In this document: positions 1 to 64,000 of the stretch, one piece after another
Position numbering within the stretch: position 1 is the first letter of the stretch
Layout of the letters: every line of letters begins with the position of its first letter
Sequence record: OQ873415.1
Length of the DNA stretch: 64,000 nt
Direction: 5' to 3' (one strand)
Origin: Escherichia phage PECP20
Notes under the pieces: generated by a model
Told to the model about the DNA's origin: nothing
Database searches by the model: none
What the model saw: the letters and a program-made list of their open reading frames with translations, nothing else
Position numbers and translations under genes: made by a program

Positions 1-133
1 AAACCACTTCAGTGTAGCATAAAAATTCAGTCCAGTTTTTCTGTACAACAACTAAATCAGGATTAAACAGAACATCTTCAAACTCATCGATGTTTGAATC
101 AGTAGTTACGTTTTTAATGATTTGACGTTTCAT
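1..133 (-). CDS. hypothetical protein, partial (N-terminal 44 codons; rest lies beyond window start)
   Basis: ATG at 133-131 preceded by GAGGAG; frame open to position 2; not in ORF track because truncated. Confidence 0.4.
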   Translation of the reverse strand, partial: MKRQIIKNVTTDSNIDEFEDVLFNPDLVVVQKNWTEFLCYTEVV

Positions 134-190
134 AATATTCTCCTCTTGTTTTGATAGGTCTATAGTATCATAGACCATAGTTGTTGTACA

Positions 191-715
191 TCATTTTAGC
201 AAAATAAAATCAACTTGTTCTGCCAATGAACGTCTAAACATTAATTGACAACTTCCGAGGATGAAATCAGGTGCTTCATAGACCGCGATGTAGTATCCTT
301 TAGCTTTCAAGAGTTCAACATCCACCTGGTCATCAAACCATGCATAAACCGCGTCAACGCTTTCAAATCCAAAATAGAACCCTTGAGCCCAATCTTCACT
401 CAATTCAAATGTGTACTCAATTCTATGGTATCTTAAGATATTTTGTTCAAGAAGTTTGTCTTCATTTACTGTAGGACGATTAGGGACATTATAGTTGTCG
501 CCGTGATGGTAGAAGTTACCTGAGATTATTCCATGTTTATCAAGGAACTCCCATGTTTCTTCAGAGTTGTCAGTGCCAGACCAACCGTAAGGTGAGCGTG
601 GTTCTTTATTCCAAGAGGTTTCCCAAATTCTGACGGCTTTACCGTCTTCGATAGCAATTCCTGGTAATGATTCACGTTGAGTACAAAAACTACGTTCTAC
701 GCGGTAAACTAACAT
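191..715 (-). CDS. hypothetical protein (174 aa)
   Basis: Long minus-strand ORF in gene-dense early region; no recognisable motif. Confidence 0.6.
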   Translation of the reverse strand: MLVYRVERSFCTQRESLPGIAIEDGKAVRIWETSWNKEPRSPYGWSGTDNSEETWEFLDKHGIISGNFYHHGDNYNVPNRPTVNEDKLLEQNILRYHRIEYTFELSEDWAQGFYFGFESVDAVYAWFDDQVDVELLKAKGYYIAVYEAPDFILGSCQLMFRRSLAEQVDFILLK

Positions 716-774
716 ATTATTCTCCTCTGGTTAATATGGTTATAATATCAAAACCAGAGGAGAAGTAAACAACT

Positions 775-1194
775 TTATGCGAAAGCAGCTGGGCTATATT
801 TTTTAATTTGGAATTCAGGAACTACCATGAACTGTCCAGCGAAAACGATGTTATAAAGCTTAACACCATCTTCTACCCAACGGTCGCTAATAAAACCAGC
901 AATTTGCTTAGTTTTCCATGGCGTTCCATCAGTTGCCGCAGCAATAGTGAATTCATGGTCTTTTTCAACAGAAACTGATCTGCATAGTCCCCATTTGAAC
1001 GCTTTTTCTTCCGGTTCAATGAATTGGCCTGAGACATAGCCAATGTTACCATCGGCGTCACGAACTTTAACTTCATTACGTCCAAAAACCGGATCGCTCA
1101 CAGAAAGAACTTCAACCAACTTCCCGGCAACTTTAGAGCGAGAAGCAACAGATACATATACGTAATCACCTGTAGAGAGATTTACAATATTCAT
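775..1194 (-). CDS. hypothetical protein, tandem paralog family member (139 aa)
   Basis: Shares C-terminal W-[VI]-EDG-x-x-L-[YL]-N-[IV]-V block with the two ORFs upstream; dexA.1/dexA.2 position. Confidence 0.65.
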   Translation of the reverse strand: MNIVNLSTGDYVYVSVASRSKVAGKLVEVLSVSDPVFGRNEVKVRDADGNIGYVSGQFIEPEEKAFKWGLCRSVSVEKDHEFTIAAATDGTPWKTKQIAGFISDRWVEDGVKLYNIVFAGQFMVVPEFQIKKYSPAAFA

Positions 1195-1203
1195 AATAAT
1201 TCC

Positions 1204-1689
1204 TTAAGCTTTACGAGGAGACACATAGCGAGTGATTTCAGATTCTTTAACAACTCGGAAGTCACCTAAGAATACGATATTGTATAACTTTTCACCATCT
1301 TCTACCCATTGGTCACTAATGAAGCCACACATAGTATCAGTTTTGCTTGGATAACCGTATTCATCGATGAAGTCAAATTCTTTATCAGTCTGGAATTCAA
1401 CACCTTTACACAAGGCCCATTTGAACTGTGCATTAGGCTCTGTGGATTCAACTTTTTCTCTTGAAGCAAAAGCACCACTCACAGGAGTTTCCAAGAACTT
1501 TGCACGAACATAAGCAAATTGGGTTTCCATTGACCCAAGACTAGGAATAATACGAACTTTTACCTCAGAATCTTCATCTTTAACACCTTCTTTAAGTTGA
1601 ATACTTACAACTTCGACCAATTTTCCTGCTGCTTTAGAACGAGATTTGTTAGATACGCGAACGATTTCACCAATAATACCAAGATTCAT
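1204..1689 (-). CDS. hypothetical protein, tandem paralog family member (161 aa)
   Basis: Same conserved C-terminal block (ISDQWVEDGEKLYNIVFLGDF). Confidence 0.65.
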   Translation of the reverse strand: MNLGIIGEIVRVSNKSRSKAAGKLVEVVSIQLKEGVKDEDSEVKVRIIPSLGSMETQFAYVRAKFLETPVSGAFASREKVESTEPNAQFKWALCKGVEFQTDKEFDFIDEYGYPSKTDTMCGFISDQWVEDGEKLYNIVFLGDFRVVKESEITRYVSPRKA

Positions 1690-1718
1690 AATTTTCTCTC
1701 TTTGTTTAAGTTGAATTC

Positions 1719-1748
1719 ATTATACTCCATCCGTCCTTGGATGTACAA
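1719..1748 (-). promoter_or_regulatory. early-type promoter (minus strand GTACAA-N-TATAAT) upstream of 1204..1689
   Basis: Plus-strand cattatactccatccgtccttggatgtacaa; same cassette as at 2277, 43855, 44875. Confidence 0.4.
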
Positions 1749-1750
1749 CA

Positions 1751-2245
1751 TTAATTAAGGATATTAACCACAGCACTACGTGGAACTACACTAAAATCAC
1801 CTGCATGAACAACGTTCAGAAGTTCAACACCGTCTTCAATCCACTGATCAGTCACCCATCCATTTACTGGACCAGCGAATGGGCGTCGAATTGAAACATA
1901 TTTACACAACAAATCGGTAGGCTCAATAGGCTTAATCAGAGTACCGTACATACAAGCGATATCCATATCAATACAGATATCTTTAACGGGTTCTACTTCT
2001 TCAATCAACAGTTCAAAGTCGGTGCTTGGAAGGGCGGTGGTAGAAATTGTACCATATGAATTTTTAATTTCTAAGAATAACCAAGGGCCTTCAACTTGTT
2101 TGATGAAGTTAACAATAGTGAAACTATTACCTTGAGTGGCACCTAAAATTTCGCAAAACTTTTCATAAGCTCGCACTGAAGCACTGTACCAGTTGATTTG
2201 TTTTTCGTCTTTCAGGATATAAGTAGCCGTAGTATTGATATTCAT
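1751..2245 (-). CDS. hypothetical protein, tandem paralog family member (164 aa)
   Basis: C-terminal VTDQWIEDGVELLNVVHAGDF matches paralog block. Confidence 0.65.
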   Translation of the reverse strand: MNINTTATYILKDEKQINWYSASVRAYEKFCEILGATQGNSFTIVNFIKQVEGPWLFLEIKNSYGTISTTALPSTDFELLIEEVEPVKDICIDMDIACMYGTLIKPIEPTDLLCKYVSIRRPFAGPVNGWVTDQWIEDGVELLNVVHAGDFSVVPRSAVVNILN

Positions 2246-2276
2246 AATGTTTTTCCTGTTTGGTTAAGATAGAAAG

Positions 2277-2306
2277 ATTATACTCCAACCATCCTTGGTT
2301 GTAAAC
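2277..2306 (-). promoter_or_regulatory. T4-type early promoter (GTTTAC-N18-TATAAT on minus strand)
   Basis: Plus-strand attatactccaaccatccttggttgtaaac between dexA stop and next gene start. Confidence 0.45.
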
Positions 2307-2311
2307 TGATT

Positions 2312-2989
2312 TTATCGCTGTTTTACACTTAACGGGTCAGGATTCTCAGGGACATCTTCAAGGCCAAGCGCATAACGCTGAGCATATTTTAACATCAAAA
2401 TATCTTTAGCACAATCATGAACACTATCATGGGCAACGAATCCTTTTAGCGTACCCATTGGTAACGGACACATACTTAATCCTCGCGTCAACGAGTAAGC
2501 TTCGATTGCCGTACGAATATCGCGTTGAGCCCAGAATTTAACCGGTTCTAATTTATCAGTATCAATATCTGGTTCAAGAACACCTTCATCACGATAGAGG
2601 TCACGAATCAAATCGACCAAGATTGGGAAGTCAAAACTCATACCACGGCACCACATTTGTGATTTCCATTGGTCAACTTTATTAGCTCGACAATAATCTA
2701 AAAAGATTTTAATGCCATCAAGCGTAGTGACATCGTCTTCAGATGGGGCCAAGTTTTTACGTGCTTCAGCCGATTGTTCTTTCCACCATTTCATGGTGGA
2801 TTTAGCGAAAACTCGCTTCCCTTTTTGAGAAGCTAAATTAAATTTAATTCGCTTACCTCGTTGAACAAGTTCTTCGAATGATTCAACAACTTCAGGGTCT
2901 GAATTATATGCAATAACCGCAAGGTCAATAACAGCCGCTTTTGATGTATTGCCGAATGTTTCAAAGTCTATAATAACATCAGTGCTCAT
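2312..2989 (-). CDS. dexA: exonuclease A (DnaQ-like DEDD 3'-5' exonuclease)
   Basis: 225 aa; N-terminal IIDFETFG exo I motif; immediately downstream of dda as in T4. Confidence 0.8.
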   Translation of the reverse strand: MSTDVIIDFETFGNTSKAAVIDLAVIAYNSDPEVVESFEELVQRGKRIKFNLASQKGKRVFAKSTMKWWKEQSAEARKNLAPSEDDVTTLDGIKIFLDYCRANKVDQWKSQMWCRGMSFDFPILVDLIRDLYRDEGVLEPDIDTDKLEPVKFWAQRDIRTAIEAYSLTRGLSMCPLPMGTLKGFVAHDSVHDCAKDILMLKYAQRYALGLEDVPENPDPLSVKQR

Positions 2990-2998
2990 AATTTTCTC

Positions 2999-4312
2999 TC
3001 AAATAAAATGGACGTCAAAACGACCACGAGTTGTGCCGACATACAATAGCTGTTTAGCTAATTCTGAATCGGCATAATGGATACACGGTGTATAAACAAA
3101 GGCCGTGTCAACAGACATACCCTGAGCCTTATGGAAGGTTGATACAGGTAGCGCCTTCACCTTAGTGAACATGCGTTTAGCATCCCAGAATTTACTCCAT
3201 GGAGCTTTACCACCTTTATTCCAGAATTTGTATGTTTCTGCGGTCTTAGCCAAAAACAAATTGAATTTATAAAGCTCTTCTTCGGAAGAAATAACCTTTA
3301 TATCCTCGCGGACGTATTCTTCATCATCCCCATATGTTTCTACTGTAAGATTCCAGTATCGTATCATATATTCGCCTGAAACACCACGTGCTTTAACGAA
3401 TGTAGACGTTTCTACAGCATCTCGAATACGAACGAATTGCCCGTTATTGAAAAGCATTTCGGTCATATTTTTGCCATCTAGCTTATACGTCTTGGTAAAC
3501 GGCTCTTGTAGAACAATGACTTCGTCTTTAATAAATGGCTTTTCTGTTTCAAGAAGTTTTCGGCGAATAATTGAATTTAACTTGTCCACCGACTTATTTG
3601 TGAATGCCATCATTCGATTTTCGAAAAGGTCTTCAGGAGTTTTAACGACATTAAAATAGTTCATCATATACGATTTAAGGTCTGTATATCCATGAACACC
3701 GTGCCCATCAACTACTTTATCATAAATCCATTTGCCATTACGAATATCAGTCGCAACATCAATAATTGGTGCATTGCTACGTTTAACTTCTGTAAGGTTG
3801 CATTGCACGAAGTCTTTGTGAGTGAAGAAAGGACTTAGATACGCAGTGGATTCGCCTGGGTCTACCGGACGAATCTGGCATCGGTCACCAATTCCAATTA
3901 CTGTGCACCATTTAGGGATACTAGCTAACATTATTTTAAACAGAGAACGGTCACACATTGATGCTTCATCAAATAACAGTACACGACACAAGGCTAAGTC
4001 GGGAACCTTTTTCTGTTCAAATAATACGTTTTCTTCGTATGTAGTTGGGTTGATTTTAAGAATGCTATGAATAGTCGATGCTTCTTGACCCGCAAGTTTG
4101 CTTAGAACCTTTTTAGCAGCATGTGTAGGGGCTGCTAAAATAATACCTGATTCTCCGGCAGAAATAAGGGCTTCAACGATGAATCTAGTAAGGGTTGTTT
4201 TACCTGTACCAGCAGGCCCGTTAATAGTTACGTGATGTTTCTTTTCTTTAATAGCTTTCATAACAACGTTGAAGGCGTTTTTCTGGCCTTCGGTCAAATC
4301 ATCAAATGTCAT
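2999..4312 (-). CDS. dda: Dda DNA helicase (SF1B)
   Basis: 437 aa; near-colinear with T4 Dda as recalled (MTFDDLTEGQKNAFN..., Walker A GPAGTGKTT). Confidence 0.95.
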   Translation of the reverse strand: MTFDDLTEGQKNAFNVVMKAIKEKKHHVTINGPAGTGKTTLTRFIVEALISAGESGIILAAPTHAAKKVLSKLAGQEASTIHSILKINPTTYEENVLFEQKKVPDLALCRVLLFDEASMCDRSLFKIMLASIPKWCTVIGIGDRCQIRPVDPGESTAYLSPFFTHKDFVQCNLTEVKRSNAPIIDVATDIRNGKWIYDKVVDGHGVHGYTDLKSYMMNYFNVVKTPEDLFENRMMAFTNKSVDKLNSIIRRKLLETEKPFIKDEVIVLQEPFTKTYKLDGKNMTEMLFNNGQFVRIRDAVETSTFVKARGVSGEYMIRYWNLTVETYGDDEEYVREDIKVISSEEELYKFNLFLAKTAETYKFWNKGGKAPWSKFWDAKRMFTKVKALPVSTFHKAQGMSVDTAFVYTPCIHYADSELAKQLLYVGTTRGRFDVHFI

Positions 4313-4620
4313 CGTAAAGTCCCTGCAATTGGAATACTAACAATACGGCCAGTATCTAGAATTCGTTGATACAATCTTTGCGTCTCCGCATCTAGTTTAA
4401 TGTGTTTCATTTCAAGCTTATTAAACCAGAACTTACGCGGAGTTTCGACCATTCTTAGAACTCCCATTTTTAAATCTGTTTTATACTGTGTTTTCAAAGT
4501 ATCGAAAACTTTATCTGCAATATCCTTTCTAAAAAATACTGCAGGACGATGTTCATCAAGTGGAACTGGGACAGTAAATCCTTCCATATCTCGATAAACT
4601 ATTGCATATACATAAACCAT
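4309..4620 (-). CDS. hypothetical protein (dda.1 position, 103 aa)
   Basis: ORF overlapping dda start by 4 nt. Confidence 0.6.
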   Translation of the reverse strand: MVYVYAIVYRDMEGFTVPVPLDEHRPAVFFRKDIADKVFDTLKTQYKTDLKMGVLRMVETPRKFWFNKLEMKHIKLDAETQRLYQRILDTGRIVSIPIAGTLR

Positions 4621-4622
4621 AA

Positions 4623-5369
4623 TTAACCTTTAATCAGTTGGAATAATGATGCGCTAAGTGGTAGGCCACGTTTCAATTTTAATTTACCAATGAAACCAAT
4701 CTTTTCAAAACGTTGCAGACCTTGGATAACTTTATCATATGTATCGAAAAGCGATTCAGCGTCAGTTAATTTAGTTTTAGTTTTCCAGTCAGAGCCTTTA
4801 AGAAGAACGTTGAGTTTAGTAAGTTCATGGCCTTCTGCTTGATGCGAGCCATTAATGCGTGCTTTCAAAGCAACAATTCTAAGTTTAGATTCGTTAGATA
4901 AAGGTTGATTTTTCATCATGTTCGTCATATGCTTAACACGATTTTCACGTTTTGCTCGGATTTTTAAAATAGTATCATAAACCTTTTTGATTTGGGCCCA
5001 TTTCTTCTCGTCGAGATTAAGTTTCTCTACTTTACGGGCAGAAGGATTAGCGATACGCCTTGCAATGGCATCACGTTTCTCGATAAGTTCTTCTAATGTT
5101 AAATCGGAACGAGCCGTGTTATATTTTTTCTTAACTGGGATAACATTACCTTTAATGTAGCCGATATCGTTATCAAAACGTTCTAAGGATAATTTCTCAC
5201 CTTCAACAGAGTTATTGAAAGATTCACCTGAGTAAGCGCAGACCTTTTGATCAAGAATGTTTTTAAGGTAATTAAAGTCTAAGTTAAAATCCTTAGAGCG
5301 TCTCTTCGCAGAAGCTCTGGTGTGGTCAAGACGACGATTGATTTTGTTAATTTTATTATTTGATAACAT
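4623..5369 (-). CDS. hypothetical basic protein in the srd position; N-terminal HNH-like motif
   Basis: 248 aa; between dda.1 and the mod genes as T4 srd is; contains CAYSG...ERFDNDIGYIKGNV resembling HNH endonuclease motifs. Confidence 0.5.
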   Translation of the reverse strand: MLSNNKINKINRRLDHTRASAKRRSKDFNLDFNYLKNILDQKVCAYSGESFNNSVEGEKLSLERFDNDIGYIKGNVIPVKKKYNTARSDLTLEELIEKRDAIARRIANPSARKVEKLNLDEKKWAQIKKVYDTILKIRAKRENRVKHMTNMMKNQPLSNESKLRIVALKARINGSHQAEGHELTKLNVLLKGSDWKTKTKLTDAESLFDTYDKVIQGLQRFEKIGFIGKLKLKRGLPLSASLFQLIKG

Positions 5370-5522
5370 AATATTTTCCTCTGTCTTACGGACGTTAAGG
5401 TCATTTAGCTGATAAGCTTATAATATCATGCCCTCAGGTAGTGTACACTCTTTTTTCGTAAAATGCTTTAATTTTTTATGTGTTATAATGGTTCTGAGTT
5501 CCATCCGGTTATTCCAATCCAG

Positions 5523-6131
5523 TCAGTAACCGACAATAGACAGATTCCAGATTGTATAATTTCCATCTTGAATAATAGAATCTACACGCAGTGTAGTCCC
5601 TATAGGGAGCATAAATTCACATTCGTCAGATATAAGTCTAGCATTAGACCGTCTTGTCGCTTCAGGGAAAGCTCCATTGAACTCACAAGATGGCGCAGCC
5701 AGAATCATGTTAAGCATATGTTCACGGAAGTTGAAAGCAAATGGTGCATCTTTGATGCAGAACATATTAAATGTTCCGTAAAAATTATACGAAGCAAAGT
5801 TACGTGCTACACCGAACACTGGACTAAAGCTCATTACTCTGTCAAATTTAATAATACTACCAATGCCTTTATCATCGAGTGTGGCCATAGTTTTCTTAGA
5901 GATTCCACGATACATTGTCTCAGGAACAGAAGACGTCCAATTTCTACGAACAATTGCACTTAAATCTTGTTGGATGCTATCAGGCTTGTTTTCCATACAC
6001 TGCCATAGTACACTTTGTTCAATGTCGCTGAATTGACTATCAATTTCGTACTGCAATTCATCTTGATATTCAGGGCATTGAGCACGACGAACCATTTCTT
6101 CAATTTCACACTCGTTATACGGCATAAACAT
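5523..6131 (-). CDS. modA: ADP-ribosyltransferase, ModA/ModB family
   Basis: 202 aa; R-S-E type motifs (YRG, SFS, ECEF); synteny; modA versus modB assignment is by position only. Confidence 0.6.
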   Translation of the reverse strand: MFMPYNECEIEEMVRRAQCPEYQDELQYEIDSQFSDIEQSVLWQCMENKPDSIQQDLSAIVRRNWTSSVPETMYRGISKKTMATLDDKGIGSIIKFDRVMSFSPVFGVARNFASYNFYGTFNMFCIKDAPFAFNFREHMLNMILAAPSCEFNGAFPEATRRSNARLISDECEFMLPIGTTLRVDSIIQDGNYTIWNLSIVGY

Positions 6132-6188
6132 TTAGGTTTCTCCTGTGGTTGATAAAGGTATAGTATCATCATCGGAAGAGTTTGTACA

Positions 6189-6770
6189 CTAAAAATTCAA
6201 CATTTTCAAATGAATGATTTTGTATAACCGAGATAAAGGGTCATATTCTAAGTCTTCAATTTCTACAATCTCAAATCTAGAGATACCTGAGACCATGTAT
6301 TCTTGTTCAGATTCAATCATATCTAGGACGTCAACACGTTTTTCTTCCATAACATGCTTAGGGTTCTTTCCGGCGAGTACAATGTTAACCATGTTTTGGT
6401 AGTAATCGAAAATGAACGGAGCATTCCTGAGACTAAGAATAGTGTACGTTTGATATTCCCAACTCCCAGAGAACTGTCTGGCCGTACCAAAGTCTGTTGT
6501 AAACGATGTTACTCGTCCAGGAGACCAATGGCATCCTACAGATAACAATGAAAGATGTTCTACTTCTTCTGGAGTTACACCACGGTAGAGTTCTACTGGT
6601 ACTGTAGAAGTCATATGCTTACGAACAAGACGGTCTAATTCATAGTGGAAATCTGGGTCTTCCTTATAATCAGTGCAAGCCCAGAGAATGTTTTGTTCTT
6701 GTTTAGTGAATTTATCATCAATTAGTGCTGCGAGATATTCGCGTTCTTGAAGTTCAGATTGACATGTCAT
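6189..6770 (-). CDS. modB: ADP-ribosyltransferase, ModA/ModB family
   Basis: 193 aa paralog of the previous ORF (YRG, TSFT, EQEY). Confidence 0.6.
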   Translation of the reverse strand: MTCQSELQEREYLAALIDDKFTKQEQNILWACTDYKEDPDFHYELDRLVRKHMTSTVPVELYRGVTPEEVEHLSLLSVGCHWSPGRVTSFTTDFGTARQFSGSWEYQTYTILSLRNAPFIFDYYQNMVNIVLAGKNPKHVMEEKRVDVLDMIESEQEYMVSGISRFEIVEIEDLEYDPLSRLYKIIHLKMLNF

Positions 6771-6986
6771 GATAGACCTCCATTTAAAGATAAGCCTATC
6801 ATAACACGAGAGGAGGGAATGTAAACTACTTTTTAAGCTTTCCTACTAAAGGTCCATCAGGGCCAGGTTGTTCTAACATGAATAACGATGCTTTAAAAAG
6901 CAATGTTAACCCTTTCACCATTCGATACCATGTCTCAAAGTCTTTTTCCTTGATTTCTAGTAAGAATTTCTCTTTAAATTTCTCTT

Positions 6987-7175
6987 TCATTTCCAAGGAC
7001 TCCATGGTGGAGGGTCGTCATAATAAGAGGCAAGGTCTTTCAGGGCTTCAACAGGTAAACTAAAGCCGTGTCGTTGTATAATACTATCTAGTTCATCAAC
7101 AAGTTCACTACGATGCACTTTAGGAGCCTTGACTTCAGGCTCATCAAACATACTCATAAGGTCCATCTTATTCAC
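6987..7175 (-). CDS. hypothetical protein (62 aa)
   Basis: Small acidic ORF overlapping next gene start by 8 nt. Confidence 0.4.
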   Translation of the reverse strand: MNKMDLMSMFDEPEVKAPKVHRSELVDELDSIIQRHGFSLPVEALKDLASYYDDPPPWSPWK

Positions 7176-7632
7176 CTAAATAAAAACTAGCAGGTTCAGA
7201 GAATGTTTCTAGTGCTACACCTTTTGTCTTAAAAAATTTCCAAATAGCTCGTTGCAAATGGATTAAATCTGCTAATGATGTAATAAAGTATTTTTTGGCA
7301 AAATACGTATGGTCTCGCTTTTCAAACAGGTCTAAACGCTTTTCAGGATTCACATAAACAGCATTTTCTGTAGATTCATAACCTAAGTCCTTTATGCCTT
7401 CTTCAAGACTAAACGGAGAATTTTTAGAATGAGTAATAGCTCCAACTCGCTCTACACGAATTTTGTAACCTTTAGGAATCTGCAATTTGCAGAATTCTTC
7501 TACGATATATTGCGGATTATTTAGACTTTTGTTAATGAGAATAGCTATTTCTAGTGGAGTCTTATCTTCTACTGGTATATGTTTAAATGACTTGGCTTCA
7601 AGCAAATACATTTTAAATAACATAGCATCCAT
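7168..7632 (-). CDS. hypothetical protein (154 aa)
   Basis: ORF in mrh region by synteny. Confidence 0.6.
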   Translation of the reverse strand: MDAMLFKMYLLEAKSFKHIPVEDKTPLEIAILINKSLNNPQYIVEEFCKLQIPKGYKIRVERVGAITHSKNSPFSLEEGIKDLGYESTENAVYVNPEKRLDLFEKRDHTYFAKKYFITSLADLIHLQRAIWKFFKTKGVALETFSEPASFYLGE

Positions 7633-7810
7633 TATAATTTCCTCGATGGTTCACCCATATAAAGTTTTACAATACGTTCGCCTTCATCTTCGACGAGCTT
7701 TTCTTCATGTTTCTGGAATTCTTTAGCCATATTCTCTTCAAGAACATCTAACCAATCTTCTGGTCCGACTCCATCATTCCAGCTTTTAAACCATTTTACT
7801 ATTCTGTTCA

Positions 7811-7999
7811 CTAATCACAACTCCCAGAGTCCGAACTACAATCGGAATAACTTGAACCAGAATCTCCAGACCAGGATGATACGTAAGAATGATTATAACT
7901 TGAAGAGTTTGAAGCAGACTTAGGACGAATAACTTCTTCCATCACGCCGTCACCAATATATTCCCAACTTTTTTCATGTGTATCAGGAATAGGCATCAT
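7811..7999 (-). CDS. hypothetical Ser-rich small protein (internal start of track ORF 7811..8122)
   Basis: Internal Met choice avoids overlap with 8013..8240; start not verified. Confidence 0.3.
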   Translation of the reverse strand: MMPIPDTHEKSWEYIGDGVMEEVIRPKSASNSSSYNHSYVSSWSGDSGSSYSDCSSDSGSCD

Positions 8000-8012
8000 A
8001 CCTTCGCCTGGT

Positions 8013-8240
8013 TTAACAACAAATAACTTCTTCAGCATCGTAAGCATTAATTGTTCCTCGAACAAAACGAACACCACCATCATCCCAACGGATTTCGGCA
8101 TTAAATTTGACGTCTTCACCATCCATCATGAATGAGTGTACGACTACGTCATCATAATATCCAAGACCGTATTTCAGCGAAACTTCTTGTGCAATCAAAG
8201 CGCCTAATGTGTTATTAGGTTTAATCCAACGATTTAACAT
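8013..8240 (-). CDS. hypothetical protein (75 aa)
   Basis: ORF; overlaps the 5' part of ORF-track entry 7811..8122 in another frame. Confidence 0.45.
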   Translation of the reverse strand: MLNRWIKPNNTLGALIAQEVSLKYGLGYYDDVVVHSFMMDGEDVKFNAEIRWDDGGVRFVRGTINAYDAEEVICC

Positions 8241-8312
8241 ATTGTTCTCCTCTTGAGTAAGTAAGAATATCTTAACATAGTTTTTAGTGGATGTAAACTC
8301 TAGAAACGAAAA

Positions 8313-8334
8313 AAGGAATCCCGAAGGATTCCTT
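8313..8334 (-). terminator. intrinsic terminator-like UUCG hairpin after soc
   Basis: Minus RNA AAGGAAUCC-UUCG-GGAUUCCUU followed by UUUUCGUUUC; 8 nt after soc stop. Confidence 0.5.
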
Positions 8335-8341
8335 AAATTAT

Positions 8342-8578
8342 TTAACCACTTACTGGTGTAGGGGTAAACATTGCAGCGTTCTTAGTACGCCAATCTGCTG
8401 CGTCAGTCACCACAGTAGTGTAAGCAGCTTTTTCAGACGGGAAAGTCTGATAATGAGAATCTGCAATCCGATGTTCGTTTGAATAAATCTCAAACGGAAC
8501 AGAAACTTCCATACCTTTAACTTCTTTGCCTTCACCAGCAGGATGCGTAAAGGTTTTGATGTTTACATAACCACCCAT
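8342..8578 (-). CDS. soc: small outer capsid protein Soc
   Basis: 78 aa; YVNIKTF...HYQTFPSEKAAY matches T4 Soc as recalled. Confidence 0.85.
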   Translation of the reverse strand: MGGYVNIKTFTHPAGEGKEVKGMEVSVPFEIYSNEHRIADSHYQTFPSEKAAYTTVVTDAADWRTKNAAMFTPTPVSG

Positions 8579-8609
8579 AATTAACTCCTTTGTTGTTTAA
8601 TTACAGGTG

Positions 8610-8617
8610 TATTTATA
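8610..8617 (-). promoter_or_regulatory. T4 late promoter core TATAAATA upstream of soc
   Basis: Plus-strand tatttata about 35 nt upstream of soc ATG. Confidence 0.5.
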
Positions 8618-8623
8618 ACTTAA

Positions 8624-9145
8624 TTAGTAACCATTATCCTGACGTTCAAAGTTGTGTTGGTTTTTCAAGTAGTAAAGTTTAAAGATTTCTTCAGCAGAAA
8701 GACCAAGACCTTGGAACATATTTAGAACGAAATGCAGAATATCAATCATTTCAAATTTAATTTCAAGCTGGTCTTCAGGAGACAGTTCATCGATACGACG
8801 ATTTCGATATTCAGCATGTTGTGCTTTCCATGGCTTCCATACACTGCTAGCGGCTTTTTCACCATTGCTCATACCACCAAGTGAAGTCAGCAGTTCACGG
8901 AATTCATCATCAATATAATCTTTCTGATTACGCAGCCAATCAACAACATCACCAGCAGTAGCCAATTCATCAGGATGTTTGTTATGTTCAGGCTTGTCAT
9001 TTGCCAGACGAACCTGTAAAGATTTCTGCATATCAAGCATTACCTGCAGTGGGTCTTTATCTTCGTGAATCAGAGCATTAAAATAAGCTTCTTCTGCTTT
9101 ATCAACACCAGAAATAAGTTGTGAACATTCATTAAAGTGCGCCAT
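8624..9145 (-). CDS. 56: dCTPase/dUTPase (gp56)
   Basis: Strong similarity to T4 gp56 as recalled; start set at MAHFNEC ATG (9145) rather than track start 9160. Confidence 0.9.
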   Translation of the reverse strand: MAHFNECSQLISGVDKAEEAYFNALIHEDKDPLQVMLDMQKSLQVRLANDKPEHNKHPDELATAGDVVDWLRNQKDYIDDEFRELLTSLGGMSNGEKAASSVWKPWKAQHAEYRNRRIDELSPEDQLEIKFEMIDILHFVLNMFQGLGLSAEEIFKLYYLKNQHNFERQDNGY

Positions 9146-9233
9146 TATTTTTCCTTTCAATTCAGTATAAGAGAGTTAATTCTAACATTAATTTTATAAA
9201 GCGTAATAAATAATAGGTAACTAAGGAGATATT

Positions 9234-9431
9234 ATGTTTAAACTTCCATCGTTAATCAACGCTATTAAAGGCAATAAAAAGAAAACTGCTATCGCCGCAA
9301 TAGTTGTAGGTGGCATTATTTCATGGAACTTCGGGATTGCACCATTGTTAGTTGCCCATGGTATTATAGTTCCTTCTGTTCCATTGGATACTGTAGTTGA
9401 TTTGGCCTTTGCTATTATAGGGCTTGTTTAA
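9234..9431 (+). CDS. small hydrophobic membrane protein (65 aa)
   Basis: Only convincing plus-strand ORF; AAGGAG 7 nt before ATG; Gly/Ile-rich predicted helices. Confidence 0.5.
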   Translation: MFKLPSLINAIKGNKKKTAIAAIVVGGIISWNFGIAPLLVAHGIIVPSVPLDTVVDLAFAIIGLV

Positions 9432-10450
9432 ATCTTCGAATAACGAGATAATCTCATTTTAGCATGCAACCCACTTGAAATATTCTGTTTCATATATTCT
9501 AAAATTTCTTGTGGTGTTGCATTTTCTTTCATTACCATATCATTCACATCCTTTGAACTCCATGGAGCTCGGTCCCAGAACATAACACGTTCGCCTGCAT
9601 CTACTAATCGCTTCATACGAGCTATAGTATCCGGATGCCTAGGTTCATTATCCATCACCCATACCCGACGTTCTTTAAATGGTACCACATCTAAATCTAT
9701 TGAACCGCCTGTAATAGCGATTGCATTGGGTATGAATAAACTATCAATAGGGCCTTCCATTACCCAGACGTCTCCTTCCTTAACACGTTCAACACCATAA
9801 ATTTTTGTTGCAGACTCAAACGCTTTAATAGTTATATATTTCTGAGGAGCATCTTTGCGAAGTGCACGTCCTTGAAATGACTCAGCCTTCCCGTCTTTAT
9901 TAAAAATAGGAATCACTAAACGCGGTTCTGGAATCTCTTTCTTATACGTGCCTGGTTGAATCTTGTTGACCAATTTAGGCCATTCTAATGTGAACCATAA
10001 TCTGTTCCACGATTCTTTAGGAATACACCGAGACTTAACATATTTCACAATAGGATGCTCTTCAGGCAACTTGTCCAGACGAGAACAAGACGGCAAAGAA
10101 TTTATAGTCTTTTTCTCCGGTTCTGGTTTATGTTCAGGAACCTTTTCAATCTTTGGTTCCATTCTAGCTTTTTCTTTACGAACTTCCATTAGATATTCAC
10201 GATAAAGCTCTTCGTCATACTCTTTTAAGTATCCGGAAATCGTATTATGATATTGACAGTTATAGCAATGCACATTACCTGGAGTACCGCCATAATACCA
10301 TCCGCGGGCTTTCATTGCATCTGTCTGAGAGTCGCCACAAACTGGACAACGAAACGTTAATTTAAATGTGCTTGAATTATTGATTTGTCTAAAACGAGGT
10401 AGGTGAGAAAACGCACGATAAGCAAATTCATTATCTATCCATTCAGCCAT
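9428..10450 (-). CDS. 61: DNA primase (gp61)
   Basis: 340 aa; zinc ribbon CPVCGDS...CYNC and TOPRIM region near-identical to T4 gp61 as recalled. Confidence 0.95.
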   Translation of the reverse strand: MAEWIDNEFAYRAFSHLPRFRQINNSSTFKLTFRCPVCGDSQTDAMKARGWYYGGTPGNVHCYNCQYHNTISGYLKEYDEELYREYLMEVRKEKARMEPKIEKVPEHKPEPEKKTINSLPSCSRLDKLPEEHPIVKYVKSRCIPKESWNRLWFTLEWPKLVNKIQPGTYKKEIPEPRLVIPIFNKDGKAESFQGRALRKDAPQKYITIKAFESATKIYGVERVKEGDVWVMEGPIDSLFIPNAIAITGGSIDLDVVPFKERRVWVMDNEPRHPDTIARMKRLVDAGERVMFWDRAPWSSKDVNDMVMKENATPQEILEYMKQNISSGLHAKMRLSRYSKI

Positions 10451-10489
10451 AGTATTCTCCAGAGGCCTTAAATTAATAAGGCCATCATA

Positions 10490-10984
10490 TCACAACTTAT
10501 TGATATTTACTTTAATTCGCTTTCTTTTCTTGGAAGGAATTTGTTCTGGACCTTTATTTACGACTGCACCTGTAGTTGTTCCTGATGCAATAGCTTGAGG
10601 GCTGCCACCTGAATCACCGGCCACCATATCCTCAAATAAAGGGAGTTCTTTAAATATTTCTTTCTGCTGTTCTTCCGTAATGTTATAGCGTGAAGCTACA
10701 GCACTCCAGGCAGACATCATTGAGGCCATTCCATTAAGACCTGGAACAGTACTCATCATTCGCTTCATTGAACGAACTGAAGCGTGAAAAGGTGTATAAG
10801 CCGCTTTCTCTTCGGGAGTAGAAGGACGTTTAAGAACACTTCCACGTTCGTCGATTATTTTGGCTTCGTACGCTTTCCATTCGGTAAAAGGTTTTTGCAT
10901 TAGTCGAATAAACTTATATGCGTAAACAGAATCTATTGCAGTGTTAATAATACCCATAGGTACCTCCTGAGTATATTTAATCAA
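10490..10984 (-). CDS. hypothetical protein (164 aa)
   Basis: ORF in the 61-to-41 accessory block. Confidence 0.6.
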   Translation of the reverse strand: MIKYTQEVPMGIINTAIDSVYAYKFIRLMQKPFTEWKAYEAKIIDERGSVLKRPSTPEEKAAYTPFHASVRSMKRMMSTVPGLNGMASMMSAWSAVASRYNITEEQQKEIFKELPLFEDMVAGDSGGSPQAIASGTTTGAVVNKGPEQIPSKKRKRIKVNINKL

Positions 10985-11174
10985 TCACAAAGATCGCTTT
11001 ATCACCGTTCGCATCTGTGACTTCATATGTAGTGTCTTCATAGTGTGGAATATTCCAAATTACACCATCATTAGCTTTTACGCTAATATGGTATTGGTGT
11101 TTTGAAACAACTTCATAATCTTCAAAACTTGTAAAAACACTAATTTTAGAACCAGTGCAAATTGCAGTAGTCAT
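10977..11174 (-). CDS. hypothetical protein (65 aa)
   Basis: ORF with 8-nt overlap to downstream gene. Confidence 0.5.
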   Translation of the reverse strand: MTTAICTGSKISVFTSFEDYEVVSKHQYHISVKANDGVIWNIPHYEDTTYEVTDANGDKAIFVID

Positions 11175-11175
11175 T

Positions 11176-11835
11176 TTAACCTCGATTCATAAATGCATTA
11201 AATATTTGGTCATCAACAGAAATTTCTAATTCGGCTTCAATTGCTTCAGCCTTTTCTTCAGGTGGTAATTCGTATCCACACACTACAATTTTTTCATCGA
11301 TATCAAAATATACAGAAGCAATACGATTAATGTTACTTTCAGTTAAGTCTAAATCAACATCAACATCTTTTTGACCTACACTTAAAGGATAACTAATACG
11401 GGTTATTTTATTATCTTTAACAAAGAGTCCACCAACATACTCTGTACTACGTTTGAAGTTTACACGTTTCCGAATTGAAAGATATGATACATCTTTACCG
11501 TGAGCTCGGCTCATAGGACATAATGAATAGCTAGAATAAGAGATGTCAAATCCTACACCTTCAATATGAGCCAACGTGTCATGAGTAAACCAATTATAAT
11601 CATATGCCAAATCCATTAAATTATAATATGTGAAAGGCACTGGATTAACATCATATGTTGTACCTTTAAAATCAGCCCAGGCAACGATTTCGTTATCTTT
11701 AACAATTACAAAAATTACACCAATATGGTATCCGTTATTATTTTCATTCGGCGTTATATTATAACATTGTGCATTAGGAAATTTACCATATTTAAATGGT
11801 GCGTTTTTGTGCATGTAATAAATCATATTATTCAC
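11176..11835 (-). CDS. hypothetical protein (219 aa)
   Basis: ORF; no motif recognised. Confidence 0.6.
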   Translation of the reverse strand: MNNMIYYMHKNAPFKYGKFPNAQCYNITPNENNNGYHIGVIFVIVKDNEIVAWADFKGTTYDVNPVPFTYYNLMDLAYDYNWFTHDTLAHIEGVGFDISYSSYSLCPMSRAHGKDVSYLSIRKRVNFKRSTEYVGGLFVKDNKITRISYPLSVGQKDVDVDLDLTESNINRIASVYFDIDEKIVVCGYELPPEEKAEAIEAELEISVDDQIFNAFMNRG

Positions 11836-12121
11836 CTGTGATTTCGGTTACGATATCTTTGTTATCGAAATTAGGGTCACAATACAAAACATAGTTGTAC
11901 TGCATGATACCGCCAGACTTAAGTTGTTCAACAACTTTATTAACCATATTAGGACGGTCTCGTTTAGTGATGTTCATGATATCAGAGAAGATTTGTTGTT
12001 CAACATCTTCTTGATTTGCAGTCATTGACCACTCACAGAGGTCTTTATCATAACCTGCTGTAACTGGAGCTGGTGCACATGATACTGCGAGTAAGATTGC
12101 TGCCAATGATAACTTTTTCAT
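11828..12121 (-). CDS. putative lipoprotein (97 aa)
   Basis: Signal peptide with lipobox LAVSC (MKKLSLAAILLAVSC). Confidence 0.6.
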   Translation of the reverse strand: MKKLSLAAILLAVSCAPAPVTAGYDKDLCEWSMTANQEDVEQQIFSDIMNITKRDRPNMVNKVVEQLKSGGIMQYNYVLYCDPNFDNKDIVTEITGE

Positions 12122-12150
12122 TTTAACTCCTTAGTTGATTTGATAGGACT

Positions 12151-12180
12151 ACTATACTATAGACCATCTATAATGTAAAC
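12151..12180 (-). promoter_or_regulatory. early-type promoter (GTTTAC-N18-TATAGT) upstream of lipoprotein gene
   Basis: Plus-strand actata...gtaaac; contains gataggact half-palindrome. Confidence 0.4.
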
Positions 12181-12184
12181 AAAT

Positions 12185-12433
12185 TTATTCTTTTTCGCGA
12201 ATAATAATTACTTGTTGAGGCTGCTGAGCAGATTTCTTTTCGGCAACGATAGACCAAATTAAAGTTCCAATCCAACCAATCATCGTCCAGTTAAAGAGTA
12301 AAGATACAAAGAAGATTGCTGTTGTGCTTTTTGTGCCACGAATAAGTGCGATTACCCAAGGCAACATGTAAATGATGATTGAACCAATACCTGCGATTAA
12401 AACTGCCACTGAACTAGCTACGAATAATTCCAT
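12185..12433 (-). CDS. small integral membrane protein (82 aa)
   Basis: Two to three hydrophobic helices. Confidence 0.6.
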   Translation of the reverse strand: MELFVASSVAVLIAGIGSIIIYMLPWVIALIRGTKSTTAIFFVSLLFNWTMIGWIGTLIWSIVAEKKSAQQPQQVIIIREKE

Positions 12434-12494
12434 GTTAATTTCCTCTTGATTTGTTATGTTTATAATATCTCGTTTTAACTTTGGCGTAAACCAA

Positions 12495-12863
12495 TTAATT
12501 AAATTTGTTTAAACGTTCAATACACTGGACGTAGTTATTCGCGATTTGTTTCTGGGAAGGCTCTTTGCCAGTTGTTTCAACATAGCGAATGAATGCGATT
12601 TCAGTAGCCTGTAAGCAATGTTCTTTAACGCGTTGTTCTTTTGACAATGCTACAGTATCAGAGTCACGATAACGTTGAGCATGGGCATCAGCTTGAATCA
12701 TTCGATTACCTACAGTAACCGGGTCTTCCACTTCGACTTTAGGTTGGTTGTACTGTTTAACATTCGGGTTATAAATCAATTGGCCAACATTATTAGGGAT
12801 AAAGCCATGAGCACCACATCCAGTTAATCCGAATACCATTGCTAAAGCTATTAATTTTTTCAT
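12495..12863 (-). CDS. putative lipoprotein (122 aa)
   Basis: Signal peptide with lipobox LTGC (MKKLIALAMVFGLTGC). Confidence 0.6.
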   Translation of the reverse strand: MKKLIALAMVFGLTGCGAHGFIPNNVGQLIYNPNVKQYNQPKVEVEDPVTVGNRMIQADAHAQRYRDSDTVALSKEQRVKEHCLQATEIAFIRYVETTGKEPSQKQIANNYVQCIERLNKFN

Positions 12864-12923
12864 TTCAATTTCCTCTGTAGTTGATAGAAAGATAGTAACA
12901 CAGTATGTGGTGCTTGTAAACAG

Positions 12924-13175
12924 CTATTTTAAACTTTTGCGAAATTTGCGTTTTTCTTGACGAATCTGTCGTTTAGTCGGACGTACAGCAAATTTAACGA
13001 AGTCCACTTTGCCGTGTGGAAACTTTTCAGATGCTTCACAGTCCATCATTAGTTCCCATCCTTCTAGAATAAGAGCTTTCCATTGTGTAGTTGATGCAAA
13101 TTCGTATGTTGATGGTTTAAACACAGTTGAATACATATTATCCTCTGAAATCAGCTTCAAAAACTTTCTCGTCAT
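12924..13175 (-). CDS. hypothetical basic protein with C-terminal VRPTKRQ motif (83 aa)
   Basis: ORF; C-terminus resembles the small ORF at 40935..41105. Confidence 0.45.
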   Translation of the reverse strand: MTRKFLKLISEDNMYSTVFKPSTYEFASTTQWKALILEGWELMMDCEASEKFPHGKVDFVKFAVRPTKRQIRQEKRKFRKSLK

Positions 13176-13350
13176 TAATAAATGCTTTAACTAATGCATT
13201 GTTCACTTCAGCAAGTTGTACCGTAACCCACTCGATTTCTTCGCGATCACCTGATAATATGATATCTTTAGTGAACATCTCGCCGCTTTTAAACCAGCCA
13301 ATAAAAGTAACTTTAGTTAATTTGCTCATATTTCCTCGCAAAATGCCCAT
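13138..13350 (-). CDS. hypothetical protein (70 aa)
   Basis: ORF; partial overlaps with both neighbours. Confidence 0.45.
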   Translation of the reverse strand: MGILRGNMSKLTKVTFIGWFKSGEMFTKDIILSGDREEIEWVTVQLAEVNNALVKAFINDEKVFEADFRG

Positions 13351-13643
13351 TCAGCATGATAAACTGTAGCACCTTTAGTATCATTCATTTGAACTACATC
13401 TACCGGAGAAATTACTCGATAGAGACGTGGTTCACCTCCATAAGAGCGTGCTGCTCGTCCTGCGTAAATCTTTGCTAAACCGATATCTTCAGTAAAGAAT
13501 ACACGATTCAAGTTTTTCTTACGTCCGGTTTCAGACAGAACTCCTGTTTCTTCAGGAGGACAAAGCATGTTTTCGATTTTAGCTGAACTACTTGAACCGT
13601 GATAAAAAATCTTAAATTCTGCTTTACAATCGATGGTTTTCAT
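13326..13643 (-). CDS. hypothetical protein with HGS motif (105 aa)
   Basis: ORF preceded by promoter cassette; FYHGSSSS motif. Confidence 0.55.
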   Translation of the reverse strand: MKTIDCKAEFKIFYHGSSSSAKIENMLCPPEETGVLSETGRKKNLNRVFFTEDIGLAKIYAGRAARSYGGEPRLYRVISPVDVVQMNDTKGATVYHAEWAFCEEI

Positions 13644-13669
13644 TTTGTTCTCCAGTAGTTGATAGGTCT

Positions 13670-13698
13670 ATAATAACACAACTACTGGAGAAGTAAAC
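13670..13698 (-). promoter_or_regulatory. T4-type early promoter (GTTTAC-N17-TATTAT)
   Basis: Plus-strand ataata (13670-13675) and gtaaac (13693-13698); spacer carries 5' arm of an SD-sequestering inverted repeat. Confidence 0.45.
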
Positions 13699-14073
13699 TT
13701 AAAAACGTAATTTAGATATATCTGCGTTGATTTCGTTTTGGTTTGCGTCGTATGCAATTAAACGAACCGCTTTAGATGGGTCATTCAATGCATAGAAATG
13801 ATGGAACATTGCTCGAACGATATCACCATTTACGAGTTCTACCTGGATAGGAGAACCTTTTTCGAGTTGGAAATGTTCATAAGCTTTGATGGTTCGCAGA
13901 TAATCAAGTTTTTGATTTCCAGCTCCAACTATTTGTACGATACGTTTGCCCATGTTTTCCATACGAGATACAATAGTTTTAGGAGCAAGAATAACGTAGG
14001 TTGCCAGTGGAGAAACTACTTCAACAGTTGTGTTTTCGGTGATTGCAGTAAAAATTGCTTGAGACATATTCAT
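13699..14073 (-). CDS. hypothetical protein (124 aa)
   Basis: ORF immediately downstream of gene 41. Confidence 0.6.
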   Translation of the reverse strand: MNMSQAIFTAITENTTVEVVSPLATYVILAPKTIVSRMENMGKRIVQIVGAGNQKLDYLRTIKAYEHFQLEKGSPIQVELVNGDIVRAMFHHFYALNDPSKAVRLIAYDANQNEINADISKLRF

Positions 14074-14139
14074 AATGTTTTCCTCTTGGTTGGTGTAAGT
14101 TCATCATATCATGCCTAGAGGAAGATGTAAACCCCGAAA

Positions 14140-14155
14140 GGAGACCGAAGTCTCC
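14140..14155 (-). terminator. UUCG-tetraloop hairpin just after gene 41
   Basis: Minus RNA GGAGAC-UUCG-GUCUCC then UUUCGGGG; followed by GTTTAC promoter-like hexamer. Confidence 0.4.
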
Positions 14156-14161
14156 TTTTTA

Positions 14162-15604
14162 TTAAAATTTTAACTCATTGGCTAAGCTATCTAGGTCAGC
14201 ACGTGTTGCTTTGGCTTTACCTACGCGTTCCGTACGATTCACCTCTGCCTGACGCATCTGAGCACCTGCGTTTTCATTTACCGTGTTAGGTGTGTTCATG
14301 CCTTCTTGCTCAATCTCAACCCATTTCTGATTGCCTTTACGTACACCCATCAAGAACTTGTTCCACTTATTCTTATCACCGTATCGTGATTTGATTTGTT
14401 TGATAAGTTGTTGTTCAGCTTGTGCAAGTTCTTCGGTTTCAATTACAGCCAACATGAAATCTGCCGTTGCTGGTAAACCTGCTGATTCTGCGATATCACT
14501 CATGTTCATGTCTGAAGCATCCCATGCTGCACGTCCTACTTGAGCTGCAGTCCATAGAACTGTTTCAGATTCTACTGCTAATGCACGAAGTTCTTCTGCG
14601 ATAGCTTTAACTAATGTGTAGCTATTTTCAGTGTAAACTCTGATACGACAAGACCCACAAATACCTAAGTAATCGACTATGATTACAGACGGCACAAAGT
14701 TCTTCTTGAGTTTCAATTCATTAAGCAATGCACGGAATGTATTAGCATTAGCTCCACCAGTAGGATACTGTTTGACTACTAAACGTCCTAATGTTGATTT
14801 TGAACGCCATTTTTCCATCTTGGCTTTATATTCAGCATAAGATACATTACCATCATCGATATCATCGAGTGATACGTCAAGCATGTTTGCATCTATACGC
14901 TTAGCACAAACTTCTTCAGCCATTTCCATGGAAATATAAAGAACATTATGTCCTGTTTGAAGATAATCTGCAGCAAGTGAACAAAGGCCTAAAGATTTAC
15001 CAACGTTAACACCAGCCATTAAAACGTTCAGTGTACCTGTTTCTGCACCGCCTTTGGTGATTTTATTCAAAATGTTTAATTTGAACGGGACCTTACGTGC
15101 TTTATTTAGATAAGAAAGCCAGCGTGCTTCATAGTCTTCCATCCAGTCATGACCAACATAACTATCAAACGAAATTGAAAGTGCTTGACGCATAATATCA
15201 GGAATAGCTCCTACGTCAGGCATTTTCTTGTTACGTTGTTCTGGAGGTAGTTCAGCATTAGACTGAATCTCAATGATTTTGGATGTAGCATTATACATCG
15301 CTTTTTGCTGGACATATTTCTCAGTTTCTTTAACCAACCATTCGTGGTCTTCAGGAGTATCAGCCAATTTTTCAATTAGGTCCGAAGTTCCTTTATATTC
15401 GGCTTCAGTTAAAGAACTGTTATCTAAAGCCACCTTTAATGCATTGATAGATGGCATTGCATTATATTCGTTAACGTGGCTCTTTATAATTTTAAAGACA
15501 TTTTTTGCCGGTCCACGCTCAAAATACTCAGAATCCATATAAGGCCAGACCTTAGAAAAATAAGCCTGGTCATATACTAGATGAGACAAAATAATTTCTA
15601 CCAC
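14162..15604 (-). CDS. 41: replicative DNA helicase (gp41, DnaB-like)
   Basis: 480 aa; MVEIILSHLVYDQAYFSKV and Walker motifs match T4 gp41 as recalled. Confidence 0.95.
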   Translation of the reverse strand: MVEIILSHLVYDQAYFSKVWPYMDSEYFERGPAKNVFKIIKSHVNEYNAMPSINALKVALDNSSLTEAEYKGTSDLIEKLADTPEDHEWLVKETEKYVQQKAMYNATSKIIEIQSNAELPPEQRNKKMPDVGAIPDIMRQALSISFDSYVGHDWMEDYEARWLSYLNKARKVPFKLNILNKITKGGAETGTLNVLMAGVNVGKSLGLCSLAADYLQTGHNVLYISMEMAEEVCAKRIDANMLDVSLDDIDDGNVSYAEYKAKMEKWRSKSTLGRLVVKQYPTGGANANTFRALLNELKLKKNFVPSVIIVDYLGICGSCRIRVYTENSYTLVKAIAEELRALAVESETVLWTAAQVGRAAWDASDMNMSDIAESAGLPATADFMLAVIETEELAQAEQQLIKQIKSRYGDKNKWNKFLMGVRKGNQKWVEIEQEGMNTPNTVNENAGAQMRQAEVNRTERVGKAKATRADLDSLANELKF

Positions 15605-15613
15605 GATAACTCC

Positions 15614-15955
15614 TTAAAAGAATTTAAATTTTTTCTTGGTCCGTTCATTAAAAGCTTGTTGTACTTGCATTGTAACACATTTTTCAACATGTGGTGCAAG
15701 TTCTGCTTTTCTGTCCTGGTCAAGAACTGCAAAGTCCATTACGATTTTACCATCAACCCAGTCTAGTTTTGTAATATAGACTATATGATGAGAACCATCT
15801 TCAAGTGTAATCAGAATCTCTTGAATGACATTTTCCATTGCTGAACGGATAATTTTAAGAGATTCATTAAACACTCGTTCTTTGCGAATGTCTTCCCCTT
15901 CCGAAGAAGGGGATTCATCAACGATTTCTAGATTTAAATCATCGAGATTATTCAT
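15614..15955 (-). CDS. hypothetical protein in the gene 40 position
   Basis: In-frame ATG (MNNLDD) at 15955 overlaps uvsX stop by 8 nt; track start 16075 would sit inside uvsX. Confidence 0.5.
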   Translation of the reverse strand: MNNLDDLNLEIVDESPSSEGEDIRKERVFNESLKIIRSAMENVIQEILITLEDGSHHIVYITKLDWVDGKIVMDFAVLDQDRKAELAPHVEKCVTMQVQQAFNERTKKKFKFF

Positions 15956-17120
15956 CGAAATCTTCCATTTCGTCAAGGTCGTTTTCAATATCTGCTGCAG
16001 ACGGAGCATCAGAAGCTTTAACCGGAACTTTAGTTGTTGCTTTGCAATTAATAAGGTCGTTAACAGCGTCATCAACTTCTTTAATAGAAGAGATAGCGCC
16101 TAGTTTATATTTAGTTTCAATTGCATCTCGGAAAGGTTTGTGTTTAAACAACGGTCCCCAGAATTCTACACAATCAGTAGCTTTAGCACGCCACGATTTC
16201 TCTTCACGAATCATTTCACCTGTTTCTTCGTCAAGGAATTCACGAGCATACCAACCAGCTTTAGGCTTAACAACAAATCCAATTTCAGTTGCCATTTCTA
16301 ACAAGCCACTGAATGGATCGATACCGCCGTCAAAATTAACCGTGATTGGGAAAGTAGATTTCTCTTTAACTGTACGAGATTTTTCTGCTTTCAACGTGAA
16401 GTCATAACCGGTCAATTCTGTACCTTCTTTAACCTGACGTTTAGAGATAAAGAATACAGTGTTAGCAGAGTAAAGAATACCTGTACCACCACCCATAATC
16501 TCTTTAGGATATAGTCCGCCGATTTCCATTGCTGTATGGTTGATTGCAACACACGGAATATCTTTAATAGTCAGATAAGGAGTCACAATACGGAACAGAG
16601 ATTTAAGTGCCTTAGCACGAGACATATCACCTACGACTTTCTCGTTCAATGCATCTTCGGTTTCTTTCTTAGATGCAGTATTACCGATTGAATCGATAAA
16701 GATAATAACTTTATCACCGCGTTCAATAGCGTCAAGCTGATTAGTCATATCAACTTTAAGTTGTTCTACAGATTGAATCGGAGTATGAACTACACGGTCT
16801 AAATCAACACCCATTGAACGAAAATAAGATTCTGAAGCACCGAATTCCGAGTCATAAAACAAACAGATTGCATCTTTATATTTCTTCATATACGCTGCAA
16901 CCATAGTCAGCCCAAACAATGTTTTAAAGTGTTTAGAAGGAGCAGCAAAAATAGTTAAGCCTGATTGCAATCCTGCATTCAGAGCACCACCTAGTGCGAT
17001 ATTCAACATCGGAATACGAGTAGGGACTTCATCACGATTATTAAACAGCTTAGACTTAGTCAAGTCTGCAGTCATTTTAGAAGTAGAAGCTTTAATCAGA
17101 CGAGATTTTAAATCAGACAT
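15948..17120 (-). CDS. uvsX: UvsX recombinase (RecA/Rad51 family)
   Basis: 390 aa; near-colinear with T4 UvsX as recalled. Confidence 0.95.
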   Translation of the reverse strand: MSDLKSRLIKASTSKMTADLTKSKLFNNRDEVPTRIPMLNIALGGALNAGLQSGLTIFAAPSKHFKTLFGLTMVAAYMKKYKDAICLFYDSEFGASESYFRSMGVDLDRVVHTPIQSVEQLKVDMTNQLDAIERGDKVIIFIDSIGNTASKKETEDALNEKVVGDMSRAKALKSLFRIVTPYLTIKDIPCVAINHTAMEIGGLYPKEIMGGGTGILYSANTVFFISKRQVKEGTELTGYDFTLKAEKSRTVKEKSTFPITVNFDGGIDPFSGLLEMATEIGFVVKPKAGWYAREFLDEETGEMIREEKSWRAKATDCVEFWGPLFKHKPFRDAIETKYKLGAISSIKEVDDAVNDLINCKATTKVPVKASDAPSAADIENDLDEMEDFDE

Positions 17121-17218
17121 TGTATTTTTCCATAGGCATCATTATATTTTACTCATGTTTAAAAGATAAGACGATTATATACTAAGGGTTATACAGCATT
17201 TAAAACTTTAAATGGCTC

Positions 17219-17767
17219 TTAACGAGCCCATTTGATGATTTCTGTAATCAAACCATTACGTTCGCTTGCATTAAATCCTATAATTTTGTTAGCACCATCA
17301 TGATTAAGTAATTGATACGTTTGGATTTTGTTATGAATTGCAAACTCTTCAAAATGTGAAATGACTGTATTAAAACCGAATGAAGACAAAGTAATAAGGT
17401 CGTCTTCAAAACTTTCAGTCATTTCATTACGTGTTAAAATAATTGTGAACACATCATGGTTTTGGCAAAGACGAACATAGTCCTGTTCATAAACATCAAG
17501 AACAGAGTCCGCATCTTGCCGAATACGTCCATAAACCCAGTTACTAATATATCCACGGTCTAACAGATAAATCTTAGTAGGGTCTAAATAATTCAACATC
17601 GTTTCGAAACAGCCAACTTCATTTCGAGACTTAACATCGAAACGTCCATCAACTGTTCGTTTAGGAAAATCAATCTTTACATATCTTTCACTAATTTCCA
17701 TTATGTCATTAATGAAAGTTGTTTTACCAGCATTATCTGGGCCGTCTACTAAAATAATTTTAGCCAT
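17219..17767 (-). CDS. thymidylate-kinase-like P-loop nucleotide kinase
   Basis: 182 aa; P-loop GPDNAGKTT; DRGY...Y lid-like motif; occupies part of the T4 beta-gt slot. Confidence 0.7.
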   Translation of the reverse strand: MAKIILVDGPDNAGKTTFINDIMEISERYVKIDFPKRTVDGRFDVKSRNEVGCFETMLNYLDPTKIYLLDRGYISNWVYGRIRQDADSVLDVYEQDYVRLCQNHDVFTIILTRNEMTESFEDDLITLSSFGFNTVISHFEEFAIHNKIQTYQLLNHDGANKIIGFNASERNGLITEIIKWAR

Positions 17768-17768
17768 T

Positions 17769-18668
17769 TTATTCCTCGATTACGACATCTTCGTATTTAG
17801 GTATATTATATGGTGAAGAAATTAAAGCATTAAAGTAGATGAACTCACCAAGACCTGGATGGAATACTTCTTCAGGATTTTCGAAATATTGAATCTTCGG
17901 GCGTCCTTTAAGAATTTGATAGTACTCAGTTTTAGTTGGTTTAAAAATTCGAATCAGCGCTTCTTCAGGATACTTATTTCTGTCGAAGCTATTATTTGGA
18001 TCGGTTATATAAAGCGGTTGACCTAATTGAATTGCACATTCAACCACTTGTTCAAAACGATAACATGGGTCACTAATTCGAAATGGATGAAAAATACCAT
18101 CTAGATGAATAGGAGCCAAATCACCTACAAGACGCTGCATGATGGAAGGACGTATAACTTTCTGAGTTACGATAATCTTATTACCATCTGCACCTGCGTT
18201 AACCAGCACTTCTTTTTGACGTTCATTCAACACGGTAGTTTGAAGTGAACGATTAACTGACAACATATCGGTTTTTAAGAATTCGTCAATATAAAAACGT
18301 TGTTTATTAGGGTCTGCAGTGATATTGAAATTGAATTCTACATCAAAAGCGCCGCCATAACCAGTGATATCTGTGATTAGAAAATCACAATCATAATAAT
18401 CAATTAATGAATCAACCACAAATTCATTTTCAGTCCAGAAATATTTACGAGTGTTATACGCGTTATCTTTATACCATAATGGAACAAACTTAAATTCTGG
18501 GAAAAGACGTTCGCATTCTTTAATATCAGATGCATTACGTGGATATGTAATCACATCACCCGGATTAGCACGGTGCAAATGAAGTTGGAAGTTGCCATCC
18601 TTAAGGATAGCATACTGTCCAGTTTCATAAGACCGCATACTCAAGATTGGTACGCGGAAAATAGCCAT
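17769..18668 (-). CDS. hypothetical protein (299 aa) in the beta-glucosyltransferase slot
   Basis: ORF between kinase and gene 42 homolog; no similarity to T4 beta-gt recognised. Confidence 0.6.
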   Translation of the reverse strand: MAIFRVPILSMRSYETGQYAILKDGNFQLHLHRANPGDVITYPRNASDIKECERLFPEFKFVPLWYKDNAYNTRKYFWTENEFVVDSLIDYYDCDFLITDITGYGGAFDVEFNFNITADPNKQRFYIDEFLKTDMLSVNRSLQTTVLNERQKEVLVNAGADGNKIIVTQKVIRPSIMQRLVGDLAPIHLDGIFHPFRISDPCYRFEQVVECAIQLGQPLYITDPNNSFDRNKYPEEALIRIFKPTKTEYYQILKGRPKIQYFENPEEVFHPGLGEFIYFNALISSPYNIPKYEDVVIEE

Positions 18669-19384
18669 TAGTCAAGGAATCCTTTAACATAATCAAAATC
18701 ACGTTCAAACACATGGGCGCTTACCATGGTATGAGTATAATCACCAACTTCTACACCGCATTCGTTAGCGATATAATGAAGTAATTTTCCTTGGAGATAA
18801 AAATCCAACTGCATAACAACAGCACAGTTCTGAGAACGCATATGACAGTGGGTATAAAGCTTACCATCACGAATATAATAAGTTACTGAGTCAGTACATG
18901 GATATTCAAGTGTTTCGTCCGAATCAAGCAAAGCCTGATCAGAACTTTCTAGAATTTGGAACACAACTCTTCGAGAGTTAGGTTTTTCTTTAAGTTCTTT
19001 TAGAAGAGTTGGTAATTGGGCCGCAATGCGAGGGCCATAGAAAGTGTTGAAGTTCGCCGGCAAAACATCTGATTTTGGTTTAGAAATAAATTTAGCGACA
19101 TTAGGATATGCCTTAAACGCTTCTTCTGCGTTGGTACCACCAGAAATCATAAACTTCCAGAAGTCTTCGGCATATTCATAAGAGATGCGGTTAATACGTG
19201 GGTCGGTCATTTTGAATGATGATGGAGTGTCAACAACTACTGTCATAGACCCAATTTCATTACAACGTCCAATACGAGAATCAGTTACGAATTCGGGGTT
19301 TTCTAAAATTTCACGATTGACTGCTTTAAATGCGGTTTGAAAATCTGCGGCTTTGATATATTTCATTGTGTTATGTTTTCCCAT
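18668..19384 (-). CDS. 42: dCMP hydroxymethylase-like (thymidylate synthase fold)
   Basis: 238 aa; thymidylate synthase-like core (PCTDSV...MRSQNCAVV); syntenic with T4 gene 42 but diverged. Confidence 0.7.
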   Translation of the reverse strand: MGKHNTMKYIKAADFQTAFKAVNREILENPEFVTDSRIGRCNEIGSMTVVVDTPSSFKMTDPRINRISYEYAEDFWKFMISGGTNAEEAFKAYPNVAKFISKPKSDVLPANFNTFYGPRIAAQLPTLLKELKEKPNSRRVVFQILESSDQALLDSDETLEYPCTDSVTYYIRDGKLYTHCHMRSQNCAVVMQLDFYLQGKLLHYIANECGVEVGDYTHTMVSAHVFERDFDYVKGFLD

Positions 19385-19426
19385 GTTTACCTCAATACAA
19401 TTTATTATATACTCAATTCATAAAGC

Positions 19427-19666
19427 TTATTTGAATTTCTTGACAATGTTGATATAACGTAAAGCTTCAGAATCTATACTTCCAAGAACACTATGAAGGA
19501 ATGCATCAGTGTAGTATTCCAATTGAACAGGTTCTTTAATCACTTTAGCCGCTTTGGTTTCAAACAGGCCCATAAGGGCCTTTTTAAGAATTTGTTCGTT
19601 AGTGTTCAGTTTCATAGTCAAAATCTCTTCGTTAAGTTTATAATTAAAACTTTTTCTAGAAATCAT
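19427..19666 (-). CDS. hypothetical protein (79 aa)
   Basis: ORF; 4-nt overlap with upstream gene. Confidence 0.5.
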   Translation of the reverse strand: MISRKSFNYKLNEEILTMKLNTNEQILKKALMGLFETKAAKVIKEPVQLEYYTDAFLHSVLGSIDSEALRYINIVKKFK

Positions 19667-20823
19667 TCCGGGTACCTCAAAGCGTCATCAGAGTTAGTTA
19701 TATCAATAATAGATATGGAGTTTTCTGCTAACCCGTTTTTAGATAATTGACGTTTATAATACCTTTCACAATATGTACACGTTGACCCACAGATTTCATT
19801 AGCACAATCAAAATCTGGATGTCTGAACCACCTTTTTTCTAAAAAGCCATCTAACAAAGAGGTTTCAATATTTACTGTATGTGAAAACTCAGTCTCATTT
19901 TCAAGAGTGAAAATAGTCTCTAAAGGCTTCCACAGTTCTAACAAATTACCTTCAAACTTTTCAGAAGCGTATGCTTCAAGAACTTTCAAAATGTAGTCTG
20001 TGCTACCTGTACGTCCTGAAACTTTGAATTGAGTGATACCAATATCATTATAAAGTTTCAAATCTTGAGGACGAACAAAACGAGTTCTCAACCAGTTAAA
20101 TGGGTCTGTATCACGAGCTTTAATACAGTGCTGCATAGGATATCCATTTAAGGATTTAGCATCATCAGCGGTAACATCAGTACTATGGAAAATATAGCAA
20201 GAGTCACGATAACTACAATGTGTTGTATACCCTTTACCAGCATTAGAACAGAACTCATTTACAAGAACTTCAAATATTATATTGTTCTTATTGCAAAACT
20301 CTGCTGCACGCTTCAGGAAAGAAACTGAACGGTTCTTATGAATTCCGCAACAGACCTTTTTGATGTTATATTGGTCATGTAAGTATTTGATTTGAGTTAC
20401 CGCATCGACATGTAGAATTGTTGAAACTTCAATCTCAATATCTTTATTGACTTCACGAACAATTTCCATAACAACAGGGTTAGCGATAGTAATACGCCAT
20501 ACGCCTATTGACCAAAGATACTGAACATAATCCTGAATAGCTTTCTTCTTCCACTCAACTAGTTCTCTTTTTGAACCAGGATTTATCGTGTTGAGTGTAT
20601 AGTTAAAGCAAATACCTAATTCGTTACAACGTTTAACGTAGTCTTCTAACATCTTTTTGTCAACGTCAGGAAGCCTAAAATCAGGTCTGGCTGCTACAAA
20701 AGCCATTTCTCTTGTAGAGCCATATACTTCGTTTATCAAGCTATTAGGATAGGTTTTATTGAGCTCTACGATTTTATCAAGAAGAGCTAAATCAAAATTC
20801 GTTCCGATTTTAAAAGTATTCAT
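19663..20823 (-). CDS. hypothetical Cys-rich protein, possible Fe-S enzyme
   Basis: 386 aa; C-terminal C-x4-C-x3-C-x-Y-C cluster plus scattered Cys; family not assigned. Confidence 0.7.
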   Translation of the reverse strand: MNTFKIGTNFDLALLDKIVELNKTYPNSLINEVYGSTREMAFVAARPDFRLPDVDKKMLEDYVKRCNELGICFNYTLNTINPGSKRELVEWKKKAIQDYVQYLWSIGVWRITIANPVVMEIVREVNKDIEIEVSTILHVDAVTQIKYLHDQYNIKKVCCGIHKNRSVSFLKRAAEFCNKNNIIFEVLVNEFCSNAGKGYTTHCSYRDSCYIFHSTDVTADDAKSLNGYPMQHCIKARDTDPFNWLRTRFVRPQDLKLYNDIGITQFKVSGRTGSTDYILKVLEAYASEKFEGNLLELWKPLETIFTLENETEFSHTVNIETSLLDGFLEKRWFRHPDFDCANEICGSTCTYCERYYKRQLSKNGLAENSISIIDITNSDDALRYPE

Positions 20824-20879
20824 TTTTTTGCATCTCGCGTTAATTGATGCGATGGTTTTTGCAGGTCTTACTTAAATTA

Positions 20880-21281
20880 TTATAGATTTGGTTTATATGA
20901 TTTAAATGTTTCGAATTCGCCTTTATTCATAAGAGCTTTGAATTCGTCAGGACGCATAGCTTTGTCGTCGATAATCCAATCATATACTGGTTTATGTGTT
21001 AGCAAATTATGGTACTTCAAACCAATGTTTTCCAAGTTCTGAATCAGACTTGGGAGAATGTCAATTGCTATACGACCAGGACCTACCGACTTCATACCAC
21101 GGGCAGTGTAAAGCGTTATGGTATGCCCTGCATCATACAGGGCATTAATGGCAGACACCATTTCGACGTCTGGTTTGAAGTTCACGTAATCACGATTGTT
21201 ATTCCACTCTGTTATACAATCATCGACATCAAAACAAAGATTAAGCATGTTTTCTACACGGTGCATTAGATTCGTTCCCAT
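20880..21281 (-). CDS. HAD-superfamily phosphatase (sugar-phosphate phosphatase-like)
   Basis: 133 aa; N-terminal FDVDDCIT (DxD nucleophile motif). Confidence 0.65.
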   Translation of the reverse strand: MGTNLMHRVENMLNLCFDVDDCITEWNNNRDYVNFKPDVEMVSAINALYDAGHTITLYTARGMKSVGPGRIAIDILPSLIQNLENIGLKYHNLLTHKPVYDWIIDDKAMRPDEFKALMNKGEFETFKSYKPNL

Positions 21282-22951
21282 TGATGAGTGATATCGCCGC
21301 CGATTGGACGATAGGAAACACCAGTTTCTTTATCAGTTAGTACCCATTTACCAGGATTTTTTGTAATCAGAGTAGCCGTTACAGGTTCTGCTACGTCATA
21401 ACTAATAGAGCCGTCTTGAAGTACACGGCCCATGTTACGTAATTGCTTAGTCAGAAGTTCCATACCTTTATAATATGCGGCAACCGCTTTAAGTGGATTA
21501 TTCTTGAAATAACCACCTAATGCAATCCAGATAATTGCTACTGCCAAATGATGATACTCGTTAAACGAACTCATCTTTCCATATTTGTAAACTAATGGAT
21601 TGATGTTAATAGTCAAATTACAAGTTGTTTCATCAATAGTAAACTGACCCCAGGTCGGATTAGCATTGAATTCATCATAACCTGAAACAGCATAAAGCAC
21701 TTTAGCTTCATCATACAATTTTGGCCCGTAAATCTTGGTTTCACCAAAATATCCACGAGGGTCGATAAACTTGACTTCGCCGTTATCGGTAATCATAGTA
21801 TTACTGAAGTTCGGGTCACCATGAATAACAGAGTACTGTCCCTGAGAACGGTTATGATAACGAATAAGATGTTCTAAAGCTTGTTTCAACATTGGCTTCA
21901 GACGTCCAATCTTAGTGTAGTTCACATGTGTGATTTTACCAAATGAATCAATCAATGGCTGAATGCTTTCACAACGATCAATAACTTTCGTATAGAACTC
22001 TTTAGTGAAATCACGGCGAACAGTTTCAGGACTTACAAAATAAGTGTCCGTGCTGAATTTCAGTGCATCTAAAATTGCATCAACAATTTGTGGACGAGCA
22101 AGACTTGATTTGGATTTAATATATTCAAATGCCGGCTTACCTTTAATACGTTCCATTTCAAAATTATTTTCATTTACCGAAACTAACTGAGGAACTGAAT
22201 CTGATTTCACTTTCAAATACCATGAAATCTCATCTTTTTGAAGAGCTCGACCTTGTTCGGTTAACGCGAATTTAGTTACAGTTTCTTCGCCAATTTCAAC
22301 TGCATTAAAACTACGATTCAGTTCACGAACTTCATGAGCCTTTTCAAGTTTAGGCATATCACCTAAATCAATTAGATTCATAAGCTCTGATTTATTGAAT
22401 GCACTGCCGTAAAGGAATTCTACGAAATCACGACCTTTGCAGTATTCGTGAATTTCCTCATCAGTAGAACCCATGTAGAATTCCCAGTCTTTGAACTGAT
22501 AAATTCCTACAACATTACCACCTGTTGAACCTACGTTAGTGATATTTTCACCATCGAAATTATATCGACATTCATCACCCTTAACATAGATTGCGTTAAC
22601 ATTCCAAGACCATGAACCAAAGTCAGGAATAATATCACACCAGTTAACAATTACGTTATGGCCATCTAAATCTTTGTATAATTTAGCAAGAGCATAAGCA
22701 GAACCATACGCTTCATCAACTGTACGAATAGTCACATTGAACCCTTCTTGCTCGCAATAAGCTCGAACAGTTTCAGCAAATTTTGAATGAACTACTACAA
22801 TAATTTCATCTGCGCCAAGGTCAGAATAAATTGTATACAAATTGCTCAGAATAGTGTCTTGTTTATAGTTAACAAGCACCTTAGGAATATGGTGAGTAAT
22901 TGGATATAAACGAGTTGCTAATCCAGCACCAAGAATAACAGCTTTTTTCAT
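21266..22951 (-). CDS. bifunctional sugar-1-phosphate nucleotidyltransferase / APH-type sugar kinase
   Basis: 561 aa; N-terminal MKKAVILGAGLATRLYP (RmlA-like); C-terminal HGDPNFSN...IDPRG (aminoglycoside/choline-kinase-like). Confidence 0.8.
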   Translation of the reverse strand: MKKAVILGAGLATRLYPITHHIPKVLVNYKQDTILSNLYTIYSDLGADEIIVVVHSKFAETVRAYCEQEGFNVTIRTVDEAYGSAYALAKLYKDLDGHNVIVNWCDIIPDFGSWSWNVNAIYVKGDECRYNFDGENITNVGSTGGNVVGIYQFKDWEFYMGSTDEEIHEYCKGRDFVEFLYGSAFNKSELMNLIDLGDMPKLEKAHEVRELNRSFNAVEIGEETVTKFALTEQGRALQKDEISWYLKVKSDSVPQLVSVNENNFEMERIKGKPAFEYIKSKSSLARPQIVDAILDALKFSTDTYFVSPETVRRDFTKEFYTKVIDRCESIQPLIDSFGKITHVNYTKIGRLKPMLKQALEHLIRYHNRSQGQYSVIHGDPNFSNTMITDNGEVKFIDPRGYFGETKIYGPKLYDEAKVLYAVSGYDEFNANPTWGQFTIDETTCNLTININPLVYKYGKMSSFNEYHHLAVAIIWIALGGYFKNNPLKAVAAYYKGMELLTKQLRNMGRVLQDGSISYDVAEPVTATLITKNPGKWVLTDKETGVSYRPIGGDITHQWERI

Positions 22952-22993
22952 GTTGAAGTCCTCATTGGTAAGTAGGTGTATTGTACACTATTC

Positions 22994-23136
22994 TAGTTAA
23001 AGCATTCATACTTTGCCTGTAGACCAATCATAATCCATCCAATTACAAGTGTTGGAATCATTACTGGAGCCGTTAAGCCCCAGTAGATAGTCATGGCAAG
23101 CATCAATAGTAAAAGTCCTATTGTTATTGCTTTCAT
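22994..23136 (-). CDS. small hydrophobic peptide (47 aa)
   Basis: ATGA overlap with stop of upstream SIS gene; hydrophobic; below ORF-track size cutoff. Confidence 0.35.
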
Positions 23137-23768
23137 TGTTCGCCTCGTAACATGGCACCTAGTGCACCACCAGGGTGGAACTTAAGGAAGTCATTAGAGG
23201 TAAATCCACGTTCAGACGAAAGGTTGATAGCAAACGTATCGATAAGCGCTAACAACAATGTAGTGGACATGGTCGGAGCCAGAGAATTCTCATCAACCTC
23301 TACCGCGATGCCTGTACAGAACGTATAATCAAAAAGAGCTTCGTATTCTTGCGGAATGTCAGGGTTACAATGTAACAGAATCTGTTTAACCTGAGGACGA
23401 ATCATACGAAGATGTTTAGCAACACCTATCATTTCTTCAGTCTTACCAGAACGACTGATGTGAACTAATACATCATTAGGTGCAATAAATCCTGCGTCGC
23501 CATGAGAATAATGCCCGGTGTTCAAATACATGCTAGGAATACCTAGTGAAGCAAAAGTCTCGGAAGCTTTAGTTGCGATATTAGCGTTCTTACCAACACC
23601 TGTAATAATTACTCGGCTTTCATAATTACTCAGTCCAGGGCGACGAAGAGTTTCAAGAATAGCATTATATCGGGCAGAGTTTTGACTAATTACTTTAGCC
23701 ATAGTGGCAAGAGATGAAGCTTGTTTTACGATTGCGTCAATAGCGATAGTGATTGGTGTAGTTTTCAT
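23133..23768 (-). CDS. SIS-domain sugar-phosphate isomerase (arabinose-5-phosphate isomerase-like, no CBS domains)
   Basis: 211 aa; ITGVGKNANIATK...HGDAG...ISRSGKT...HPGGALG closely resembles KdsD/GutQ SIS domain. Confidence 0.8.
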   Translation of the reverse strand: MKTTPITIAIDAIVKQASSLATMAKVISQNSARYNAILETLRRPGLSNYESRVIITGVGKNANIATKASETFASLGIPSMYLNTGHYSHGDAGFIAPNDVLVHISRSGKTEEMIGVAKHLRMIRPQVKQILLHCNPDIPQEYEALFDYTFCTGIAVEVDENSLAPTMSTTLLLALIDTFAINLSSERGFTSNDFLKFHPGGALGAMLRGEQ

Positions 23769-23808
23769 ATTTCTCTCATTTAATTAGTTTACCGTCCATG
23801 GCATTATA

Positions 23809-26520
23809 TCAAAAATCGAACATATCGAACAGAGATGCTTTCTTCTCGTAATCGAGTTTCGCTGCTGATGTGAATCCTTCAAGTGGTTTAATAAATGTCT
23901 TCTCAAGGAGAACAGTGTAGTCCATCCAATGAAGTACGTCGTCTTTAATTAAATCTGTGATTTCAGTACCAGAAGGCCATGCGATACATTTATCACCGAA
24001 CGGGTTTCCATCACGTAAAGGCAGAACGTATACCTTTTCGCCTTCTACAACTTGTGGAGCATCAATATTACCTTTGATAGCTCTGTTATATGTCAGAATT
24101 CCACGAATATGGAACGGGCATTTAGGACCAGGGAATCCACCAACGTCATATTTAGCAATGTTATTCGCAGAAGATACTGACGCGATGCTAATATAATTCA
24201 ATTGACGGAATTCTTTTTCAAACTCTTTAAAATATTCTTGTAATGATTCTTCACCTTCTTGAAGCATACGACGAATACATTCTTTAAGAGCTTTCTGTAC
24301 TGCTTTAGGGGTCGAAGATTTCTGTGTTTCGAGACCCATGATTTTGAGTTTAGGCTCAGCGTATCTGGTTCCTTCCATATCCCACACGTTTAATGCATAA
24401 CGTTTCTTACCAGTCCAGAATCCACCAATACCTTTAGAACCGAGTGGAGGACCAGCAATAGCTTCTCGGTCCATGAACATCAAATGTTGCTTATTATTCA
24501 TGTATTCACACATTTCACGGAAACCTCTATCAATAGCCGGTTCCATACGTTCACGAGCGAACTTATCTAAGAAGTCTACCCAATGGTTGGTATCACGGAA
24601 TTTAGATTCACCAACCTTATCAATAATTTTATCTGCAGATACGTAAATAGAGTCTGTATCACCATAAAGAACGAAAGCTTCACCTTCTGTACCACAAACT
24701 TCGTTCAGATATTCATTAACTTTACGTTCAATCCACTGTAAAGCCATTTGACCAAATGTTGTGATTGCAGTTGCATTACGCAAATCGTAATAACGGAACC
24801 AAACGTTACCAAGTGCACCATAAAGCGAGTTGATGAGCAATTTACGGTTAATTTGTGCAGTCATACCTGCAACTTCAGTACGTTGAGCTCTAAACAACAT
24901 TTCATTAAGAGATTTAGCAGACAACTTTTTAATCTTTTCTTTAATCTCATCGCTGAAGTCGAAACGATAATCAACATCTAATGGTTCGTCAACAGAAAGA
25001 TTAGGATTATGCAACGCCTCTTTAATTATTTCACCATTACGTTGAGCCGCAAGCATGTAACCTTTATGTTCTTTACGTTGATTAAAGACCTTAGTGATTT
25101 CAGTTGGAACTACACCATCACGGTCTTTATAATACATCATGCCATTAGGAGAACAACTGTACACATCTGAAGGACGTTCAGCGATTGCGTTAATATAATC
25201 ATGCAGTGGAGCTACTTTAAACGTTCCTGCTATTGTTTCCGGGCTAATATTCACTTGGCGAATAATACTTGGATACAGGGATGTAAGGTCGAAACTCATT
25301 ACATATTTGTATCGATTTGGAATAGGTTCCTTAACAAAAGCGCCAGGATAAGGTTGAACCGGGTGAGAACGACCTTGTGGAATCACCTTGTTCTGCTCTT
25401 TAAGGCTATTAAAAATAATAGCATCCCATGTTTTAATTGGGCTAAACACAGATTGAATCTGTATCTTAGCATAATAACCCATGTCCAAACTCAAGTTGAT
25501 GAACTGACGCTTAGCATCAATTTGCAATACACGATACACGTCGATAATGTTATAAGAAATATATCGTTGGTGATTGCTTTCACGAAGCTTAGAAATAGGG
25601 CCGTCATATTTCAGTTTACCAACGTTCAATTCAAATTCTGAAATGTAATCCAGAGAATACGACGGTTGATTGGTAAAAGAGAATTTTTTGTAAAGGTCAA
25701 TGTAATCAAGAACAGAGATACCGAACAATGTAATGATTTCACGAGAACCATACATGTTTTCGATAACTTTAACACGAGTTTTACGATGTGGTGATAAACG
25801 TTTTGCTGTGGATTCACCAAAAATATTCTTGATTCTGTTATACACATATGGAATATCAAATGACTCAACGTTCCATCCAGTCAAAATGACAGGAGTTTTC
25901 TGTTGCCAGAAGTTGAGATATTCCATCAACAATTCTTTTTCGTTATCGAACGGCATATAAATGATTTTATCGATAATTTCGGATGGAACTTCATCACCAC
26001 CTTGTTCTTGAAGCTTAGCAGCGATTTCAATAGACCATTCTTCTACATTACCATATGGAGAATTCAATAGATCAAATACGTAGAACCTGTCGTCAATTGA
26101 GTCATAATGAGTGATAGCATCAATCGGATGTTTTGCTTGTGACGGCTCAGGGAACCCATCCGGAGATGTTACTTCGATGTCGAAGTTAGCCACACGAATT
26201 TTTGTATGGTCGTATTTGATTTCATAGTTATAAGTGTCAGACAAATACGCCAATTTGAAATCGTCCATGCCAAGTGCTTCAAGTCCGATATCTTCCATGC
26301 GTTTAATCCATTGGGAGGCATCACGCATATTAGCGAACAACTTACGAGTACACGGCTTACCGTAGATATCGAAATATTTCGTAGCCTGACTTTCTGGACA
26401 ATGTGCAAACAACGATGGCTTATACTCTACTTCACGAGTACGTTCACGGCCATTAGAATCGATGTAACGTTCAAAAATTGAATCACCAATCTGTTCAACC
26501 GTTAAGTAAAATTCTTTCAT
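23809..26520 (-). CDS. 43: DNA polymerase (family B, gp43)
   Basis: 903 aa; exo motifs (FDIEV), polymerase motifs (DxxSLYPSII, YGDTDS); N-terminus matches RB69 gp43 as recalled. Confidence 0.98.
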   Translation of the reverse strand: MKEFYLTVEQIGDSIFERYIDSNGRERTREVEYKPSLFAHCPESQATKYFDIYGKPCTRKLFANMRDASQWIKRMEDIGLEALGMDDFKLAYLSDTYNYEIKYDHTKIRVANFDIEVTSPDGFPEPSQAKHPIDAITHYDSIDDRFYVFDLLNSPYGNVEEWSIEIAAKLQEQGGDEVPSEIIDKIIYMPFDNEKELLMEYLNFWQQKTPVILTGWNVESFDIPYVYNRIKNIFGESTAKRLSPHRKTRVKVIENMYGSREIITLFGISVLDYIDLYKKFSFTNQPSYSLDYISEFELNVGKLKYDGPISKLRESNHQRYISYNIIDVYRVLQIDAKRQFINLSLDMGYYAKIQIQSVFSPIKTWDAIIFNSLKEQNKVIPQGRSHPVQPYPGAFVKEPIPNRYKYVMSFDLTSLYPSIIRQVNISPETIAGTFKVAPLHDYINAIAERPSDVYSCSPNGMMYYKDRDGVVPTEITKVFNQRKEHKGYMLAAQRNGEIIKEALHNPNLSVDEPLDVDYRFDFSDEIKEKIKKLSAKSLNEMLFRAQRTEVAGMTAQINRKLLINSLYGALGNVWFRYYDLRNATAITTFGQMALQWIERKVNEYLNEVCGTEGEAFVLYGDTDSIYVSADKIIDKVGESKFRDTNHWVDFLDKFARERMEPAIDRGFREMCEYMNNKQHLMFMDREAIAGPPLGSKGIGGFWTGKKRYALNVWDMEGTRYAEPKLKIMGLETQKSSTPKAVQKALKECIRRMLQEGEESLQEYFKEFEKEFRQLNYISIASVSSANNIAKYDVGGFPGPKCPFHIRGILTYNRAIKGNIDAPQVVEGEKVYVLPLRDGNPFGDKCIAWPSGTEITDLIKDDVLHWMDYTVLLEKTFIKPLEGFTSAAKLDYEKKASLFDMFDF

Positions 26521-26548
26521 TTAATTTCCTTTAGACGAGTTATTGTCT
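26521..26548 (-). promoter_or_regulatory. gene 43 translational operator (hairpin with AAUAACUC loop plus SD)
   Basis: Minus RNA AGAC-AAUAACUC-GUCU-AAAGGAAAUUAA-AUG; loop matches the T4 gp43 operator loop as recalled. Confidence 0.55.
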
Positions 26549-26580
26549 TTTGTTTGTTGATGAACTTATTATACTCCAAA

Positions 26581-26600
26581 TGGGACCGAAGTCCCATTGC
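26581..26600 (-). other. stable UUCG-tetraloop RNA hairpin between regA and gene 43
   Basis: Minus RNA AAUGGGAC-UUCG-GUCCCAUU directly after regA stop; followed by TATAAT hexamer. Confidence 0.5.
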
Positions 26601-26601
26601 T

Positions 26602-26970
26602 TTAATTACCAATTGTATATTTTGCTTTCAAAGTCCAGTCATCTTTCTGTTTAAAAGAGATAACACGGAAGTTATTAGTCAGGCTAAATAGATCTTCACG
26701 AGCAGAGTCTTCAATAACAATTAACCCCCAGTCTTCAAGCAACTGGGCAATCGAATCACGTCGCTGATAGTCTTCACCGTCGATATCAACTTGTCGTCCG
26801 TCCATACGCAGCATTTCTTTAAAGTGGACGATGTAGTATTTACCTTGCTTTTGGAGGATATGACAGGACTGATAAAGAACTTTATCCTTGTTATTAGCGA
26901 TGCCCATACGGGTCAGAGTCTCTTTGACTTTCAGAAAATCTTCGGGGTTCTTCAATTTAATTTCGATCAT
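26602..26970 (-). CDS. regA: translational repressor RegA
   Basis: Near-identical to T4 RegA as recalled; start set at MIEIKL ATG (26970), 122 aa; track start 26979. Confidence 0.9.
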   Translation of the reverse strand: MIEIKLKNPEDFLKVKETLTRMGIANNKDKVLYQSCHILQKQGKYYIVHFKEMLRMDGRQVDIDGEDYQRRDSIAQLLEDWGLIVIEDSAREDLFSLTNNFRVISFKQKDDWTLKAKYTIGN

Positions 26971-26972
26971 TT

Positions 26973-27536
26973 TTACCATTCCAATGCTAATTTTTTAAAT
27001 TGTTTTTGTTCTTTCACATTTTTTGTAACTTCTTTGAGAAACTCATCAGTGACCATGGCCTTCAGTTCTTTAAGGACTATTGGCAGCTTGTTATTTTTTT
27101 CAAGGAGCCGTTTATACTCGGTGGCATCATTCATGTTGATTGTGTAATGTTTCATCAACAATTTGATAACTAGTAACTCTGAAGTGTCTTCGACTAGTTT
27201 AGCCCATTTAGAGAATCGACGACCACGCGGAATTGCCGCCATCATATAGTTGAAGTGCGCTTCATCACTTAATTCAGAACCGACTAAGTTCATCATGTAA
27301 ACAGCTGGCATACATTCCGGGAACTGGGATAATGAGTTCTCAACCATAAATTTTGAGTAGTCGACCTGAGCAATTGACATAGATTTCTTTTCATTAATAG
27401 CATTAACGATTTTAAAGAATTCATTCTCAGGTTTTTCTTTAAACATATCAGCACATTTTTGAATCGCATCAGCGTCATTAGACTTCCATGCAATTTGGTG
27501 CTCGTTAAGCTGGACGTCATCATCGAATAAGTTCAT
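26973..27536 (-). CDS. 62: clamp loader subunit gp62
   Basis: 187 aa; position and length as T4 gp62. Confidence 0.9.
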
Positions 27537-27537
27537 A

Positions 27538-28500
27538 TTATTTCCAAGTCAGTTCGCAGGTCAGTTGAAGAAGCATATACATAACATGTAATTCAATATT
27601 ACTTGCTAGTCCATGAAACTTATTATTTTCGCCTGCAATTTCGTAAAGCGAAATAATACTTTTACCAGGTGCAACTTGGTCATAACATTCTGAAACTAAT
27701 TTATCGATGAACCATGAATAATCTGCAGCATATTTTGGAGCTAATGCACGAAGTTGTTTGATATCTTTGTTCTTCATTGCTTCGATAACATCAGAGACTG
27801 TGCCACGATCATTGGTTACAATCGACAAAATACCCGCATCAAGAACACCTTTAGACGAGTACTGGTCTAATTGACCAATTGTACGACGAAAGTCTGGGAA
27901 GTTCTTTTTAACCAGAGCTGCAACAACTTTCATATCAGCGATTTCGATATTTTCGTTCTTACAGATTTCAACCATGCGATGAATCATTTTCTTCATCATT
28001 GAGATTTTATCTTCTTCAGTCGGACGACCGAATTCGATAACTCGACAACGGCTACGTAATGGTTCAATAATTCCATCAATATTGTTAGCAGTGATAATAA
28101 TAGAGCAGTTACTAGAGAATTCTTCCATAAACGTACGAAGGTGACGTTGTGATTCGGCAAGGCCACTACGGTCAAATTCATCAATAACAATAACTTTCGG
28201 CTTGCCTTCCATTGAGACTGAACGAGCGAATGCAGTTAACGGACCACGCACAAAATCAATTTTACAATCAGAACCGTTGACGAACATCATTTCAGCGTTG
28301 ATATCGTTACATAATGCTTTTGCTACGGTTGTTTTACCGGTACCAGGAGATGGAGAGTGTAAAATAATATGAGGAAGTTTTCCTTTAGTAACCAAAGACT
28401 TGAATGTTTCATGGTCGTAGGCAGGCAGAATACATTCGTCAATGGATGAAGGACGATATTTCTGTTCTAGAATGTGTTCTTTGGAATTGATAGTAATCAT
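27538..28500 (-). CDS. 44: clamp loader ATPase gp44 (AAA+)
   Basis: 320 aa; Walker [11 protein letters not shown]; near-colinear with T4 gp44. Confidence 0.95.
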
Positions 28501-28575
28501 GTAATTTTCCTCATTATCATTAATCTGGAGGATTTCTCCTCCATAATCGTACTACATTAAACGTAAAGCTTTGTC

Positions 28576-29262
28576 TTAGAAGTCGTGAGTAGAATCGGCT
28601 TCCATTGCAATAACATAACTTACTTGAGAGCTTTCAAACTTGGCTGCAACTTTATCACCAGCTCCCCACAACATTACTTTATAGTTACCTGGCTGGATTT
28701 TCATATTAGCCATATTGATTACGAAGTTAAAGTTGTTAGAACCGTCATAATCGGTAAGAGTCAAAGAATACTTAGGACGAGTTAGTCCAGAATCTTCAAC
28801 TTTATTGTAACCATTGATAACAATTTTACCATCTTTATTTGTAATAGCAATTGTATCAATCTGGAGACCACGTGAAACTCGAAGCAATTGTTGAAGGTCT
28901 TCAGCTTTAATTTCAGTAATCACAGAAGCCACCGGGAATTGAATTGGCTTATTAGGAAAAACAATAGTGCTCTTGTCGGCAGCAGGCCAATAAACTGTGG
29001 AACGTGTATCTGCAATTTTAATATTGCCATCGGTGTGCATTGAAATTTCAGCATCATCAGACACTAGACTCAAAATGCTTAAGAAGCTATTCAAATCATA
29101 AAGTGCTACGTCAAAATCAATTTCATCAGAGATATTTGCTTCCGCATAAGTGGTGCCATTAACTGCACGGGTCATAATAAATTTACCTTGACTCAGCAGA
29201 ATACCGGAGTTAATAGAGGCAAAGTTTTTCAGAATAGCGATAGTATCTTTAGACAGTTTCAT
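28576..29262 (-). CDS. 45: sliding clamp gp45
   Basis: Start set at MKLSKD ATG (29262), 228 aa, matching T4 gp45; track start 29277. Confidence 0.95.
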   Translation of the reverse strand: MKLSKDTIAILKNFASINSGILLSQGKFIMTRAVNGTTYAEANISDEIDFDVALYDLNSFLSILSLVSDDAEISMHTDGNIKIADTRSTVYWPAADKSTIVFPNKPIQFPVASVITEIKAEDLQQLLRVSRGLQIDTIAITNKDGKIVINGYNKVEDSGLTRPKYSLTLTDYDGSNNFNFVINMANMKIQPGNYKVMLWGAGDKVAAKFESSQVSYVIAMEADSTHDF

Positions 29263-29304
29263 TTTATTTCCTTTCAAGACAATTCAAAGTTTATAACAAA
29301 TTTA

Positions 29305-29721
29305 TTATGCAGCAACCATCTGCTTTTTAATAGCTTCAGGCAGTGATTCAATATATTCTGGAATTTTAGAAGCAACAATTTCGCCGGCTGCAATTAATTG
29401 TTCGTCGGCATCAACACAGTAGAAATCTTCCAGACGCTCAGAACCGTCTTTATCAAGAACGATTTTTCCACCTGCTTCAATAGAATCTTTATAGTGCTTA
29501 CGCATCAGATGAATCCACATATCAGATACATCGTTATCAATAAAACCATAAATCATAAAACGAGTTTCTTGTGGCAAAGATTGAAGCTTTTTAGCACTTG
29601 CGTCATCACAATGCAGGACCCATGCTTTACGAACACGATTATGGTTATGCGGGTTAGCGTCAGTACGGATAGAAGTAACTTTCAGATCAGCAGCAGTGAA
29701 ACCTTTAGCAGTAGTAAACAT
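29305..29721 (-). CDS. rpbA: RNA polymerase-binding protein RpbA-like
   Basis: 138 aa ORF between 45 and 46 as T4 rpbA; assignment by synteny. Confidence 0.5.
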   Translation of the reverse strand: MFTTAKGFTAADLKVTSIRTDANPHNHNRVRKAWVLHCDDASAKKLQSLPQETRFMIYGFIDNDVSDMWIHLMRKHYKDSIEAGGKIVLDKDGSERLEDFYCVDADEQLIAAGEIVASKIPEYIESLPEAIKKQMVAA

Positions 29722-29733
29722 ATTATTTCTCTC

Positions 29734-29922
29734 TTATTCGTAGAAGTCAGTAACTGTCCATGCGGAATTGCGATTAGACATTATTTTATTATACTCATCT
29801 TTAAAAGCAGATTTGAGCATTTGTTCAGTAACAATATGTTCTTCACCTGAAAACGTATTGGTCAAAACATATTTTTTAATTTCAGGGACAACGAGAAGAT
29901 GTTGTCCGGTTGAATACTCCAT
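29734..29922 (-). CDS. hypothetical protein (45.2 position)
   Basis: Start set at second in-frame ATG (29922), which has GGAG 8 nt upstream; track start 29934. Confidence 0.45.
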   Translation of the reverse strand: MEYSTGQHLLVVPEIKKYVLTNTFSGEEHIVTEQMLKSAFKDEYNKIMSNRNSAWTVTDFYE

Positions 29923-29949
29923 GTTGTTCTCCATTTAATTTGATGTGGT

Positions 29950-29974
29950 CATTATAACCACATCGTGTTAAAGC
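29950..29974 (-). promoter_or_regulatory. candidate MotA-dependent middle promoter (CGCTTTA box, 12-nt spacer, TATAAT)
   Basis: TATAAT lies inside an 8-bp-arm palindrome gatgtggt...accacatc. Confidence 0.35.
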
Positions 29975-29976
29975 GT

Positions 29977-31665
29977 TTATGAAACAGTCATCACAGTAAA
30001 TCGTCCAACTTTGCTCATTTGAAGATGTTGTCCATAAGCTTGTGGGTCATGGTCTCTGTGACTAATTATAAACACGTTTGCATCGGTTAGAGAGTTAAGA
30101 ATTGTTGAAATAGCTTTAATACCTTCAGAATCAGTCGCGGAATCCATGACTTCGTCCATAATTAATGTATTGATTCTAACACCAGAGACTTTTTCAGCAA
30201 TATCTCGCCATGTAAACAACAATGCGATATCGATACGTGCCTTTTCACCTTGACTAAATGAAGCATAACTGAACTCTTCACGGCCACGTGATTTTATAGA
30301 TTCATTGAATTCTTCATCAATAGAAAACACGTAATCGGCTTCCATGATTTTAAGATAATGGTTAATCTGCTTGTTGAACAGAGGCACATATTTTTTAATG
30401 ATAGCACCTTTAATACCAGAATCTTTTAACATATCTGTGATAATACCACGATGGTATTTTTCAAGAACGATATCTGATTTTGTTTTAATGATTTTATCAA
30501 GTTCTTTTTGAAGCAAAGCTATCTCATCGGCATGGTCGATAAATTCTGCCGAGGCTTGCTCTATTGCAGCTTTAACTTTCTTAGCTTTATCAATAGTGGC
30601 AATCATTGCTTGTTTCTTGGTACGAATATCAGATGCAAGGTCCTGCTTAGTCTTAACATTAGCTCTATATTCGTCCACTAGGACACTCAGATTATCTCTG
30701 TGACAGGTAAGTTGCTCGAATGAGTGATTACATTCATGAAGCTTATCGGTAATCTTAGAGACAATAGGATCACCCTGGTGCAACTGTGATGCACAAGTAG
30801 GACATGTACCGCCATCATGATACATCTTAATAACTTTGTTATATGAGTCAATTTTAGATTTAATCAAGAATGCTTCTTGTCCTATCTTGTTGAATGCCTC
30901 AGTAGGGTCTTCGTCAAGAACGATATTAAGTAGACGCTCATTGGCTTCTTCAATTTCTGCTTTTAATGAACGAGCTTCTTTGGCTAGGTCGTCATACATA
31001 TTCTGTAGACGTGCTACATTATCGCCAGATAATTTCTTTTGGCGTTCGATATTCTCGTTATAAATCTTAATTTGTTGGATAACACCATCTTTCTTGGCAT
31101 CGAGAACTTGTCCCTGGGAATTAAGTTCTCGAACTTGAGACTTATTGATTTTATCCATTTCAGCGAGTGTTCCAACTTCTAATAAGTCTTCAACAAGCTT
31201 TCTGCGAGCAGGGGTGCTAAGAGCCATGAAAGGGGTATACCCTGCCGTCCCAAGCACAACGATCTGTTTAAAAGACGCGTATGACATTCCGATGCTACGT
31301 TCAAATTCTTCTTGGAAGTCACGACTGCTGGCAGATTCATCAAGACGAACACCGCCAACGGAGATTTCGAAAATATTGGGCTTTTGGCCACGTTTAATGA
31401 AGTATTTTTTATCATCAAATTCCATCCAAAGCTCAACTAAGAGCTCTTTCTTGTTCGTGCTATTAATGATTTGTCCTTTCTTAACATCACGAAATGGTTT
31501 ACCGAAAAGTCCGAAAGTAATGGCTTCTAACATCGTAGATTTACCACCGCCATTTTTACCAGTGATTAATGTCTTTTGGACTTTATCTAATTGGATATCA
31601 ATAGGATTCCCACCTACCGACATGATGTTTTGATAACGAACACGATTTAATTTAAATGATTTCAT
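29977..31665 (-). CDS. 46: recombination nuclease subunit gp46 (SbcC/Rad50-like ATPase)
   Basis: 562 aa; N-terminal Walker A GKNGGGKST; near-colinear with T4 gp46. Confidence 0.9.
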   Translation of the reverse strand: MKSFKLNRVRYQNIMSVGGNPIDIQLDKVQKTLITGKNGGGKSTMLEAITFGLFGKPFRDVKKGQIINSTNKKELLVELWMEFDDKKYFIKRGQKPNIFEISVGGVRLDESASSRDFQEEFERSIGMSYASFKQIVVLGTAGYTPFMALSTPARRKLVEDLLEVGTLAEMDKINKSQVRELNSQGQVLDAKKDGVIQQIKIYNENIERQKKLSGDNVARLQNMYDDLAKEARSLKAEIEEANERLLNIVLDEDPTEAFNKIGQEAFLIKSKIDSYNKVIKMYHDGGTCPTCASQLHQGDPIVSKITDKLHECNHSFEQLTCHRDNLSVLVDEYRANVKTKQDLASDIRTKKQAMIATIDKAKKVKAAIEQASAEFIDHADEIALLQKELDKIIKTKSDIVLEKYHRGIITDMLKDSGIKGAIIKKYVPLFNKQINHYLKIMEADYVFSIDEEFNESIKSRGREEFSYASFSQGEKARIDIALLFTWRDIAEKVSGVRINTLIMDEVMDSATDSEGIKAISTILNSLTDANVFIISHRDHDPQAYGQHLQMSKVGRFTVMTVS

Positions 31666-31916
31666 ATGTATTCTCTTCGAATGAAGTCCTCTACATATTT
31701 TAACATGTCATTTCTATCAGCAAAATATTCATCTAGTTCTGCATACATAACAACACCTGGTGCGTACTCACAGGTAACATACATTGTTCCAAAGAAACGA
31801 GGAGTTGATTCCTCGTAATTCTCAGTCCATTCAACGATACCAATATAACCGTCGCCAATACTAAATTCGTGACGATGGATTTCATAGTCAGTCTTCGTCA
31901 TTATACGCATCCTCAA
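31662..31916 (-). CDS. hypothetical protein (46.1 position)
   Basis: 84 aa ORF, 4-nt overlap with gene 46. Confidence 0.55.
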   Translation of the reverse strand: MRMRIMTKTDYEIHRHEFSIGDGYIGIVEWTENYEESTPRFFGTMYVTCEYAPGVVMYAELDEYFADRNDMLKYVEDFIRREYI

Positions 31917-32145
31917 TACACGCTTCAGCCATTTTAAGAATAGAGCCAGGAGTATCGTTGTCCATTATATTAAAGCTAAATTCAATAGCCCAGTCGGTGC
32001 AGACATGAACTGCTTTAACTTCATTGCCTTCAACGCGTAATGGCTCAATCCAATACTTGATAGTGTTCTCGAATCCATCATCATCTTTAACGTCTATTTC
32101 AACTTCAAGCCCGAGCCCAGCATTATTAAATTCATCTAAAGTCAT
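31888..32145 (-). CDS. hypothetical protein (46.2 position)
   Basis: 85 aa acidic ORF. Confidence 0.55.
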   Translation of the reverse strand: MTLDEFNNAGLGLEVEIDVKDDDGFENTIKYWIEPLRVEGNEVKAVHVCTDWAIEFSFNIMDNDTPGSILKMAEACIEDAYNDED

Positions 32146-33161
32146 TGTGTTGCCTCAATATAAAGTTCGTTGGAATATTTGACCAGCGCTTCTCTGTCTT
32201 CGTCTGAGATATCTGGAATCGCGTCAATATATTCTTTAATGATATCTTGAAGTGATTTAATCTCGATTTCCTGGTCGTCATCAGATTCAACACTGTTATC
32301 AACTTTAGAAACCATACGAAGAGAGTGAACTACTTTTTCAAGTTCAGATTCAAACTTAGTCAACTCTGAATCAATTTCTGATACTATAACACGTACGGCT
32401 AGATTAGTATAATCAGAATAATTGATTTTGCCTTTAAATGGATAAGTGATTCGTCGATGCCATGTTGTTTCATTAGGAATAAATTCCATACGTTCAACAT
32501 CAGTGTCAAATACCCAGAATCCACGTGGGTCGTTCTCGTCACCTGCAGTAAGGGTCCATGGTGTCCCAATATATTTGACGTTAGCAGCTTCAGAGATTGT
32601 GTGGAAGTGGCCGGACCAGACTTGTTTATAGGTCTTTAAGAAATCAGGTTCAAGCCCATGGGACTTCATTCCTTTATAGAAATAAAAGCCGTTCAGTTCC
32701 CAGTGACCAACACAATACGCAGCAGAAGAAGTCTTGATGTGCTCTAAGATTTCACCTGTATTTTCTTCACACATCCATGGAACGATATCAATCAGACATC
32801 CGTCAAAATCTACAGTAGTTGGATGCTCGTAAATAGTAAAGTTTTCAAATTGAGTTAACAATTCAGAAACAGTGTTAGGTGTTATTGTATTCTTAAACGC
32901 CATGTCATGGTTTCCTATCGTGACATGAACGTGAATGCCTGCTTTAGAAATCATATCAACGATTTCACGATTGAATTCCATTGTACGATGTGTTATTGCT
33001 TTACGGACGTCAAACCAATCACCGTACTGAATCCAAGTTTTAATCCCGTGTTTCTTAGAGTATTCAATTGCTTGTCGAATACCATCACGTTGAATATCTT
33101 GAACCCATGGGTCGTCTTGTTTGACTCCGATATGGAAGTCGCCTAAGTGCAAAATTTTCAT
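32142..33161 (-). CDS. 47: recombination nuclease subunit gp47 (SbcD/Mre11-like phosphoesterase)
   Basis: 339 aa; MKILHLGDFHIG calcineurin-like motifs. Confidence 0.9.
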   Translation of the reverse strand: MKILHLGDFHIGVKQDDPWVQDIQRDGIRQAIEYSKKHGIKTWIQYGDWFDVRKAITHRTMEFNREIVDMISKAGIHVHVTIGNHDMAFKNTITPNTVSELLTQFENFTIYEHPTTVDFDGCLIDIVPWMCEENTGEILEHIKTSSAAYCVGHWELNGFYFYKGMKSHGLEPDFLKTYKQVWSGHFHTISEAANVKYIGTPWTLTAGDENDPRGFWVFDTDVERMEFIPNETTWHRRITYPFKGKINYSDYTNLAVRVIVSEIDSELTKFESELEKVVHSLRMVSKVDNSVESDDDQEIEIKSLQDIIKEYIDAIPDISDEDREALVKYSNELYIEATQ

Positions 33162-33212
33162 ATTATTTCCTCATTAGTTAATTCATTCTATCATCCGTTT
33201 ATAAAGCAAAAA

Positions 33213-33232
33213 AGGAACTCCGAAGAGTTCCT
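33213..33232 (-). terminator. intrinsic terminator-like UUCG hairpin upstream of gene 47
   Basis: Minus RNA AGGAACUC-UUCG-GAGUUCCU followed by UUUUUUGCUUUAU. Confidence 0.5.
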
Positions 33233-33401
33233 ATCCACATAGTACACCGTACAGAGGCTCATTTGAACTTTTAAATCGAATGGGCTTGTACGTAATAGTT
33301 CCTTCGGCTTTAGCTTTATCATAAGACTCTTTAAAACGTCTCATTCTTTCTGCTTTGCCTTTACGGATTTTATCGAAATTTTCAGAAGTCGGGATGTTCG
33401 T
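33231..33401 (-). CDS. small hypothetical protein (about 57 aa)
   Basis: Hand-translated ORF (MTNIPTSENFDKIRKG...) ending at the hairpin; below track cutoff; coordinates approximate. Confidence 0.3.
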   Translation of the reverse strand, partial: TNIPTSENFDKIRKGKAERMRRFKESYDKAKAEGTITYKPIRFKSSNEPLYGVLCG

Positions 33402-33443
33402 CATGCATAAGCACCTCTCAGAAAATACCTAAATCGATTTCTC

Positions 33444-33665
33444 TCATCGTTTCCACCATTTCTTAACTTGAAATGAATCGACCCACACGAGTTGTTTTGG
33501 GTCTGCCTTTACAATAGGCGGACAAATTTCTGTAATAGAACCGTCGTGATATTCCTTTTCAGAAATTTTAACGCAAAGAGGACCACCCAATTTAACGGTG
33601 AACCCTGCGTTCAGCTTCAGACGTTTAAACTTTGTTTGAACTAGCGCCATTAATGATGTCCTCAA
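33444..33665 (-). CDS. hypothetical protein (73 aa)
   Basis: ORF; start uncertain. Confidence 0.45.
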   Translation of the reverse strand: MRTSLMALVQTKFKRLKLNAGFTVKLGGPLCVKISEKEYHDGSITEICPPIVKADPKQLVWVDSFQVKKWWKR

Positions 33666-33948
33666 TAGCCTGACGAGTAGTAACCCACTGGATTTTAATT
33701 AACTTGTCATTATACGGTTGTCGTAGAATATCCCGAGATTTCTTAATAGCATATTCGTAAGCTTCGAAGTTGTTTTGAATTGCTGCTTCTTGAGCATGTG
33801 CATAAAGACGGTTTAGTTCAAAACGATTCTTTTTAAGAATCTTTTCGGATTTTTTACGTGCTTCAGCTTCATTTTTCTTTTGGATTTCTTGTAGCATTTT
33901 AGCTACTGCATCTTCTGCTTCTTTATTTTCAATAATCTCGGTAGTCAT
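33625..33948 (-). CDS. hypothetical protein (107 aa)
   Basis: ORF; charged, helical-looking. Confidence 0.55.
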   Translation of the reverse strand: MTTEIIENKEAEDAVAKMLQEIQKKNEAEARKKSEKILKKNRFELNRLYAHAQEAAIQNNFEAYEYAIKKSRDILRQPYNDKLIKIQWVTTRQAIEDIINGASSNKV

Positions 33949-33949
33949 A

Positions 33950-34165
33950 TTATCTCATTAAATTAAAATAAAAACGTCCATCCTCTTCAATACAGAACTC
34001 GTACTCAACTGGAGTCCCATTTATCGAAAATGACACGTCATGTGGGTTCAAAGGGTCGATGTCAAAATTAATTTTAAATTCACGACCCAACAGTTTTACC
34101 AAATAAGGGATTGCTTCGTCAAAAGGTTCTTCTAAGTAGTTAGAGATGTCAATTGTCATCCTCAT
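33950..34165 (-). CDS. hypothetical protein
   Basis: Internal ATG start chosen to limit overlap with gene 55 3' end. Confidence 0.45.
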
Positions 34166-34706
34166 ATAAAAAATCCAAACTAGGCGAATCGCTAACAACT
34201 TCCTTCTTTTCAGCCCCAGGAGCTTTATAAGCGGATTCTTCATAATGCGTCATTTTATCGTAGATGTCTTGAATAAACGTTTCATCTACCAACGCTACCA
34301 TATCATCGTCATGACTGTCGTAGACATTATGAACGAAGTAACTATATTTCTTTGCAACTTCCTTACGTTCTTTTTTGATACGTTGGACAAAAGCATTAAA
34401 ACAAGCTCGAGTTATGTATGCATGTGGGTTATTGTACTTAGTTTCGTCGAAATTATGAAGTCCCTTAATAGAGGCTTCAATCCCATCTGCAATCATCTCC
34501 TGCTTCCAAGACTGGGTATATCCTGAAAAGTTGAAACGTTTGGACAGGCCTTCGGCGATAAGCATAATTGCTAAACCGATGGTATCATTCTGACGAATAA
34601 TTTTGTTTGGGTCTTTATTATTTAAGAGCTCCTTTTTCCACTCGATTATAGCAGCGAGAAGCTCTTTATTATTCACATAGTTATTTTTAGGTTTTTGTTC
34701 AGTCAT
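34149..34706 (-). CDS. 55: late-transcription sigma factor gp55
   Basis: Near-identical to T4 gp55 as recalled ([11 protein letters not shown]...); ATG at 34706 gives 185 aa; track start 34724 is a TTG. Confidence 0.95.
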
Positions 34707-34778
34707 AAGTACCTCTTGGCTCAATTCATAGGTCTATTATATCATAATATTTAGAGACCTATCTTAAAGCACGAGATA

Positions 34779-35048
34779 CTATCGGAGCAAACAATAAGCC
34801 TGAAACACTTTTTCCATTAAACGTTTGAACTCATGGATATCGATATAAAGCTCAGTAAGACCGGCATTATAAAGAAAATCTAAAAAGTTCTCATGTGTTT
34901 CGTTATAGTCGCCTTCGTTTAATTGAGATACATGAGTTTCCCAAAAACCGACACCTTTAACAAATGGAAAATACGTAACTTTCATAAAGTTGTCGACGTA
35001 AAATTCGCCCAGCTTTTCTTCAGTTATACTGATTCGAGTTAATTTCAT
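34779..35048 (-). CDS. hypothetical protein (89 aa)
   Basis: ORF in small-gene chain. Confidence 0.5.
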   Translation of the reverse strand: MKLTRISITEEKLGEFYVDNFMKVTYFPFVKGVGFWETHVSQLNEGDYNETHENFLDFLYNAGLTELYIDIHEFKRLMEKVFQAYCLLR

Positions 35049-35272
35049 TCTAGTTCCTTTGCTGCAAATAAGGCAGCATCCAATGAATCAAATTGGTCAA
35101 CGAAATCAATATTCAACGCATCGTCAACCGTAGCATATAGCCACCATTGTTTGAATTCGTATTCTAGAATAAATCCAGGACCTTCGATCTGAGGAAGACC
35201 TAGACTATTTGTACCAACTTCGTAACCAGCTAGACGCAGGTCATTAATCAAAGTTTCTGTTAATACGCTCAT
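35045..35272 (-). CDS. hypothetical protein (75 aa)
   Basis: ORF; 4-nt overlap coupling. Confidence 0.5.
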   Translation of the reverse strand: MSVLTETLINDLRLAGYEVGTNSLGLPQIEGPGFILEYEFKQWWLYATVDDALNIDFVDQFDSLDAALFAAKELE

Positions 35273-35649
35273 TTTACCGCCTTAACAATTTTAAGGTCAA
35301 CGAATTTTTTCTTACGTTGATTTTTCATACGACGGATAGTCTTTTCAGAGATTTCATGTTTCTGATAAGCTTTAGATTCAACACCAAATGCAGCAACGTC
35401 AAATTCAGAAAGAATATATTGTACTAGAATTTCACGAATAGAATTACGTCCAATTTTCTGGTCGTGTTTTTGCATGATTTCATAAAGACGGAATTCCCAC
35501 GCGTCAAGAACTTGAGGAGTAACAATATTGCCGGATTCCAGAAGAGCAACAACTTTATCGAAAGCGAAAGAATTAACTACGTTTTTGATTTTAGTAGACA
35601 TATTATTTTCCTCGGTTATTTTATTATCCAACGAGAGAATTATACTCAT
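35269..35649 (-). CDS. hypothetical protein (126 aa)
   Basis: ORF; 4-nt overlap coupling. Confidence 0.55.
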   Translation of the reverse strand: MSIILSLDNKITEENNMSTKIKNVVNSFAFDKVVALLESGNIVTPQVLDAWEFRLYEIMQKHDQKIGRNSIREILVQYILSEFDVAAFGVESKAYQKHEISEKTIRRMKNQRKKKFVDLKIVKAVK

Positions 35650-35667
35650 CTCTCAAGAGTTTGTATA

Positions 35668-35907
35668 TTATTTTTTAAGCATGAAAAGTAAGTAATTTGT
35701 ATCACGTGGAGTAATATCAACACCCATATCAAAGATGCCTTTATAGATTGGGTATTTGTTTTCGGTTGTATCGAAGCTGAAACTATTTCCATCACAACTA
35801 ACAGTAATAGCATCTGTTAAAATGTCATACTCAATCCTAACAATTGAATTCCCAATTTTAACGTCGAGGTGTTTTTTGAATTTGATAAAATCTAATTCTT
35901 GGGCCAT
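35668..35907 (-). CDS. hypothetical protein (79 aa)
   Basis: ORF. Confidence 0.5.
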   Translation of the reverse strand: MAQELDFIKFKKHLDVKIGNSIVRIEYDILTDAITVSCDGNSFSFDTTENKYPIYKGIFDMGVDITPRDTNYLLFMLKK

Positions 35908-35970
35908 GATATTTTCCTCATTTTAAGACGATAGAAAGATAATAACATGTCTTCCTATCGTTGTACATTA

Positions 35971-36171
35971 TTAACCGAACTTTTTAGCGCCTTTCCAGCC
36001 TTCGTACATAGCTGCACAAGTCAATAGTACAGCGTGCTGGCATTCTTTGTATTTGTAAATCCAGAACCAGCGTAAGAAGTCTTCATCCTCAACGCCGTTG
36101 AGTTTCATATTGGCAAAGAATTCGGCACGTTCTTCACGAAGCTTTTGCGATAACATAGATTCAGGATTCAT
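35971..36171 (-). CDS. hypothetical protein
   Basis: ATG at 36171 forms ATGA overlap with upstream stop. Confidence 0.45.
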   Translation of the reverse strand: MNPESMLSQKLREERAEFFANMKLNGVEDEDFLRWFWIYKYKECQHAVLLTCAAMYEGWKGAKKFG

Positions 36172-36302
36172 TTTGTATTCCACGCCCCATTTTCATCGAT
36201 GAACTTAATCCAGTCATTTACAGACCATTTAGTTGTATCACCCTTTGGATTAACATTTAAAGTATATAATCCTTGCTTAAAAAGCATTCGTTTAATATTC
36301 AT
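36168..36302 (-). CDS. small hypothetical protein (44 aa)
   Basis: ATG at 36302 with GAGG upstream, directly after upstream stop; track ORF 36168..36395 would overlap upstream gene. Confidence 0.35.
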   Translation of the reverse strand: MNIKRMLFKQGLYTLNVNPKGDTTKWSVNDWIKFIDENGAWNTK

Positions 36303-36309
36303 AATTTCC

Positions 36310-36603
36310 TCAACTGTAACGATAACATTCGTTAGCTTTACGTTTGGCTTCAGTATGAGAAGTATTATAATCATACTCTTCTTTACTGTAAACATCTTTT
36401 TTCAACTTACGAACCTCTTTGCGGAGTTGTCGATTCATTTCATTCTTGACTTCAGAATCAACACCTTTCATACGTTTCCATTTATCTGAGCGGAAGATGT
36501 TTTCAACCATGTCTTTGTGGCTAACACCGTCAGGAGCTTTACGCTTACCAAAATAGTCGTAATCGCGAACTTTCAAATCTTTACGACGATATGTTTTACC
36601 CAT
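36310..36603 (-). CDS. hypothetical basic protein (97 aa)
   Basis: ATG at 36603 avoids overlap with 36611..36859; Lys/Arg-rich. Confidence 0.5.
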   Translation of the reverse strand: MGKTYRRKDLKVRDYDYFGKRKAPDGVSHKDMVENIFRSDKWKRMKGVDSEVKNEMNRQLRKEVRKLKKDVYSKEEYDYNTSHTEAKRKANECYRYS

Positions 36604-36610
36604 AAGTACC

Positions 36611-36859
36611 TCAGAGGTTGATTGATACAATGCGTTTGATAAAATTCACTTCACTTACTGAAAGGTCTTTAAGACCGATTGATTCTAAACGCTGAGTAAG
36701 CGTCAACATTGGGATATAGTCCCATTGAGTTTTAGACATTTGATAAGTACGAACGCCATTAGCAATTTCAACATGCAAATCTGAAATGGTAACGAATACC
36801 GGTCGCTCATCATTAACTTTAAGGGTTAGAACAACTTTCTTTGAATCTAAACTAATCAT
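36611..36859 (-). CDS. hypothetical protein (82 aa)
   Basis: ORF. Confidence 0.5.
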   Translation of the reverse strand: MISLDSKKVVLTLKVNDERPVFVTISDLHVEIANGVRTYQMSKTQWDYIPMLTLTQRLESIGLKDLSVSEVNFIKRIVSINL

Positions 36860-37134
36860 AGTTTAATTTCCTTCGCAATTGAACAGAAGATACTACGGTC
36901 ACAAAGCATTTCACCAATTTCTGGATATTTGATTGAACGGTACCAAACATCCAGGCTTGAAACTCTGGTTATCTGTACTGCATTACCGTTGACAGAATAG
37001 TACTGGTCAACCTTAATTTCTTTATCTTCAATTGTCATTTTGTTTTCCTCTATAGCAGATGGTTTAATCTTAACACATCTATCGAGGATGTAAACTGTTT
37101 TATGAAAAATATTTTTGATTTGAGAGGGGCGCAA
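36856..37134 (-). CDS. hypothetical protein (92 aa)
   Basis: ORF; 4-nt overlap. Confidence 0.5.
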   Translation of the reverse strand: MRPSQIKNIFHKTVYILDRCVKIKPSAIEENKMTIEDKEIKVDQYYSVNGNAVQITRVSSLDVWYRSIKYPEIGEMLCDRSIFCSIAKEIKL

Positions 37135-37187
37135 GGAGATAGTGAAGTGAAGATTCCAATGGATTATATTAGAAATAGGATAAAGAA

Positions 37188-37206
37188 GACCAGGCGCCGC
37201 CTGGTC
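37188..37206 (-). terminator. GC-rich hairpin terminator after glutaredoxin-like gene
   Basis: gaccagg-cgccg-cctggtc stem-loop overlapping the stop codon, followed on minus RNA by UUCUUUAUCC. Confidence 0.5.
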
Positions 37207-37528
37207 AATCTTCTATGATATCAGAGTCATATCCTAATGAAATCAAGGACTTTTTAAACTCTGCAATATTCTTTTGTTTCTTATCATTTAAAAATATGAC
37301 AGGATAACGAATATTAAGTGAAGTGAATCCTGCACGTTTAGCAAGAGATACGATTAAAGGACGGTCGTATTCAATCTTACCATTATTAGTGAGGACTTTA
37401 TAAAATGTATAAGGAACATTGAGCTCCTTTAAAAGTTTTGTAACAGTATAACATCCTGGACAACGTCCAACTTCTTCAGGGATGCCATAAATTTCAATCT
37501 TGTTCTTTAAGTTCGAGTTTTGTTCCAC
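37205..37528 (-). CDS. nrdH: glutaredoxin/thioredoxin-fold redoxin (CPGC active site)
   Basis: IYGIPEEVGRCPGC redoxin motif; no in-frame ATG after upstream stop, so start proposed at GTG 37528 with AAGGAA upstream; start uncertain. Confidence 0.55.
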   Translation of the reverse strand: MEQNSNLKNKIEIYGIPEEVGRCPGCYTVTKLLKELNVPYTFYKVLTNNGKIEYDRPLIVSLAKRAGFTSLNIRYPVIFLNDKKQKNIAEFKKSLISLGYDSDIIED

Positions 37529-37811
37529 GAGAAATAATTCCTTGATAAGCCCAATAAGGAGGATTAACAGAATCATCACCAGAGTTTTCTTCAGGAAAAT
37601 AAACCTGGATAACAAATCCAGATGCATCAAATGTAAAATAAACTGTAGGCAGTTCACCTAACAATTCGACACGAGCATTAATTTCTTCGAGATCTCGTTC
37701 GCGTCCAGCCCAAAAACTAGGATTTAGATTACATTCGTAAAAATAATAGTCATTACCGAACATATCAAACCCATTCCAACTCTCTACCACGTACCGCTCA
37801 AAACTAATCAT
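37494..37811 (-). CDS. hypothetical protein (105 aa)
   Basis: ORF with ATG start. Confidence 0.6.
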   Translation of the reverse strand: MISFERYVVESWNGFDMFGNDYYFYECNLNPSFWAGRERDLEEINARVELLGELPTVYFTFDASGFVIQVYFPEENSGDDSVNPPYWAYQGIISRGTKLELKEQD

Positions 37812-37813
37812 AA

Positions 37814-38029
37814 TTAAGCCTTTTTATCAAGAACAGCATTCAGCTTGTTAGTAATTTTATCCAGACGCTCATTGAACTCACTAGAAGATAAGCCCTTTTC
37901 TGGAGAAATTAAACTAATCACGAAAAATACACCAGTAAAAGGAATAAGAAAAATAGCTCCAACTGCCATAAACAAAAAGAACGTTACAGTTGTAAGAAAA
38001 TCAGCTAAACCTTTACGAAATTTATACAT
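37814..38029 (-). CDS. small membrane protein (71 aa)
   Basis: Two hydrophobic helices. Confidence 0.55.
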   Translation of the reverse strand: MYKFRKGLADFLTTVTFFLFMAVGAIFLIPFTGVFFVISLISPEKGLSSSEFNERLDKITNKLNAVLDKKA

Positions 38030-38140
38030 ATTTACCCCTAATTAATTAACCAAGCATTGATAAGCAAACCATATTGCGAATAAAATTCTGGACCAAAATG
38101 AAAAATCATATCATTTATAGTATCCATAATGTAATTCAAT

Positions 38141-38611
38141 TTAATCATGTTTCCACACCCCATCGGTATTTGACCAAAGTCGCTGATTATCTGATCCTCG
38201 CCACAGCTTTTTGGTCGGAAGATTTTTCTCATACTTCCCATCAATAATAACATCAACATATTTAAGCATTTCTAGCTGTTTAATATCTTCAAACTTATAT
38301 CCTGTCCACAACCAAATGCTTTTATTGGGATAAAGATTTTTAATAGTTTGAACTACAGAGTGAATAACATCTCGGTTATCAGGATAGAGAGGGTCTCCTC
38401 CGGTTATAGTCAATCCTTCTATATAATCATTATTCAAACATTCAATTAATTGTTCTAGTGTTTCACCAGTGAATGGAATACCATTTCTAGCATTCCATGT
38501 TGATTTATTATAACACCCTTCGCATTTATGCAAACAACCTGTAACGAAAAGAACGACCCTGCAACCAGGGCCATTAACAAAATCGCAAGGATAAAATCTA
38601 TCATAATTCAT
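38141..38611 (-). CDS. nrdG: anaerobic ribonucleotide reductase activating protein (radical SAM)
   Basis: 156 aa; CLHKCEGC radical SAM motif; directly downstream of nrdD. Confidence 0.9.
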   Translation of the reverse strand: MNYDRFYPCDFVNGPGCRVVLFVTGCLHKCEGCYNKSTWNARNGIPFTGETLEQLIECLNNDYIEGLTITGGDPLYPDNRDVIHSVVQTIKNLYPNKSIWLWTGYKFEDIKQLEMLKYVDVIIDGKYEKNLPTKKLWRGSDNQRLWSNTDGVWKHD

Positions 38612-40425
38612 TGGTGTTTAACCCTATGCATGATTTCTTTATTTTTACCGAGATTAAATCCGCGTTCGTTCGGATTTCCCAAATAACCGCATGTCCTTCT
38701 TATAGTGTTCATCTTTTTAGGATCAGTTTCTCCACAAACTGAACAAACAAATCCGTTTTCAGTAGGAGTCATTTCATGAGTACTTCCACACGTAAAACAT
38801 TTATCTACTGGCATATTAACACCAAAATAATCTAAATGTTGTGCAGCATAATCCCACACGGCCTCAAGACCTTTTAGGTTATTTTTCATATCAGGAAGTT
38901 CAACATAAGAAATGTGACCACCTGTCGCAATGAAATGATATGGCGCTTCACGAGAAATCTTTTCAAACGGAGTAATATTTTCTTCTACTGAAACGTGGAA
39001 ACTATTAGTGTACCAGCCTTTATCGGTAACATCTTTTACGCTTCCATATTTTTCTGTATCAAGTTTACAGAAACGATAACACAAGTTTTCAGCAGGAGTA
39101 GAATATAAACTAAAAGCAAATCCAGTTCTTTCGGTCCACTGTTTAAGATGAGCATTCATTTTAGTTAAAATTTCTTGCCCAATATCACGACCGACAAGAA
39201 TATTCAATTCGTGAATACCAATGTATCCCAAAGACACTGAACTTCTACCGTTTTTAAATAACTCAATTATATCGTCGTCAGGTTTAAGACGAACCCCAAA
39301 TGCACCTTCTTGGTAAAGAATAGGAGCAACAGTCGCTTTAACTCCTTTTAAGGAACTAATTCTACACATCAAGGCTTCAAAGCACAGATCCATTCGTTCA
39401 TTAAATAACTCAACAAATTTCTGTTCATTGAACTGTGTTCCAATATAAGAATCTAACGCGATGCGAGGAAGATTCAGTGTTACAACACCGAGATTATTAC
39501 GTCCATCAAGAATTTCATTACCAGTCGAATCTTTCCATACACTCAAGAAACTACGGCAACCCATTGGAGAAACTGGAACTGAAGAACCAGTAATAGCTTT
39601 ATTATTCTTAACCGAAATAATGTCAGGATACATTCTTTTGCTTGCACATTCTAACGCAAGTTGTTTAATATCATAGTTCGGATCATCTTTATAAAGATTA
39701 ACACCTTCTTCAACAAACATAACAAGTTTAGGAAAAATAGGAGTTATTCCATCACGACCAAGACCTTTAATCCGATTTTTCAGAATTGCTTTCTGAATCA
39801 TTCGTTCGGTCCAATCAGTTCCAGTACCAAATGTAATTGTTACAAAAGGCGTTTGCCCGTTTGAACTAAAAAGAGTATTTACCTCATACTCATAAGCTTG
39901 AAATGCGTCATATACATCTTTTTCTGTTTTAGATTGAGCATAATTCAGAATGTCTGGTATTTGCCATTTTTCTGCATCTTCAACATGTTTAGCGTATGTA
40001 CGTTTAACATAAGGAGAAAGAACTTTATCGACATTCGCAAATGTAGTTCCGCCGTACTGATGTGAAGCAACTTGTGCAGTAATTTGTGCCATAATTGCAG
40101 TAGCAACACCAATCGATTTAGGCGTTTCAATTTGAGCATTGCCCAATTTAAATCCGTTCTCAAGCATCCCCTTTAAATCGACTAAACAGCAATTGGTAAA
40201 CGGAAGAGCAGGAGAATAATCAATATCATGCATGTGGATAATTCCACTTTCATGCGCATTCATAATAAAAGACGGGACCATATTTTTGGCAATGTGCTTA
40301 GACACAATACCAGCCATAAGGTCCCGTTGAGTTGGAAAAACACGAGAATCTTTATTAGCATTCTCGTTCAAAAGATCTTTATTAGTTTTATAAATTAATC
40401 CTTCAATTTCTTTTTCAATTTTCAT
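38608..40425 (-). CDS. nrdD: anaerobic ribonucleoside-triphosphate reductase (glycyl radical enzyme)
   Basis: 605 aa; C-terminal glycyl radical motif RRTCGYLG and Zn-ribbon cysteines. Confidence 0.95.
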   Translation of the reverse strand: MKIEKEIEGLIYKTNKDLLNENANKDSRVFPTQRDLMAGIVSKHIAKNMVPSFIMNAHESGIIHMHDIDYSPALPFTNCCLVDLKGMLENGFKLGNAQIETPKSIGVATAIMAQITAQVASHQYGGTTFANVDKVLSPYVKRTYAKHVEDAEKWQIPDILNYAQSKTEKDVYDAFQAYEYEVNTLFSSNGQTPFVTITFGTGTDWTERMIQKAILKNRIKGLGRDGITPIFPKLVMFVEEGVNLYKDDPNYDIKQLALECASKRMYPDIISVKNNKAITGSSVPVSPMGCRSFLSVWKDSTGNEILDGRNNLGVVTLNLPRIALDSYIGTQFNEQKFVELFNERMDLCFEALMCRISSLKGVKATVAPILYQEGAFGVRLKPDDDIIELFKNGRSSVSLGYIGIHELNILVGRDIGQEILTKMNAHLKQWTERTGFAFSLYSTPAENLCYRFCKLDTEKYGSVKDVTDKGWYTNSFHVSVEENITPFEKISREAPYHFIATGGHISYVELPDMKNNLKGLEAVWDYAAQHLDYFGVNMPVDKCFTCGSTHEMTPTENGFVCSVCGETDPKKMNTIRRTCGYLGNPNERGFNLGKNKEIMHRVKHQ

Positions 40426-40895
40426 TTTAAACTCTTTCTAAGCTGCTTTTTGAATGAAGCTATTAATTGTGTTTTAGTATCAGATTCATTATATTCAAAT
40501 CCTCTTTGAAGCATCTCAGTCATCATTTCCTCTTTACCTAGTCTTGAGAACTCTTTAGTTTTGTCTGGAACAAAATTAGGATGGATATTATTATCAGAAT
40601 AATCTTGTTTCAAATAAGCAAGAAGAGCTTCAAGCCATTCGAGGTAGTCGACATCACGACCTTTAAGACCAGAACGGTTGAACTTATGCTTCATTTGGCC
40701 TTCTGCTGCGTTGCACAGATTACAGAGTAATCCACGAACTCTACCGGCTTTTGGCCCGTTTAACTCGTGGTCGTGGTCAAGATGGTTACCTTGAACATCA
40801 GGGTCTAATTCACGGTGGCAAATAGGACACTTACCGTTCTGTGCATCATAAAATTTTTGTTTTTCTTCTTTATATTTTGCGCCTGATAATAACAT
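40422..40895 (-). CDS. 49: endonuclease VII (Holliday junction resolvase, gp49)
   Basis: 157 aa; near-identical to T4 gp49 as recalled (GKCPICHREL...HELNGPKAG). Confidence 0.95.
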   Translation of the reverse strand: MLLSGAKYKEEKQKFYDAQNGKCPICHRELDPDVQGNHLDHDHELNGPKAGRVRGLLCNLCNAAEGQMKHKFNRSGLKGRDVDYLEWLEALLAYLKQDYSDNNIHPNFVPDKTKEFSRLGKEEMMTEMLQRGFEYNESDTKTQLIASFKKQLRKSLK

Positions 40896-40934
40896 GATAA
40901 ACCCTTACCTTAAATAGATAAGGGTATTTATAAT

Positions 40935-41105
40935 TTAGTAAATGTTATAAAAGTTACGATGAGAACGTTTAGCTTTGCGAAGCTGACGTTTAGTAGGACG
41001 AACTGTAAATGGTTGTCCAGAGAAAAAATTCGGATCGGTTTTAATAAGCAAATACCAATCACGCTTGCCATTTTTTAATAAACGGTACAATAATTTAACT
41101 TGCAT
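40935..41105 (-). CDS. small basic protein with C-terminal VRPTKRQ motif (56 aa)
   Basis: Hand-translated ORF MQVKLLYRLLKNGKRDWY...FTVRPTKRQLRKAKR; paralogous C-terminus to 12924..13175. Confidence 0.35.
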   Translation of the reverse strand: MQVKLLYRLLKNGKRDWYLLIKTDPNFFSGQPFTVRPTKRQLRKAKRSHRNFYNIY

Positions 41106-41233
41106 AATAATCTCTTCCCATTTCCATATCGATTAATTCATTTATTGAAGGTTCATCATAACATGGTTCTTCGTCGTTGTAAACTGTTTCGACGTCTGGC
41201 TCGACAGTCTCCCATCGAGCAGAATACCACGGT

Positions 41234-41590
41234 TTAACCCCGGAGTTTATTGAGCTCTTCATAATCAATCCAGGATTCTAGCCCTGACGGCAGGTCACAT
41301 TCAATGTTCCACAGAAGCTCTTCAATGGCTTGCAGGCGATTATATTCTTCAACGGTAATGGTAACCATTGGTGCAACCGGTTCTGCCTTTTTAACCATCA
41401 TGTCATTCATCAGGACATACAAGTCATCACGAACGACGGTGTCGTTCCAACCCCATGATTTGGCTTCATACGCTAATGATGAAGGGAGCACATTTAAAAC
41501 TTCAATAATAGATGGAGATTCAGGACCAAGCTCTGATACACAAACTTCGTATGCATCTTGGAAATCTTTAAGATTTAATGAATATGTCAT
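41234..41590 (-). CDS. hypothetical protein (118 aa)
   Basis: ORF. Confidence 0.6.
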   Translation of the reverse strand: MTYSLNLKDFQDAYEVCVSELGPESPSIIEVLNVLPSSLAYEAKSWGWNDTVVRDDLYVLMNDMMVKKAEPVAPMVTITVEEYNRLQAIEELLWNIECDLPSGLESWIDYEELNKLRG

Positions 41591-41608
41591 TTAAAATATT
41601 CTCGCAGT

Positions 41609-41905
41609 TTATTGTTCTACCCAGGCATAGGAAACTTCGAAATCAGGACCACCGTATTCCCAGTGATATTCACCAACAGGAATCCAGTCACCGTGCTCGT
41701 TTTCTTCATAGTCCTCAGCCTCAAGGCCAACGAATCGCCATTGGACACCGATGATTCGATTACCCATCATTACTCTAAATTCACCCCATGGATTATCGAT
41801 AGCATATTGGATATCGTTCTTAGCACGAGAACACATTTCTTGATATAACAAAGCTTCTAATTTACCCTGGTCATAAGAGCCCGGGAAAGTTAAATCAATA
41901 CTCAT
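41609..41905 (-). CDS. hypothetical protein (98 aa)
   Basis: ORF; Trp/Tyr-rich. Confidence 0.6.
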   Translation of the reverse strand: MSIDLTFPGSYDQGKLEALLYQEMCSRAKNDIQYAIDNPWGEFRVMMGNRIIGVQWRFVGLEAEDYEENEHGDWIPVGEYHWEYGGPDFEVSYAWVEQ

Positions 41906-42165
41906 TTAAAATATTCTCGCAGTTGGTCAAATCCACCAATATGACTTCCATCAGGAGCAAACACTTGAGGCATAGTCAATCCGACTTGTGATTCACGTCC
42001 AAGCTTAACCAGAAGCTCAGCAATTTTCTCATCATCAAAAACACCTTTTTCTGGCATAACATTAATGAATTCGAATGGCTGTTTCTTAACAGTCAGCAAT
42101 CGTTTCGCATTATCACAATAAATGCATTTATGAATAGTAGAGTCATACCCGTACACTTTAAACAT
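41902..42165 (-). CDS. nrdC: thioredoxin/glutaredoxin NrdC
   Basis: MFKVYGYDS...HKCIYCDNAK near-identical to T4 NrdC as recalled; start at ATG 42165. Confidence 0.9.
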   Translation of the reverse strand: MFKVYGYDSTIHKCIYCDNAKRLLTVKKQPFEFINVMPEKGVFDDEKIAELLVKLGRESQVGLTMPQVFAPDGSHIGGFDQLREYFK

Positions 42166-42571
42166 TATTTTTCCTTTCATCGATTAAATATGCAATGCCA
42201 AATACAATACATGTAATAAAACCTGTGATACAGATAGAAACCAACAACACTGTACCAAAGAACCAAATCAAGTTATCTTTAGTAGTTTGTTTGATATCCA
42301 TCTCACGAATTTCTATAGCTATCGTATCACCTTTATTCAGAAGCGTATAAAACGACGGTGATACACGCCTGTCAAAAACTCGTCCTTGCTCATCTTTATA
42401 GACTGCAATAAATTCTAATTTAGAATATTTTCCTGTAGATTGGCCTGAGATTAATTCCACTACCTCCACAGGAATTACTTTAGTTTCCATGTAAGTATTC
42501 TGGCTGTTCCAAATGAATGGAATAATGGCAAAAACTAAAGCTGCGATAAAACAACGAAGGCTATATCTCAT
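42158..42571 (-). CDS. membrane protein (137 aa)
   Basis: N- and C-terminal hydrophobic helices. Confidence 0.6.
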   Translation of the reverse strand: MRYSLRCFIAALVFAIIPFIWNSQNTYMETKVIPVEVVELISGQSTGKYSKLEFIAVYKDEQGRVFDRRVSPSFYTLLNKGDTIAIEIREMDIKQTTKDNLIWFFGTVLLVSICITGFITCIVFGIAYLIDERKNNV

Positions 42572-42876
42572 TATAATGTTCTCTCAAATTTGTGGAAGCA
42601 TTTACGGCATTTCAATTTCAAGTTATCAGTGGTCCAGTTAACCAGTTGGACTTGGATAGTTCCACATTCCGGGCATGGATGTTTTGCTGCTGATTTGGCA
42701 GCATTTTCACGTCGTTCAACCATTTTCATTATTTCGTTCCATGCTGGAGGAACGAACTCTTCTTCACCGTGGATTTTATCTCGCTGAACAAATTCAATCT
42801 TTGAACTATCGTCAATAAACTTAACCAAGCCATGATTAGTGCTCATATCAATATCCTCTAAAAGACGTAGTTTCAT
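42571..42876 (-). CDS. zinc-ribbon protein (101 aa)
   Basis: CPECG...CRKC pair. Confidence 0.6.
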   Translation of the reverse strand: MKLRLLEDIDMSTNHGLVKFIDDSSKIEFVQRDKIHGEEEFVPPAWNEIMKMVERRENAAKSAAKHPCPECGTIQVQLVNWTTDNLKLKCRKCFHKFERTL

Positions 42877-43826
42877 TATAACACCTCAATGGCATTTCGT
42901 AAACCGTCCGCTTTCGCATTCAGAGTTTTTAACGATTTAGTCTGTTCTTTAATCTGGGCTTCGACTTCTTTCAGACGAGATTTGAGATATTCACGTTCTT
43001 CGCTCAAGTTGTCAACTTTTTCTACTTTAGGTTCTTTAATAGTCTTAAGTTTATACTCGTTAGGGTTCTTCAGCTTAATTCGGGTGCGAGAACTGTATAA
43101 CATTGAACCGTTATCTTCGGATTCGTCGAACGTTTCAACAACATCCATAGTCTCTAACAATGTAATAAGTTTATAAGACAATGAACGAACGGTTTTATTA
43201 TGCTTATTAATTTCTTCAGCTTTCATGGTACCGAGATTACGTGAGTAGTAATAAGGAACCTGGATATCAATTGATAATGATGCGTTACCATTACCGGTCG
43301 GTTTGAATACTGCAGTAACCCAATCTTTAACATGAACTTTATTTGTACGACAATCACCGCCCGTGAATAATTTACGAGAATGTTTAAAAAGCATATTCAC
43401 TTGGTTATTGAATTCACAAGCAAATTTATCAGCGAATTTAGTTTCAGGAATGGTAGATAACCAATCAGCCAAATGAGTCTTTTTAACATCATTAACAATA
43501 GTGAATTCAACCAAATCAGTTTTAGATGTCACAGATTTAATAAAGCTCGGTTTCATAAAGTTTTTAATGTTATCGCGAGCTACAGTAGAAGATAATAAAC
43601 GAGAACGTTTGAACCATTGAAGCAGTGTCCCTAATGAATGAGAATACGCATTCTGAGTATCTTTACAGATATGATTTTCTTGACCTGTGTATGTACCAAA
43701 ATCGCGAAGAATACCACTTACTACATCTCGGTGTGGAACATCAAATCCTAGTGCACCAACAGCGCGCTGGGCACGAACGTTAGCGATAAGACCGGCAAAG
43801 TATTCAATGTAATGTGAACGTGTCAT
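42876..43826 (-). CDS. hypothetical protein with C-terminal coiled coil (316 aa)
   Basis: ORF with own promoter cassette; C-terminal heptad-like region. Confidence 0.7.
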   Translation of the reverse strand: MTRSHYIEYFAGLIANVRAQRAVGALGFDVPHRDVVSGILRDFGTYTGQENHICKDTQNAYSHSLGTLLQWFKRSRLLSSTVARDNIKNFMKPSFIKSVTSKTDLVEFTIVNDVKKTHLADWLSTIPETKFADKFACEFNNQVNMLFKHSRKLFTGGDCRTNKVHVKDWVTAVFKPTGNGNASLSIDIQVPYYYSRNLGTMKAEEINKHNKTVRSLSYKLITLLETMDVVETFDESEDNGSMLYSSRTRIKLKNPNEYKLKTIKEPKVEKVDNLSEEREYLKSRLKEVEAQIKEQTKSLKTLNAKADGLRNAIEVL

Positions 43827-43854
43827 AATATTTTCCTCTCGTTAAGATAGATTT

Positions 43855-43884
43855 ATTATACTCCAACCATCCTTGGTTGTAAAC
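43855..43884 (-). promoter_or_regulatory. T4-type early promoter (GTTTAC-N18-TATAAT)
   Basis: Plus-strand attatactccaaccatccttggttgtaaac, identical to the cassette at 2277..2306. Confidence 0.45.
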
Positions 43885-43888
43885 CGTT

Positions 43889-44848
43889 TTATGATTTTAA
43901 TGCATTCATTGCATTAAAAAGTTTAGAGTACTGCAACTGGAGATTCGTTACAACACTTTGAGCATCACGAAGCTTAGCTTGTGCTTTGTCAAGTTCAACG
44001 GACAGTTGGTCTGCAGTAGCCTTGATTTGGTTGTAATGATAATCTTCGGCCGGAAGAAGGTCATTAGAAACATTTAGTTTTACTGCCGACAGTTTGCACA
44101 CATTTGGCAAACCTTTAAACATACCGGGTTGTGTCGGAGAATATGCGCTTAGAACCTCTGCATTACCGACTGGTGTTGCTGTGATATTGCCTTCGAACGT
44201 TGCATTTTCCTTTTTAAGATTTTGATAGTATTCAGAGTCTTTGTGCCACCATGGCGCAGGAACCTTTTTACCAATAGATACACGAGCCTGGATAGCGATA
44301 TGGCCCTTATTCTTGATAGGGTCGATAATATTAAGCTCACGAGAATAAATTGCTTTAATCTGGTGGATATTATCACCTAAAACTTCTAACGCTTGGTGGA
44401 ATACACGAGCAACGTTATCGTTCTTAGGTTTATACGTGAGAGTGAACTCGTTCTCGCTGATAACCATGATTTCCAACTTATCGTAAGTATATTTCAAATG
44501 TTTCATGTTAATTGCTTGAGGACGAATACGAGAAGCAATGGCCATCAGATTGTTAAGGTTATTCCGGAACTGCTTAGCGAAATATTGTCCTTCACCGCCA
44601 ATACAAAAATTACGAAGTTTCTGTTTGGCTAATAAACGGCTGAACTCACCATTTTTAATGAACTCTTTAACGGGCGTGTTAGTAACACATTCAAATTGAG
44701 TAAACATACGAGAAGTAATCCCATAATACGAACAGACTTCCTCAATCTCTTCAGGAGTTTTTACAGGCATACGGATAGGATTAGGTCCTGGAGTATATGC
44801 GTTCGAGGTAAATTCTTTGATAAGTTCTCTACGTGTAATAAAAGCCAT
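43889..44848 (-). CDS. hypothetical protein with C-terminal coiled coil (319 aa)
   Basis: ORF with own promoter cassette. Confidence 0.7.
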   Translation of the reverse strand: MAFITRRELIKEFTSNAYTPGPNPIRMPVKTPEEIEEVCSYYGITSRMFTQFECVTNTPVKEFIKNGEFSRLLAKQKLRNFCIGGEGQYFAKQFRNNLNNLMAIASRIRPQAINMKHLKYTYDKLEIMVISENEFTLTYKPKNDNVARVFHQALEVLGDNIHQIKAIYSRELNIIDPIKNKGHIAIQARVSIGKKVPAPWWHKDSEYYQNLKKENATFEGNITATPVGNAEVLSAYSPTQPGMFKGLPNVCKLSAVKLNVSNDLLPAEDYHYNQIKATADQLSVELDKAQAKLRDAQSVVTNLQLQYSKLFNAMNALKS

Positions 44849-44874
44849 TTTATATTCCTCATGTTGAAAAATTT

Positions 44875-44904
44875 ATTATACTCCAACCATCCTTGGTTGT
44901 ACAT
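44875..44904 (-). promoter_or_regulatory. early-type promoter (GTACAA variant of the same cassette)
   Basis: Plus-strand attatactccaaccatccttggttgtacat. Confidence 0.4.
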
Positions 44905-45899
44905 CATTCCTTAAGAAGTTTTACTACTTGAATAAGATTAGCTCGTTCTGTTTTATTTTTACCATTTAAGCCTGCTAATCGTGAGATTTCATCGTCAGTC
45001 TGTTGAATAGTTACATTAAGTTCGTTAATCAAAGCTTCAAAGTATTTGATTTGCTCAGCATGTTTTGATTCAAATTTCTGAACCGGAATAACGTCTTGGT
45101 TCAGTTCATCAATAAGGTCTTTAAGAGCATCTTCTTGGTTGATATCGTATTCAACTTCTTTTATTTCTTCAACGAACTCGTTTTTATATCTAACATCTTT
45201 TAGTCCTGGTGCCGGTCCTGAAATCTCTTCTTTAAGAGTACAAACATACCCAATACGGTATTGGATACCGTCTCGCTTGATATCAACTTCGTCGATAAAT
45301 CCGCAATGTTTAAGACCAGAGCCGATTAGGTCAAAATATCCTTGACGTCGTCCTTCAAACGTTACACGAACTACTAAGACAGTTTTGCCAGCGACCTTTT
45401 GAAGCTCACATTTATAAAAGTTCGTTGAACCTGAATAACGTGGATGAGTTTTAAAGTTCATCTGACGATCTAGGCCCATTTGTAAACGTGCTGTTACGGC
45501 CATAAAACGTGTTTGGTTCTCGTTAAGATGAGCAACAATCCATTTCAAAGGCATTTTACCCTGTTCACGACCGAACAAATCAGTACATCCTAGATTACGC
45601 AGGATGTTGTTAGAGTTAATCATCGACAGAACGTTAAGTTTATTCAGCGCGCTGAAGATTCCATCAGCCATTGATTTTCCATAACCTTTACACGCTTTAA
45701 TAAGTGCTCGCGGCAGATTAGTATAGATTTCAGACGGCATATGAAAATCAAATTTACTAGTCAGTAATTGATGAACTTGGATAGCAATTTGCTCGTAATT
45801 AAGTGCTCTGCGATCATTATGGTCTTTAAACCACACTTTAATCTGTGAAGCACATAAACCGTTAATTTCATGTTTTACCGCATCAGATGTAATGCTCAT
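44904..45899 (-). CDS. hypothetical protein with C-terminal coiled coil (331 aa)
   Basis: ORF. Confidence 0.7.
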   Translation of the reverse strand: MSITSDAVKHEINGLCASQIKVWFKDHNDRRALNYEQIAIQVHQLLTSKFDFHMPSEIYTNLPRALIKACKGYGKSMADGIFSALNKLNVLSMINSNNILRNLGCTDLFGREQGKMPLKWIVAHLNENQTRFMAVTARLQMGLDRQMNFKTHPRYSGSTNFYKCELQKVAGKTVLVVRVTFEGRRQGYFDLIGSGLKHCGFIDEVDIKRDGIQYRIGYVCTLKEEISGPAPGLKDVRYKNEFVEEIKEVEYDINQEDALKDLIDELNQDVIPVQKFESKHAEQIKYFEALINELNVTIQQTDDEISRLAGLNGKNKTERANLIQVVKLLKE

Positions 45900-45961
45900 A
45901 ACTATTTCCTCAGATTGAATTGGAACTCAAAACCATTATAACCCGTCCTTGGGTAAAGCGT

Positions 45962-46489
45962 TTATGCGTGAACCGTCTTTAAACGTTCTTCAAATTTCCG
46001 AAGAGTACTAATACGTTCTGCTTTCTGTTTTGTATAGTTTGCAATACGTTCTGAAGTGAGAGCGTATCGTTCGTTTACTGTTTCTTTCATGAAGTCAGGG
46101 ATTTCACGAGAAGCTTTAATTTCATCAAACTTGTCGAGTACTGCCTGGTCTTCAGCGATTAAATTTTCATACATCTCGATATCTTTCTTGATAAACTCGA
46201 TATCTTCCTGGGTTACTTTGGATAAACGAGACGCTTTATCCTTTTTGTACTGCTCGTTAGTTTCACGAGACCAGAATAATGTACGTTTTTTGTTAGTGTT
46301 TTTGTAGACTTCCACAATTCCAACTGAATCGATGATAACAATCCAATTCCAGCGAGATTTGAAAATCTGACCTCCGTCCACGGTAATCTCGTTATCATAA
46401 GCAACGTCATTAAAGAACTTGCTTTGTGCTTCAGATTTAAATTTACCGTCGTTATAATTTACCAGGTTGAAAATATCTTTAGCGTTCAT
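45962..46489 (-). CDS. hypothetical protein (175 aa)
   Basis: ORF preceded by promoter cassette. Confidence 0.65.
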   Translation of the reverse strand: MNAKDIFNLVNYNDGKFKSEAQSKFFNDVAYDNEITVDGGQIFKSRWNWIVIIDSVGIVEVYKNTNKKRTLFWSRETNEQYKKDKASRLSKVTQEDIEFIKKDIEMYENLIAEDQAVLDKFDEIKASREIPDFMKETVNERYALTSERIANYTKQKAERISTLRKFEERLKTVHA

Positions 46490-46516
46490 GTTTTACCTCC
46501 AGTAGTTGATAGGTCT

Positions 46517-46545
46517 ATAATAACATAACCATAGACCTTGTAAAC
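46517..46545 (-). promoter_or_regulatory. T4-type early promoter (GTTTAC-N17-TATTAT)
   Basis: Plus-strand ataata (46517-46522) and gtaaac (46540-46545); followed by GGAGG. Confidence 0.45.
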
Positions 46546-46547
46546 AA

Positions 46548-46835
46548 CTAAAAGAAACTTTTTTCAGTATTTTTTCCACTGAACCAAACAGACTTCGGGA
46601 TTTTTTGTAATTTTTCAGACTTAAGTTTCTCTTCCTGTTCTTTCTTATATACTCCCTTGTCGTACTGGAGCATCTCTAGGGCATTCTTTTGCAAACGATC
46701 TAAGGTAATTAAGGCTTTAGTTTTTCCTTTCAAGGAAGAGTCCTGGCGAACTTCCTCGCTATATTGCATCGTAGAACTAACCATACGATGTGCATACAGT
46801 TCGACTGCGGCTTTGATTTTTTGCATAAAATCCAT
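46548..46835 (-). CDS. hypothetical protein (95 aa)
   Basis: ORF. Confidence 0.55.
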   Translation of the reverse strand: MDFMQKIKAAVELYAHRMVSSTMQYSEEVRQDSSLKGKTKALITLDRLQKNALEMLQYDKGVYKKEQEEKLKSEKLQKIPKSVWFSGKNTEKSFF

Positions 46836-46973
46836 AACATATCCTCTTTGATTTGTACATCATTATTTTTAAATATTTCTATGCCCTCAGTAGGTTCCTG
46901 GTGTCCTTCTTTGAGGTAAGCCATATGGTTATTAATCTTTGTGGCTTTTGTTACCTCAGGACTTCCTGTAAGC

Positions 46974-47975
46974 TTATTTCAGTAAAGTTACTTCAGAGAT
47001 TTCCTCCCAACCATCTTTATCGGTTGAAATAAAATCTGCTACATAAAGAGCCGTACGTAATGATACATTGCGAAGACGAGATACATTAGCCTTCATCCAG
47101 GACAATGCTTTATACGTTTCAGCATCAGTCAAGCCACGTTTCTGCATCATATCAGTAGATAATATTACATCTTCAACTCGAACCATAATCTCTTCATTAG
47201 AGTGTACTCCAAGGTCGAGATACACTGAACGAGATACTAAAGCTTGAAGGTGTGGAGCAAGTTTCGAACCCCGTTCTAACTCTTTATCGATATCAACGTT
47301 TGTAATGAAAACGATAGTACCTTCAAACTCAAATTCTTTATCAATACCCTTATCCTCGAGATAAGATGACGCAGTGCTCCAACAAACTTTGCGTTTATCT
47401 CCGGTATCTAATGCTGCTTTAAGAAGGTTCAGGATGTCCATATCTGAGAATACGTCAACGTCATCGATTAAGAGAACGCTGTCTTCATCACGGTTGAGCC
47501 AAAGTTGTTCGTAAAGGCCAATACCGGAGATTTTACCATTAATGCTTTTGTATTTGATGAAACCATTATCATTAGCATTATTAAGTGCTTTATCCAGAGA
47601 ATACGTCTTACCAATACCAGCTGCACCTGAAATAATGAGTGAACGAATTTTGCCATCAATAATGCCATTCGTCATCATGTTCATTACTTTAAAGCGTTTG
47701 TTGATACGAGTTTTCATATCTTCAGTGCTTTCAACAACTGCAACTGGTGACGTCTCAACTCCTTCCATTACGATGTCTGATTTGAAGACCCATACTCCAC
47801 GTTCAGAACCATCAATCATAACGAAAATTTTACCATCACCTAAGTGGGAACATTCAGGATTAAGCTTTGCCGGGAACCATGTCTTTGTGGCAACATAAGA
47901 ACCAGAGATTTCGTTATTACGATAGATACCTTTTTTGATTTGAACGTTGAACATTTTATTCTCCAATTTACTCAT
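46974..47975 (-). CDS. P-loop ATPase (AAA-like) with N-terminal domain
   Basis: 333 aa; Walker A GAAGIGKTY and Walker B LLIDDVD. Confidence 0.75.
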   Translation of the reverse strand: MSKLENKMFNVQIKKGIYRNNEISGSYVATKTWFPAKLNPECSHLGDGKIFVMIDGSERGVWVFKSDIVMEGVETSPVAVVESTEDMKTRINKRFKVMNMMTNGIIDGKIRSLIISGAAGIGKTYSLDKALNNANDNGFIKYKSINGKISGIGLYEQLWLNRDEDSVLLIDDVDVFSDMDILNLLKAALDTGDKRKVCWSTASSYLEDKGIDKEFEFEGTIVFITNVDIDKELERGSKLAPHLQALVSRSVYLDLGVHSNEEIMVRVEDVILSTDMMQKRGLTDAETYKALSWMKANVSRLRNVSLRTALYVADFISTDKDGWEEISEVTLLK

Positions 47976-48051
47976 TTCGTTTCGATAGGTCTATAGTATC
48001 ATATCCTAAAAGCATGTACACTACTTTTTAAAAATATTTTGACCCCCTAAA

Positions 48052-48067
48052 GGGACCCGAAGGTCCC
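48052..48067 (-). terminator. UUCG-tetraloop hairpin downstream of 48145..48333
   Basis: Minus RNA GGGACC-UUCG-GGUCCC with flanking G/C and U tracts. Confidence 0.45.
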
Positions 48068-48144
48068 CACATTTACTTATCGCACTTAGCAACATAATTA
48101 GGCATATCACAGAATACGGAGCGTGTAACTACTCGACCCTTTGA

Positions 48145-48333
48145 CTATGCTTCAGTTGCTTGTCCGGCAGTGCTATTAATATAGCTCGATTTGATATTCT
48201 CAATACCCTGAGAATGTGATGCATTTACCGAACCGTTGGAAGGCCCAGAAGACTGGTTACCACCAGCTCCTGTGGTAGCACCAACAGAGAATGCCATCAT
48301 TACTGCGAATAAACCAATTGCTAATTTTTTCAT
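48145..48333 (-). CDS. small secreted protein (62 aa)
   Basis: Signal-peptide-like N-terminus followed by Gly/Ser/Asn-rich region. Confidence 0.55.
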   Translation of the reverse strand: MKKLAIGLFAVMMAFSVGATTGAGGNQSSGPSNGSVNASHSQGIENIKSSYINSTAGQATEA

Positions 48334-48364
48334 ATTTACCTCAAGTTAAGGGTTATTTATCTAC

Positions 48365-49354
48365 TTATTTATAGTAAGAATTATGATTTTCGAGATAGAC
48401 TTGCTCAAGGAAATCATCCCAGAAACTCATATCTACTTTTTGTTGCATACCATTCTTGGCAGCTTGTTCTGACGCATGTTCAACTTGGTCAACGATATCT
48501 TCTAGGAATTCTTGTACAGTTTTAAACGTATGTTTACCAAGCTTAACATCGAGAATAAATGGAGCATCCTGAAGTGGGTAAACCAGGTCGCCGGTTTTGT
48601 AAATTTCCAATAATTGAAGTCCACCACGACATGCATGACTCAATGCTTTCCAGTCAATACCTTCGTTAGCTTCTGCTTTACGAGCACGTTCACCATAGTT
48701 CTCTTCCAGTTTAACCAGGATAGCATTGAACTCTTTATTGGTTAACGTGTCTTGGAATTTACGGTCTAACAGACTATAGAATGTTTGCTTACCTGTTTTC
48801 TCGTTTTCGGTTTCAACCCATGAAGCAAATTCACCTACAGGTAGAACATTCTTCATATGTGATAAACGAATTACTGCACCATTATCAAAGTATTGTCCCC
48901 ATTCATTAGAACGTTTAAGGGCTTGACGAAGAACAGCCAGTCGAGAACCCTTGACACCGTATTTAGAAGCTTGCTTACGGACGTACCCTAAATAAGATTT
49001 CATGTTAGTGGTATAGAAACGAGACCTGTTATCTTGAATATACTTCCATACATCAGGCAAATCAGATTTAACTACTAGACTTGGTGGAGTATGAAGCATA
49101 TCTAATGCGACGGTTTCACCATCTGCAGCTAGTTTAAAGAAATATTTGAGACTATATAACTCATGGTCTACGTCGTCTTTTGTGTTCTTAGAAGATGTGT
49201 TATTCGTGTTCTTGCTCATATGTTCTTTAACGTTACCGGTCAAAATATCACGAGCATGAGGGACATAAATTTCTTTAAAATCGACGTCAGATTCAGGAGT
49301 AGACGTTCCATAAAGGTGGCTACCAAAGTAGCTTTTCATAATTGTTTTCATCAT
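48365..49354 (-). CDS. nucleotidyltransferase-fold protein (Pol-beta superfamily signature)
   Basis: 329 aa; N-terminal FGSHLYGTSTPESDVDF fits the G[GS]-x9-13-D-x-[DE] minimal NTase motif. Confidence 0.7.
   Translation of the reverse strand: MMKTIMKSYFGSHLYGTSTPESDVDFKEIYVPHARDILTGNVKEHMSKNTNNTSSKNTKDDVDHELYSLKYFFKLAADGETVALDMLHTPPSLVVKSDLPDVWKYIQDNRSRFYTTNMKSYLGYVRKQASKYGVKGSRLAVLRQALKRSNEWGQYFDNGAVIRLSHMKNVLPVGEFASWVETENEKTGKQTFYSLLDRKFQDTLTNKEFNAILVKLEENYGERARKAEANEGIDWKALSHACRGGLQLLEIYKTGDLVYPLQDAPFILDVKLGKHTFKTVQEFLEDIVDQVEHASEQAAKNGMQQKVDMSFWDDFLEQVYLENHNSYYK
48366..48373 (-). promoter_or_regulatory. T4 late promoter core TATAAATA upstream of 48145..48333
   Basis: Plus-strand tatttata about 35 nt upstream of the ATG. 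Confidence 0.45.
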
Positions 49355-49824
49355 TTAGCCTTATATTCAAGAGTAGGACAGACTTTTTCTTTACGAGCTT
49401 TAAGGTATTCACCTATTAATGATTTCTTACGTTCAATAGGCTCAAGTCCATTTTTAATTCGTTCTTGGTTTTGCGCAATGAGCTCAATTTCTTTATAATA
49501 TTTTCTGTCGTTATATTTGTCTAACAACCAAGACGGACCAATTACCAACCCGGTAGCAATAAAAGCCATGACTGCTACAATTAAAATGCCTACACCAATT
49601 GAGGCTGGAACTAATGTCCATAGACTGCTAAAAACAAAGAATTTAGTTAAAATTTCCTGGCCAATGATTGTGACTGCTGCTAAAATCGCAAATCCAATAA
49701 TTGAAACAGCCAATACCGGGATTAACGTTTTCCAAAAATAAGCACACAACGTTTTCGGACGATTCCATGTACTATTGAACGCGGCATAAATTTTAAAGTG
49801 CCAAGAGTTTTCATTGATAATCAT
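49351..49824 (-). CDS. integral membrane protein (157 aa)
   Basis: Three to four predicted TM helices. Confidence 0.65.
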   Translation of the reverse strand: MIINENSWHFKIYAAFNSTWNRPKTLCAYFWKTLIPVLAVSIIGFAILAAVTIIGQEILTKFFVFSSLWTLVPASIGVGILIVAVMAFIATGLVIGPSWLLDKYNDRKYYKEIELIAQNQERIKNGLEPIERKKSLIGEYLKARKEKVCPTLEYKAK

Positions 49825-49833
49825 AATAATTCC

Positions 49834-50364
49834 TTATTTCAAAGTTGGGATAATAGAATCGAGATAAGCTTTAAGAGCAACTGCTTCATCTTTGTCTAAT
49901 GTAACGATATGTTGACGAAGGTCATCAATTTGACGAATAACTACAACATCGCCATCTTCATAAGAAGGATTAACGCCTAGGACCGTTGTATAGTCAGGGC
50001 GGTCCTGATTTGTAATAAAAGCATTACGGCATTTAGCCCATTGAAGTTTGGCCTTTTTGGCTATTTCAGATTCCATTAATTCTTTCACCTTAGTGACGAA
50101 TGTTTTCCAATTATTGATAGAAAGGCATTCATCTTCTGTTTCGATATTAACCCCACTATAAAGACCGTGATAAAAACGAACTTGAAGGTCTTCATCGATG
50201 TTAATTACAGATGCATGGCCCGGCGGATTGAGTTTCAAAATCTTGTCCAGTTCCATAGGAAGAATAGTAACAGAATCATCTTCTTGTGTCAGAACGTAAG
50301 CATAACCACGTTTTTCGATACATAAATCACCAAACAACTCGGTTGTTTCAATTACAATTTTCAT
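49834..50364 (-). CDS. hypothetical protein (176 aa)
   Basis: ATG at 50364 (MKIVIET) with GGTGAATAAT upstream; track start 50376 is non-ATG. Confidence 0.65.
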   Translation of the reverse strand: MKIVIETTELFGDLCIEKRGYAYVLTQEDDSVTILPMELDKILKLNPPGHASVINIDEDLQVRFYHGLYSGVNIETEDECLSINNWKTFVTKVKELMESEIAKKAKLQWAKCRNAFITNQDRPDYTTVLGVNPSYEDGDVVVIRQIDDLRQHIVTLDKDEAVALKAYLDSIIPTLK

Positions 50365-50365
50365 A

Positions 50366-50545
50366 TTATTCACCAATTAAAGTTTCAACAAAATTCACCA
50401 AAGCATTCTGGCACGCATCAACCTGATTTTCATAAAAGTCTCCGTTATCATTTACCGCGTGATAAGCTACATCATTCAAATCTGAATCGGCTTCACGTAG
50501 GTCACGGATAAGGTCCATCAATTTATTAGCTTGTTCACGGGTCAT
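50366..50545 (-). CDS. small acidic protein (59 aa)
   Basis: Hand-translated ORF MTREQANKLMDLIRDL...; below track cutoff. Confidence 0.4.
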   Translation of the reverse strand: MTREQANKLMDLIRDLREADSDLNDVAYHAVNDNGDFYENQVDACQNALVNFVETLIGE

Positions 50546-50681
50546 TTTACCATACTCGTTTCAATAAGATTCACTATGCCGTTTACCATGTTATAAGTAA
50601 ACATCGGATAATTGTATTGTACTACAACATAAGCGATAAGCAAAAGTTTCATTTTGTTCTCCGTTCGTTTTGGTAGGACTA

Positions 50682-50710
50682 CTATAACATAGTCCTACCA
50701 AGATGTAAAC
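50682..50710 (-). promoter_or_regulatory. early-type promoter with -10 inside a 9-bp-arm palindrome
   Basis: GTTTAC-N17-TTATAG; plus-strand ggtaggact-N10-agtcctacc. Confidence 0.35.
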
Positions 50711-50943
50711 TACCGATTGTGTTTTAAATGTTGATAAAGTTCTTCAACTTGTTTAGGGTCCAAAACAATTAGGTCATTTTCTTGACGAAGATAAATCCAT
50801 CCCTTATCCCCAGGGCCATTTTTACAAAACATCACCACCATATCATCATCTTCAGCGCTTTCAGGCAAAAGTTCAAGTACACCGTCTTCAGATTTTCCAG
50901 TATAATCGTAAAGCATAATGTCCTCACATAATCTCGTTAACAT
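50710..50943 (-). CDS. hypothetical protein (77 aa)
   Basis: ORF. Confidence 0.5.
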   Translation of the reverse strand: MLTRLCEDIMLYDYTGKSEDGVLELLPESAEDDDMVVMFCKNGPGDKGWIYLRQENDLIVLDPKQVEELYQHLKHNR

Positions 50944-51103
50944 ACATTTGCAATTCGGTGTGGGCGTCGGCCATCTTTTTCATAGCTCTGTTAATGTCGA
51001 TGTCTCCATCTTCGCAACCATGAGCATTTTCCCAATCAGATACCGCATTAGCGTACTCTTCAATCAAAAACATCAACTTAGAAATCTTTTCTTTACGTGT
51101 CAT
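50924..51103 (-). CDS. hypothetical protein (59 aa)
   Basis: ATG at 51103 with GAGGAG upstream and promoter cassette at 51130-51159; track ORF extends to 51172. Confidence 0.45.
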   Translation of the reverse strand: MTRKEKISKLMFLIEEYANAVSDWENAHGCEDGDIDINRAMKKMADAHTELQMYVNEIM

Positions 51104-51129
51104 AACGTTCTCCTCTAGTAAGTAAGGAC

Positions 51130-51159
51130 TACTATAACACATCTCAAGGAGAAGTAAAC
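51130..51159 (-). promoter_or_regulatory. early-type promoter (GTTTAC cassette variant)
   Basis: Plus-strand aaggactactataacac...gtaaac. Confidence 0.35.
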
Positions 51160-51204
51160 TGTTAAATACCAAAAAGCCCCAACCATAAGGAAGGGGCTAG
51201 TAAA

Positions 51205-51507
51205 TTAGATAGATGTAGGCTCTAATTTTATTTTCATGAACTCAGCAAATTGTCTGGCAGTTTTTATGCCTTGTTCATGACATTCAAATGCATCATCACA
51301 GGGGCTATTTTTGTAATGCTTTGCCATATACTTATAGAATTTTTCAGAATTCTCGACATTTTGAATTTCAAACAAAGTATATACGTTTTTAATCCCTGAT
51401 TCCATAAAGTTATCAAAATATGGGTCAATATGTGCAGTACCAACGATAGGAGTTGTTGCTGCAAAAAACCCCAGCATCGCCATGACAGCTATCGCTCTTA
51501 AGGCCAT
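51205..51507 (-). CDS. secreted/periplasmic protein (100 aa)
   Basis: N-terminal signal-peptide-like segment MALRAIAVMAMLGFFAATTPIVGTA. Confidence 0.55.
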   Translation of the reverse strand: MALRAIAVMAMLGFFAATTPIVGTAHIDPYFDNFMESGIKNVYTLFEIQNVENSEKFYKYMAKHYKNSPCDDAFECHEQGIKTARQFAEFMKIKLEPTSI

Positions 51508-51519
51508 ATAGGCCTCCTG

Positions 51520-51732
51520 TTAATTTTGGCCAGTATTTATTTTTCGCCTTTGGACGGCCTTAACATCTGTGAGGTATTTTTCCAGCTTGCGCTTGCGTGT
51601 ATAATCAGCTTTAGAACCAGTTTGACGGATATCCTCGTTTAAATGAGAAATAGAATGTCCTAATTCTCTTCGGATTTCATCCAATTGGGTTACAGTAAGA
51701 TTACGAAGTTGTCTTTCGTTTAATTGCTGCAT
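51520..51732 (-). CDS. hypothetical protein (70 aa)
   Basis: ORF; charged. Confidence 0.5.
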
Positions 51733-51759
51733 ATATACCTCTTGGTTAGATATTAGTAT

Positions 51760-52341
51760 TTATAACAACCCTGTCAAATCATTCCAATGCTTCCGGCATA
51801 ATGACACATATCTATCGGTATCACCAATTTCAATTTGACTGCCATCTGTAATTGGAAGTCCGTCTTCCGTGACTCTAGCTACCATTGTGGCCTTTTTACC
51901 ACAATGACAGACACCTTTAAGTTCAACAAGCTTATCGGCAATAGCCATTAATGCTTGAGAACCTTCAAATAGATTACCTTTAAAATCTGTTCGTAGTCCA
52001 TATGCCATTACCGGCACATTGTATACGTCAACAATACGACTAAGTTGATACACCTTTTCAGTAGTTAAGAACTGAGCTTCGTCAACAAATACGCAGTGAA
52101 TATCCTTTTGTGCTGCAGCCCATTTATAGAATTCAAAGATATCCATGTCTTTTGTAATTATATTGGCATCCTGACGAATACCAATACGAGAGACTATTTC
52201 ACCTTTTGAATCACGAGTATCAATAGCCGGTTTAAGAACTAATACACCCATGCCACGTTCTTTATAGTTATGTGCGGCAGTAAGTAATGAAGCAGACTTA
52301 CCAGCGTTCATAGCGGCATAGGTAAAAATTAAACTAGCCAT
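51760..52341 (-). CDS. tk: thymidine kinase
   Basis: 193 aa; P-loop AAMNAGKS and Zn-ribbon CHCGKKA...C; matches T4 tk length. Confidence 0.92.
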   Translation of the reverse strand: MASLIFTYAAMNAGKSASLLTAAHNYKERGMGVLVLKPAIDTRDSKGEIVSRIGIRQDANIITKDMDIFEFYKWAAAQKDIHCVFVDEAQFLTTEKVYQLSRIVDVYNVPVMAYGLRTDFKGNLFEGSQALMAIADKLVELKGVCHCGKKATMVARVTEDGLPITDGSQIEIGDTDRYVSLCRKHWNDLTGLL

Positions 52342-52350
52342 AAGAGTCCC

Positions 52351-52533
52351 TTATAGTGAATTCACGTAGTCAATGAGTTCTTGTTCTTTCCTGTCAAATG
52401 ATTCCATCAATGCTTGATATTCTTCGTCTGTTAAAGGAGCATATTCATCGTACGCATTAGTGGCTGCTTGCTCATCCAATAGGTCATGGATAAGTTCGAA
52501 CAGTTTAGTTTTCTCTTCTTTAGTCAATTTCAT
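52351..52533 (-). CDS. hypothetical acidic protein (60 aa)
   Basis: ORF. Confidence 0.5.
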   Translation of the reverse strand: MKLTKEEKTKLFELIHDLLDEQAATNAYDEYAPLTDEEYQALMESFDRKEQELIDYVNSL

Positions 52534-52757
52534 TTAGGTTCACCTTCTTTAACGAAATCTGGGTAAGGGTAAAATCCTGAGTAAAACCCTTCACCTTTAT
52601 GATTGCTACAACCTTTGTTCGAACAGTAACACCAATAATCAAAATCACAAGCCATTTCGTCATTGCATAAAGCAAAAACTACAGGCCATTCGCATTTTTC
52701 GCATTTAGCACCTGTAAGAATTTTTGTTTGACTCATAACCATTTGACCTGCATGCAA
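52530..52757 (-). CDS. Cys-rich small protein (75 aa)
   Basis: Multiple Cys (CEKCEWP...CYCSNKGC), possible zinc binding. Confidence 0.5.
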   Translation of the reverse strand: MHAGQMVMSQTKILTGAKCEKCEWPVVFALCNDEMACDFDYWCYCSNKGCSNHKGEGFYSGFYPYPDFVKEGEPK

Positions 52758-52960
52758 TATTCTTCGACATGCTTTTTACGACATTTCTTATCAATAAAGG
52801 TATATTCCATAAAGCGTCCATGATAACGACGTTCAACATCGTGAGGGGTGTTAATAGGACACTTAGTCTGGCGAATTTCTTCCCATTCACGAATAATAAC
52901 TGCTTTATTCTTTGGGTCATACGGGTGAGGATAATGCACATTCATAACAATGGTTCCCAA
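52733..52960 (-). CDS. hypothetical protein (75 aa)
   Basis: Preferred over overlapping 52705..52941 frame on composition and coupling with neighbours. Confidence 0.45.
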   Translation of the reverse strand: MGTIVMNVHYPHPYDPKNKAVIIREWEEIRQTKCPINTPHDVERRYHGRFMEYTFIDKKCRKKHVEEYCMQVKWL

Positions 52961-53409
52961 TCAACAATCACAATTTCTAGTTTAGTGGAATACGTATCTA
53001 AAATCTCTTCGATGACATCCCAGTTTCCACCACCAATACCTGCACCAATTCTTGGCATATAAATTACAGGCTTTGTTATCTTATTTTTTCCGAATTCATT
53101 TAATTCTATTATACAATTCATTAAAGCAGAGTACTCAAAATTAGGTCCCGGCTCAAACTGTGTATAAAGATTAAAGCAATAAGCTTTATGGGTCTTAAAA
53201 TATTTTTCATAAACCGAATAAGTCCCGAGTTTAGACTCGTCTCCGAATTCGGTTTGAAGTTTATCGGCTTCTAAAATTTTTGGATAAGCCTTTGCCAATT
53301 GACCTGCTACACCGGCACCCATTGTATGAAAACAATTGCACCCATGAGCAATATTATTACCTTTAGAAAACAGGGCGACAATATCGCCCTTGATATAGTT
53401 TTTAATCAC
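52942..53409 (-). CDS. macro-domain-like protein (ADP-ribose binding/processing fold)
   Basis: 155 aa; N-terminal GDIVALFSKGNNIAHGCNCFHTMGAGVAGQL and C-terminal PRIGAGIGGG resemble macro-domain Gly-rich loops. Confidence 0.6.
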   Translation of the reverse strand: MIKNYIKGDIVALFSKGNNIAHGCNCFHTMGAGVAGQLAKAYPKILEADKLQTEFGDESKLGTYSVYEKYFKTHKAYCFNLYTQFEPGPNFEYSALMNCIIELNEFGKNKITKPVIYMPRIGAGIGGGNWDVIEEILDTYSTKLEIVIVDWEPLL

Positions 53410-53749
53410 TTGCTACAAGTCCTCTAGTATAAGAGTCAACTAGACGGTCCACCATAGAATTGCATGCTGCCTTATCTTTAGGTTCCGCCACCGAGCATTC
53501 TAATATTTGCCATTTTTTATAGTATCTTTTAATTAAGGTAGACGCCTTGAACCTACTAGACGCCCCATCTTTTTCTCCGTCTTTATACGCATATAACAAT
53601 TTTTGTGAAAAATCTACTTTACACTCTTGACTTTTACCACAATAATCAGACGCCGTTCTGTTTGTATACTCCGTTACATCAGTATATGTAGTATTAGCAA
53701 GAGCGTTAAATGAAACCAAGCCAACTATTAAAGCTAACATTTTGGTCAT
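53402..53749 (-). CDS. secreted protein (115 aa)
   Basis: Signal peptide MTKMLALIVGLVSFNALA. Confidence 0.6.
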   Translation of the reverse strand: MTKMLALIVGLVSFNALANTTYTDVTEYTNRTASDYCGKSQECKVDFSQKLLYAYKDGEKDGASSRFKASTLIKRYYKKWQILECSVAEPKDKAACNSMVDRLVDSYTRGLVASD

Positions 53750-54288
53750 TCTTTTATTTCCAGTAGTTTATTTGATTTAAGGTAATTAGCCTTTTCTAGG
53801 ACTTCAGAAGCATATTTACTTCCAGCACTTGTCTTCCACCCCGCATTATATGAGGATATAGCTTTTCTTATATCCCCGTTATGTATATTTAACCAATAAG
53901 AAAATTCGATATAAGCCCATCTGGCCGAATTAGACCGCTTAGATAGCATTTTCTTAATTTGGGCATCAGACATATTATAACCAAGCTGGTTAATTCTTGC
54001 CCTCATTGTTGGTAGATAGTTTTGGAACATTCCATACGCATGGTGACCTTTCTTATCTTTAAGATTAATACCGGCAGATGATTCTTGCCATAGTATTGCG
54101 GCCATTATGTATCCAAGTCCTTTCTTATGCATATTTTCATGCGTTTTAAATTTTCCGTCCTTAGAAAACTGTTCCCCAAACTGATAAGCATAATTCAAGT
54201 TATCGAGTTGGACATTACTAAAAGTATGCTCGGAGCTATGTGCTGATAACGAAAGAGCAAATAGACCAGCGAGTAGTGCTTTTCTCAT
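53746..54288 (-). CDS. secreted lysozyme-like / lytic transglycosylase-like protein
   Basis: Signal peptide; AAILWQESS motif typical of the lytic transglycosylase catalytic region. Confidence 0.6.
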   Translation of the reverse strand: MRKALLAGLFALSLSAHSSEHTFSNVQLDNLNYAYQFGEQFSKDGKFKTHENMHKKGLGYIMAAILWQESSAGINLKDKKGHHAYGMFQNYLPTMRARINQLGYNMSDAQIKKMLSKRSNSARWAYIEFSYWLNIHNGDIRKAISSYNAGWKTSAGSKYASEVLEKANYLKSNKLLEIKE

Positions 54289-54296
54289 GTTTACCT

Positions 54297-54755
54297 CTAG
54301 ATTTTAATCACTGCTTTAGAAGCTTTTCCTGGTAGTCGTTTACTGTTAATAATAGCCATTCTACATTGAAGAGTCTTCATTTTGAATGTTGGATTTTCGC
54401 GACAGACTGTAAGTCCTAACCAAAGATTTCCATCAGTTATTTCTAAACGGCCTGGGCGATATTCGACACCTTCGACAAAATCTTCATCAACATCTGGACG
54501 TGCCGGCATTGATAAAAATTCTGCAACTTCTTTAACATGATTTTTTACTTTATGAAATAATTCAAAAACGTAATTCTCATCTATTTCTCTCTGGATGGCG
54601 CGATCTAAGAGATGTTGAGAATACTTGATATGAAAGCCTGGTAGTCCAAAAGACTTTGCAGCATCTTTTATACCGGCATTTATTTTGCGGAACTCCGTTT
54701 CAAAGATTCGACGGAGTTTATTACGGCGGATAAAAACTTCCGAATTGATAGTCAT
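54297..54755 (-). CDS. regB: endoribonuclease RegB
   Basis: 152 aa; near-identical to T4 RegB as recalled (MTINSEVFIRRNKLRR...). Confidence 0.92.
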   Translation of the reverse strand: MTINSEVFIRRNKLRRIFETEFRKINAGIKDAAKSFGLPGFHIKYSQHLLDRAIQREIDENYVFELFHKVKNHVKEVAEFLSMPARPDVDEDFVEGVEYRPGRLEITDGNLWLGLTVCRENPTFKMKTLQCRMAIINSKRLPGKASKAVIKI

Positions 54756-54766
54756 TTTGATTTCTC

Positions 54767-54812
54767 CTCTAGTTGACAGGTCTATAGTAACACAACTAGA
54801 GGAGAAGTAAAC
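54767..54812 (-). promoter_or_regulatory. regB upstream region: early-type promoter plus SD-sequestering inverted repeat
   Basis: GTTTAC-N17-TACTAT; arms CCUCUAGUUG / CAACUAGAGG pair the GAGG of the SD; 5' arm lies in the promoter spacer. Confidence 0.45.
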
Positions 54813-55111
54813 TACTCTTTGAAAGGAATTAACTTTTTAACTGCTTTAGATACTTCGTCACGAACCTGATGGAAGTTCTTGAGCTGTTCAAGGCGTTGTT
54901 CGTAATACGCAATCTCATCTTCTTCAAGACAATCGTCAGCGTCTTCTTTCAGATATGCCTTGTACTCATTAAAGAGGGCCCATAGGCGGTTCTCAAAGTC
55001 ATCAAGGCTTTGAATTTTCTTGTGCTTCGGAACAAGGCCAAAAGGATTGCTTTCAGTTATGCGTCTAGATGCTTCATAATGAGTTCCAAAGCCTGATAGG
55101 ATTTGAGCCAT
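54812..55111 (-). CDS. hypothetical protein (99 aa)
   Basis: ORF. Confidence 0.55.
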
Positions 55112-55377
55112 TAGTATTTTTCCTCAGGTCGAAATACTGCACGACAGGCCCACATGCTGGCTTCTTTTAGATGTTGCTTAGCATACTTAAGAGCCTGTAC
55201 TGCATCCATATCTTCTTTGGTTTGTTGCTCTGTTTCATTTTCTTTCAAGATATATGCTTCTTCAATCAGAGCATCAAACAACAATCCAAGACGGACTTCT
55301 GCATCTTTAATAGCGTTCACTTTACCGATTTTATCGTCGGTATGTGGCTTGTAGCCTTTAATATCTTCAATCGACAT
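55111..55377 (-). CDS. hypothetical protein (88 aa)
   Basis: ATG at 55377 (MSIEDIKG) forms ATGA overlap with upstream stop; track ORF extends to 55545. Confidence 0.5.
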
Positions 55378-55591
55378 AAGGAATTTCCTCATCGGTGGCA
55401 AGGTCATATTCGACCAATTGGATAGGCTCATTAATACCATATCCACGTACAGTGATATCAGTTGCCGGATAGTTTCCAGTAATATCACCCATTCTAAATG
55501 CTTCAATGAATGATTGCTCGCCTGAGCAACTAAACCAGGCGGCAAAACATTTTAAAACATCTTCAGACCCTTCTATAATCAATTTAGCCAT
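55367..55591 (-). CDS. hypothetical acidic protein (74 aa)
   Basis: ORF. Confidence 0.5.
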   Translation of the reverse strand: MAKLIIEGSEDVLKCFAAWFSCSGEQSFIEAFRMGDITGNYPATDITVRGYGINEPIQLVEYDLATDEEIPYVD

Positions 55592-55953
55592 TATAGACTC
55601 TCAGTAAAGGTACGAGCGATAACGTCACGCTGCTGTTCCGGAGTCAGAGAGTTAAAGCGAACTGCATAACCGGATACACGGATGGTCAGCTGCGGATATT
55701 TTTCCGGATGCTTAACTGCATCTTCCAGAGTTTCACGACGCAGAACATTAACGTTCAGGTGTTGACCACCTTCAATTTTAACTTTAGGTTGATGTTCAAT
55801 TTCAATTTCGCGGGCATGTAAACCGTAGAAAATTTCCGGGTCTACAATAGCGTCTTCTTTAAAAGTCTTAGAGACAATAATCCGGGCTTGAGTACCGTCT
55901 TCAAAATAAATAGTGCCTTTGTGTGTGCCTTCAAGAATTTGATATGCTTTCAT
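55591..55953 (-). CDS. autonomous glycyl radical cofactor (GrcA/YfiD-like)
   Basis: 120 aa; C-terminal ~60 aa ([60 protein letters not shown]) match E. coli GrcA as recalled, including the RVSGY glycyl radical loop. Confidence 0.9.
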
Positions 55954-55959
55954 ATAACC

Positions 55960-56268
55960 TCAATTAGAAAATAAATTTATCCAAGTTTTTTCTTTAATCA
56001 AAAATGGGTCGGAATTAAACGCCATTAAACTTTGAGTGATTAATCCCTTAAATGGCCCATCAATAAATTCCATTTTGAAATGCGGAATACTAGTCATCAA
56101 CCGTGCATTAGGAGCAGTACAAAGAACCTGCTGCCCTGCGAACGGACCTTTAGTCAAACGGTATCGTTTAGGTTTAAAATGGTAAATCTCGTAATTTTCT
56201 ACAAGAGCCCTTTTATTGCATACTGGGCTGTTATAACAATACTCAAAAACTTCAATAGTGGTCATCAT
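55960..56268 (-). CDS. hypothetical protein (102 aa)
   Basis: ORF. Confidence 0.55.
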   Translation of the reverse strand: MMTTIEVFEYCYNSPVCNKRALVENYEIYHFKPKRYRLTKGPFAGQQVLCTAPNARLMTSIPHFKMEFIDGPFKGLITQSLMAFNSDPFLIKEKTWINLFSN

Positions 56269-56804
56269 TGCATTCCAATCACAAAAAATTGAGGACGAGC
56301 ATTACCGCCGATGCAATATTTGCTTTTGCAACAGTGTTGGACTGTTTTAATATGTACATTGTAAATCTTATCCATATCAGGAGCTTTAATAGGCTCGTCA
56401 ATTATATACAGAATACGAGAAAGCGTTAATCCACGGAATTTAGAACCTTCATTGCCAATAAAACTACGAACAGAATCAGTAAATAAACGGAATCGAATAT
56501 CGTCGCTAGAATAACGAGAAAATTCTTTTTTAATGTTGCCAGCAGAAATTTTAGAATAAGCTGAAGTATTAGAAAGAACAATAACTGTTCCACCATCATA
56601 CAGCCAATTAACAGCAAAATTAGTTACTGCGGTCGATTTACCTGATTGTCGGCCGCCGTCTAAACGAAGTGTACAGTACTGCTTGAGTACGTCTTCAAAC
56701 GGTGGGATATAACCGTTCTTACAAATTTCTTCTACTCTAGCATCAGAATGGTGTGTAAAAGCATTCATCAGGGATAGATAAGGTCCAGTTAAAAATGTTC
56801 TCAT
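56265..56804 (-). CDS. P-loop NTPase (179 aa)
   Basis: Walker A GGRQSGKST and Walker B YIIDEP. Confidence 0.65.
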   Translation of the reverse strand: MRTFLTGPYLSLMNAFTHHSDARVEEICKNGYIPPFEDVLKQYCTLRLDGGRQSGKSTAVTNFAVNWLYDGGTVIVLSNTSAYSKISAGNIKKEFSRYSSDDIRFRLFTDSVRSFIGNEGSKFRGLTLSRILYIIDEPIKAPDMDKIYNVHIKTVQHCCKSKYCIGGNARPQFFVIGMQ

Positions 56805-56976
56805 TTAGTTTCTCTTAAGGTTGGGGCCATTCCATGGCACATGTTAGGTCCTTCGACTCGCTATGTAAACCCATTACCGCATTGCGCTCGACCTTATTAC
56901 AGGTTGGAAAAGGTACATCACTCAGAGGACTCGACGTTCATGAGGAGAGGTTGCGTTTCCCTTTATTAGGCAAGAA

Positions 56977-57306
56977 TTATACTCTAGGCTTTTGAGCTTG
57001 TTTGGTATTGGATTCCCATGTGGCTTTGGTAATTTTGTTAGCGGCATAACCAAAGGCATTAGATAGAACACCTTTAGAGTTGAATACATCCAATCCAATA
57101 AGTACACCGGCTGTGTTAAATTTAGGAGCAAAGTACGCATTAGTTTTAGAAAGAGCTTTTTTCAATTCAGGGTCTTGAACCAAGTCATCAAAAACGCCTT
57201 TACTATTTACTTTATATGTTACTTTGGGATTTTTACTTTCTTCGATAGCAGCTTTCTGTTCCGCAGATAATGTAACTTCAGTGATAAACTCTTGATATGT
57301 TTTCAT
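56977..57306 (-). CDS. capsid internal protein with capsid targeting sequence
   Basis: ATG at 57306 gives N-terminus MKTYQEFITE, the T4 internal-protein targeting consensus; Lys/Ala-rich body. Confidence 0.7.
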   Translation of the reverse strand: MKTYQEFITEVTLSAEQKAAIEESKNPKVTYKVNSKGVFDDLVQDPELKKALSKTNAYFAPKFNTAGVLIGLDVFNSKGVLSNAFGYAANKITKATWESNTKQAQKPRV

Positions 57307-57313
57307 TTTTTCC

Positions 57314-57727
57314 TTAGTAAATTGATTTACCATAGTATTTGTACCAAGTCGGACGTTGAGCAATTTTTTCATCTAAGCGTGCTTGACTTATCGCAATGGA
57401 CACTTCGGACGGGACATAATTATTACGAAATTCGGCAGGAATGTCGGAAATATCCTGGACTGTCGTGTCCTTGATTTTGAAACCACGTTTCAAACATTCA
57501 GCGATTAGCTCGATTTGTCGTAAACGTAAAAATTCAAGTTTGTCGTAAAAGAATGTTACGTGACCTGTGCCTAAGATAAATGTTGGAGAGATTTTAAAAT
57601 CCTTTACACGTTTACCGTTTTGAACATGTTTACGGACTGCACCAAATACGCGTGGTAATTCACGATACTCAGCCATAAGATGTTGGTCGGACAGTTCAGA
57701 AACAAGTGTTAAATTGATACGAGTCAT
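57314..57727 (-). CDS. denV: endonuclease V (pyrimidine dimer DNA glycosylase)
   Basis: Near-identical to T4 DenV as recalled ([12 protein letters not shown]...); start at ATG 57727. Confidence 0.95.
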
Positions 57728-57785
57728 AATTTCCTCCAAGTAGTTGATGAATGTATAGTATCAAAACCCTTGGAGGAAGTAAACA

Positions 57786-58067
57786 CTATTTTTCTGAAGC
57801 GCCTGAAATATATTTTTCAAGACGTTGTTTCATCAGCGAGCCGTTCTTAGCGATTTCTTCTGGTTTATCGCACATACGCAACAAGGCTTCAAGCTTAGCG
57901 ATATCGCTGGTACGTTCAAATTTGCGAGTATCTATCTTACTAGCAAGTTCAGAAATACGTGCTAATAGACTTTCAGCTTCAACCAAAGCTGCACCTAGCT
58001 TAGTTGCAAATGTGTCAGTAGCTTCGTTAAGAATAGATTCTGATAAAAATTCACTATATGTTTTCAT
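57786..58067 (-). CDS. capsid internal protein with capsid targeting sequence
   Basis: ATG at 58067 gives [10 protein letters not shown]; ATGA overlap with lysozyme stop. Confidence 0.7.
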
Positions 58068-58552
58068 ATATACGCTTTCCAAGTTCCTGTTTTAAATGTT
58101 GAGATTACGCGTTTCGCGCGATTAGGTGTCTGACGATACCATTTAGATTGAGCTAGATTTACTGCCGCTTCATCCCAACGTTTCTGTTTAAGCATACGAA
58201 GAGAATTAGTAAAACCGGCGACTCCTGCTACACCCATTTGGAAGACCATATTGACCAATGCACACCGACGAACTGCATCTAAAGAATCATATACCGGTTT
58301 AAGTTTAGCATTACCCAAGATTCCGCGAACGGCTTTATCGACGTCTTCATTAAATAGCTTTTCAGCCTCATCAAGGGTAATTGTACCGTTGCATTTACGA
58401 CCGATCATTCTGTCAAGTTCAGCTTTAGCTACGGCTAAAGACTGGTTCTTTGTTACCAAGTGGCCTATGCCAATCGTCCAAAAGCCTTCAGTGTCTTTGT
58501 ATAAAGTCAGTCTAAGACCTTCGTCATTACGAAGCATTTCAAATATATTCAT
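58064..58552 (-). CDS. e: lysozyme (endolysin, T4 e type)
   Basis: [32 protein letters not shown] matches T4 lysozyme as recalled; start at ATG 58552. Confidence 0.95.
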
Positions 58553-58556
58553 AATA

Positions 58557-58576
58557 CCTCCCACGTTTATAGGAGG
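58557..58576 (-). promoter_or_regulatory. SD-sequestering hairpin upstream of lysozyme gene
   Basis: Minus RNA CCUCC-UAUAAACGU-GGGAGG, where GGGAGG is the SD 5 nt before ATG; TAATAAATA just upstream. Confidence 0.5.
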
Positions 58577-58586
58577 TATTTATTAC

Positions 58587-59045
58587 TTATAGGATGGTAG
58601 TGAGCACCTTATATAATGATTTGCCCATTACATATTCCCATTGAGAAGGTTTAATTAAAGCGAATGCATCAAATTCAGGAATCTGTCGTCCGTCTGGGAA
58701 TGTATGATAGGAATTACAAACACTGTTTCTGAATTGCTCGTGCTCTACAGGGATGGTATATAGGAACAGATGAATATTCTTATTATCTGAGTAATGATGT
58801 TCACCTAGGTCTTTCAGGAAGACAGGGTCATATTGTGTAAACCCAGTTTCTTCTTCGCATTCACGAATAGCGGCTTCAATAGGAGATTCGCCAGGTTCGA
58901 CATGGTCTTTAGGAATATCCCACCGATGAGCTAAAGAACCTTTAGGACGAGAACCAGTTACACGACCCATGAATAACTCTTTATCTTTTGTCATGAAGAT
59001 AATACCGGCTGATAGTTCTTTCACTTTATTTTTCTTACTCATCAT
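58587..59045 (-). CDS. nudE: Nudix hydrolase
   Basis: 152 aa; Nudix box GESPIEAAIRECEEETGF; position downstream of e as T4 nudE. Confidence 0.8.
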   Translation of the reverse strand: MMSKKNKVKELSAGIIFMTKDKELFMGRVTGSRPKGSLAHRWDIPKDHVEPGESPIEAAIRECEEETGFTQYDPVFLKDLGEHHYSDNKNIHLFLYTIPVEHEQFRNSVCNSYHTFPDGRQIPEFDAFALIKPSQWEYVMGKSLYKVLTTIL

Positions 59046-59286
59046 ATCGGTCCCATGATTTGGCCATCAATTCGGACATAAATTCTTCAATGCGCGTTTC
59101 TTTAGATGGACTTTCACTATTAGAGACCGCAAGTTTGTAATCTGCAATAGGACAGAACATATCAAGGTCCATATTAAGATCGTCTTTGATTTTTTCTTCT
59201 GACACATCTTTATCATACGTGTACAGATAACTATCGCATGATTCTGATTTAATGTAAATTGCTATACTCATCTCAAATTCCTGCAT
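59035..59286 (-). CDS. hypothetical acidic protein (83 aa)
   Basis: ORF. Confidence 0.5.
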   Translation of the reverse strand: MQEFEMSIAIYIKSESCDSYLYTYDKDVSEEKIKDDLNMDLDMFCPIADYKLAVSNSESPSKETRIEEFMSELMAKSWDRYDE

Positions 59287-59759
59287 TCGGTAATAAAACG
59301 TTCAACTTCGTTATTCTTGGCCTTTATCTTGTCTTTACGTTCCTGTAAACTACTTTTAACAAGATTAATAATGATGGCGGCGGTACCGCCGCCAATGATG
59401 CCACCAACAACACTTACGATACTAGATGCTAATAAGATAGCAATAATATCAACAAAACCGAAAGAACTCACCTTAGTACTGAAAAACCATACCGACGGTA
59501 CAAATATAATCCATCCTGTTATCCATTGGCACTTATTGAAAAACTTTTCAAGCTCAGCTTGAGTTGTTCGTATTACTTCATCGATAGGTTGATATCCATT
59601 AATGTATCTGTTCACGATAATACCTGCTGGCTGGTCGATTTTAAATTCTTGGCAAATACGTTTCACTAAGTAGGATGGACATCCTGTCCAATCCACTGAA
59701 TAGTACGAAATACCTTCGTTGCCATCGTCTATATTAGACCAATATGTTTTGTTAATCAT
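59268..59759 (-). CDS. membrane protein with C-terminal ERFITECR motif (163 aa)
   Basis: Central TM helices; C-terminal motif shared with 60447..60752 and 63113..63472. Confidence 0.6.
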   Translation of the reverse strand: MINKTYWSNIDDGNEGISYYSVDWTGCPSYLVKRICQEFKIDQPAGIIVNRYINGYQPIDEVIRTTQAELEKFFNKCQWITGWIIFVPSVWFFSTKVSSFGFVDIIAILLASSIVSVVGGIIGGGTAAIIINLVKSSLQERKDKIKAKNNEVERFITECRNLR

Positions 59760-60445
59760 TACCAGCCTTCCATAGGGAATTCCAGATAAACTTGAGCATT
59801 GACACGAATTTCATTGGTAATCTTTTTAACTCGGTCTGTATTACGAGATACACGTCCGAACCAACGCCATCCATTACTAATTGCACGAGAACCAGTGTGC
59901 CATGTTTGCCAATCAAACTGAAGAAGAGTACGGTCCGGAGCTTCCCATTTCTCTAGTTCACCTTTTTCAATTTTTTCGAGGACTTCTTTGTGCCACTGGC
60001 GATAGATAAGTTCGCCATCAGGAATCTGACTGAACTCTGCAGTTCCTGTTGCAAAATGAGTAGGACACACATCAGCGTTAACAAGACCAAGAATATGTTC
60101 AGACAAATAGCGAGGATTGTCATAGTCAGGTTGTCCTGCAGTAATAAAATGTTGACCAACCGGAATATCCGGGCGTGGTACGTCATCATGGTGATAACCA
60201 GGAATAGCAGGATACCAACCAGGCATCAGCATATGGACTCGTGAATCAAATACTACATCTGAGTCTTTCCAATCGTCAGGGAGATTTTGGATAAAGCTAC
60301 GAGTAATTGGACCGCCGTTATCAAAAGCAAAATTCAAATCGCAATTAAAGAACATAGGCTCGTTTTTAATCTGGTCATTTTTAATCGCATGAGCAAAACC
60401 ACCTACTGCACGAGCTTGACTATTAAACACTTTAGAACTATTCAT
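59759..60445 (-). CDS. hypothetical protein (228 aa)
   Basis: ORF; His/Asp/Trp-rich; no family assigned. Confidence 0.65.
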   Translation of the reverse strand: MNSSKVFNSQARAVGGFAHAIKNDQIKNEPMFFNCDLNFAFDNGGPITRSFIQNLPDDWKDSDVVFDSRVHMLMPGWYPAIPGYHHDDVPRPDIPVGQHFITAGQPDYDNPRYLSEHILGLVNADVCPTHFATGTAEFSQIPDGELIYRQWHKEVLEKIEKGELEKWEAPDRTLLQFDWQTWHTGSRAISNGWRWFGRVSRNTDRVKKITNEIRVNAQVYLEFPMEGW

Positions 60446-60446
60446 A

Positions 60447-60752
60447 TTATTTTCCTCGACATTCTTTAATGAAATTTTCTAGATTGGTAGATTCAATAGC
60501 TTTTTTACGAGCTTCTGCGTGTTCTTCTTCAGACAATTTACATTTATAATTGACCCAGACGTTATGGTCGAAACTAGTCGTGGCATATAATAACAATGCT
60601 CCAACGAATAGCAAAAACGGCGATAAGAATACAAAACCAGGAACACCATCCATACTGTAAGCCTTTTGTAATACTGCAACAGAAAGAGCTGCGTAAAAAA
60701 GTGATACAAATATTGTTAAAAGACCAATTCGGTTGGTTTCGCCTAATTTCAT
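60447..60752 (-). CDS. membrane protein with C-terminal ENFIKECR motif (101 aa)
   Basis: Two TM helices; C-terminus LENFIKECRGK. Confidence 0.6.
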   Translation of the reverse strand: MKLGETNRIGLLTIFVSLFYAALSVAVLQKAYSMDGVPGFVFLSPFLLFVGALLLYATTSFDHNVWVNYKCKLSEEEHAEARKKAIESTNLENFIKECRGK

Positions 60753-60810
60753 AATATTCTCCTCATGTTTTAATAGGACTACTATAACATAGTCCTATCA
60801 GTTTGTACAC

Positions 60811-61029
60811 TTATTTTGACATTTCTTCGATGTCACGACGATACCCATCACGAACTTCACGAAGAGCTTCAAGGCCACACATAGGCTCGATACCAGTAAT
60901 GTGAACTTGATTAATCTGATACTCTACATCTTCTAACTGAGCGAAAACATAACGACGTTCTGCTGCACAACCAGGTTTAGCTTTACCGAAACGTTTATTC
61001 AAAGTAGTCATTTTTATATCTCCATTCAC
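60811..61029 (-). CDS. hypothetical protein (72 aa)
   Basis: ORF. Confidence 0.5.
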   Translation of the reverse strand: MNGDIKMTTLNKRFGKAKPGCAAERRYVFAQLEDVEYQINQVHITGIEPMCGLEALREVRDGYRRDIEEMSK

Positions 61030-61091
61030 TCATTTGTTTTGATAGGTCTATAGTATCAACAACTACAGACCTTGTAAACTGTTTTGTGAAA

Positions 61092-62048
61092 TTATTTGAA
61101 AGGTTTTACCATATGAAAGTTTTGTTTGAAACGCTTGACGTAATCGTCGTGTCCTAAGCTTTGGTACATACTTACTACTTTGTTATAATTTTCCCAAGCG
61201 AACTCACGGAACCATCCTGATGTGATTGATGTACAGACCTTTTCAAGGGCCATCATAAAACTATCACGTGGATGGATTTCAAAGTTATTAGGAATCTGAG
61301 AACGTTCTAACGCTAGTACACATGATTCTTCGTATACGCCGGCCAATTTGACCATTTCTGGTAATGATTCGAACTTCTCGCGTGAGGTCATGACTTCAGA
61401 ACCATCTTTCATATAAAATGTATACGCTGGACGGTCTGTTAGTGCAATGGCTTCATGAATAGTATCATGGTCATATGTATAGATGTCATCTTTAAAGAAC
61501 GCACTTTTAGAAGTGTCAAGAACTGGGTGAGCATAATTCAAGGTTTCTTTCTGGCGTTTCAGCATAATTTCAGTAAGTTCATCGTTCAGTGTAACACCTT
61601 TACCACGAAGATACTGAATATGGTTCATAGTCTTTAAAAAGAATGGATTATTTTTCTTGAAACGATGAGACATCTTAATTGCAAGACATATCTCAGGAGT
61701 TGCCCAGTAAAACCCGTTCAAACGGTCTTTAGTCAAATTTTTCTTGGCGTATTTTAAAAGGTCATAAGAAGACGTGAAATCTTCAGGAGTGAGTTCACCG
61801 ACTAGTTCGCGAACGTTAGTGATAGCCGGAACGATGTATGCTTCAAAATGAGTTTCGCGTCCATTATGGAAGCATTTGAAAACTTGGACATCAGGGTTAT
61901 CTTGGTGAACATATACACCCATCATTTGATTTTTGAATGCATTCCAAGAACCTTGGTCCGCAATAAAGTCCCAATCACTATTTTTAATAGCGCTAGAATC
62001 AATAAGACCGTGATAGTGAAGTGCACGAGAACCAATAACTAACATCAT
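61092..62048 (-). CDS. hypothetical protein, possible nucleotidyltransferase-like N-terminus (318 aa)
   Basis: N-terminal VIGSRALHYHG...SDWDF loosely resembles GS...D-x-D nucleotidyltransferase signature; weak. Confidence 0.65.
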   Translation of the reverse strand: MMLVIGSRALHYHGLIDSSAIKNSDWDFIADQGSWNAFKNQMMGVYVHQDNPDVQVFKCFHNGRETHFEAYIVPAITNVRELVGELTPEDFTSSYDLLKYAKKNLTKDRLNGFYWATPEICLAIKMSHRFKKNNPFFLKTMNHIQYLRGKGVTLNDELTEIMLKRQKETLNYAHPVLDTSKSAFFKDDIYTYDHDTIHEAIALTDRPAYTFYMKDGSEVMTSREKFESLPEMVKLAGVYEESCVLALERSQIPNNFEIHPRDSFMMALEKVCTSITSGWFREFAWENYNKVVSMYQSLGHDDYVKRFKQNFHMVKPFK

Positions 62049-62076
62049 AATATTTTCCTCGGATTAATTCATTAAC

Positions 62077-62328
62077 TTAAATTTCACGACATGCGATATT
62101 ATATTCATCCCAGAGGTCATCATGTGAAGCCTCTACCAATGGAACGATTGTACCGTTTATGTCTTCATTATAAGGGCAAATTGTACAGTGCGCATCTTCG
62201 AATCGGATGCCTTTGTGTTCAGATTTTTTATAACGCATATCGAATATCTTTGCAAACTTTTCACGAGTAATGGTTTTACCAACCACTTTGGTTCCGATAC
62301 TTTCGTAATAAATCATTGTGGACTCCAT
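62077..62328 (-). CDS. Cys/His-containing small protein (83 aa)
   Basis: ORF preceded by promoter cassette at 62334-62374. Confidence 0.55.
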   Translation of the reverse strand: MESTMIYYESIGTKVVGKTITREKFAKIFDMRYKKSEHKGIRFEDAHCTICPYNEDINGTIVPLVEASHDDLWDEYNIACREI

Positions 62329-62378
62329 TTGTTTTGATAGGACTACTATAACATAGCCCTATCTTGTTGTAAACTGTT

Positions 62379-62576
62379 TTAGCAAGAATAACTAGATGAT
62401 ACCCAGCCTTGAACAGTGATACTATTGTGGGATAATGAGATCGCGTCCTGGAGATTCAGACCTGCGTTATCTTCAATCCATAATGTAACTTCTTCGCGTT
62501 CTTCTGCTGCAATTTGGAACAGGTTTTCCAGAGCAGCTACTGCCGTACGTACAGCACAATCTAATTCACGAGACAT
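62379..62576 (-). CDS. small protein ending W-x-SSS-x-x-C (65 aa)
   Basis: C-terminus GWVSSSYSC; tandem paralog family. Confidence 0.5.
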   Translation of the reverse strand: MSRELDCAVRTAVAALENLFQIAAEEREEVTLWIEDNAGLNLQDAISLSHNSITVQGWVSSSYSC

Positions 62577-62585
62577 ATTGTTTCC

Positions 62586-62813
62586 TTAGCAAGACATAGA
62601 GGAAGAGAACCAGAAACCTTTGCCTTCCGGAATTCCATAATCGTTACGGATCCAGCCATATTCATCATATTCTGAACTGGTCGCCGGAATATATCGGTTA
62701 AGTCCTTCAGCATACACATGAAAATACTCGCCGGTTTTATCAGCTAATTGTTGGCCTTCACAGATTAGTGCTCGAATTTGGTCTTCAATTTCTTTAACGG
62801 TTTTAGTGGTCAT
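62586..62813 (-). CDS. small protein ending W-x-SSS-x-x-C (75 aa)
   Basis: C-terminus FWFSSSMSC. Confidence 0.5.
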   Translation of the reverse strand: MTTKTVKEIEDQIRALICEGQQLADKTGEYFHVYAEGLNRYIPATSSEYDEYGWIRNDYGIPEGKGFWFSSSMSC

Positions 62814-62822
62814 TTTATTTCC

Positions 62823-63116
62823 TTAACATATTTGAGAAGAGGAGATCCATACACCGGAAGTAACGATACCATTTTCGTCAACTTCACCGCCATAGTTTTC
62901 AATTTCATCGCGCATCCAGCGACTACATTCATAACCAACAGGATAGTAAGTACGACCTGAACCATATTCACCTACATCAAATGAAACACCATACTTATCT
63001 GCGATAATAGTAGCTTCATTCTCGATATGGTCTTGAGCACGAAGAAGTTTGCTGATTGCTTCTTCTGCAGATTTAGCGTCATTGTATTCAGGGATTACGA
63101 TTTCAATTTTACTCAT
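62823..63116 (-). CDS. small protein ending W-x-SSS-x-x-C (97 aa)
   Basis: C-terminus VWISSSQIC. Confidence 0.5.
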   Translation of the reverse strand: MSKIEIVIPEYNDAKSAEEAISKLLRAQDHIENEATIIADKYGVSFDVGEYGSGRTYYPVGYECSRWMRDEIENYGGEVDENGIVTSGVWISSSQIC

Positions 63117-63472
63117 TTTCTACATTCCTTAATAAAGTTTTCGATTGTTTCATTTTCACGTTTAGCTAGGAGTTCATTATAACTAATCATTTGAGAAGCG
63201 TAAACCTTTTTATTTTTCTTGTTGTGGTTTATAAAATCGTAGTAAAAATAGACTACAGTACAAAATGATGCGATGGATGCAAAGGCTTGGGTATACCGTA
63301 AGTCCTGCCATTGGTCTGTGAATCCACCAGTGTTCCCTATAAATCCTAACACAACGCCGTCAATAAGAAATCCAACTAATCCAAAGGCAAATCCCATGCC
63401 AATACTCATAATAAAAATTAGAATGTTCTCACCAAGAGAAGGCCATACGGTTAAGAGTTGAGGCTTTTGCAT
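63113..63472 (-). CDS. membrane protein with C-terminal ENFIKECR motif (119 aa)
   Basis: TM helices; C-terminus IENFIKECRK. Confidence 0.6.
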   Translation of the reverse strand: MQKPQLLTVWPSLGENILIFIMSIGMGFAFGLVGFLIDGVVLGFIGNTGGFTDQWQDLRYTQAFASIASFCTVVYFYYDFINHNKKNKKVYASQMISYNELLAKRENETIENFIKECRK

Positions 63473-63825
63473 CTTATTTCCTTAACGAATTCCATAGCTT
63501 CTTCATATTCATACTTTTTAACAGCTTCATCATACTGAGCTTGGGCTTTTGCGCACTGAACTTTCCATTCTCTTAATCGGGCTCTGTGATGACGGCCTTG
63601 GTGCCAATATCCTACCCAATTAATAGGCATTAATAAAAACGGTACAATAAGTGGTGCGACGAACATTAATGAAAATGCTGCATCAGACGATATAACTTCA
63701 CTAGAATCTAAAACAGCTCCTATAATCATAAAGATTAAAAATGCTAAAGCTAAAATAGGACCAAATAATACTTCATACGGGATTAATTTACGTTTGTATT
63801 CGTAGGCCCAGGGCTTACTTGGCAT
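63451..63825 (-). CDS. membrane protein (124 aa)
   Basis: ATG at 63825 (MPSKPWAY) chosen; overlaps the stop of the partial gene upstream; track start 63876. Confidence 0.5.
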   Translation of the reverse strand: MPSKPWAYEYKRKLIPYEVLFGPILALAFLIFMIIGAVLDSSEVISSDAAFSLMFVAPLIVPFLLMPINWVGYWHQGRHHRARLREWKVQCAKAQAQYDEAVKKYEYEEAMEFVKEIRCKSLNS

Positions 63826-64000
63826 GTATAGGGTTGGCTTTGACATATTCTCTACATTCCATAATAAATTGCTCAAGGATTAAATTGTTAGTGAAATTAG
63901 GACTAACAACCATAGTTTCATAAAGCGCATCAATAGCACTTAAAGCATCAACTCTTTTAAGCAAAGGCTTGCCTTCATACATAGTTTCAGAATCGATGAT
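63815..64000 (-). CDS. hypothetical protein, partial (C-terminal 61 codons; N-terminus beyond window end), FIMECR motif
   Basis: Open frame from window edge to TAA at 63817-63815; C-terminus ...EQFIMECREYVKANPIHAK resembles the ENFIKECR family. Confidence 0.4.
   Translation of the reverse strand: MIDSETMYEGKPLLKRVDALSAIDALYETMVVSPNFTNNLILEQFIMECREYVKANPIHAK

Follow-up and report, generated by a model that had tools for sequence, protein, structure and literature searches.

Carriers of a C-terminal motif in the e.2–e.5 gene cluster

The window (the whole 64,000-nucleotide stretch of Escherichia phage PECP20, record OQ873415.1, that was analysed) derives from a Mosigvirus, i.e., an RB69-like relative of T4, and the region described here is its e.2–e.5 early-gene cluster. 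The gene order between nudE and e.6 is conserved with respect to T4, and the window genes belong to the e.2–e.5 orthologous groups: they are direct homologues of T4 e.2, e.3, e.4 and e.5 (NP_049738–NP_049741) with 31–54% identity, and match PHROGs 2203, 2330, 2604, 2607 and 9798, with matches from 4e-50 to 1.5e-95. The original prediction described four ORFs of this cluster as small membrane proteins sharing a C-terminal [EQ]-[NR]-F-I-[KTM]-E-C-R motif. Translation of the ORFs bore out the coordinates and tail sequences of all four, which lie on the minus strand (Table 1). All four are valid carriers; the list had missed a fifth, the e.4 homologue, which bears the variant tail FVKEIRC.

Table 1. 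Motif carriers in the window; each C-terminal sequence is followed directly by the stop codon.
Gene product	Position	Strand	Motif codons	C-terminal sequence
e.2 homologue, 163 aa	59268..59759	minus	59280-59303	ERFITECRNLR; ...EVERFITECRNLR
101-aa 2-TM protein (p101), phrog_9798	60447..60752	minus	60456-60479	ENFIKECRGK; ...NLENFIKECRGK
e.3 homologue, 119 aa, 2-TM, phrog_2330	63113..63472	minus	63119-63142	...TIENFIKECRK
e.4 homologue, 131 aa from ATG 63846, 2-TM, phrog_2604	63451..63846	minus	63472-63489 (FVKEIR)	EFVKEIRCKSLNS; ...AMEFVKEIRCKSLNS
e.5 homologue, 3' end (last 61 codons), phrog_2607	63815..64000	minus	63851-63874	EQFIMECREYVKANPIHAK; ...LILEQFIMECREYVKANPIHAK

The e.2 homologue matches phrog_2203 ('membrane protein', E=4e-55) and is homologous to T4 e.2 in its N-domain (BLASTP 2e-11), the e.3 homologue shares 35% identity with T4 e.3 over the full length (BLASTP 7e-24), and the e.4 homologue shares 54% identity with T4 e.4 (BLASTP 2e-55). 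The e.5 homologue (BLASTP 4e-67 to T4 e.5) carries its motif 11 residues from the end; its gene overlaps the start of e.4 with its last 32 nt and runs off the end of the window, the full protein being 200 aa long in phage LH01, which is 98.6% identical. In T4 itself, the tails read KEFVIDCRKIK (e.3), KFVKESRCKSQS (e.4) and EKFVKECREYVKAITIPSK (e.5); T4 lacks a 101-aa member, and in its e.2 two in-frame stop codons precede the tail and interrupt the gene.

The annotations of the T4 e.2–e.5 genes and of the PHROG entries go no further than 'hypothetical' or 'predicted membrane protein'; neither they nor the literature searched gave any record of the shared tail, and no paper on T4 e.3, e.4 or e.5 was found. 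Pfam, NCBIfam and PDB sequence searches of the five carriers returned nothing usable, giving weak sub-threshold matches to unrelated families only, and none of the profile libraries searched supports the 'sulfurtransferase' labels that some GenBank records attach to e.3 and e.4. A gene at 62077–62328 (ending YNIACREI) was considered as a sixth carrier and rejected, as its homologues end in NTYCYEI or NTYVAEI. The same cluster also encodes a second protein family, ending in W-x-S-S-S-x-x-C.

Significance of the motif

A search of the whole genome (~169 kb) for F-[IV]-x-E-C-R found four copies, each at a site originally predicted, and no further copy in the remaining genome of LH01. The four copies observed in a six-frame translation of the window compare with a mean of 0.055 and a maximum of 1 in 200 shuffles, so the expected significance against shuffled sequence was upheld. 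Using a 15-column HMM of the tail, all matches above 10 bits were cluster genes with the tail at most 14 residues from the C-terminus, including the 101-aa protein as top scorer (19.3 bits) and the e.4 homologue (15.3 bits), cleanly separated from decoys, whose top score did not exceed 7.8 bits.

Topology and relationships of the carriers

Hydropathy identifies the e.2 homologue, the e.3 homologue and the 101-aa protein as 2-TM inner-membrane proteins, the e.2 homologue having an N-terminal soluble domain ahead of its two TM segments and tail. In these three carriers the C-tail contains 8–11 Lys and Arg residues versus 0–1 in the inter-TM loop, which by the positive-inside rule places the tails in the cytoplasm and suggests an N-in/C-in topology. 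The fourth ORF, e.5, gave no hydropathy window at the 1.6 cut-off (best value 1.56 in LH01 e.5, no such window in T4 e.5). Thus, TM helices and a cytoplasmic tail, which had been proposed for all four ORFs, hold for three of them, while e.5 is not predicted to be a membrane protein. The AF2 model of e.5 is a mixed alpha/beta fold of low confidence (mean pLDDT 59) in which the motif lies inside a helix at 177–194, e.5 being the one carrier for which a helical tail was predicted. A Foldseek search of this model against BFVD matched only uncharacterised e.5 relatives; given these matches and the low pLDDT, no functional inference was drawn from the fold.

Whether the carriers form one family was addressed by profile–profile comparison (hhalign) of the membrane families (e.2, e.3, e.4 and p101). 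With the tail included, five of the six family pairs reached 78–93% probability (e.4/p101, 31%). With the tail removed, the probabilities fell to 0.2–36%, i.e., 36% for e.3/e.4 (P=4e-4), 22% for e.2C/e.4 (P=9e-4) and at most 3% for the remaining pairs. Judged from their sequences, the carriers are not demonstrably homologous outside the tail. The notion of a small membrane protein family thus holds only in part.

These values bear on the explanation that tandem duplication and fusion of a single ancestral small membrane protein gave rise to the carriers. The tail would then be the best-preserved part and serve each protein in its own folding or in homo- or hetero-oligomerisation within the set, without an external common partner. 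The carrier genes are adjacent and encode proteins of similar size with a 2-TM plus charged-helix architecture; e.3 and e.4 are collinear over 88 columns without the tail, at the P value given above, and e.2C/e.4 comes close to it; the C-terminal half of phrog_2203 is also matched by the 101-aa protein (E=1e-4); and a 30-nt stretch of tail DNA shows 83% identity between e.3 and e.5, which suggests that gene conversion has acted locally. However, the tail-less similarity lies below any accepted threshold for homology, and TM segments readily resemble one another through composition. The motif also occurs on unrelated folds without a predicted TM segment, namely the e.5 family and several proteins of 90–116 aa in relatives. 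Furthermore, the tail is better conserved across genera than all other parts of each protein, which points to a specific constraint beyond ancestry. This explanation is rather unlikely.

Conservation and the level of selection

Relatives were gathered by tblastn on a phage collection and by locus retrieval; a homologous-protein search with e.3 alone gave three near-identical matches, and a related-locus search with e.5 gave two close loci. Over about 13 genera, the core of the motif is Φ-x-x-F-[IV]-x-x-C-R, located 0–27 residues from the C-terminus, with a hydrophobic residue at −3 preceding the conserved F-[IV]-x-x-C-R. The F, I (or V), C and R of the predicted consensus thus stand, whereas its Glu does not: of the 31 instances only 15 have E at this position, and many lineages have Q, D, G, S, Y, N, K or M instead. 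The e.5 family, at ~20% identity across six genera, has just five invariant columns, M1, N96, F184, C188 and R189, three of which are the F, C and R of the motif. Motif positions are likewise among the few invariant columns of the e.2, e.3 and e.4 families: F..CR is invariant in the e.2 family (six genera), F.K..R in the e.4 family, and F, I and C are retained across genera in the e.3 family.

The codons used at the conserved positions were compared in 31 motif instances from nine genera. Arg is encoded by AGA (11), AGG (6), CGT (7), CGA (4) and CGC (1), Cys by TGT (14) and TGC (11), and Phe by TTT (23) and TTC (8), while the two FIKECR copies in the window differ by four synonymous and no non-synonymous changes. 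This codon diversity, with its switching between AGR and CGN for Arg, speaks against the motif peptide being a by-product of a nucleic-acid element, in which the conserved 3' ends would be initiation or coupling signals for the next gene, or recombination homology blocks. Such an element would account for the position of each window motif 5–16 nt (from the Cys codon) upstream of the ATG of the next gene, a close spacing found even in e.5 despite its 11 further codons, and for the likeness of the K-E and R codons to a Shine-Dalgarno sequence; separate PeSL-like promoter plus stem-loop cassettes also occur in intergenic regions of the cluster. Across genera, however, the spacing to the next start ranges from +5 to +43 nt, or no start lies nearby; apart from the e.3/e.5 pair, the copies share little DNA identity; and an Rfam search of 58500–64000 found nothing. 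A downstream translation-initiation region was rejected on the variable spacing and diverse codons, and a nucleic-acid element of any of these kinds is highly improbable. The C-terminal motif is a real and highly non-random feature on which selection acts at the protein level, and it is very likely to be functional as a protein motif.

At the protein level, the Cys-Arg pair could itself be a reactive or ligand site merely presented by the helix, e.g., by linking tails through a metal or an Fe-S centre, by acting as a redox switch or by being modified by an enzyme such as a phage-encoded Arg ADP-ribosyltransferase. No residues are more invariant than C and R, the second family of the cluster also ends in a Cys, and the Aeromonas and Pseudotevenvirus modules lie among thioredoxin and glutaredoxin genes, all of which are in line with cysteine chemistry. 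However, the Cys is replaced by V, I, S or A in the whole e.4 family and in the members from PM2 and Serratia phage X20, which keep F-[IV]-x-x-Φ-R, showing that the thiol is not essential to the motif; with C or V/I/A/S at +4, this position appears to act as part of an apolar helix face. There is, moreover, one Cys per chain in a reducing cytoplasm, and no enzyme family was recognised among the carriers, the 'sulfurtransferase' labels having no Pfam or NCBIfam support. Cysteine chemistry is therefore a distinctly unlikely basis for the conservation.

The tail also resembles, in its Φ-x-x-F-I-x-E-[A/C]-[R/K] pattern (small then basic after the Glu), the N-terminal capsid-targeting sequence (CTS) of T4 internal proteins, MKTYQEFIAE/A (the slash marking the cut), in which residues 4 and 7 matter for targeting and 8 and 10 for processing (PMC9026906). 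As a mimic of the CTS, the tail would bind to the scaffold core, or gp21 would cleave it behind I-x-E. MKTYQEFI[AT]EA[RK] occurs in ip genes of the same region in T4 and relatives, and Alt undergoes C-terminal gp21 processing. In contrast to the N-terminal CTS with its obligatory (I/L)-x-E, after whose Glu gp21 cleaves, the motif lies 0–27 residues from the C-terminus and its Glu is variable, and on these two grounds the idea of a CTS or gp21 site was rejected. Most carriers are, in addition, integral membrane proteins unable to enter the prohead, and the internal-protein CTSs of the window phage (FITEV, FLSES) leave the C-R part unmatched. A capsid-targeting role has, accordingly, very little chance of being correct.

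A PspA-like neighbour and a possible docking helix

The gene at the head of the module, e.6, encodes a conserved PspA/Vipp1-like coiled-coil protein, so the carriers are encoded beside a gene of the PspA/IM30 family. The top nine Foldseek PDB matches of the e.6 model are all Vipp1, PspA or ESCRT-III proteins, and an e.6 homologue is reported to match PspA (4WHE_A) in HHpred with 99.9% probability (PMC7862958). With a mean column identity of 74%, e.6 is conserved far above its neighbours; some GenBank records call e.6 a 'host specificity protein', a name that no profile library searched supports. In 19 of 20 e.6 loci, including those of Pseudotevenvirus and Aeromonas phages, the gene directly downstream of e.6 bears F[IV]xxC[RK], and the complete genome of the Slopekvirus VAC13 has neither e.6 nor the motif. 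In Proteus phage Pm5461, an e.5-like gene (YIEQCRE...) is located upstream, not downstream, of e.6. In phage VR7, the tails of e.2, e.3 and e.4 are intact although its locus lacks e.6 and e.5, the latter two having probably been deleted recently, as compared with TH22. Genes in a syntenic module may owe their linkage to common descent and not to function.

The same tail on otherwise unrelated proteins beside a phage copy of PspA suggests that the tail is probably a common docking handle, a shared docking function being given about even odds. The preferred account as a whole, i.e., a portable tail on several scaffolds with e.6 as candidate partner, is likewise assigned a probability of about 0.5. 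The short linear motif would form a C-terminal amphipathic helix, Φ(−3)-x-x-F(0)-[I/V](+1)-x-x-C(+4)-R(+5), whose apolar face would be built by Φ, F, I/V and C, and in T4-like phages the motif is attached to at least five protein scaffolds encoded in the early-gene module e.6-e.5-e.4-e.3-...-e.2. Of these scaffolds, four are predicted small 2-TM inner-membrane proteins with tails facing the cytoplasm, and one, e.5, has no predicted TM segment. The helix would bring the carriers to one cytoplasmic partner, for which e.6 is the best candidate, though less likely than not to be the partner. The membrane carriers may then anchor the phage PspA homologue or serve as its receptors, in the way that PspB/PspC serve PspA and LiaI serves LiaH, and e.5 may be a soluble adaptor or regulator with the same handle. 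The earlier suggestion of a common partner or signal fits all the evidence, namely selection on amino acids, unrelated scaffolds, an amphipathic helix and strict linkage to e.6, the partner being a putative one.

Comparison with known systems

The analogy is to the Psp system of E. coli and Yersinia (PspA with PspB/PspC) and the Lia system of B. subtilis (LiaH with LiaI), in which a PspA-family gene likewise lies beside genes for small inner-membrane proteins with cytoplasmic helical C-terminal regions, such as the phage proteins may have. In E. coli, the C-terminal PspC40-119 is the sole fragment that bound PspA, and it contains a putative leucine zipper that the interaction requires (PMC3068692); LiaH is recruited to the membrane by LiaI (PMC7619361). 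However, the phage carriers show no sequence similarity to the PspB, PspC or LiaI families, and Pfam and NCBIfam place none of the five in the PspB, PspC or LiaI/LiaF domain families. The phage module also differs in being phage-encoded, in lacking a PspF-like regulator, and in having one short motif common to several membrane proteins and a soluble protein, with a partner that is a candidate.

Short amphipathic C-terminal peptides by which several proteins reach one partner are known from the MIM helices of ESCRT-III, which bind Vps4 MIT domains, and from the clamp-binding tails of T4 gp43, gp33 and gp55. The phage tail differs from both in its pattern (Φ-x-x-F-[IV]-x-x-C-R), and the module has no MIT-domain protein or AAA ATPase. 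A likeness to the FtsZ C-terminal peptide (I-P-A-F-L-R-K) was set aside as too generic to claim.

Implications

In T4, the best-studied phage, e.2–e.6 belong to the large group of early 'ORFan' genes that are conserved yet functionless, and a shared docking helix would group at least five unannotated gene families into one functional module, for which the motif can serve as an annotation marker in Straboviridae genomes. A more speculative extension, less likely than not, is that T4-like phages encode their own Psp-like system of membrane maintenance or remodelling, in which e.6 would be recruited and regulated via one portable C-terminal helix on exchangeable, fast-evolving small inner-membrane adaptors (e.2, e.3, e.4 and the 101-aa protein) and the soluble e.5, with the C-terminus of e.6 itself (ADVQEYINSLK) as a cognate or competing copy of the helix. 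If e.6 is the partner, the module would amount to an ESCRT-III-superfamily system that a virus encodes together with its membrane receptors, and would bear on how the host inner membrane and the proton-motive force are preserved by phages in the course of infection and of lysis inhibition, and on the membrane targeting of PspA-family proteins generally.

The Tail Motif and Its Carriers

The phage is T4-type and belongs to the genus Mosigvirus (RB69-like); its region 59000–64000 is 98.6% identical to Escherichia phage LH01, and all genes in this region lie on the minus strand. A six-frame translation of the window contains F-[IV]-x-E-C-R exactly four times, in the four ORFs for which the original prediction had claimed a common C-terminal motif, with three copies ending 1–3 residues and one copy 11 residues from the stop. 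The motif is significant against shuffled sequence (mean 0.055 copies and maximum 1 in 200 window shuffles), and no further copy exists in the other ~105 kb of LH01. A profile HMM of the tail, for which 31 instances from nine genera were used, separates carriers from decoys cleanly: all matches above 10 bits lie at most 14 residues from the C-terminus and in genes of this cluster, whereas the best decoys among about 2,400 ORFs and a complete control genome reach at most 7.8 bits.

The list of carriers and their description required revision. The four ORFs named are carriers, but the e.4 homologue, a fifth, had been overlooked. Three of the four are membrane proteins as proposed, with two TM segments each, while the fourth, e.5, has no predicted TM segment, its hydropathy windows all being below the 1.6 cut-off (in T4 e.5, no window reaches even 1.5). 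The F, I and C-R of the proposed consensus were retained, but its Glu is variable, being Q, D, G, S, Y, N, K or M in relatives; the core conserved across relatives, counted from F(0), is Φ(-3)-x-x-F-[I/V]-x-x-C-R. Between the e.5 and e.4 homologues there is a 32-nt overlap (63815-63846), e.4 starting at ATG 63846, directly past the e.5 motif codons. The e.4 N-terminus from this start, MSKPTLYMPSKP, is kept in T4; the LH01 annotation uses a later ATG. The carriers are known as T4 e.2–e.5 and as PHROGs 2203, 2330, 2604, 2607 and 9798, with function unassigned in all. Homologues of e.3 and e.4 are named "sulfurtransferase" in GenBank MK962756, OK272473, PV287714 and others, a name without support in Pfam, NCBIfam or PHROG results.

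Features of the early-gene cluster and its surroundings (window positions unless stated otherwise)
Feature	Position	Strand	Remarks
Internal-head-protein-like genes	56977-57372; 57786-58082	minus	
e (lysozyme)	58064–58564	minus	first in gene order
nudE	58587–59045	minus	after e; followed by "e.x" early genes
T4/RB69 e.2 homologue	59268–59759	minus	carrier in original prediction
101-aa protein (p101)	60447–60752	minus	carrier in original prediction; T4 without counterpart
Promoter/inverted-repeat units (three)	~60753-60816; 61030-61091; 62329-62380	minus	intergenic
318-aa protein	61092-62048	minus	DUF7277 (E=9e-28) and DUF7275 (3e-79)
65-aa small soluble protein	62379-62576	minus	ends W-[IVF]-S-S-S-x-x-C*
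75-aa small soluble protein	62586-62813	minus	ends W-[IVF]-S-S-S-x-x-C*
97-aa small soluble protein	62823-63116	minus	ends W-[IVF]-S-S-S-x-x-C*
e.3 homologue	63113–63472	minus	carrier in original prediction
e.4 homologue	63451–63846	minus	2-TM; fifth carrier; ends …EFVKEIRCKSLNS*
e.5 homologue (3′ end)	stop 63815	minus	runs off window end; 200 aa in LH01
e.6	L001:2941-3534 (LH01)		197 aa; T4 NP_049742; just past window end, immediately upstream of e.5

Selection at the Protein Level

The tail motif is a signal at the level of the protein. Between the window's two FIKECR copies there are four synonymous and no non-synonymous differences. The Arg codons of the 31 instances are AGA (11), AGG (6), CGT (7), CGA (4) and CGC (1), the Cys codons TGT (14) and TGC (11), and the Phe codons TTT (23) and TTC (8); the switching between AGR and CGN is hard to explain except by selection for arginine. 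Each window motif sits shortly before the start codon of the following gene, and across genera the distance is anywhere from +5 to +43 nt, some instances having no start nearby. An Rfam search of 58500–64000 returned no match, and DNA identity is notable only in the e.3/e.5 copy pair (83% over 30 nt). That the tail reflects a nucleic-acid element is thus considered very improbable.

The tail is also under constraint in the carrier families. Nine e.5 homologues by position, taken from six genera, share about 20% identity, and M1, N96, F184, C188 and R189 are their only invariant columns; when 24 database proteins were aligned separately, C188 and R189 were again invariant and F184 and I185 at least 90% conserved. 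The few invariant columns of the e.2, e.3 and e.4 families also include the tail F together with C-R (K..R in e.4). A tail acting through Cys-Arg chemistry has a poor chance of being correct, because Cys at +4 occasionally gives way to V, I, S or A, in the e.4 family among others.

A Portable Tail, Probably Helical and Cytoplasmic

Profile–profile comparison with the tails included gave 78–93% probability for five of six membrane-family pairs (e.4/p101, 31%), and with the tails removed 0.2–36% for the four membrane families, the top pair being e.3/e.4 (P=4e-4). In relatives, the tail also occurs on unrelated proteins that have no predicted TM segment. In Kanagawavirus these form a family of 92–99 aa (…LDKFIKQCRRNQNVS*), and in Gaprivervirus and Dhakavirus one of 109–116 aa (…LFLEYCRSSIQL*); a Klebsiella phage has such a protein of 102 aa (…LFIAKCRAK*) and a Yersinia phage one of 93 aa (…LDFIDQCRR…). 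Thus, the tail is the sole robustly common element, and it behaves as a portable module. A paralogue relic serving self-assembly is regarded as an unlikely explanation of the tail.

Each of the four window membrane proteins has two hydrophobic segments, with 0–1 K+R in the connecting loop vs. 8–11 in the C-terminal tail, which by the positive-inside rule points to a probable N-in/C-in topology with cytoplasmic tails. The positions Φ(-3), F(0), I/V(+1) and C/V/I(+4) have i, i+3, i+4, i+7 spacing, making one apolar α-helix face with the conserved basic residue next to it. A low-confidence AF2 model of e.5 is mixed α/β, with the motif in the C-terminal helix 177–194. The tail bears a real positional resemblance to the capsid targeting sequence MKTYQEFIAE|A (PMC9026906); however, its Glu is variable, it is C-terminal, and its carriers are mostly membrane proteins, so that mimicry of this sequence or of a gp21 site is highly doubtful.

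Other Elements of the Cluster

The internal-head-protein-like genes have capsid-targeting-sequence-like N-termini, one being MKTYQEFITE..., whose F-I-x-E core locally resembles the tail motif. The tandem 65-, 75- and 97-aa proteins (phrog_899 and phrog_4882) carry a second conserved C-terminal motif; this family is also found downstream of tail-motif membrane genes in Gapriver-, Kanagawa-, Winkler- and Tegunavirus (e.g., ...HWVSSSETC* and ...IWESSSC*), and T4 is without it. The 318-aa protein, kept within the cluster in many genera, Aeromonas phage 31 included, has an N-terminal motif (G-S ... D-W-D) judged by eye to be nucleotidyltransferase-fold-like. Each intergenic unit comprises a sigma-70-like early promoter (TTTACA/TGTACA, 17 nt, TATAGT) and the inverted repeat TAGGACTATGTTATAGTAGTCCTA; we take these units to resemble the promoter-early stem-loop (PeSL) cassettes of T4-type phages.

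T4 e.2 (102 aa; T4 locus L002, plus strand, ~3973-4461, between nudE and e.3) is shortened compared with the 163-195 aa e.2 of other genera. Its frame runs on past two in-frame stops (TAG, then TAA) into ...MFIEMPWRLRRQQKIFDEKKYAQNLNNFITECRKLK*, showing that the tail-coding part, which appears to be annotated "e.2b" in T4T, is still intact. Either e.2 has recently become a pseudogene in T4, or the tail would be expressed by itself as a 36-aa peptide.

Linkage of the Tail to e.6

The genomic context beside e.6 is the strongest lead on tail function. e.6 is far better conserved than its neighbour genes (mean column identity of 74% over seven genera; T4 vs. LH01, 88%) and is present in 1,109 phage records. 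It is a coiled-coil protein, and with its AF2 model as query the top Foldseek PDB matches were Vipp1/PspA/ESCRT-III without exception. For an e.6 homologue, a 99.9% HHpred match to PspA was reported in a 2021 genome announcement (PMC7862958). The label "host specificity protein", used in many GenBank records, is without support in any library searched.

The e.6-containing loci examined came from Mosig-, Tequatro-, Gapriver-, Dhaka-, Kanagawa-, Mosuguk-, Roskilde-, Winkler-, Teguna-, Pseudoteven-, Biquarta- and Tulanevirus and one Klebsiella phage. In 19 of 20, the gene directly downstream of e.6 encodes F-[IV]-x-x-C-[RK] near its C-terminus; this protein is hypervariable apart from the tail, and after it there are usually one to three 2-TM proteins that share the tail. 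Proteus phage Pm5461 is the exception, with a Y-variant (…YIEQCREKLKNISKT*) upstream of e.6. Slopekvirus VAC13, whose genome is complete, has neither an e.6 homologue nor a tail-motif gene, and VR7 retains tails on e.2, e.3 and e.4 with e.6 and e.5 gone from the locus, a loss apparently recent relative to TH22.

In 25 of 31 homologues, the C-terminus of e.6 itself (…ADVQEYINSLK*) matches a generalised form of the tail pattern, Φ-x-x-[FY]-[ILV]-x-x-Φ-[KR]; among the 415 ORFs of the LH01 genome, the only other matches are three tail carriers and two further ORFs. That e.6 ends in its own copy of the tail pattern is suggestive and post hoc. One of the two further ORFs is rIII, a lysis-inhibition accessory protein (...AVRHFVITLK*; L017:11747-11995), whose match may be chance, and the second is lh_154 (L016:5262-5525).

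Possible Function of the Tail

We hold the tail to be a real functional protein motif with a probability of roughly 0.9; a common putative docking function is about an even proposition. The tail would act as a cytoplasmic docking helix through which several different proteins reach one partner. The best candidate partner would be the PspA-like e.6, a tentative assignment with a modest chance of being right. The membrane carriers may then stand to e.6 as PspB/PspC to PspA (PMC3068692) or LiaI to LiaH (PMC7619361), and e.5 may be a soluble adaptor or regulator. The likeness to the Psp and Lia systems lies in a PspA-like protein with candidate membrane partners, whereas here these candidates are defined by a motif and unrelated to the known partners. 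A search of literature and annotation found no description of the common tail or its linkage to e.6, while the similarity of e.6 to PspA had been noted once, in passing. What would be new here is a Psp-like module with unrelated, motif-defined partners.

Follow-up and report, generated by a model that had tools for sequence, protein, structure and literature searches.

The locus raises the question of whether the gene at 61092..62048, on the minus strand of the window (the whole stretch of 64,000 nucleotides of Escherichia phage PECP20 that was analysed, record OQ873415.1), encodes a nucleotidyltransferase (NTase), as an earlier note had supposed from the N-terminus of its product, and, if so, what this product acts on. 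Our analysis indicates that the protein is very probably a phage nucleotide-transferring enzyme that belongs to a large, virus-only family. The gene is an ATG-start open reading frame (ORF) coding for 318 residues and appears with exactly this span in the ORF list of the window. The source phage is a Mosigvirus of the RB69-like type, and the gene is its RB69ORF134c homologue. The homologues in the records of Mosigvirus relatives are annotated as hypothetical, and a few GenBank records name homologues "nucleotidyltransferase". Pfam assigns residues 2-101 to DUF7277 (9e-28; 97.2 bits against a gathering cut-off of 27 bits) and residues 120-305 to DUF7275 (3.2e-79; 265.6 bits against the same 27-bit cut-off), and this order, DUF7277 at the N-terminus followed by DUF7275, is the one expected of the family. 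PHROG 2141 matches the protein over its full length (1.7e-150). The elements of the gene are as follows.

61092..62048, minus strand: target coding sequence, 318 aa, span including the stop codon; RB69ORF134c homologue (ORF list, Pfam, PHROG)
62060..62056, minus strand: Shine-Dalgarno sequence GAGGA, 7 nt upstream of the ATG at 62048 (read from the sequence)
62028..62033, minus strand: codons of G6-S7, hG[GS] motif where strand 1 passes into the next helix (conservation, sequence reading)
61968..61976, minus strand: codons of D25-W26-D27, putative metal-binding [DE]h[DE] at the start of strand 2 (conservation, sequence reading)
61842..61844, minus strand: codon of E69, candidate third carboxylate (h[DE]h) in strand 64-73 (conservation, model)
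61713..62048, minus strand: N-terminal alpha/beta domain, residues 1-112, predicted minimal NTase head (AlphaFold, Foldseek)
61095..61703, minus strand: C-terminal all-helical domain, residues 116-318, DUF7275, helices 118-127 through 302-309 (conservation)

The N-terminal peptide on which the supposition had been built, VIGSRALHYHGLIDSSAIKNSDWDF, corresponds exactly to residues 4-28, and the spacer between G6-S7 and D25-x-D27 is indeed of 17 residues. As a bare pattern, GS...DxD lies within chance and is weak evidence by itself: GS-x(9-20)-DxD occurs in 4 of the 77 non-overlapping ORFs of at least 100 aa in the window and turns up in 3.3% of the shuffles of the target protein, and the stricter form hG[GS]..[DE]h[DE]h in 1.8% of them. 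The motif alone is insufficient, and the case for a putative NTase signature is made by its conservation. Among 116 full-length homologues, the only positions of residues 1-115 conserved at 97% or above were G6, S7, D25, D27 and E69. A second set was made of 150 cluster representatives, with mutual identity of at most 50% and 36-56% identity to the target. In this set G6 was found in 100% of the sequences, S7 in 97% (the remainder being mostly G), D25 in 99% (the remainder being E) and D27 in 100%, while position 69 was acidic in 99% (E in 89%, D in 10%). The N-terminal domain is otherwise poorly conserved, with a mean column conservation of 0.52. The length of the spacer had been held against the assignment; it is in fact longer than the classical 9-13 residues, but AbiEii, with x15, provides a precedent (PMC3985639), and within the family the spacer differs from member to member, being mostly of 15-19 residues in the 116 homologues.

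The predicted structure is consistent with this reading. The AlphaFold model of the full-length protein has a pLDDT of 90.7 and that of residues 1-185 a pLDDT of 88.4, and both show the same succession of elements in the N-terminal domain: strand 2-5, helix 7-12, strand 26-31, helix 32-41 and strands 45-47, 54-61 and 64-73. In the models, I5-G6-S7 follows strand 2-5 and opens the helix that begins at residue 6 or 7 and ends at residue 12, D25-W-D27-F opens strand 26-31, and F68-E69-A70, with the candidate third carboxylate, lies in strand 64-73. As modelled, this order of strands and helices, with the motif residues in these places, is the canonical arrangement of the Pol-beta NTases. When the full model was compared with the PDB by Foldseek, the best matches were 5uvd (NTase-like; 2.5e-3) and MenT1 (8an4; 3.4e-3), both with probability 1.0, followed by Cid1 and CCA enzymes, and NTases accounted for 22 of the best 50 matches. 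With the cropped model (residues 1-185), all of the best 12 matches were Pol-beta-superfamily NTases, among them OAS1, OASL, TM1012, Cid1, ANT(2'')-Ia and CCA enzymes. Probabilities ranged from 0.84 to 1.0 for 5uvd, MenT1, OAS1, TM1012 and ANT(2''). Because the E-values of the NTase matches are marginal with both models (2.5e-3 to 4e-2, none below 1e-3) and TM-scores do not exceed 0.5, the structural support for the fold is moderate. The earlier proposal of an NTase-like fold, which was to fall if no such fold was predicted, is thus supported by the near-invariant G-S and three acidic residues, by two AlphaFold models and by the Foldseek matches to NTases.

Searches for a named NTase family (phmmer and hmmsearch against the PDB, NCBIfam, PADLOC and Pfam) revealed no sequence or profile link to the target. 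When 35 members of the family were compared with Pfam at E-values up to 10, nothing solid emerged beyond the two DUFs; isolated sub-threshold matches to Polbeta (0.098), Poly_A_pol_cat (0.11) and DUF4269 (0.25) were each given by one member out of 35, and none of the 35 matched PF08843 (AbiEii) or PF10127 (RlaP). The target itself matched neither PF10127 (RlaP) nor, at E-values up to 1, any PADLOC model, those for AbiE included.

A comparison with a second ORF of the window, 48365..49354, had also been proposed, and no sequence relation between the two proteins was detectable by BLASTP or by hhalign with two profiles (probability 0.1). ORF 48365..49354 is, as judged by its profile matches, a T4 nrdC.11-type RlaP nucleotidyltransferase: it matches Pfam RlaP (5.7e-13; 49.6 bits against a cut-off of 23 bits) and PHROG 388 "nucleotidyltransferase", and the T4 gene at the equivalent position is annotated as a nucleotidyltransferase. 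The expectation of two NTase-fold genes in the window was therefore borne out, but their joint presence, which had been thought notable, is not unusual in itself in a T4-type window.

Within the protein, conservation is highest in the C-terminal domain, as counted in the 150 representatives. Its invariant residues are K125, H128, K139, H194, D195, H198, E240, E241, E248, R249 and R281, and we assume that they face the carboxylates of the NTase domain. In the Foldseek search with the full model, this domain had no PDB match better than an E-value of about 0.5. The pattern formed by H128, H194-D195, H198 and E240/E241 is suggestive of an HD or phosphodiesterase domain; this assignment was rejected, since no Pfam family of this type was matched by the 35 members at E-values up to 10 and no HD structure was present in the Foldseek top 50. 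A LanC-like zinc site was rejected as well, since position 243, a cysteine in the target, varies (Y/C/L/M), only C272 is conserved, and no conserved pair of cysteines exists.

The family comprises 2246 homologues at 90% clustering and 1601 clusters at 50% identity. It is present in 734 of 50,697 phage records, that is about 1.4% of sequenced phage genomes. Its members come from phages of Gram-negative bacteria and actinobacteria and also from giant viruses, and are essentially absent from cellular genomes. As far as sequence records tell, the DUF7277 + DUF7275 family is therefore large and virus-restricted. T4 itself contains neither the enzyme gene nor a tail ORF (see below) between 10 and 80 kb, where e.2 abuts e.3. 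Full-text literature searches on DUF7275, DUF7277, RB69ORF134c and the module described below returned nothing relevant.

What the enzyme may act on is suggested by its gene neighbourhood. The following features surround the target.

61031..61079, minus strand: second early-promoter-like cassette, with an internal inverted repeat, directly past the target stop codon (promoter scan)
62077..62328, minus strand: 83-aa ORF, phrog_3723, between the promoter cassette and the target (ORF list, PHROG)
62326..62374, minus strand: T4-early-promoter-like cassette, GTTTACA-N17-TATAGT followed by CCTATCAAAACAAATG (promoter scan, 10/12 matches, extended -10)
62379..62576, minus strand: tail protein 1, 65 aa, ending ...GWVSSSYSC (phrog_4882)
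62586..62813, minus strand: tail protein 2, 75 aa, ending ...FWFSSSMSC (phrog_899)
62823..63116, minus strand: tail protein 3, 97 aa, ending ...VWISSSQIC (phrog_899)

The target lies in a short unit bounded by early-promoter-like cassettes, whose pattern is exactly repeated in the window with 0 occurrences expected by chance. The 83-aa ORF is probably co-transcribed with it. At the cassette at 61031..61079 this unit ends and another begins; in phage SA79RD, the corresponding position carries an annotated rho-independent terminator.

The three small proteins encoded upstream, which we call tail proteins after their common C-terminus, are the only ones of their kind in the 64-kb window. Proteins of this type are small (60-160 aa), acidic and folded-looking, and end in G-x-W-x-S-S-S-x-x-Cys-COOH; tail protein 3 carries the core of its family, made of a helix, ADxxGxxF, YGxGxTYYPxG and GxWxSSSxxC. 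In diverse phages, one to three of them are encoded per locus, directly upstream of the enzyme and on the same strand. When loci were scanned for ORFs with a C-terminal W-x(0-3)-SS-x(0-3)-C, such ORFs were found on the same strand within 2.6 kb upstream in 83 of 92 loci (83 of 89 if three truncated contigs are left aside). The two 1-kb bins just upstream of the enzyme held 215 of the 234 tail ORFs, and none lay 1-6 kb downstream. In the reverse test, all six sampled homologues of the tail proteins were followed, at a distance of 0.1-1.5 kb downstream, by a DUF7275 gene. The tail is encoded with every one of the six Ser and two Cys codons and therefore is under selection at the protein level; this codon diversity rules out a DNA-level element. 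Many apparently tail-less loci turned out to be artefacts of the ORF filter, as with PspYZU05, whose gp28 ends in ...SSWVQSSC, or truncated contigs. In six loci of the core family, no tail ORF was present within 6 kb, and every invariant residue of the enzyme was kept. Distant members from Gordonia, Streptomyces and roseobacter phages had no upstream tail ORF and likewise kept the catalytic and C-domain invariants. Both groups speak against the tail as the acceptor of the enzyme. The linkage itself suggests that the enzyme and the tail proteins constitute a conserved module, in the manner of an enzyme-partner system, and we are not aware of an earlier report of it.

The best explanation of these results, to which we assign a probability of about 0.7, is a two-domain NTase with a minimal Pol-beta head and a helical C-terminal domain, which forms a module with the tail proteins. 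Sequence conservation and models together make it likely that the enzyme is catalytically active. The N-terminal residues, about 110 in number, would form the minimal Pol-beta-type head; on the basis of the fold and of the invariant residues, G6-S7 would hold the phosphates of the NTP, D25, D27 and E69 would coordinate a pair of Mg2+ ions, and the NMP would be moved from the NTP to a hydroxyl group of the acceptor. The C-terminal domain would most likely line the opposite side of the active-site cleft and select the acceptor, as in MenT/AbiEii and ANT(2'')-Ia. Our leading candidate for this acceptor, if a doubtful one, is the W-x-SSS-x-x-C tail, through one of its serines or its terminal cysteine; the reaction would then be a protein nucleotidylylation, as with GlnD, MntA or CitX. 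Alternatively, the small tail proteins may regulate the enzyme, and synteny by itself cannot separate the role of a substrate from that of a regulator. We regard as unlikely the more far-reaching proposal that the enzyme and the tail proteins make up an unrecognised phage-wide system of post-translational modification in which a tail serine is nucleotidylylated. Such a modification might be a stable protein-nucleotide mark, or it might activate the serine for elimination; elimination followed by formation of a thioether with the terminal cysteine would amount to RiPP-like chemistry on small early proteins.

By itself, the target gene would add one more phage NTase. The family to which it belongs has an intact catalytic signature, is virus-restricted and covers two Pfam DUFs, which a predicted fold and a testable partner may turn into a defined experiment. 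If the tail were the acceptor, many large phages would use a new protein-modification chemistry early in infection, when host take-over and anti-defence functions act.

Among the other explanations, the one that survives best, although we find it rather unlikely, is that the enzyme is an RNA 3'-end NTase whose acceptor would be tRNA or another RNA, as for MenT, CCA enzymes or terminal uridylyltransferases. It would either repair or extend the tRNAs of phage and host, or block those of the host. The small upstream proteins would then be antitoxin-like regulators, as MenA1 is for MenT1, a bi-lobed NTase that contains a helical bundle and is neutralised by a small protein (PMC10435456). The best structural matches, MenT1, Cid1, CCA enzymes and OAS1, are indeed RNA- or nucleotide-polymerising NTases. 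RNA-repair or tRNA genes occur a few kb away in several distant lineages (Rnl1 and PNKP in a 341-kb phage, Rnl2 and a metallophosphoesterase in DSS3_PM1, a polynucleotide kinase in Wakanda, tRNAs in Gordonia phage Cucurbita). Moreover, H128...H194-D195-x-x-H198...E240/E241 presumably recalls, if loosely, the metal sites of HD or class-I phosphodiesterase domains, and sites of this type accompany NTase domains in the E. coli CCA enzyme and GlnD. Against this, only 4 of 30 lineage representatives have tRNA genes within 6 kb, which is not significant, and no more than 4 of 30 lineage groups have RNA-repair genes (Rnl1, PNKP, metallophosphoesterase, ligase) nearby, as compared to at least 21 for the tail proteins. 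No match to the AbiEii, HD or tRNA-NTase families of Pfam was obtained at E-values up to 10, the Foldseek top 50 contained no HD structure, and AbiEii motif IV (+DxxD) is absent, residue 143 being H in PECP20. Since cellular genomes contain next to no members of the family, the gene is not a classical toxin-antitoxin element.

Transfer to a small molecule, in the manner of aminoglycoside NTases, is quite improbable. The acceptor would be a metabolite, an antibiotic-like compound or a signalling nucleotide, and the enzyme might, for example, neutralise or consume a host immune signal early in infection. The best global similarity is to ANT(2'')-Ia (TM 0.47/0.50, 183 columns, probability 0.97), the gene lies in an early-promoter-like unit, and the very strong conservation of the C-terminal domain across diverse hosts and giant viruses would suit a universal small acceptor. 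This explanation, however, leaves the near-obligate linkage to the tail proteins unaccounted for, no PADLOC or anti-defence model was matched, and the likeness to ANT(2'') is at the level of the fold only (10-11% identity). Finally, that GS...DxD is a coincidence in a protein that is non-enzymatic or of an unrelated fold is highly improbable: the bare motif is frequent (4-5 of 77 window ORFs, 2-3% of shuffles), profile methods detect no NTase homology and the Foldseek E-values are marginal, but in the 150 representatives the five signature residues alone are invariant in a poorly conserved domain, they sit on the expected structural elements, and NTases dominate the matches of two independent models.

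The two-domain NTase that we favour can be compared with several known systems. It shares with T4 NrdC.11/RlaP (PF10127; here 48365..49354) the probable Pol-beta-type NTase nature, the occurrence in T4-type phages and an N-terminal GS...DxD (GSHLYGTSTPESDVD in 48365..49354). The RlaP-type protein differs in its canonical x11 spacing and in its C-terminal region; moreover, its gene adjoins that of the AAA protein NrdC.10 and is present in T4, from which the target is absent. ANT(2'')-Ia (4wqk, 5cfu) is the structure that superposes best overall on residues 1-185 (TM 0.47/0.50, 179-183 columns) and similarly consists of an NTase head followed by a helical domain, which in ANT(2'')-Ia binds the substrate. 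Unlike this enzyme of 177 aa, the target has about 130 further conserved residues, its identity to ANT(2'')-Ia is 10-11% with no profile match, and its gene context has no connection with antibiotic resistance.

The resemblance to MenT/AbiEii (DUF1814, PF08843), NTases that extend tRNA 3'-ends, involves the predicted bi-lobed architecture, with an N-terminal NTase sheet and a helical C-terminal domain; MenT1 (8an4) gave a Foldseek TM-score of 0.48-0.50, normalised to MenT1, with probability 1.0. AbiEii is an experimentally supported NTase with hG[GS]x15DhD, motif III KLxAaxxR and motif IV +DxxD (PMC3985639). The long spacing of motifs I and II is common to both (x15 in AbiEii, 15-19 residues in the target family), and the lysine-rich helix that follows the sheet, K125-M-S-H128-R129-x-[KL]-[KR]132, resembles motif III in position and charge only; K125 is found in 100% of the 150 representatives, and 99% have K or R at position 132. 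The gene of a small protein lies immediately upstream of the enzyme here too. In contrast with motif IV, the corresponding stretch of the target is K139-T-M-x-D143-I, in which D143 is present in 91% of the family and replaced by H in PECP20. The C-terminal domain, of about 200 aa, has its own invariant set of H, D and E residues, the family is viral and not cellular, and the upstream tail proteins are multi-copy, end in W-x-SSS-x-x-C and are unrelated to MenA/AbiEi.

The arrangement also recalls, purely by analogy, that of RiPP clusters, in which tandem variable small ORFs with a constant Ser/Cys C-terminal motif lie immediately upstream of a single conserved enzyme. The spacing of the C-terminal S-x-x-C is that from which lanthionine and AviCys rings are made. 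The tail proteins are, however, 60-160 aa long and folded-looking, unlike RiPP precursors, which are short peptides, and the neighbourhoods of the lineage groups contain no conserved gene for a protease, transporter, dehydratase or cyclase. One example of such a cluster includes an NTase homologue, PsmN, whose site of action is the C-terminal Ser, in phosphorylated form, of the lasso peptide pseudomycoidin (PMC9266682).

With GlnD, MntA and CitX, the target has no detectable homology beyond the predicted fold, and its partner is a new family defined by its C-terminal tail. GlnD, which pairs its NTase with a metal-dependent hydrolase domain of the HD type bearing an H...HD motif, uridylylates PII; MntA AMPylates the HepT toxin; and CitX/MdcG attach a nucleotide-derived prosthetic group to the Ser of an acyl carrier protein. 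These systems set a precedent: in them, an enzyme with the NTase fold modifies a side-chain hydroxyl of a small partner protein from a neighbouring gene.

The open reading frame (ORF) under study begins with ATG and is preceded by GAGGA, 7 nt upstream of the start codon:

61092..62048, minus strand: target ORF, 318 aa

The earlier note had taken it for a possible nucleotidyltransferase (NTase)-like protein on the basis of a GS...DxD string at its N-terminus. We found the ATG ORF exactly at these coordinates, with the quoted peptide at residues 4-28 and the 17-residue spacer between GS and DxD. Of the 77 window ORFs that reach 100 aa, 4 contain the pattern GS-x(9-20)-DxD, and so do 3.3% of shuffled target sequences. 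The motif alone is weak evidence; the argument for an NTase rests on conservation.

A homologue search gave 2246 relatives, each with Pfam DUF7277 (N-terminal) and/or DUF7275 (C-terminal), and an exhaustive profile search gave 1601 clusters at 50% identity. Within residues 1-115, only G6, S7, D25, D27 and E69 are at least 97% conserved (116 full-length relatives), the rest of the N-terminal domain around them being poorly conserved. In 150 representatives with 36-56% identity to the query, G6 and D27 are present in 100%, D25 in 99%, S7 in 97%, and E or D at position 69 in 99%. Judged by sequence, this set is the predicted hG[GS] / [DE]h[DE]h / h[DE]h signature of Pol-beta-type NTases.

The AlphaFold2 model of the full target (35-sequence alignment; pLDDT 90.7, pTM 0.86) and a second model of residues 1-185 (57 diverse sequences; pLDDT 88.4) show the same order of elements: a strand (2-5), a helix starting at G6-S7, a strand (26-31) from D25/D27, a helix (32-41), three further strands, with E69 within strand 64-73, and a helical domain from about residue 116 onward. 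When the full model was compared with the PDB by Foldseek, the best match was the NTase-like 5uvd (2.5e-3), followed by the tRNA-modifying toxin MenT1 (8an4; 3.4e-3, probability 1.0, TM 0.48-0.50 on MenT1) and then by Cid1 and CCA-adding enzymes. The top 12 matches of the cropped model were all Pol-beta-superfamily NTases (OAS1, OASL, TM1012, Cid1, ANT(2'')-Ia, CCA enzymes), ANT(2'')-Ia with TM 0.47/0.50 and probability 0.97; Pol X, Pol beta and poly(A) polymerases came lower in the list. The predicted Pol-beta NTase fold is well supported but not proven, because neither model had a PDB match with E < 1e-3 and sequence and profile methods recovered no named family for the target family. A few homologues (Pseudomonas phage REC gp163, Acinetobacter phages Lazarus and Konradin) already carry the GenBank label 'nucleotidyltransferase'; their Pfam matches are DUF7277 and DUF7275 only. 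The conserved signature, the model topology and the Foldseek matches all support the NTase reading, and we give a probability of about 0.75 to the target being an active Pol-beta-type NTase.

The best-conserved part of the protein is the C-terminal domain (aa 116-318, DUF7275), where all 150 representatives without exception share K125, H128, K139, H194, D195, H198, E240, E241, E248, R249 and R281. Among solved structures (Foldseek, PDB) it had no match better than E ~0.5. By analogy with MenT and ANT(2''), we infer that it would form the acceptor side of the active-site cleft. Its H...HDxxH...EE pattern recalls HD/phosphodiesterase metal sites, a reading with no Pfam or Foldseek support, and the lack of conservation at C243 rules out a LanC-like zinc site. 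Certain phages encode the DUF7277 head and the DUF7275 helical domain as two proteins (BFVD matches A0A142IE91, 117 aa; J7I4W1, 168 aa; A0A7T5QU77, 173 aa), which is consistent with two independently folding domains.

When neighbouring ORFs were clustered from 92 loci representing 30 lineage groups (<65% target identity), one family was conspicuous: its members are small acidic proteins, 60-160 aa long, with the C-terminus G-x-W-x-S-S-S-x-x-C, and are encoded upstream of the target-family gene on the same strand. The window contains three of these tail ORFs, the only ones in 64 kb:

62379..62576, minus strand: tail ORF
62586..62813, minus strand: tail ORF
62823..63116, minus strand: tail ORF

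In a re-count on unfiltered ORFs with the relaxed pattern W-x(0-3)-SS-x(0-3)-C-stop, at least one tail ORF lay within 2.6 kb upstream in 83 of 92 loci, or 83 of 89 once three of the nine exceptions, on contigs ending <720 bp upstream, are set aside. The two 1-kb bins just upstream hold 215 of the 234 tail-pattern ORFs, and none was found among ~1400 ORFs 1-6 kb downstream. Conversely, a DUF7277/DUF7275 gene lay 0.1-1.5 kb downstream on the same strand in all six sampled tail-protein homologues, out of 93 from a profile search (weakest matches included, contigs long enough to judge). By their alignment (A3), the predicted tail proteins make up a genuine family, whose members share a helix, next ADxxGxxF and YGxGxTYYPxG, and lastly the tail; their matches are phrog_899 and phrog_4882, with none in Pfam or the PDB. 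Their genes stand in 1-3 tandem copies upstream of DUF7275 genes (window 62379..63116; compared loci L003-L106), the N-terminal parts being variable and the tail constant. Since all six Ser and both Cys codons are used in the tail, selection on it acts at the protein level. Six core-family loci are without a tail ORF within 6 kb, yet retain every invariant residue. The distant members found in phages of Gordonia, Streptomyces and roseobacters lack an upstream tail ORF and retain GS/DxD as well as the invariant C-domain residues; tRNAs, polynucleotide kinase and Rnl2 are among the neighbouring genes. T4 (10-80 kb) contains neither the enzyme nor a tail ORF.

This linkage is the strongest contextual clue to the acceptor, and the conserved tail-protein module is the part of the finding worth pursuing. 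The combination of an invariant tail and an invariant acceptor-side domain would suit an enzyme and its substrate; protein nucleotidylylation of the tail, as in GlnD, MntA or CitX, is a tentative reading with the odds against it. The combination would also suit an enzyme and its regulator, as in MenT1-MenA1. RNA 3'-end chemistry is favoured by the structural neighbours and seems unlikely; tRNA genes lie near the target-family gene in only 4 of 30 lineage representatives, and RNA-repair genes are present in no more than 4 of the 30 lineage groups. A small-molecule acceptor, favoured by the ANT(2'') match, is quite improbable. RiPP-like chemistry, with Ser activation followed by a thioether with the terminal Cys, may be conceived, but no gene content supports it.

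The target family was found in 734 of 50,697 phage records, with hosts including Escherichia, Acinetobacter, Aeromonas, Pseudomonas, Vibrio, Klebsiella, Gordonia and Streptomyces, as well as in jumbo phages, 148-kb gut phages and the giant viruses Sylvanvirus and Satyrvirus (TM 0.69-0.71). Among 185,579 species-representative genomes there were only five relatives, each on a contig assembled from metagenome data; the scan may have missed divergent cellular members because it used two highly conserved peptide patterns. One of the five, Thermosynechococcus MAG contig JAGVDA010000266.1 (locus L010, 8544..12208), has within 6 kb a predicted tmRNA and 12 tRNA genes besides the DUF7275 gene and a tail ORF. 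It has the appearance of phage DNA that was binned with a bacterial genome, as do the other four.

Over a 2-kb stretch around the target, Escherichia phage FP43 is 100% identical and many Mosigvirus (RB69-like, T4-type) phages are 98-99.8% identical. Annotated relatives call the ORF a 'hypothetical protein' with similarity to RB69ORF134c, and place it downstream of lysozyme e and nudE, with an e.2-like and an e.3-like gene on either side. The genes e.2 and e.3 are immediately adjacent in T4, and therefore the block with the target is an insertion relative to T4. The target and an 83-aa ORF are flanked by two copies (62374..62326 and 61079..61031) of a T4-early-promoter-like cassette, GTTTACA-N17-TAnnnT followed by CCTATCAAAACAAATG, with an internal inverted repeat. 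With at most 3 mismatches, four copies are present in the window, where none is expected by chance:

12132..12180, minus strand: early-promoter-like cassette
50662..50710, minus strand: early-promoter-like cassette
61031..61079, minus strand: early-promoter-like cassette
62326..62374, minus strand: early-promoter-like cassette

From the flanking copies we infer that both ORFs are probably expressed early. The cassettes resemble the promoter-stem-loop cassettes that are believed to promote the shuffling of genes in phages of T4 type. ORF 11176..11835 (minus strand, 219 aa) matches Pfam AdfA (anti-DarT factor A; 7.6e-119) over its full length and is a known anti-defence gene. A C-terminal motif is shared by five small ORFs, most of them predicted membrane proteins of e.2/e.3/e.4 type:

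59268..59759, minus strand: small ORF
60447..60752, minus strand: small ORF
63113..63472, minus strand: small ORF
63451..63876, minus strand: small ORF
63815..63982, minus strand: small ORF

Their common ending, F-[IV]-x-E-C/I-R (...FITECRNLR, ...FIKECRGK, ...FIKECRK, ...FVKEIRCK, ...FIMECREY), recurs in related loci and may reflect paralogous C-termini or a common recombination cassette.

The other ORF, 48365..49354, with which the earlier note proposed a comparison, scores above the Pfam RlaP threshold (5.7e-13), matches PHROG 388 'nucleotidyltransferase' and adjoins an AAA protein gene, as in T4 nrdC.10/nrdC.11, where nrdC.11 is annotated 'nucleotidyltransferase'. The two proteins are regarded as unrelated because BLASTP and hhalign detected no similarity between them. 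Two Pol-beta-type candidates are thus present, as had been suggested, but this is ordinary rather than notable for an RB69-like phage. ORF 44904..45899 (minus strand, 331 aa), which may be a third NTase-like protein, has an hG[GS]..[DE]h[DE]h-like string, IGSGLKHCGFIDEVDI, and no Pfam match. ORF 21266..22951 (minus strand, 561 aa) has a sugar-nucleotidyltransferase domain (NTP_transferase, 1.3e-9), whose fold differs from that of Pol-beta NTases, and a weak kinase-like region; nearby is a peptidase U32 homologue (19663..20823, minus strand). Both may be part of the pathway by which RB69-like phages hypermodify their DNA with sugars.

The target is probably a virus-specific variant, not described before, of a known kind of enzyme. 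Its spacer is indeed longer than canonical: AbiEii/DUF1814 carries hG[GS]x15DhD, mutation of whose residues abolishes GTP binding and toxicity (PMC3985639), and its x15 spacer provides a precedent. The target has no AbiEii motif IV. In its position, the helix K125...R129...[KR]132, which comes straight after the sheet, is similar to AbiEii motif III.

What the first reader, a model, noticed from the sequence alone, without database searches (positions are those of the whole stretch)
62379..63116. Three tandem small proteins ending in W-x-SSS-x-x-C
The C-termini are GWVSSSYSC, FWFSSSMSC and VWISSSQIC, each with Cys as the last residue, while the N-terminal regions are acidic and divergent. A conserved terminal Cys after a Ser triplet suggests a shared modification, metal site or interaction motif.
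Basis: seen in the sequence. Interest (0 to 1): 0.5.

Follow-up and report, generated by a model that had tools for sequence, protein, structure and literature searches.

The report
Cysteine-tailed phage proteins with partner enzyme
Three adjacent small genes of a T4-like phage belong to a large, unstudied, phage-only protein family that always ends in the same Trp...Ser-Ser...Cys tail and almost always lies just upstream of one conserved enzyme-like gene, which points to an undescribed two-part phage system.

Summary
Three tightly packed minus-strand genes (97, 75 and 65 aa) each end in W-x-S-S-S-x-x-Cys-stop; 200 shuffles of the window gave no such ending. The window is a Mosigvirus (T4-like; 99.3% identical to phage LH01). 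The genes fill a slot between e.2 and e.3 that is empty in T4.

The motif is selected at the protein level, because the Ser and Cys codons differ between copies. It is the hallmark of a phage-restricted family (PHROG 899 and 4882). I collected 281 distinct members: 270 end exactly at Cys, the median length is 86 aa and the median pI 4.4. The generalised motif is G-x-W-x-x-S-S-x(0-3)-Cys-COOH. The family has no Pfam, NCBIfam, PADLOC or PDB relative, and a confident AF2 model (pLDDT 92) has no known fold neighbour.

The new result is a two-way gene association. Of 80 environmental phage loci anchored on the neighbouring 318-aa DUF7277/DUF7275 protein (window 61092-62048), 74 carry 1-5 motif genes, 187 of 190 of them upstream. 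Of 21 loci anchored on the small family, all 21 carry that protein just downstream. Its N-terminal domain keeps an invariant G-S...D-x-D nucleotidyltransferase-like signature.

The best reading is a two-part early module: one enzyme plus a variable array of small proteins carrying a common C-terminal tag. The biochemistry is unknown and I found no publication on it.

The parts
62823..63116 (-). Gene 1 of the array: 97-aa acidic protein (pI 4.3) ending in GVWISSSQIC. Member of the main family (PHROG 899). Its start overlaps the stop of the e.3-like gene (ATGA).
   Evidence: phrog_899, E 1.4e-22; AF2 pLDDT 92
62586..62813 (-). Gene 2 of the array: 75-aa acidic protein ending in GFWFSSSMSC. Full-length paralogue of gene 1. 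It is a Dhakavirus-type cassette, whereas most Mosigvirus carry a different 90-aa paralogue at this position.
   Evidence: phrog_899, E 5.8e-15; cassette difference
62379..62576 (-). Gene 3 of the array: 65-aa acidic protein ending in QGWVSSSYSC (PHROG 4882). A minimal version with an N-terminal helix, an I-E-D-x-A-G segment and the tail. Only the last 12 residues align to the main family at the profile level.
   Evidence: (phrog_4882, E 1.3e-36)
62826..62849 (-). Codons of the W-I-S-S-S-Q-I-C tail of gene 1
62589..62612 (-). Codons of the W-F-S-S-S-M-S-C tail of gene 2
62382..62405 (-). Codons of the W-V-S-S-S-Y-S-C tail of gene 3
61092..62048 (-). Constant partner gene: 318-aa DUF7277 + DUF7275 protein (PHROG 2141). 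The N-terminal domain has invariant G6-S7 ... D25-x-D27 (a Pol-beta nucleotidyltransferase-like signature). The C-terminal helical domain has invariant H128, H194-D195, H198, E240-E241 and C272.
62077..62328 (-). Intervening 83-aa gene (PHROG 3723; annotated as 79 aa in LH01). Present only in the T4-like lineages (32 of 80 loci), so it is probably not a core part of the module.
62336..62363 (-). Stable 11-bp hairpin directly after the array (dG -16 kcal/mol, z -3.2). Annotated as a terminator in phage SA79RD. It has no U-tract on this strand.
62345..62373 (-). T4-early-type promoter-like site (TTTACA-17-TATAGT, extended TG) that would drive the 83-aa and DUF7275 genes.
63113..63472 (-). e.3-like small membrane protein, translationally coupled to gene 1. 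This is lineage-specific context and is not found with the module in other phage groups.

Best explanation
The three ORFs are real, early-expressed paralogues of a large phage-only family of small acidic proteins. The defining feature of the family is an invariant C-terminus, G-x-W-x-x-S-S-x-x-Cys-COOH. They form the variable, multi-copy half (1-6 copies per phage) of a conserved two-part module. The constant, single-copy half is the DUF7277/DUF7275 protein encoded just downstream (window 61092-62048), which is probably a Pol-beta-type nucleotidyltransferase fused to a His/Asp-rich helical domain.

Proposed mechanism: the shared tail is the element through which every paralogue engages this one enzyme. 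Most likely it is the site of a covalent modification on the invariant Ser-Ser or the terminal Cys; alternatively it is a docking peg. The diversified bodies would give each paralogue a different partner or target in host takeover or counter-defence.

Shown: the genes, the motif, its protein-level selection, the breadth and phage restriction of the family, the absence of known homologues, and the two-way synteny with the enzyme gene.

Inferred: the physical or enzymatic coupling, the nucleotidyltransferase activity, the modification chemistry and the biological role.
For: The motif is real and not due to chance, and codon variation shows selection on the protein.

Family. 49 representatives were found among 1.84 billion proteins; all are small and none has a Pfam domain. 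W, S-S and the terminal C are invariant at about 24% mean column identity. Of 281 distinct members, 270 stop exactly at Cys.

Tandem arrays. Other phages carry 2-6 paralogues in tandem.

Synteny. Anchored on the enzyme, 74 of 80 IMG/VR loci have at least one motif ORF. There are 190 motif ORFs among 3457 same-strand ORFs and 0 among 3403 opposite-strand ORFs. 187 of the 190 are upstream, and the nearest one lies a median 374 nt away. Three of the six 'negative' loci carry near-variants of the motif. Anchored on the small family, 21 of 21 loci carry the enzyme downstream with hmmsearch E <= 1e-92.

No other conserved neighbour. The motif family is the only gene family besides the anchor shared by most loci.

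The association survives relocation. The pair sits next to nrdD in Aeromonas phage Aes508, in an unrelated region in Phapecoctavirus ESCO13, Otagovirus phiPsa381, Acinetobacter and Stenotrophomonas phages and a Salmonella jumbo phage.

Matching distributions. Genus counts in GenBank phages are nearly identical for the two genes (Escherichia 252 vs 259, Aeromonas 59 vs 59, Enterobacter 34 vs 36, Klebsiella 34 vs 35, Shigella 18 vs 18). T4 lacks the cluster at the orthologous e.2-e.3 junction, and neither search listed a Tequatrovirus record.

The enzyme. G-S and D-x-D are invariant in all 89 distinct sequences although the N-domain is otherwise very divergent. Several GenBank records call it a putative nucleotidyltransferase.
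Against: There is no direct evidence of binding or modification.

In the window the array and the enzyme gene are separated by a hairpin, a promoter-like site and an 83-aa gene, so they need not share a transcript.

The AF2 model places W90-S92 in the last strand and S93-I96 in a short helix with fairly good confidence (mean pLDDT 82 for the last block). This argues against a floppy tail; I could not inspect the coordinates.

The nucleotidyltransferase assignment rests on a short motif only. Pfam, the PDB profile search and hhalign against AadA, KNTase and GlnD gave nothing, and the single-sequence AF2 model of the enzyme failed (pLDDT 36).

The distant, shorter DUF7275 proteins of actinophages and Vibrio phage K460, and the 301-aa one of DSS3_VP1, have no motif gene within 4 kb. 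One T4-like locus (L038) also lacks one.
Confidence: 0.4

Rival explanations
1. Autonomous binding proteins. The small proteins act on their own, for example as oligomeric sponges for a small molecule or nucleotide signal, or as inhibitors of a host protein. The W / S-S / terminal Cys-carboxylate, together with the conserved Asp and Tyr, would form the ligand pocket. The DUF7275 enzyme would work in the same pathway (making, destroying or recycling the ligand) without touching the small proteins.
For: They are small, acidic and early-expressed, and occur as multiple diverging paralogues, as known sponge and inhibitor families do. The AF2 model shows a compact fold that includes the motif. A conserved D40, Y57, W90, S93, S94, C97 set could line a pocket. 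In ESCO13 an Acb2/Tad1-hairpin sponge gene lies two genes upstream, and NAD-salvage or ADP-ribose-related genes recur near the module.
Against: There is no sequence or fold similarity to Acb2, Tad1, Tad2 or any BFVD or PDB structure outside the family itself. A merely shared pathway would rarely give 21/21 and about 77/80 same-strand adjacency with a fixed gene order across unrelated phage groups. It does not explain why the chain must end exactly at Cys.
Confidence: 0.22
2. Regulators or antidotes of the enzyme. The small proteins would be inhibitory or activating subunits (antitoxin-like) of a potentially toxic nucleotidyltransferase, as in MNT-HEPN or AbiE-type pairs, and the tail would plug or complete the active site.
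For: Tight adjacency with a fixed order of small gene(s) then enzyme, often abutting or overlapping. The enzyme has an invariant Cys272 and a His/Asp cluster that a terminal Cys thiolate and carboxylate could complement.
Against: One enzyme would not need up to six diverging regulators. There is no similarity to MNT, HEPN or AbiE components in Pfam or PADLOC. Lytic phages have little use for an addiction module.
Confidence: 0.12
3. Thiol, sulfur or metal carrier. The terminal Cys would be a redox-active, persulfide-carrying or metal-binding residue on a C-terminal arm, as in DsrC/TusE-type carriers, or would form an inter-subunit metal or Fe-S site in an oligomer.
For: Cys is invariant and terminal. 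In Aeromonas phages the genes lie among nrdD, a thioredoxin-like gene and nrdH. A double-motif subfamily (…W-L-N-S-S-C…W-x-x-S-S-C*) supplies two such Cys.
Against: There is no DsrC/TusE, rhodanese or Fe-S family hit. Only one Cys is conserved, and 120 of 281 members have a single Cys. The redox neighbourhood is specific to the Aeromonas lineage. The 'sulfurtransferase' label seen in one GenBank record sits on the e.3 membrane protein and is unsupported.
Confidence: 0.1
4. RiPP-like precursors. The tail S-x-x-Cys-COOH would be processed into a lanthionine or aminovinyl-cysteine-type crosslink, as at the C-terminus of epidermin-type lantibiotics, with several precursor genes placed upstream of the modifying enzyme.
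For: Tandem precursor-like genes lie upstream of one enzyme. Ser sits three residues before a strictly C-terminal Cys, the same spacing as the AviCys-forming residues (my own knowledge of epidermin)..
Against: No LanB, LanC, LanM, LanD/HFCD, YcaO or radical-SAM domain occurs in the window neighbours or the conserved neighbourhood. The conserved part is the would-be core, whereas RiPP cores vary. The proteins are predicted to be folded domains. The spacing between S-S and C varies from 0 to 3 residues.
Confidence: 0.04
5. A DNA-level or chance artefact. The repeated ending would reflect a conserved ribosome-binding or stop context, recent gene conversion, or chance.
For: The stop codon overlaps the Shine-Dalgarno sequence of the next gene in two of the three copies.
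Against: No occurrences in 200 shuffles. Codons differ between copies. The third copy has no downstream gene abutting it yet keeps the motif. The motif is conserved across phage groups with unrelated nucleotide sequence.
Confidence: 0.01

Closest known systems
PHROG families 899 and 4882 (unknown function); RB69 ORF136c-139c, JS98 orf127-129
   Same: The three proteins match these profiles and are orthologues or paralogues of these catalogued hypothetical proteins.
   Different: Nothing is known about them. The C-terminal motif and the link to DUF7277/DUF7275 do not appear in any paper I could find.
GlnD-PII and MntA-HepT: a Pol-beta-fold nucleotidyltransferase that nucleotidylylates a small partner protein
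   Same: The logic is similar: an enzyme with a G-S...D-x-D signature is encoded next to small proteins that carry invariant hydroxyl residues. In GlnD the transferase is fused to a His/Asp (HD) domain.
   Different: There is no detectable sequence similarity (hhalign probability 0.1% to GlnD; no NTP_transf_2, GlnD or HEPN hit). The known acceptors are Tyr, not Ser or Cys. Those systems have one substrate gene, not an array.
RiPP clusters with several tandem precursor genes and one modifying enzyme; C-terminal Cys of AviCys lantibiotics
   Same: Tandem small genes lie upstream of one conserved enzyme, and the S-x-x-Cys-COOH ending is the same.
   Different: No RiPP enzyme domains are present. 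The conserved and variable parts are inverted relative to leader and core. The proteins are predicted to be folded.
DsrC/TusE sulfur carriers
   Same: A small protein with a conserved Cys at or next to the C-terminus that works with a partner enzyme.
   Different: No family hit and a different predicted fold; only one conserved Cys.
Phage signal sponges and small acidic inhibitors (Acb2, Tad1/2, Ocr-type mimics)
   Same: Small, acidic, early, phage-only and often in accessory-gene islands. An Acb2/Tad1-hairpin gene lies nearby in ESCO13.
   Different: No sequence or fold similarity. Those proteins have no obligate enzyme partner and no C-terminal signature.

Membership tests
W-x-x-S-S-x-x-Cys-COOH small-protein family (PHROG 899 / 4882) | Significant match to the family profile | tested here: met
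   phrog_899 E 1.4e-22 (97 aa) and 5.8e-15 (75 aa); phrog_4882 E 1.3e-36 (65 aa). Profile search of 1.84e9 proteins returned 49 small relatives.
W-x-x-S-S-x-x-Cys-COOH small-protein family (PHROG 899 / 4882) | Chain ends in G-x-W-x-x-S-S-x(0-3)-C with Cys as the last residue | tested here: met
   All three window proteins do. 270 of 281 collected members end at Cys.
W-x-x-S-S-x-x-Cys-COOH small-protein family (PHROG 899 / 4882) | A DUF7277/DUF7275 gene within about 2 kb downstream on the same strand | tested here: met
   In the window the array ends at 62379 and the enzyme gene is at 61092-62048. In general: 21/21 and 74/80 loci.
Pol-beta-type nucleotidyltransferases (for the partner protein) | hG[GS]-x(9-30)-D-x-[DE] signature plus a third carboxylate on a later strand | tested here: inconclusive
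   The G-S...D-x-D pattern is present in 89 of 89 sequences, and E69 is invariant in the six-sequence alignment. However, no NTase family, PDB or hhalign match was found and no usable structure model was obtained.
GlnD-type uridylyltransferase / HD-domain enzymes | Sequence homology to the NTase and HD domains | tested here: not met
   hhalign of the 89-sequence profile against E. coli GlnD residues 1-620 gave probability 0.1%. No HD (PF01966) hit at E <= 10.
Lanthipeptide / AviCys RiPP precursors | A dehydratase/cyclase (LanB/C/M) or HFCD decarboxylase (LanD) encoded in the cluster | tested here: not met
   Pfam and PHROG scans of the neighbours, and clustering of 80 neighbourhoods, show no such enzyme.
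DsrC/TusE sulfur carriers | DsrC-family fold and sequence with conserved C-terminal-arm cysteines | tested here: not met
Acb2 / Tad1 / Tad2 nucleotide sponges | Sequence or fold similarity to these families | tested here: not met
   No Pfam hit. In BFVD Foldseek the significant matches (E below about 0.01) are other uncharacterised phage proteins that share 22-66% sequence identity with the query, i.e. family members. PDB Foldseek gave no hit with E < 0.001.
Known anti-phage defence or anti-defence components (PADLOC) | Match to a PADLOC model | tested here: not met
   No significant hits for the three proteins or the partner.
Covalently modified or enzyme-docked C-terminal tag (proposed mechanism) | Mass shift of the small proteins, or a physical complex with the enzyme | not testable with these tools
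   This needs mass spectrometry, pull-down or multimer modelling. Only single-chain AF2 restricted to window sequences was available.

The most novel reading that the evidence does not exclude
A previously unrecognised phage protein-tagging system. A dedicated nucleotidyltransferase-like enzyme (DUF7277/DUF7275) covalently derivatises the invariant Ser-Ser or terminal Cys of a common eight-residue C-terminal tag, for example by nucleotidylylation or protein-primed nucleotide addition. The tag is carried by an exchangeable array of small effector proteins, which would be armed or regulated in this way for host takeover or counter-defence.
Probability: 0.2. Interest if true: 0.85.

Novelty: categorically new. 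Interest (0 to 1): 0.62.

Why it matters
The module is widespread in large virulent phages of Enterobacteria, Aeromonas, Acinetobacter, Pseudomonas and Stenotrophomonas, including phages considered for therapy. Even so, neither half has a described function, fold relative or publication that I could find.

A strictly C-terminal Cys preceded by an invariant Trp and Ser-Ser, kept across hundreds of diverging paralogues and tied to one enzyme, is a precise and cheap experimental handle. Tail point mutants, mass spectrometry with and without the enzyme, and pull-downs would all be informative.

If the tail is an enzyme-recognised tag, this would be a new way for phages to arm or regulate a changeable set of small effectors. 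It would also assign a role to two Pfam DUFs and two PHROG families. If the proteins turn out to be inhibitors or sponges, the arrays are a ready catalogue of variants.

Tried and rejected
- **Family and structure libraries for the three proteins.** Pfam, NCBIfam, PADLOC and a PDB sequence search gave only noise.
- **Word-indexed homologue searches.** They found few relatives. The full HMMER scan was needed.
- **Structure of the 318-aa partner.** No fold assignment was therefore possible.
- **Remote homology of the partner.** hhalign against AadA, KNTase and E. coli GlnD, a PDB profile search, Pfam at E <= 10, NCBIfam and PADLOC all gave nothing.
- **Possible relation to a second small family.** This family (GGEGxG...GWYxSYxG) lies next to distant DUF7275 proteins. 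hhalign probability was 0.1%, so no relation is shown.
- **Portable-tag idea.** I tested whether unrelated bodies share the tail. It is only weakly supported. The body of the 65-aa family gives no profile signal against the main family, but BLAST single linkage joins 255 of 281 bodies, so this is mostly one superfamily.
- **Bacterial homologues of the partner.** Only two MAG contigs were found, one of them 167 kb and carrying motif genes, probably phage.
- **'Sulfurtransferase' label.** The label in one GenBank record belongs to the e.3 membrane protein, not to the family.
- **Rfam.** No RNA family in 61000-64000.
- **Literature.** Searches by ORF names, accessions, PHROG and Pfam ids and keywords found nothing on the family.
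Full report
**1. What is in the sequence.**
The window carries three consecutive minus-strand ORFs: 62823-63116 (97 aa), 62586-62813 (75 aa) and 62379-62576 (65 aa). They end in GVWISSSQIC, GFWFSSSMSC and GWVSSSYSC, each followed directly by TAA. The pattern W.SSS..C-stop occurs only at these three places in all six frames, and never in 200 shuffles of the window.

The genes are packed like a T4-type operon. The first start overlaps the stop of the upstream gene (ATGA). The two intergenic gaps are both 9 nt, and each stop overlaps a TAAGGAAA Shine-Dalgarno sequence. The three Ser codons and the Cys codon differ between copies (TCC TCT TCT...TGT; TCT TCC TCT...TGC; TCA TCT AGT...TGC). The third copy has no abutting downstream gene. 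The repetition is therefore selected at the protein level and is not a ribosome-binding or gene-conversion artefact. The proteins are acidic (pI 4.2-4.6).

**2. Where it comes from.**
The region is 99.3% identical to Escherichia phage LH01 (Mosigvirus, Tevenvirinae). All annotated counterparts are 'hypothetical protein', corresponding to RB69 ORF136c-139c and JS98 orf127-129.

The genes lie in the e-to-tRNA early region, between the e.2-side genes and e.3. In T4 itself e.2 abuts e.3 and the whole insert is missing.

Most Mosigvirus phages carry a different, 90-aa paralogue in the middle position. This explains the 68% coverage of the nucleotide hits. The window's 75- and 97-aa genes are of the Dhakavirus type, so the array exchanges cassettes.

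A T4-early-like promoter (62373->62345) and an 11-bp hairpin (62336-62363; dG -16 kcal/mol, z -3.2) follow the array.

**3. The family.**
The 97- and 75-aa proteins are paralogues over their full length (E 3e-4). They share A-D-x-x-G-x-x-F, Y-x-P and W as well as the tail. Both match the C-terminal part of PHROG 899. The 65-aa protein is PHROG 4882.

A profile scan of 1.84 billion representative proteins found 49 relatives at E < 1e-3 (one of them a 2511-aa protein matched only over a 20-residue stretch). The 47 retrieved are 71-119 aa long. In an alignment of 48 sequences with about 24% mean column identity, the only invariant columns are the tail W, the middle S and the terminal C; the following S, together with A39, D40 and Y57, is at least 90% conserved.

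Collecting members from all fetched loci gave 281 distinct proteins:
- 207 have the canonical G-x-W-x-[S/A/P/N]-S-S-x-x-C ending.
- The spacer between S-S and C is 0 residues in 29 members, 3 residues in 25 (20 of them with the canonical W-x-x spacing), and 1 residue in 14.
- 270 end exactly at Cys.
- The median length is 86 aa and the median pI 4.4.
- 120 contain no other Cys.

A subfamily has two copies of the motif (…D-W-L-N-S-S-C…I-W-Y-P-S-S-C*).

The body of the 65-aa subfamily gives no profile-profile signal against the main family once the tail is removed. With the tail, only the last 12 residues align (probability 85%). Its layout (N-terminal helix, I-E-D-x-A-G, terminal hairpin) and BLAST single linkage (255 of 281 bodies in one component) suggest it is a trimmed homologue.

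**4. No known relative.**
Pfam, NCBIfam, PADLOC and the PDB sequence search gave nothing.

An AF2 model of the 97-aa protein from a 34-sequence alignment is confident (pLDDT 92, pTM 0.79). It has a long helix (14-42), a hairpin (46-48 and 55-58), a helix (66-74), a terminal hairpin (84-87 and 89-92) and a short C-terminal helix (93-96), so W90 to C97 are modelled as part of the fold.

**5. The partner gene.**
Downstream of the array, after one lineage-specific 83-aa gene, lies a 318-aa protein (61092-62048) made of Pfam DUF7277 and DUF7275 (E 9e-28 and 3e-79).

The same protein (46-73% identical to the window's) lies next to family members in phages where the pair sits at a completely different genome position. 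In Aeromonas phage Aes508 it is next to nrdD. The others are Phapecoctavirus ESCO13, Marfavirus F48, Otagovirus phiPsa381 and Klebsiella phage KP13-26. It also accompanies family members in Acinetobacter phages Acj9 and Lazarus, Stenotrophomonas phage Ps15 and Salmonella jumbo phage 7t3. These phages carry between one and six motif genes.

Genus counts of tblastn hits in GenBank phages are almost identical for the two genes.

I then tested the association in IMG/VR in both directions.
- **Anchored on the enzyme.** Of 80 loci (36-98% identity), 74 contain at least one motif ORF. There are 190 motif ORFs among 3457 same-strand ORFs against 0 among 3403 opposite-strand ORFs. 187 of the 190 lie upstream, and the nearest lies a median 374 nt from the enzyme gene. 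Three of the six negative loci have near-variants (W-x-S-S-x-x-x-C; …S-S-N-C-Y).
- **Anchored on the small family.** Using the YGMGGTYYP subtype, 21 of 21 loci have the enzyme (E <= 1e-92) just downstream on the same strand, often abutting.

All-against-all clustering of neighbourhood ORFs shows that the motif family is the only family, besides the anchor, shared by most loci. The next best is limited to T4-like phages (32 loci).

A scan of 185,579 bacterial and archaeal species genomes found only two MAG contigs, one of which (167 kb) carries two motif genes. The module is therefore essentially phage-restricted.

**6. What the partner looks like.**
Across 89 distinct sequences the N-terminal domain is highly divergent. 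It nevertheless keeps G6-S7 and D25-x-D27 in every sequence. An acidic residue (E69) on a later strand is invariant in the six-sequence alignment. This is the pattern of Pol-beta-type nucleotidyltransferases, and several GenBank records use that label.

The C-terminal DUF7275 domain is unusually conserved. Invariant residues include K125, H128, K139, R165, H194-D195, H198, E240-E241, E248-R249, K270, C272, S277-G278 and R281.

I could not confirm the fold. Pfam at E <= 10, a PDB profile search and hhalign against AadA, KNTase and E. coli GlnD all gave nothing. Only a single-sequence AF2 run was permitted, and it failed (pLDDT 36). The nucleotidyltransferase assignment is therefore an inference from the motif.

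**7. Most likely mechanism.**
The facts to be explained are these:
- The copy number of the small proteins varies (1-6) and their bodies diverge.
- The eight-residue C-terminus is invariant and must end at Cys.
- There is a single, highly conserved enzyme-like partner, in fixed gene order, across unrelated phage groups.

The simplest model is one enzyme serving many proteins that carry a common tag. The tail would be either the site that the enzyme modifies or the peg by which each paralogue docks to it. The invariant Ser-Ser hydroxyls are natural acceptors for a nucleotidyltransferase, and the terminal Cys is an alternative. The bodies would supply different specificities.

Several observations suggest a host-takeover or counter-defence role, but this is context only. 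The genes sit in an early, hyperplastic accessory region. They are absent from bacteria. The neighbours in other phages include an Acb2/Tad1-like sponge gene, Nampt/Prs NAD-salvage genes, an ADP-ribosyltransferase, CobB, and RNA ligase/Pnk genes.

I put about 0.7 on a genuine functional coupling of the two gene families. I put about 0.4 on the tail being the point of engagement, and about 0.2 on covalent derivatisation of the tag.

**8. Evidence against, and rivals.**
- Nothing shows binding or modification.
- In the window a hairpin, a promoter-like site and an extra gene separate the array from the enzyme gene.
- The AF2 model treats the tail as structured rather than flexible.
- Distant DUF7275 proteins (Streptomyces, Gordonia and Vibrio K460 phages, which are shorter, and the 301-aa one of DSS3_VP1) and one T4-like locus have no motif gene nearby.

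The rivals are:
- autonomous binders or sponges acting in the same pathway as the enzyme (0.22);
- regulators or antidotes of the enzyme (0.12);
- a thiol, persulfide or metal carrier (0.10);
- RiPP-like precursors with an AviCys-type S-x-x-C ending (0.04; no RiPP enzymes are present);
- a DNA-level artefact (0.01; refuted).

**9. Verdict.**

The family is catalogued in PHROGs, and the partner's domains are listed as Pfam DUFs. Both are uncharacterised and have no detectable sequence relative among characterised proteins. The small protein also has no fold relative; the partner's fold could not be assessed. The near-obligate pairing reported here does not appear in the literature I could search.

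I rate it as lying outside every known kind of system by the tests available, with the caveat that its biochemistry is unknown. Interest: 0.62.

Noticed in passing
window 59268-59759, 60447-60752, 63113-63472, 63451-63876, 63815-63982 (all minus strand): Five neighbouring small ORFs (at least three with a hydrophobic, membrane-like segment; e.2/e.3/e.4-like) share a near-C-terminal F-I-x-E-C-R motif (…NFIKECRGK, …NFIKECRK, …RFITECRNLR, …EFVKEIRCK…, …QFIMECREY…). In three of them these codons coincide with the Shine-Dalgarno sequence and start of the next gene, which overlaps or abuts. The motif may therefore be partly a DNA-level translational-coupling signal. The same motif recurs in locus L038.
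   Followed up: partly
window 62586-63116 compared with L002 6287-6874 (phage SA79RD): The array is mosaic. The window's 75-aa and 97-aa genes are of the Dhakavirus type. Most Mosigvirus phages have a 90-aa YGMGGTY-type paralogue in the middle position and a 101-aa first gene. This indicates cassette exchange inside the array.
   Followed up: partly
L014 4594-4893; L015 4600-4890 and 4887-5357; L016 4614-4922 and 4991-5356; L013 5217-5612: Distant DUF7275 proteins lack W..SS..C neighbours. These are the 248-263 aa proteins of a Streptomyces, a Gordonia and a Vibrio phage, and the 301-aa protein of DSS3_VP1. Each is instead followed by one or two copies of another small acidic family, with GGEGxG … G-W-Y-x-S-Y-x-G … E-E-V-x-P-x-x-K-x-I-T-V-Y. 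This family may be an analogue or a very distant relative, but hhalign shows no relation.
   Followed up: partly
L004 1977-2246 (Escherichia phage ESCO13): A gene with an Acb2/Tad1 hairpin domain (anti-CBASS/Thoeris sponge family; E 1.4e-19) lies two genes upstream of that phage's family member. This suggests an anti-defence island.
   Followed up: no
L010 5783-8437; L011 1-675; L013 8185-8837; L016 210-3163; L012 4853-5167; L009 6153-6315; L013 1265-2810; L017 1-1744: Genes for NAD salvage (Nampt, ribose-phosphate pyrophosphokinase), an ADP-ribosyltransferase, CobB, and RNA repair (RNA ligase, polynucleotide kinase, phosphoesterase) recur within about 4 kb of the module in several unrelated phages. 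This may simply reflect shared accessory-gene regions.
   Followed up: no
L003 2773-2988; L005 2428-2652; L006 1208-1432: A subfamily carries two copies of a shortened motif: an internal D-W-L-[SN]-S-S-C and a terminal W-x-x-S-[SN]-C*, about 25 residues apart. The motif can therefore also occur internally and in duplicate.
   Followed up: partly
L007 1471-1830 (phage vB_Eco_F31): The e.3-like membrane protein upstream of the array is labelled 'sulfurtransferase' in this GenBank record. No family search supports the label.
   Followed up: partly
window 59759-60445 and 60811-61029 (minus strand): A 228-aa protein (PHROG 1843) and a 72-aa protein (PHROG 6200) downstream of the partner gene have no Pfam, NCBIfam or PADLOC match. 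The 228-aa family is found in 20 of the 80 neighbourhoods.
   Followed up: no
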